Below are positions 1 through 14,808 of a stretch of 14,808 nt of DNA, one piece after another. The notes beneath the pieces were generated by a model. That model was not told the DNA's origin and made no database searches. It was given only the letters and a program-made list of their open reading frames with translations. The stretch lies in assembly GCA_044356215.1 (NCBI GenBank), contig JBIKWQ010000078.1, positions 1 through 14,808 on the forward strand, written 5' to 3'. Within the stretch, counting starts at the first letter, position 1. Every line of letters begins with the position of its first letter. The position numbers were made by a program, and so were the translations under genes. Origin of the DNA: Bdellovibrionota bacterium (GTDB lineage: Bacteria > Bdellovibrionota_C > UBA2361 > OMII01).

Positions 1-329
<329 letters not shown>

Positions 330-529
330 TTTTTCTTAAGGTGAAAAGCTGTCTTTTAAGTTTAAAGACACAACAAGCAGCCGTTCGTTAATTACGATAG
401 CTGGTTGTGCTCGAGAATGCTGACATATTTGACTACGCCGCTAGGTGTGGTAGATTGTGAGTATTGCACTTGTTTCTCACACCAGAGAACAGAGTGTCCT
501 GACGCGAAAGCGGAGAGGGCCCTCGATTT

Positions 530-639
530 TCTGGTGACTCTACCTGAGAGGTCACACCCGTTCCCATCCCGAACACGGTAGTTAAGCTCTCAAAGGCCGA
601 TGTTACTGGGATCTCCCGGGAAAGTAGGTCGTTGCCAGA
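530..639 (+). rRNA. rrf: 5S rRNA (~110 nt, short helix IV)
   Basis: Terminal helix TCTGGTGAC/GTTGCCAGA, conserved CCCGTTCCCATCCCGAACACGG and GTTAAGC, located downstream of 23S. Confidence 0.96.
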
Positions 640-644
640 TTTAT

Positions 645-682
645 GCCCCGATAAGCGAAAGCTTGTCGGGGCTTTTTTTTTT
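645..682 (+). terminator. Rho-independent terminator of the rRNA operon
   Basis: GCCCCGATAAGC-GAAA-GCTTGTCGGGGC (12-bp stem with one mismatch, GNRA loop) followed by 10 T. Confidence 0.92.
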
Positions 683-770
683 GCTCTCTGCAGTAACTTT
701 GTGGTGTAAATTGTCAAAGTTGATTCTTGGAGAGCTGATTATGCCGGAGATTGGGCAGGAGACTGATGTG

Positions 771-1886
771 ATGAGAGAGAGATTTATATTGCGGCGGCTA
801 ATGCTCGCACTTCAGCTAGCTTTTGCCCTCTTTGCGGCAGCTACTGCTACCATAGCGCAAGATTCATCCACCTTTAACGTCGGCGCGATCCTGCCTCTGA
901 GTGGACCGCTAGCTGATTTTGGCACTGCGGTACGTAACGGTATGGAGCTGGCGGTTAAAGATCGCCCAGCGGCGTTTAAGAATGTGCGCTTTATTTATCA
1001 GGACTCAAGTTACGATGGAAAAAAATCAGTCAGCGCTTTTAACGCGCTGCTCGCACGAGGTGATATTGACCTCTACTATGTTTGGGGAGTAACCCCATCG
1101 GAGACACTTCTTCCAGTCCTTCACGCTCGTGGGCTTCCGGTGGTAGTTGAGACTACTTTAAGGTCCTCCCTGAACGGTAAGCCTTTTGCGGTTCGCGCTG
1201 CCCCCACAGGCGACCAGACTGCGCGTGTTTTAAGCGCCGAACTGTTAAAGCGCGGGTTGCGCTCAGTCGGGATGTTGTTGGTGGATATCCCTTACTATCG
1301 AGATATCGTTAACTCTTTAAAGGGCTACATGGCAGCCGGTGGAGGTTCTATAGAGATCGTGGATGAATTTTCCCCCGATTTCACTGACTTCAAAACCATT
1401 ATAGCAAAACTCAAGGCGCGGAATTCTGACGCTTTGGGGATCTTCTTATTAAATGATCAGGTTGTTGCCTATTACAGACAATCACGTGATCTAAGATTCT
1501 CTAAGCCAACCTTCGGCGCCGCGATACATGACAGTCAGGATCTGGTTAATAGCGCGGGCCCGGGAGCGGAAGGCGCGCTCCTTGTTAGCTACGATGTGGT
1601 GCCGGGATTTCGATCTCGCTGGATATCTGAATTTGGTAATGATGCTCGTATGGGGACGGGTGCCAACAGCTACGATGTGGCGAATATCGTAGCTCGGCTA
1701 TTCGGAGATGGACAAAGCTCATCTTTATCAGCAGCTGATACTGTTAGCCGTTTCGCTTCTATTAAAAACTATAACGGAGCCAGCACTAATTTATCTTTTG
1801 CTGACACTCCAGAGGCGGGTAAGCACTTTGAATTCCCACTATCAGCCAGGATTATTAGAGATGGCGCTATTAAATGTCTTCCCTAA
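771..1886 (+). CDS. LivJ/LivK-like (periplasmic binding protein type 1) substrate-binding protein
   Basis: VGAILPLSGPLADFG...GMELA and IYQDS motifs, YDVANI near the C-terminus. Signal peptide from ATG 771 with AGGAG upstream; ATG 741 is an alternative start. The track start at 600 lies inside the 5S rRNA. Confidence 0.85.
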   Translation: MRERFILRRLMLALQLAFALFAAATATIAQDSSTFNVGAILPLSGPLADFGTAVRNGMELAVKDRPAAFKNVRFIYQDSSYDGKKSVSAFNALLARGDIDLYYVWGVTPSETLLPVLHARGLPVVVETTLRSSLNGKPFAVRAAPTGDQTARVLSAELLKRGLRSVGMLLVDIPYYRDIVNSLKGYMAAGGGSIEIVDEFSPDFTDFKTIIAKLKARNSDALGIFLLNDQVVAYYRQSRDLRFSKPTFGAAIHDSQDLVNSAGPGAEGALLVSYDVVPGFRSRWISEFGNDARMGTGANSYDVANIVARLFGDGQSSSLSAADTVSRFASIKNYNGASTNLSFADTPEAGKHFEFPLSARIIRDGAIKCLP

Positions 1887-3116
1887 ATGTCTCATCTTCT
1901 AACCCGCATCCTTCCATACAGTTCGATACGAAACGTAGCTATCTTTTATTTTCAGTCAGCTTGTGTTGGCAGCTTTTTCTGCGCGGCGATTTGGCTGTTT
2001 GTTTGGCAGAGATATCTCTCCCTTGGTGAGGTGGGGCTTGTAGACTGGTTAGCGGTGATTGTCGCGTGGTTCGCAGAAGTCCCATCTGGAGTCTTGGCAG
2101 ATAAGCTCGGTCGAAAATGGTTGGTGATTATGGCGCTAGTGTTGAGTGCGGCTGGCATCGTTATGCAGGGGCTCTCTCATACATTCACCGCGTTTTTGCT
2201 ATCCAATATTCTCTATATGGTGGGCTTCTCGTTTCACTCGGGAGCGGCTGAGGCTTTAGTTTATGAATCTCTACCCTCTGATAACCAGTTAGGTGGAGCG
2301 ACTAGAGAGCACGCGTACGAGCGGGTTGTAGCTGCTAGCAATTTTATTCAACTTATTACTCACGTGGTGTCGATATTGTTGGGCACTTTTGCCTATAACG
2401 TCATGGGAGACGCCGCGCCATTTCTTTTGCAGGGCGGTTTTTACGCGATTGGCGCGCTTGTTGGGTTGTGGGCGATCGAGAGCGTTCCAGAAGATAAACG
2501 CGTATATCGGACCTCGATTCGCCAGACGATTATCGACAGCGTTAAAAGTGTTAAGTTTATCACACGAGAACTCTTCCCAGTCGCGATCATAACCTTCGCG
2601 GCGCTAGGTTTGTATGACATGTGCGCATGGTCGTTTATGCGTACCGCGATAGCGACGAAGTTTGGTTTTAATCACGAGGGTTACGCCATAATCATTAATC
2701 TCGGGATTATTGGCGCCGCTATCTGTGTCAGGCTCCTTCCTAAAATTCGAGCTATGTTGGGAGATCTTTGTGGATTTCCTGGAGTAGGTATCTTTTTAGG
2801 TGTGCTGTTTCTCCTGTGCGCGTTTAATCTCGGTTCGGCGGGCGCTGTCGCACTGGCGCTAATTATTATGATCGGTAATCTGCTAAAACCCTGGAGCTTA
2901 GTGATCGTTAATAAGAATATTAGTGATGATCACAGAGCTACAGTGATCTCGCTGTTTAGTTTTATCACCCGCGCGCAGTTTCTTCTGCTAGGCGCATTAG
3001 TGCCGTATCTAGCGCAGCGCGGCTACCTCGATGTCTCTCTCTTCTGGCTCGGAACGTTCGCTGTAGTCGCCTCGATCGGCGCTTGGATGATGGGTAGGAA
3101 TAAGGTGGCTATTTAG
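1887..3116 (+). CDS. MFS transporter
   Basis: Motif A (EVPSGVLADKLGRK), SGAAEALVYESL, HRATVISL and many hydrophobic segments. Starts immediately after the upstream stop codon. Confidence 0.92.
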   Translation: MSHLLTRILPYSSIRNVAIFYFQSACVGSFFCAAIWLFVWQRYLSLGEVGLVDWLAVIVAWFAEVPSGVLADKLGRKWLVIMALVLSAAGIVMQGLSHTFTAFLLSNILYMVGFSFHSGAAEALVYESLPSDNQLGGATREHAYERVVAASNFIQLITHVVSILLGTFAYNVMGDAAPFLLQGGFYAIGALVGLWAIESVPEDKRVYRTSIRQTIIDSVKSVKFITRELFPVAIITFAALGLYDMCAWSFMRTAIATKFGFNHEGYAIIINLGIIGAAICVRLLPKIRAMLGDLCGFPGVGIFLGVLFLLCAFNLGSAGAVALALIIMIGNLLKPWSLVIVNKNISDDHRATVISLFSFITRAQFLLLGALVPYLAQRGYLDVSLFWLGTFAVVASIGAWMMGRNKVAI

Positions 3117-3840
3117 TCTCTGATCCACGGCGGCCGCCTCGCCACCTATGGCTGCCACTACGACCTCTTCTGTGATGGCCTCGAACTCCTGCTCCACCAC
3201 CTTTCTTAAGTCTTGCAACCAGCTCCTTAAGGGGCTTTTCAATAGCGGGATAAATATCCTCTCGCTTTTCGAGTGCTTGTAGTACCTCGCTTACAGTCTC
3301 AACAGTTGATAAGCATCCGGAGCGTGGCTCTTTGCGAATCGCGTCGTAGAGCGATCGCCGCTCCGTCTTAACAACGAGTCTTTGCAGCTTGAGGAGCCAC
3401 GCGTTTCGCCACCAAAGGGTCTTGGCTTGGCTCCAGGTGCCATCAAGGAGAACTATGCCCTCTAATTTGGAAATGGCTGCGTCTTGATTTGCTACTGGTT
3501 CCCCCTTTTTATCAACAACGAATAGCGTGCGATCTTTAGGTAGCGTTTCTGTCCTAACGCTTCCTAGATAAAGCACACCCCAAGCTTTTGGATCTACCTC
3601 CTTCCCTAGCACCTTCTTTAGGTTGGGCCAGGAGAGGCCTGTTTTAACTGTGGCGCTTGGAAGAGTCGCGGTGATAATTGGAACGGTTCCAATGTCTACA
3701 CCTGGCTCTTGCGGGTGTTGCAGAATCAAAACCTCTGTCCCTATGTCGACGTTTTGAGTGAAATCGCAGACACAGTACTTAGGCGCACGGAGGCACCGCT
3801 CGCACGGCTTTGAGTCTTCATCGCTGGGCAAGCGGTCCAT
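3109..3840 (-). CDS. DTW-domain protein (tRNA-uridine aminocarboxypropyltransferase, TapT/YfiP-like)
   Basis: N-terminal CERC...CVC, ILQHPQE, LLDGTWSQA (DTW motif), IRKEP...LSTVE. Confidence 0.92.
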   Translation of the reverse strand: MDRLPSDEDSKPCERCLRAPKYCVCDFTQNVDIGTEVLILQHPQEPGVDIGTVPIITATLPSATVKTGLSWPNLKKVLGKEVDPKAWGVLYLGSVRTETLPKDRTLFVVDKKGEPVANQDAAISKLEGIVLLDGTWSQAKTLWWRNAWLLKLQRLVVKTERRSLYDAIRKEPRSGCLSTVETVSEVLQALEKREDIYPAIEKPLKELVARLKKGGGAGVRGHHRRGRSGSHRWRGGRRGSETK

Positions 3841-3868
3841 CGTGTTTGCTTAAGGTAGTCGGCCTTAT

Positions 3869-4843
3869 TTACTTGGCTTGTGCTGGCACTGTCCCAGTAA
3901 GGCTGTTAAGGAAAGCCACCAGGCTCGTTACCTCATCCTGTGAGAGGTTCTTACCTAGCTGATACTCAGCCATCTTTGACACAGCCTCTTCGAGGGTCTT
4001 TACACTTCCATCGTGGAAGTATGGTCCTGTCTTAGCTACGTTGCGAAGAGATGGAACCTTAAAGAACTTCTTGTCAGCCTCATTCTTCGTAACCTCGAAG
4101 CGACCAAGGTCCTCGGTTGGATATTCTTTCACTAGACCTAGCTTCTGGTAGATCTGCCCGCCCAAGGTGGCTCCCATATGGCAAGCTGTGCATCCAGTCT
4201 GAACGAATAGCTTTCCACCGGCTTTTTCAGCATCGGTTAGAGCCGCGTCATCACCCTTTAAGAAGGCGTCGAATCGCGATGGGGTGATTAGTGTACGCTC
4301 GAATGCCCCGATAGCCTCTCCGATGTTGTGATAGGTTAGGGGATCCTTCTCTCCTGGGAACGCTTCCTTGAAGGCAGCTACTGTCTTGGGATCCTTCTTA
4401 AGTTTAGCGACTACGGCCGCTTCAGATTCCATGCCCATTTCGATTGGGTTTAGAATTGGTCCGAGAGCCTGGGCCTCTACATCCTTAGCGCGACCGTCCC
4501 AGAACTGAGCTACATGAAGAGCCGCGTTAAACGATGATGGTGAGTTGCGGCCACCACGCTTCCCTTCGTGTCCTGGTGATGTCGGCTCATTATCCACACC
4601 AAAGGTGTTTATATTGTGACAGCTATTGCAGGAGAGCTTGTCGTTCTTTGAGAGCCTTGTGTCCATATACAGGCTCTTTCCGAGGGTGACCTTCGCCTGG
4701 GAGGATGGATGCTCCGCTGAAGGGGCAGAATCTGGTAGAGGTTGAAAAGCTCCCTTCCATGAGTTGTCTTCTGCATAGGCGTTTAACCCTAAAAGCAAAA
4801 GTGAGGAGACACAAAGAATAGAAAACGTGGATATCTTTCTCAT
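3869..4843 (-). CDS. Di-heme cytochrome c peroxidase (CcpA/MauG family)
   Basis: Two CxxCH motifs (CNSCH, CTACH), RNSPS, QFWDGRA, NPIEM, FKVPSLRNV, PYFHDGS, signal peptide. ATG 4843 preferred over GTG 4852 by spacing from GGAG. Confidence 0.95.
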   Translation of the reverse strand: MRKISTFSILCVSSLLLLGLNAYAEDNSWKGAFQPLPDSAPSAEHPSSQAKVTLGKSLYMDTRLSKNDKLSCNSCHNINTFGVDNEPTSPGHEGKRGGRNSPSSFNAALHVAQFWDGRAKDVEAQALGPILNPIEMGMESEAAVVAKLKKDPKTVAAFKEAFPGEKDPLTYHNIGEAIGAFERTLITPSRFDAFLKGDDAALTDAEKAGGKLFVQTGCTACHMGATLGGQIYQKLGLVKEYPTEDLGRFEVTKNEADKKFFKVPSLRNVAKTGPYFHDGSVKTLEEAVSKMAEYQLGKNLSQDEVTSLVAFLNSLTGTVPAQAK

Positions 4844-4952
4844 ATTAAGCACTCTCCAAAAAGTTGACGCGCATGTCGCTCCGTACGCTCATTGCGTGTG
4901 TCCGATGGTACTACATAGCGCAGGTAGATATCAAACTATCGGTTTTATCGGG

Positions 4953-5113
4953 AGGGCGCGGCAGTTCTTTTTCAACACAGAGGACGCAGAGGACACAGAG
5001 AATAGGCCATTTTATTGGCAATTATGGAGGTTTCTCTGTGTCCTCTGCGTCCTCTGTGGTAAAAATATTTTGCTATGCACACCTGTAGCTTACCAAACAC
5101 TCAGCAACGTCCT
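4953..5113. mobile_element. MITE-like 161-bp element, copy 1
   Basis: Reverse-complement homolog of 14511-14671. Degenerate terminal IRs AGGGCGCGGC / GCAACGTCCT. Flanking direct repeat TTTTATCGG at 4943-4951 and 5113-5121. Perfect 27-bp internal IR 4976-5002 / 5032-5058. Confidence 0.8.
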
Positions 5114-5127
5114 TTTATCGGACGTGG

Positions 5128-5604
5128 TTAATGCCCAATATTACGATGCCAATAGACCCCAGCGACTTTAAAAGATCCTAATCTAGAACGGCAGTAGTAA
5201 ACTTCCACGCCATCTGTTCGTCGGTTCTTTATCGCGTATCGTCTACAGAAAGGGCCGTTATTGCGGATAAAGGATCTCCCTAGTGATTCAAGCCGCTCCC
5301 GTTTTTTGTGGTCTATAGCAGACAGAGCCGGGTAAGCGCCCTTTAGGGATTCGTGTCGCGTCTTGACCTCAATCATAACTAGGCACTGTCTGTCTATCGC
5401 GATGATATCAATCTCTCCTAGGCGGTCGCGCCAATTAGTAGCAACGGGGATGAGTCCAGCGGCCGTTATCTCCCGAAGCACCGTTCGTTCCCCCCATCTG
5501 CCCACGCGATCTTTATTAGTTTTTCTCCATCTTGTGAAAAACAAGACGGTCAGCCATTTGCGGCCGAGATTTTGAGTTCCTCTTTTCGGTGTAATGGCTG
5601 ACAT
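5128..5604 (-). CDS. yraN: YraN (UPF0102) PD-(D/E)xK nuclease-fold protein
   Basis: GRWGE, NWRDRLGEIDIIA and IEVKTR motifs; usual position downstream of rnhB. Start uncertain (5604 overlaps rnhB by 55 nt). Confidence 0.88.
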   Translation of the reverse strand: MSAITPKRGTQNLGRKWLTVLFFTRWRKTNKDRVGRWGERTVLREITAAGLIPVATNWRDRLGEIDIIAIDRQCLVMIEVKTRHESLKGAYPALSAIDHKKRERLESLGRSFIRNNGPFCRRYAIKNRRTDGVEVYYCRSRLGSFKVAGVYWHRNIGH

Positions 5605-6140
5605 ACTCCAGCGAATGTTTTGCGGTGGATTCTACTCGGCCCAAGGGCAACAAGCGCCGCTCGGTGCGCGGCTGTTGGATACCCGGCGTGTTTTTCAAGT
5701 CCGTAGCCTGGGTAGCGCGCGGCTAATTTATCCATTAAGCGATCGCGCCATACCTTAGCCAATATTGAGGCGGCTGATATCTCTACATGTAATCGATCCC
5801 CTCTGATCACTGTTCTCTGATTGATAGAGGTCAAGATTGGCTGATTCCCATCTACCAATACAAGGTCCGCTGAGATCCTCTCAACCGCTAATCTCATCGC
5901 GAGCTTAGTAGATTGCAGGATATTAATCTGATCGATCCGCCGCGGACCAACCGCAACGATCGACCATGAAAGCGCCGTCTCCTTTATATATTCGAACAGG
6001 AGCTCCCGTTGTTTCGCGGAAAGAGCTTTAGAGTCCTTTATTCTTGGGTCCGAAAAACCCTCTTTGTAGACAACAGCCGCCGCCACCACCGGGCCAGCTA
6101 ATGGTCCACGACCAGCTTCATCCACACCACAGATAAGCAT
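5550..6140 (-). CDS. rnhB: Ribonuclease HII
   Basis: GVDEAGRGPLAGPV, DSK, VDG, ISAASILAKV.RD, HAGYPT, IHRKTF; GGAG upstream. Confidence 0.97.
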   Translation of the reverse strand: MLICGVDEAGRGPLAGPVVAAAVVYKEGFSDPRIKDSKALSAKQRELLFEYIKETALSWSIVAVGPRRIDQINILQSTKLAMRLAVERISADLVLVDGNQPILTSINQRTVIRGDRLHVEISAASILAKVWRDRLMDKLAARYPGYGLEKHAGYPTAAHRAALVALGPSRIHRKTFAGVCQPLHRKEELKISAANG

Positions 6141-6215
6141 AGCTCTCCTAAATAGACGCTCACCATAATCTCTATTAGCGAGCTTTAGCTGGGTGTGATA
6201 TACCAGATAAACGGT

Positions 6216-7088
6216 ATGAAGACGAAGAGAAAAAAAACGACAAATCGTGGTGAGAAGAAGGGAGCTGGCGCGAGCGCCAGACTTGCTAATCGATCTAATC
6301 AGAGGAAAAAAGTAGCGAAGCCCACGGCTCGATCAGATAAAGCGAGCACAGGGCGCGGCGACGTAGCTCGTACCCCTGGCGCGTCTCACTCTAAAGCGGG
6401 ACGCCGTAGTGAATTAAGACGTCATCTCGATGAGCGGCTCAGGCTGTTGCATCACCGAACGATGCTAATCGAAGCGGAGCTTCGCAAATTAGACGAAAAC
6501 CGTTTCTACCGCACCTGCATATTCGGCAGCGCGAGGATTAAAGCTGATACGAAACAATACGCTGAGGTCTTTGAGGTCGCGCGTTATTTGGCGTGGGAGG
6601 GCATTGATGTACTAACGGGTGGCGGCCCTGGTCTGATGGAGGCCGCGAACAAAGGAGCGCGACTTGGCCGTGAGGAGAAGAAAACGCGAAGCTTATCTTA
6701 TGGGTTGTCGATCCAGCTTGAGTTTGAGCCGGAGCCTAATAGACATCTCGATATCAAGCGGCACCACCATAAGTTCTCATCGCGATTAGATGACTTTATG
6801 CGCTTATCCCACTCAGTGATCTGTACACCAGGAGGGATTGGCACGATCTTAGAGCTATTCTTCGTGTGGCAGTTAATCCAGGTGAAGCACGTACCGCCTA
6901 GACCGATCGTACTGATGGATAAAGAGTACTGGAGCGGCTTGCTTGATTGGATGCGGGCGGAGACCTGCGCCCGAGGATTAATGAGTGAGAAGGATTTCTC
7001 CTTTATTCATTTAGTGGACACACCAGAAGAGGCTTTTGAGATCATCTCGGCGCACCACAAGGATTTCAGGTCGAGAGTTGTAACCTAG
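6216..7088 (+). CDS. LOG/YgdH-family nucleotide phosphoribohydrolase with basic N-terminal extension
   Basis: IFGSAR, TGGGPGLMEAANKGA, PGGIGTILE. Start ATG 6216 or GTG 6195. Confidence 0.9.
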   Translation: MKTKRKKTTNRGEKKGAGASARLANRSNQRKKVAKPTARSDKASTGRGDVARTPGASHSKAGRRSELRRHLDERLRLLHHRTMLIEAELRKLDENRFYRTCIFGSARIKADTKQYAEVFEVARYLAWEGIDVLTGGGPGLMEAANKGARLGREEKKTRSLSYGLSIQLEFEPEPNRHLDIKRHHHKFSSRLDDFMRLSHSVICTPGGIGTILELFFVWQLIQVKHVPPRPIVLMDKEYWSGLLDWMRAETCARGLMSEKDFSFIHLVDTPEEAFEIISAHHKDFRSRVVT

Positions 7089-7092
7089 CCGT

Positions 7093-8538
7093 TTATCTCT
7101 GATTCATCGACTCTCTCTCTCGGTTTTCGGCTGATGCCCTGATCGCCTCAAGGAATCTCTGGCGTATCTGCTCACGCTGCGCCTCTTCAGCGCTCATATT
7201 ATCTGAATCTGGTTCAGGCTCCTCCTCGAACCCGTCATCATCTTCATAGCTGTTGTCGTTCGCGTAAGGTAATCTTCCGGTATCCGTATTCGTATTTTTG
7301 CTCTTTGAGTCGCTCGCCGCGGCCAGTAGCGAAAAGAGGTTCCCCGAATCCGTTCTCTTGTTGCTGACGGACGAGGGAGCTTGCGTCTCAGATGGTACAA
7401 ATCCCGTGACTCCACGCGCGGTATCTAAGATTGATGCCTTAATAACCGACGGATATGTATCAAGGACATAAAGGTCTGCCTGGGGCGCCATTGGCTTAAC
7501 ATTCGCCTTGCTCGGAGCCGCTTCAGCGACTGTAATTTTATTGTCTGAGTCTCTCTTGTCTCCAATGTTGGTGTTCTTCTGTTGAGCGGAGCCTGGGTCT
7601 TTCTGTGCGGTAGCCACTATCGCCTTAGGCGGAGCTTGAGGTGTCTGACTGGTATCCATCATCTGATTCACGGCGGTATATAGAGCCCAACCACCAACCG
7701 AGCTCCCTATAAGGGTAAATACAAGCTTAGTCGCTGTAAAAAGCGAGGATCCTTTTGAGGTAACGGTTGATACATCGGCGTTAAGGTCGGAAGGTTTGAT
7801 TCCCCCAGTGATCCCCGCCGCAAGGCCAGCGGCCACACCACCGCGCCGAGTGGAATCCTGATCGCTGACCAATTTACGCCGGATCTCTTCGAGAGCCGCG
7901 TTATCTAAAGGGCCGGCAGAGCCGAATCCAATCGTCTTTTGAGAGGTTTGTCCGACCTCAATTCGAGTTACTGCGTCGTTCTCAATCCAGGCGTCCGGTC
8001 TATAAGAGAGGCTCGGAATGATTATCAGAGCGTCTCGTGACTTAGCGAAGTTGGCTAAGATCTCAGCCACTCGTTCACGCCATTTGCTAGAGATATTTTC
8101 GAAAGGGTCGTTTAACACTAAAACCTTATCGGCATCTACTGACGCAGCTAAAAGTCGTAACCTAGCTTCCTGATCGAGACTTAGCTCGCCGCAGCGTTTG
8201 TCAGCTATCTCTTCAAGACCAATTGATAAAAGCTGAGTGTTGATCGATAGCTCAGAGATTCCGCTTCTTCTTGTGAGAAATTCACGAACTGTTAACCCAA
8301 CTGTCGGAGATGGTTCGCCGAAGCCAATAGAGGTGTGGTCCTCTGATTGATAGGCGGATCCATCTACTAAGATCTCAAGGTTATCCTTAGCGTTTGATCC
8401 GCAGAGCGCTCTTTGATAGGGCCTGAGCTCTCCTGGGGATGACGCCCTGAGCACTGAGATCTTTCCTGCGTGACAGGTGGCGACGTGTAGCAGTTCGCCT
8501 GAGTTAGAATGTAGCCTTAGTTCAACCGTAGCCGGCAT
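7093..8538 (-). CDS. Membrane-anchored protein with a degenerate ABC-ATPase-like N-terminal domain and an acidic low-complexity C-terminus
   Basis: 481-aa ORF with GGGGA upstream. GELSLDQEARLRLL...KVLVLNDPFENIS resembles the ABC signature/Walker B region. Hydrophobic segment LVFTLIGSSVGGWALY; D/E-rich tail. Confidence 0.75.
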   Translation of the reverse strand: MPATVELRLHSNSGELLHVATCHAGKISVLRASSPGELRPYQRALCGSNAKDNLEILVDGSAYQSEDHTSIGFGEPSPTVGLTVREFLTRRSGISELSINTQLLSIGLEEIADKRCGELSLDQEARLRLLAASVDADKVLVLNDPFENISSKWRERVAEILANFAKSRDALIIIPSLSYRPDAWIENDAVTRIEVGQTSQKTIGFGSAGPLDNAALEEIRRKLVSDQDSTRRGGVAAGLAAGITGGIKPSDLNADVSTVTSKGSSLFTATKLVFTLIGSSVGGWALYTAVNQMMDTSQTPQAPPKAIVATAQKDPGSAQQKNTNIGDKRDSDNKITVAEAAPSKANVKPMAPQADLYVLDTYPSVIKASILDTARGVTGFVPSETQAPSSVSNKRTDSGNLFSLLAAASDSKSKNTNTDTGRLPYANDNSYEDDDGFEEEPEPDSDNMSAEEAQREQIRQRFLEAIRASAENRERESMNQR

Positions 8539-8592
8539 CTCGATTCCCCGTTTTTTCTCTTAAGAACCCTTCTTAAGTGTTATCAGTAGTAA

Positions 8593-8620
8593 AGGTCGGT
8601 TTGTTAGCTAAAAAAGTTTA
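8593..8620 (-). promoter_or_regulatory. Possible sigma28/FliA-like promoter for the 7093-8538 gene
   Basis: Minus strand TAAACTTT-N12-ACCGACCT versus consensus TAAAGTTT-N11-GCCGATAA; spacer is one base long and the -10 is partial. Confidence 0.3.
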
Positions 8621-8755
8621 GGAAATCTTTTGATAGGGTTAGGCTAGTAACAGGGTTGCGGGCCTGAAAGCCTTAAGTGCCTGAAATGTATGTTAATTAA
8701 AATAGTGAGCGTTTTGGCTAGTTTGAGCCTGTAAAACGGTGGGTTGTCGGCGGAT

Positions 8756-9856
8756 CTAATGGGACAGAGAGATGCTAGGGAAGAGTGCCAAGCTCGGAAC
8801 ACACTCCAGCCTCTGGAATACTTTGGCTTTCTCAAACGCCTTGATATCTTGAGCTTTTGCGCGCTCTTTTTTTGAGATTCGCGCTATTCCATAAAGCTCC
8901 TTTGAGCACACTAGAGCCTCAATTCCAGCTCTGGTCTTGCGGGGTGGTGTGAGGATCCTCACACCTTCAAGTAATGTCCCCCCTGATTTAAAGATAAATC
9001 CAGAGAACTTGATCCGGTGCTTGTTAAATTCCAAGAGGTCGTCGAGTCGGGCGTTTAATCTTGGTTGGTGCCACTCAATTACACCGTGACACCAATCACT
9101 AGTTGAGGCGCTAAGCATTGGGCACTTATCAGAGCGGAGACAGGGGAATAATGGAACTAAATCTTTGTGTTGTGTAATAATCAGATCTCTTAGTCCCATC
9201 AATCTACGGGTGTGATGTAGTTGTCCTGGCTCTAGAAGGATTAAGTGGCCACCAGGAGCAGTGCTCTTAGCTAATTTCTCAACTGCTTTAAGAGCTAAAT
9301 CATCTGACATCTCAGCTAGAACATTCGCGGCGATAATGAGATCAAATTTCTCATCAGCTCCTAAGTCAGAGATCGTTTCAAGCATTCGCAGATCAACAAG
9401 CGATCCGACACCTTTGAAATTACTTAGCAGTTCTTTGGCTACGTTTCGCATCTCACGTGAGCTCTCAACGCAAGTTAATTTGATAGAGCAATTTAAGCTC
9501 GCCAGCAGGGCTAATCCAGCCGTACCTGGTCCGCAACCGAGATCGAGTACCCGTAGCTCGTTTGAATCAACCTGTATCTGCTTTAGTAGGTGAAGTACTT
9601 TGGCGGCGTTAATCGGTGTGTAGTAGAGAGCGTAGGCTTTCGCTGCTTTTGCCGAGTTGATCGGCGAAGAGAGCTTGGATCCTGATTCGTGTGATACATA
9701 AGCTGAAGAGATCGCTTTTAGCGATTCAACAAACGGTAATAGCTCTTTAGTTCCAATATCGCCCAGAGCAAACTGCTTATTAGCCTCATCTGATAGCAGC
9801 GTTGATACGAGATGCTGCTCGATTAGCTCTAATGAATTTTCTGGGGTAACAGTCAT
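8756..9856 (-). CDS. Rsm22/METTL17-family SAM-dependent methyltransferase
   Basis: AYALYY, VLDLGCGPGT, FDLIIAANVLAE, LILLEPG, PCLRSDKCPM...DWCH, KFSGF, RILTPPRK...LVC. ATG 9856 preferred over TTG 9889. Confidence 0.85.
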   Translation of the reverse strand: MTVTPENSLELIEQHLVSTLLSDEANKQFALGDIGTKELLPFVESLKAISSAYVSHESGSKLSSPINSAKAAKAYALYYTPINAAKVLHLLKQIQVDSNELRVLDLGCGPGTAGLALLASLNCSIKLTCVESSREMRNVAKELLSNFKGVGSLVDLRMLETISDLGADEKFDLIIAANVLAEMSDDLALKAVEKLAKSTAPGGHLILLEPGQLHHTRRLMGLRDLIITQHKDLVPLFPCLRSDKCPMLSASTSDWCHGVIEWHQPRLNARLDDLLEFNKHRIKFSGFIFKSGGTLLEGVRILTPPRKTRAGIEALVCSKELYGIARISKKERAKAQDIKAFEKAKVFQRLECVPSLALFPSISLSH

Positions 9857-9901
9857 TGCGCTCTGATATAAAAATAGACGGAAATCCAACTGTCATAAAC
9901 T

Positions 9902-9931
9902 TAGACAACCCAGACCACGTTAGTATAGACT
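9902..9931 (+). promoter_or_regulatory. Putative sigma70 promoter giving a near-leaderless antitoxin mRNA
   Basis: TAGACA (9902-9907), 18-nt spacer, TAGACT (9926-9931); ATG follows after 7 nt with no SD. YAGAC occurs three times. Confidence 0.35.
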
Positions 9932-9938
9932 GAAATAT

Positions 9939-10178
9939 ATGAAGCCTAAAGTGTACACAATTACAGAGGCTAAAGCGCAACTCTCTGATATCCTTCGTCG
10001 GGTCAAGAGAGGAGAGCGCATCGTTATTGGAGCATATCGCAACCCTGAGGTTGAGCTGCGAATTTATACCCCGAAACCGAAGCGGCGTAAGTTCGGCCAA
10101 CTTCTCGGCAAAATCTGGTTAGCGGACGATTTCATTGAGACTGACTCAACGATCCAGCAGCTCTTTGAGAAATCCTAA
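9939..10178 (+). CDS. Phd/YefM-family type II antitoxin (VapC-associated type), orphan
   Basis: TITEAKAQLSDILRRVKRGERIVI N-terminus; RRKFGQLLGKIWLADDF C-terminus typical of antitoxins paired with PIN toxins. Confidence 0.9.
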   Translation: MKPKVYTITEAKAQLSDILRRVKRGERIVIGAYRNPEVELRIYTPKPKRRKFGQLLGKIWLADDFIETDSTIQQLFEKS

Positions 10179-10294
10179 GGTCGAGTACCTGTTTAATACC
10201 GAATGGCTTCTCCTGAGAGGGGCGTGAAGTGTTGCCCGGAGCCACAGAGACAAGGCTTGCAACCGTAGCCCAGATAGGCGAACCTGATGTTCTA

Positions 10295-11341
10295 ATGCGC
10301 GCCAAAATAATATCACGAGACGAAGCTGCCAAACTGAGCGCTGAATACCGAGCGAGCGGAAAACGCGTAGGCTTCACCAGCGGCGTATTTGATATCCTCC
10401 ACCCCGGTCACGTTGAATACCTAGAAGACTCACGTAGCCGTGTTGATGTTTTGTTTGTTGGCATAAATTCCGACGCCTCTGTTAAGGCCAACAAGGGAGA
10501 ATTGCGGCCGATCTGTTCTGAGCACGAGCGCGCTCTTGTGTTGGCCGGACTCGGCGCGGTTGATCACGTGTTTATCTTTAGTGAGCGCAATAACAACGTG
10601 AATGTTGAGCTGCTTAAACCAACTCTATATTTAAAGGCGGGCGACTACTCGCAAGATAAGCTTTCATCTAAGGCAATTGTTGAGAGTCACGGCGGCAGAG
10701 TTGAGTTAGTTCCGTTTAAAGATGGTCACTCAACAACATCAGTAATCGATCGCATCCAACAAGCTGGGTTGTACGACGCGGGTGAGACTATCAAATACGA
10801 TCCAAGGCCCGCGGTGTTCTTAGATCGCGATGGTACAATTAACGAGCACTCCGAGTACTTAAGCGAGATCGAGAAATTTAAGCCCCTCCCTGGTGCTTTT
10901 GAAGCGATTAAAAAGATCTCTGATATGGGATTTCGAATAATCGTTGTCACCAATCAGCCAGGGATCGGATTGGGATACTTCACGAAAGAGGATTTCTACG
11001 CAGTAACCCGTGAAATGATGAAGCAGGGCTCGGCGCACGGCTGCGCTTTTGATAAGATCTATTTCTGCCCGCATTCAAAAGCTGACAAGTGTCAGTGTCG
11101 CAAGCCATCACGTTGGTTCCTTGATCGAGCGGCGAAGGAGCTAAACATAGATCTCTCTAAGAGCTTTGTAATCGGCGATATGACATCTGATGTTCAGTTG
11201 GGGATTAACGCCGGATGTCGGTCGATTCTTGTTAAGACGGGGCGCGGGGGAGATGACGGGATCTACCAGGTAGAGCCGCATTACGCCGCGACGGATCTGC
11301 AAGATGCGGCCAATTGGATCGCCACTCAGATTGATCGGTAA
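10295..11341 (+). CDS. Bifunctional heptose-1-phosphate nucleotidyltransferase (RfaE domain II/HldC-like) and heptose-1,7-bisphosphate phosphatase (GmhB-like HAD)
   Basis: FTSGVFDILHPGH, GINSDASV, KG..RP, STT; then FLDRDGTIN, TNQPGIG, CPH...CQCRKP, IGDMTSDV. ATG 10295 preferred over GTG 10229. Confidence 0.9.
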   Translation: MRAKIISRDEAAKLSAEYRASGKRVGFTSGVFDILHPGHVEYLEDSRSRVDVLFVGINSDASVKANKGELRPICSEHERALVLAGLGAVDHVFIFSERNNNVNVELLKPTLYLKAGDYSQDKLSSKAIVESHGGRVELVPFKDGHSTTSVIDRIQQAGLYDAGETIKYDPRPAVFLDRDGTINEHSEYLSEIEKFKPLPGAFEAIKKISDMGFRIIVVTNQPGIGLGYFTKEDFYAVTREMMKQGSAHGCAFDKIYFCPHSKADKCQCRKPSRWFLDRAAKELNIDLSKSFVIGDMTSDVQLGINAGCRSILVKTGRGGDDGIYQVEPHYAATDLQDAANWIATQIDR

Positions 11342-11344
11342 TAG

Positions 11345-13252
11345 ATGCCCAAGCTGCTTTCGTTTCTCAGTACCCCCTCAAGGATCGTTCTCGCTGTCAC
11401 CTTAGTTTTATGCGCGCTCTGTATCGGATTTAAGATACATTTCTCTTCAGTAGGGGCGTGGGCCTCATATATGGGGCGTAGCGGCGAGGTGCCAGGATTG
11501 ATCTACGGCGAGCCCAAGCCGATCCGAAGCGATGAGTGGCTGTTAGGAGTGCCTTGGTTGCTCTCTCAGGCACACACGAATCCATCCTGGGCTACGAACA
11601 ATCCTTCTGTTGGGCCTGATACATCAGCACTTTTAGTTGGGCTCCCTACTAGTCACTGGACGGCGTTCTTTCGTCCGGCGCATTGGGGCTTTTACATCTT
11701 TGATGTAGAGCGCGGATTCTCGTGGTTCTGGATGTGGCGCACAGTGATTCTTTTTAGCGCTCTTGTTTTGTTGCTAATAGAGCTAAATAGCGGCTTGATT
11801 ATGGGCGCGCTCGCTGGAGCGATCTGGATCTTCTTCTCAGGCTTTGTCCAGTGGTGGTTAGCTAGCGTCGCTGAGATGTTGGCTTATTGGACCTTAGCGT
11901 GCGTAGCTGTTCGATACATCAGTGTATCCACAAGTTATCGACAACTAATTCTTTGGTCCCTGGCTTTGCTAATTATGTGCGGAGGCTTTGGTTTAAGTCT
12001 CTATCCACCATTTCAGGTGCCTCTAGCGTATTTAGGATTGGCGTTATTACCCTTTTTAACACGGGGACTTTTAAGTTCCAATGGACCACGCCCACTGGCT
12101 CGATTTGCTTCGGTGGCTGTTGTTGTCTCGTTGGCTATGGCCGCCGTTGTCTCATTTCTATTAGACAACAGTGAAGCGGTATCAGCGATGGCGCAGACGG
12201 TTTATCCAGGGAGACGGGTCTCGTTAGGAGGAGATCTATCTTTGTGGCGTTTAGTATCTGGTTTTTTTGAGCGAAACTATACTCAGTATATCTTCCCCCC
12301 TGTAGCTGGAAATATAAGTGAGGCGAGTTCGTTTGTCTTTCTGTGGCCAGTGTCGCTGGTTCTACTACTCTTCATAAAAGATCGTCGCGAGCTCATGCGC
12401 TTTTTACCTATAGCGCTATACCTCGTTTTCTTAACGCTTTGGGGGATGTTCGGTATACCTGAATCCGTCGCTGCTATCTCCGGTTGGTCTTTTGTTCCAA
12501 CCAGTCGCGCGTTAATAGGATGGGGAGTAGGAGGTGTTGTGCTGTGTGTCTTGATGATGCGTCCGCAGCTTGTATTGTCGAAGTTGATCTTAGTTGTCTT
12601 TTTCCTAGTCGCGAGTGCAGGGATCCTTTGGTGTGTGACAGCTTTTCCAGAGAGGTTTCCGGTCGCGATAGCTGAGGCTGAATTGTATTACTCCGCTAGT
12701 TTACTTATCGCGTCAGTAGCGGCGCTGATATTTAGATCTGGTTGGTTACTGGCCCTATCTGTCTTCGCTCTCTGCGCCTGGCCACACTCGCAGGTAAATC
12801 CAATTATGCACGGTTTAGCTGTAATTACAGAAGAGCCGCTAGTTTCGGCAGTGAAACGTTTTGATCCTAATCGCGAGGGCCGCTGGGCCGTATTTGGATC
12901 GGTCGTGCACGCGCAATTAGTAAAGATAACAGGCCGAGACGTTGTAAACGGCTCGCAGTACGTTCCTGACATGAAGGCGTTTACCCGCCTGGACCCAGAG
13001 GGGCGCGCCACAGAGATCTACAATCGCTACGCGCATATCGGTTTCACCATAGCTCCTGAAGGAACAGCGCCAACTTTCAACTTGATAGCGGCTGATACAT
13101 GGGAATTAAAAGTTGATCCATGTCATCCGCGATTTATAGATTTTGGTGTTCGGTATCTTGTATGGGCGAACTATCAGTCGTCCCGTCGGTTTGAGTGCTA
13201 TGAGCGGGTGTTTGTGGGTAAAGATTTCGCGGTCTATAAGGGGCGGTCTTGA
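11345..13252 (+). CDS. Multi-pass membrane protein, putative GT-C-fold glycosyltransferase
   Basis: 635 aa with more than 10 hydrophobic segments, an acidic IRSDEW motif in the loop after TM1, YPPFQ, TVYPGRR and a soluble C-terminal domain. Starts 3 nt after the heptose gene. Function is inference. Confidence 0.65.
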   Translation: MPKLLSFLSTPSRIVLAVTLVLCALCIGFKIHFSSVGAWASYMGRSGEVPGLIYGEPKPIRSDEWLLGVPWLLSQAHTNPSWATNNPSVGPDTSALLVGLPTSHWTAFFRPAHWGFYIFDVERGFSWFWMWRTVILFSALVLLLIELNSGLIMGALAGAIWIFFSGFVQWWLASVAEMLAYWTLACVAVRYISVSTSYRQLILWSLALLIMCGGFGLSLYPPFQVPLAYLGLALLPFLTRGLLSSNGPRPLARFASVAVVVSLAMAAVVSFLLDNSEAVSAMAQTVYPGRRVSLGGDLSLWRLVSGFFERNYTQYIFPPVAGNISEASSFVFLWPVSLVLLLFIKDRRELMRFLPIALYLVFLTLWGMFGIPESVAAISGWSFVPTSRALIGWGVGGVVLCVLMMRPQLVLSKLILVVFFLVASAGILWCVTAFPERFPVAIAEAELYYSASLLIASVAALIFRSGWLLALSVFALCAWPHSQVNPIMHGLAVITEEPLVSAVKRFDPNREGRWAVFGSVVHAQLVKITGRDVVNGSQYVPDMKAFTRLDPEGRATEIYNRYAHIGFTIAPEGTAPTFNLIAADTWELKVDPCHPRFIDFGVRYLVWANYQSSRRFECYERVFVGKDFAVYKGRS

Positions 13253-13424
13253 GGCCATCGCCGAGCGCGGTGACTAAACACTTATTTAAATCATTGGCCA
13301 GTGCCTAGGTTTCGCCGGCGTCTTTATCGTGTTTTCACCGCGACCATCGGGTAACTGCGCCTTTGGCATACTGATAAACGACTCGTTTAAGCTAAATCCT
13401 CTCTCTTCTAGAGCCTGGGAGCTC

Positions 13425-13934
13425 CTACTTAGGTTCGCATCTCTTCAGTGCATCCTCTATTCTCTGCATTCTCGGCGAATTGGCTGGTAGCTGTTGGTGG
13501 GCAGCATCGGCCAATGTATTGGCAAGTATAGAGAAGCTAAGGGCAAGATACTCGTTTGCCGAGAAATCGGGGACCTCTTTTTTTATACAAGCGACCGTCG
13601 CATTCATATGGGCTTCGGCATCTGTTTTAGCGACGCCCATCTCCAATGAGCATTTTTGGAGAAGAAGACTCATTTTCTGCGTTTGCCACGTAGGAGAGTT
13701 GGCGAGCGCCTTCATGCACAAAGAAACACGACTTAGTTCTTCGGGTGAAAGCGCTGGCATAGGGGGAGACAACGATTCTATCGCCGCTCTTTGCTCGCTT
13801 TCAGAGAGTCGTTGATATTCGCTCATTGGCATGTCAAAATTTTTTTTGGTAGTAGCTCTGTCAGCTCTGGCGACAGTGGAGTCAATCGAAAAAACCAAGA
13901 CGAGAACCCAGCAGATGCGTGATTTTCTGAACAT
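13425..13934 (-). CDS. Secreted hypothetical protein
   Basis: GGAG upstream of ATG, signal peptide ending ARA, four Cys in the mature region. Confidence 0.75.
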   Translation of the reverse strand: MFRKSRICWVLVLVFSIDSTVARADRATTKKNFDMPMSEYQRLSESEQRAAIESLSPPMPALSPEELSRVSLCMKALANSPTWQTQKMSLLLQKCSLEMGVAKTDAEAHMNATVACIKKEVPDFSANEYLALSFSILANTLADAAHQQLPANSPRMQRIEDALKRCEPK

Positions 13935-14042
13935 ACTCGCTCCATTTGATGTAGGTCCTTAACTGCTTATCCTGTAGAAATCTGCAATCGCTACTTGCCG
14001 ATCATTCTACCGCCGCTGGGGAGGGTGGTACAGCGTTAATTT

Positions 14043-14351
14043 TCAACCTGATACCTGCTGATTCATGGGACTTAAAAGCTGACCCCTGCCATCCGCGATT
14101 CAGCCGCGTCACATCAAATTGCGCTAAATCCTAGCGAGGTGGGTCGCGAACGAGTGGCGAAAGGTGTGGCAAGTTATGCGTTTCGATAGACCTGCCTCTC
14201 CCATCTGCACCGGGTGGCGTTTGCCATGAGAGCGTACAAACCGGCGGATCAAATTCAGATAATGTCTCTCTGTCTTCTAGCTTCAGTGGCGCAGACGAAT
14301 CACTTCACGTACGACCTCAAGCAGCATTTTTGGTTGGGTGTGTTCTTGCAT
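14043..14351 (-). pseudogene. intI: Internally deleted integron integrase (IntI-like tyrosine recombinase) remnant
   Basis: Manual translation from ATG 14351: [73 protein letters not shown]. Shifted frames then give DVTRLNRGWQG and SPMNQQVSG*. Confidence 0.88.
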
Positions 14352-14421
14352 GTAGGATAGATCGAAAAGTCTCCGAATGAGTTGCGTGCTCAGGAAACGC
14401 CTTTACCGCAGCATGAGATCC

Positions 14422-14473
14422 TAGATGGGCAGATCTGGCCATCTACCCAAAATCGCTAGATGGACCAGGTCTG
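14422..14473. repeat. Palindrome/inverted-repeat cluster with three alternating TAGATGG motifs
   Basis: TAGATGG (14422-14428), CCATCTA (14439-14445), TAGATGG (14457-14463); 14422-14445 is a near-perfect 24-bp palindrome. Confidence 0.7.
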
Positions 14474-14510
14474 GATTGATGCTGTAAAAATCGGAAATAA
14501 TTGAGGTTAC

Positions 14511-14671
14511 AGGGCGTCGCAGTGTTTTTGGTAAGCTGCTGGGATAATTAGTAAAATATTTTTTACCACAGAGGACGCAGAGGACACAGAGAAAGCTCAA
14601 TAATTGCCCATAAAATGGCCGTTCTCTGTGTCCTCTGCGTCCTCTGTGGTGATAAAGAACTGCGATGCCCT
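14511..14671. mobile_element. MITE-like 161-bp element, copy 2 (inverted relative to copy 1)
   Basis: Terminal IRs AGGGCGTCGCAGT / ACTGCGATGCCCT (12/13 match). Flanking direct repeat ATTGAGGTTA at 14500-14509 and 14672-14681. Perfect 29-bp internal IR 14565-14593 / 14622-14650. Confidence 0.85.
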
Positions 14672-14792
14672 ATTGAGGTTATAGGGCTTCGCAGCCCCAC
14701 CCCCAACCGCCTAGAATAGCGATACTTTTATAAACACTTGCCCTTAGTGAGAAAATAAAATAGGCTCGACCATGCGAAGGAGCGCAAAGTCT

Positions 14793-14808
14793 ATGAGCAC
14801 GATAGATA
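14793..14808 (+). CDS. Possible start of a gene truncated by the window end (MSTID...)
   Basis: AAGGAG at 14777-14782 upstream of ATG 14793; in-frame ATG at 14772. Too short to verify. Confidence 0.3.

Follow-up and report, generated by a model that had tools for sequence, protein, structure and literature searches.

In the genome of an uncultured lake bacterium, a short repeat with a large internal hairpin occupies the spacer between yraN and ccp, and a second copy lies close to the end of the same contig. We asked whether this repeat is a mobile element, what would move it, and how its hairpin relates to sequences elsewhere. The window, by which we mean the whole 14,808-nt stretch of DNA analysed, is contig C74 of a 3.24-Mb genome (G000; 131 contigs, 49.5% G+C).

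A dispersed family of 163-bp elements

The two copies lie on opposite strands and are 85% alike. As an earlier note on this DNA had described, positions 4953-5113 align end to end with the reverse complement of 14511-14671, with 85.2% identity over 162 columns (query positions 1-161). Alignment of the wider family placed the boundaries of copy 1 at 4952-5112 (plus strand; 161 bp, the right end being two bases short) and those of copy 2 at 14510-14672 (minus strand; 163 bp). Copy 1 is 85.8% identical to the family consensus, whereas copy 2 is young, with 97.5% identity to the consensus and 99% to a copy at C53:56532-56692. The earlier note had given the element a length of 161 bp, which is true of copy 1 itself, whereas the family element measures 163 bp in an alignment of 72 copies. 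The flanking direct repeat reported for copy 1, TTTTATCGG, is as stated and occupies 4943-4951 and 5113-5121. At copy 2, however, the repeat is the 9-mer TTGAGGTTA (14501-14509 and 14673-14681) and not the 10-mer ATTGAGGTTA.

The giant internal hairpin that had been reported was borne out in both copies, with arms of 34-35 nt that are 94% complementary and a loop of 28-29 nt. In copy 1 the arms span 4969-5002 and 5032-5065 around a 29-nt loop, each being composed of three 9-nt units of the CACAGAGGA type; in copy 2 they lie at 14559-14593 and 14622-14656 around a 28-nt loop. The MITE consensus has a perfect inner stem of 29 bp. Predicted folding energies were -75.3 kcal/mol for copy 1 as RNA (z -9.4) and -47.9 kcal/mol for copy 2 as DNA (z -12.2), and none of 200 shuffled sequences was as stable in either case. 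The sole open reading frame spanning copy 1 (4827-5171, 114 aa) had no Pfam match.

Whole-genome BLASTN with both copies as queries (E<=1e-5) returned 161 dispersed loci, confirming the high copy number that had been suspected from the two copies in the window. Ninety-one of these loci are at least 140 bp long and 40 touch a contig end, so that the repeat is one reason for the broken assembly. We aligned the 72 full copies, defined as those of at least 155 bp that lie away from contig ends with 40 nt of flanking sequence. Conservation, above 90% at the borders of TAGGGCGTCGCAG...CTGCGACGCCCTR (TAGGGCG...CGCCCTR), falls to background immediately beyond them. These sharp, consistent ends substantiate the terminal inverted repeats proposed from the window alone. 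The base preceding this core is T in 60 of the 72 copies and the base following it is G in 41 and A in 23 (G or A in 64 of 72); with this extra base at each end counted as part of the element, its length becomes 163 bp and the duplication 9 bp. The ends of the MITE are 13-bp inverted repeats, YAGGGCGTCGCAG, and the consensus terminal repeats AGGGCGTCGCAG and CTGCGACGCCCT are perfect over 12 nt, plus a terminal Y/R base. Read inwards, the right end is CAGGG in 41/72 copies and TAGGG in 23/72.

Flanking target duplications, another feature that the earlier note had claimed, proved to be the rule in this family. In fixed register, the 9-bp repeats are perfect in 35 of the 72 full copies and match at eight of nine positions in a further 11. 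The resulting 46 copies with a match at 8/9 or better compare with a mean of 0.75 and a maximum of 5 when the flanks were re-paired at random (200 shuffles). A clear duplication is missing in the other 26 copies, some having shifted ends and some no duplication. No base preference stood out inside the 9-mer target duplications of the 72 copies.

The median identity of the 72 copies to the consensus is 95.35%. At or above 95% are 42 copies, between 90 and 95% are 20 and below 90% are 10; the family is recently active. The approximately 160 loci are mostly intergenic. When each full copy together with one 9-mer was removed by script and the restored site was searched for open frames, no frame of at least 150 codons ran across it in 51 of 72 cases; the corresponding figure for random positions was 60 of 500. 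Of the 35 genomes of the genus that were compared, only the present one yielded the full MITE, and in seven others the hairpin arm alone was matched. A relic in another species of the genus (G050), consisting of 73 nt of the 5'-truncated right half of the MITE with 88% similarity (L099:1490-1580; G050:C100:1854-1926), indicates that the family is older than the burst in the present genome. We also observed a 42-bp mini-element at G000:C94:37537-37580 (L005:138-181), which is made up of two MITE ends alone (about 20 nt each) without a flanking duplication.

Presence and absence of copy 1 in related strains

The window is present in lake-water metagenome runs, and contigs from four of these (X2-X5) were compared with it over 4300-14808. 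In X2 and X3 the contigs match the window without any difference and reach into the element from either flank (4300-4990, and 5042 onwards), whereas the organism in X4 and X5 differs from the window at about 1% of positions. Looking for an empty site in this sister strain, we found that contigs in X4 and X5 join position 4942 directly to 5113. The joint skips 170 letters, which correspond to the element plus one copy of its duplication, and the nine letters of the duplication fit either side of it. Support for the joint consists of one contig per run, and its shorter side is only 30 letters long. Because loss by slippage between the 9-bp repeats would leave the same joint, the comparison establishes presence and absence of copy 1 and not the direction of the change.

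Copy 1 is diverged in sequence, yet it is absent from the sister strain. Its divergence therefore probably goes back to a source copy that had already diverged, and not to great age at this site. At copy 2, the X4 and X5 contigs stop matching the window at 14509 and continue with 705 letters unlike it. Other species of the genus lack the element; their flanking genes are 64-77% alike and the spacer is unalignable, so no precise empty site was obtained from them.

The comparison also revealed differences away from the element, namely 9 or 18 extra letters (AGCTCTGTC units) behind position 13853 and 166 letters missing at 14133-14298 in the X4 and X5 contigs. Elsewhere in the window, approximately 120 nt from the 3' end of a DUF7657 gene (13012-13134) are repeated 965 nt downstream at 13976-14100 with 79-82% similarity. 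Positions 1-330 hold the 3' end of a 23S rRNA gene (327 bits) and 530-640 a complete 5S rRNA gene (91 bits), and owing to the latter the open frame listed at 600-1886 cannot start at 600.

The partner insertion sequence

The earlier note had proposed that the element is non-autonomous and mobilised in trans. Searching for the 12-nt terminal motif outside the MITE copies, we found both ends of a larger, transposase-bearing repeat. Its left end, TAGGGCTTCGCAGCCCCACCCCC..., occurs in the window at 14682-14808 (plus strand) and at four other contig ends, five in all, and its right end, ...AAAAAAAGAACTGCGACGCCCTA, occurs at seven places. The window copy begins with TAGGGCTTCGCAG, contains the first orfA codons and is cut by the contig end after 127 nt. 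The left end TAGGGCTTCGCAG agrees with the MITE ends at 12 of 13 positions; the right end is identical to the MITE left end over 19 nt (TAGGGCGTCGCAGTTCTTT), and the MITE right end resembles it as well. All of these insertion sequence (IS) ends lie 118-269 nt from a contig end, and the assembly, in which no contig is shorter than 2534 bp, lacks the interior of the IS. For four of the five left ends, a right end bordered by the same 9-mer was identified; among these, the left end at window position 14682 pairs with C130:269 via TTGAGGTTA, the matching right end being at C130:1-269. In addition, two variant left ends (C32 and C105) pair, by eye, with C129 and C107. This pairing indicates that the IS, too, duplicates 9 bp.

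The contigs break about 125 nt inside the IS, so the presence of an intact transposase in this genome is deduced from its ends, from an N-terminal fragment of 177 aa on C32 that matches Pfam DruA/DUF4338, and from a 99% identical protein of 412 aa from other samples (P0001). The latter adds a DDE_Tnp_1_assoc domain and scores 84.5 bits against the NCBIfam model NF033564 'ISAs1 family transposase' (cut-off 70; model positions 2-160 of 314). At the other side of the gap, C130:3-62 encodes the last 20 residues of orfB. Thirty-five metagenome loci provided relatives of the IS, 11 of which were tabulated for their frames. In loci L120-L143, orfA has approximately 411-443 codons and carries the DUF4338/DruA N-terminal domain. 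A second frame of approximately 190-245 codons overlaps the end of the first in 10 of the 11 loci, and in the remaining one (L121) the contig ends within the second frame. In L120, where the frame was worked out, orfB is in the -1 frame relative to orfA. The orfB products of the relatives match NF033564 positions 152-314 at 106-119 bits, above the cut-off of 70, and the overlap between the two frames holds a run of ten A (L120:1150-1300). The arrangement of the frames suggests that orfA and orfB are probably expressed through a -1 frameshift or transcriptional slippage at this A-run.

The 19 loci in which both ends are present describe an element of approximately 1.9-2.2 kb with TAGGGCGTC... 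or CAGGGCGTC... ends; one relative (L133, L134) starts with CAGGGC. Flanking 9-bp duplications are present in four of these loci (L133, L134, L138 and L143) and not in the other 15, which may reflect metagenome contigs stitched at repeats. DUF4338 was also observed fused to DDE_5-type transposases of 717-725 aa (P0115-P0119).

Members of the ISAs1 family have a single transposase frame within 1.2-1.6 kb and make target duplications of 8-10 bp. Judged by its predicted proteins and ends, the partner IS is an ISAs1-family element of approximately 2.08 kb that belongs to an atypical branch. It resembles ISAs1 members such as ISAs1 of Aeromonas salmonicida in that both halves of its transposase exceed the NF033564 cut-off and in its DDE_Tnp_1_assoc domain. 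Its YAGGGC ends are also like those of ISArsp11 of Arthrobacter, which are given as CAGGGCTGATGC... in a published table (PMC6305408 Table 3). In the portions of the two reports available to us, ISAs1 elements have 14-22-bp terminal repeats starting with CAGGG (PMC11946415) and 10-bp target duplications (PMC11946415; PMC6305408 Table 3), whereas the partner IS has 13-bp repeats starting with TAGGGC and, like the MITE, a 9-bp duplication. It is longer than the 1.3-1.6 kb of the ISAs1 members listed in the literature examined, and it differs from them by an extra N-terminal DUF4338/DruA domain of approximately 220 aa and by the split of its transposase into two frames that overlap at the A10 run. 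In the literature searched, we found no description of a branch of ISAs1 elements that combines an N-terminal DUF4338 domain with a transposase split into two frames.

Where elements lie side by side, their spacing points to a preference in target choice. Seven pairs of outward-facing element ends are less than 40 bp apart, and in five of these the distance is exactly 9 bp, two of the five being a MITE and an IS. Close pairs lie at window 14501-14808 together with G000:C130:1-290, and at C2:30284-30537, C17:80111, C28:5620-5990 and C98:41504. In the window, the order is TTGAGGTTA-MITE-TTGAGGTTA-IS, so that the 9-mer at 14673-14681 serves both as the right duplication of copy 2 and as the left duplication of the IS, and a third TTGAGGTTA follows behind the IS in C130. 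At the C2 site, the IS is 9 bp from a MITE end and the same 9-mer recurs on its far side. On C28, two sister MITE copies, identical except at one base, are interspersed with three TCCGGTTTG copies; here slippage between the 9-mers, leading to duplication of the unit, is the better explanation. The MITE-IS abutments, by contrast, require that an insertion took place a second time within the same 9 bp, and this suggests that insertion is aimed at the 9 bp flanking the end of a resident element.

A transposase-bearing IS that shares both the terminal repeat and the 9-bp length of the duplication with the MITE is present in the same genome, which supports mobilisation in trans. Very probably, the MITE is moved by the DDE transposase of this approximately 2.08-kb ISAs1-family IS. 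In the model that we propose, an OrfA-OrfB fusion transposase would be made by a -1 shift at the A10 run, bind the shared ends of the MITE copies, cut them and insert them at a 9-bp staggered cut, the repair of which would give rise to the target duplication. Since both MITE ends are like the right end of the IS, the MITE probably arose from an IS remnant, which then would have gained the hairpin module. Hairpin arms were found neither in the 35 loci of IS relatives (92 kb) nor in the assembled IS ends.

The inner hairpin and competing explanations

The arm of the inner hairpin has a far wider distribution than the MITE. The matches listed in species-representative genomes include more than 86 stretches, from at least ten phyla, that contain the 24-mer ACAGAGGACGCAGAGGACACAGAG without mismatch. 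Record titles among these matches include Bacteroidota, Cyanobacteriota, Acidobacteriota, Chloroflexota, Planctomycetota and Verrucomicrobiota, as well as Pseudomonadota, Gemmatimonadota, Desulfobacterota, one Actinomycetota metagenome-assembled genome (MAG) and one Methanosarcinales archaeon; a 211-nt low-coverage Bittarella contig with the 24-mer was not counted. The bare arm is also present in four viral contigs (L161-L164), and the left junction of the MITE was found in no viral contig. At 45 of 80 arm loci, a partner arm with at most 7 mismatches in 24 positions lies within the 300-nt flank, enclosing a loop of 13-375 nt, and in loci L012-L091 the hairpins are often nested within hairpins of other repeat units. 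A PDDEXK_3 nuclease gene starts right behind the arm in one of the 80 loci (L064). A link between the hairpin and small nuclease cassettes in the present genome was considered and rejected, as G000 has no PF13366 or PF05635 gene.

Rfam searches with the window and eight hairpin loci returned no bacterial family and only sub-threshold plant and animal microRNA precursors, as is the case for any long hairpin. From the composition of its arms, the inner hairpin is assigned to a poorly understood class of hairpins with tandem-repeat arms. The closest description that we found in print, in the portion of the genome report available to us, is that of paired sites in Geobacter metallireducens, the Class 2 'predicted global regulator binding sites', which were proposed there as putative sites for a regulator or for IHF/HU (Aklujkar et al. 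2009, PMC2700814). As given there, these sites share with the MITE arms the three tandem 8-9-nt units (TCTCCGTS[Y] versus TCCTCTGYG in the complementary arm of the MITE) and the pairing on opposite strands at a variable distance. They are free-standing, however, whereas the arm pair of the MITE lies inside a transposon and is carried along by it. Stand-alone hairpins built of a variant unit (CACAAAGGA) with a loop of approximately 60 nt were observed outside the MITEs at G000:C47:5774-5899, C47:8101-8228 and C110:30150-30180.

The same arm is found in a multi-copy MITE of approximately 274 bp in three Chloroflexota genomes, which by eye has CAGGGCAATCGCTTCAAA ends and a flush 10-bp duplication (L022, L025, L030, L033, L056 and L057; L047 is a further locus, and the hosts are Phototrophicaceae and Aggregatilineales MAGs). 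This MITE, too, has ISAs1-type ends, and a T-rich stretch at its left end is followed, after a few bases, by the same 24-nt arm. The MITE differs from the present family in its terminal repeat, its loop of approximately 150 nt and its diverged partner arm of CTCGGTG units. A search for its parent IS with P0001 was empty in two of the genomes (G051 and G052) and returned weak ISAs1-like frames of 386 aa without matching ends in the third (G053).

A distribution of this kind could mean that the whole element is a tandem-repeat-arm hairpin (REP-like, or a 'regulator site') that spreads by a process other than transposition and without target duplication, its YAGGG ends being incidental. The exact arm in more than 86 loci of many phyla among the matches listed, the partner arm 13-375 nt away in 45/80 loci and the comparable paired sites of three tandem repeats in the available portion of the G. 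metallireducens report (PMC2700814) would all agree with this. In the present genome, however, 179 of 182 matches to a loose three-unit arm pattern lie inside MITE copies and the other three in MITE fragments. The repeating unit is the complete 163-bp element, which has sharp YAGGG ends and 9-bp duplications and of which the inner module alone belongs to the hairpin class. This complete unit plus one 9-mer is also what is missing at the empty site; we therefore regard such a spread as highly improbable. A different driver of transposition might also be considered. IS4/IS10-type, IS903-type and IS1-type elements make 9-bp duplications. If one of these moved the MITE, the ISAs1-type end would be shared by chance or convergence, and the difference between 9 bp and the 10 bp published for ISAs1 members, in the portions of the sources available, speaks for this (PMC11946415; PMC6305408 Table 3). 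Against it stand the 19 consecutive bases common to the IS right end and the MITE left end, the 12/13 agreement of the IS left end, the 9-bp duplications of the IS itself at four of five testable left ends, and the two IS copies that lie exactly 9 bp from a MITE end, which together make such a driver very unlikely.

The copies might instead be retained for a function of the hairpin in the host, for example as a terminator, an RNA-processing site or a protein-binding site, with copy 1 uncoupling yraN from ccp. Copy 1 lies between yraN/UPF0102 (5128-5604, minus strand; PF02021, 55.7 bits), with its right duplication 7 nt after the stop codon, and ccp, which encodes a di-haem cytochrome c peroxidase (3869-4852, minus strand; PF03150, 191 bits) and starts 100 nt beyond the copy; the copy is antisense to both genes. 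A very stable 29-bp stem and the enrichment of copies between genes would suit a host function, although such enrichment is expected of any MITE under purifying selection against gene hits. We found no terminator-like site in 4700-5300 and no T-run behind the stem on either strand, so classical termination is not expected, and the sole promoter-like site in this interval is not part of the element but occurs between it and ccp. The two copies in the window are on opposite strands, copy 1 is absent in the sister strain, and the element is absent in other species of the genus. Retention for a host function thus appears extremely improbable, and copy 1 is most likely neutral at yraN-ccp. If transcribed, its 29-bp stem is a possible candidate target of a double-strand RNase.

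The evidence as a whole fits a MITE mobilised by the ISAs1-family IS. The element is 163 bp long, well below the approximately 600 bp up to which MITEs extend, and non-coding, has terminal inverted repeats and a 9-bp duplication, occurs in dispersed copies, has an empty site and shares its ends with an IS. Nezha of cyanobacteria and the Correia elements of Neisseria are bacterial MITEs with like traits. MaeMITEa-h of Microcystis (PMC2779907) likewise are small, non-coding, self-folding elements with many, mostly intergenic copies, terminal inverted repeats and target duplications. The present MITE differs from other bacterial MITEs in its probable ISAs1-type origin and in an inner hairpin that was not seen in the parent IS and is common to unrelated phyla. 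We found no ISAs1-derived MITE in the portion of the literature on ISAs1 and MITEs that was available. The family is a real and ordinary kind of mobile DNA.

A more far-reaching possibility, which we put forward tentatively and consider rather unlikely, is that the MITE is a chimera of ISAs1-type ends and a captured pan-phylum hairpin whose pairing is not accidental, moved by a transposase that targets the 9 bp beside a resident end. The occurrence of an identical arm beside the left end of the unrelated Chloroflexota MITE with ISAs1-type ends would then mean that the module prefers the T-rich stretch at that position or aids transposition. Such help could consist in folding the two ends together or in recruiting a host factor and, if real, would explain the burst to approximately 160 copies.

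Collectively, our analysis shows that this MITE marks strain differences. The position of the parent IS next to a MITE copy, with three occurrences of one 9-mer, suggests that insertion is directed to resident ends, and the inner hairpin ties a lineage-specific transposon to a class of hairpins that is spread over many phyla.
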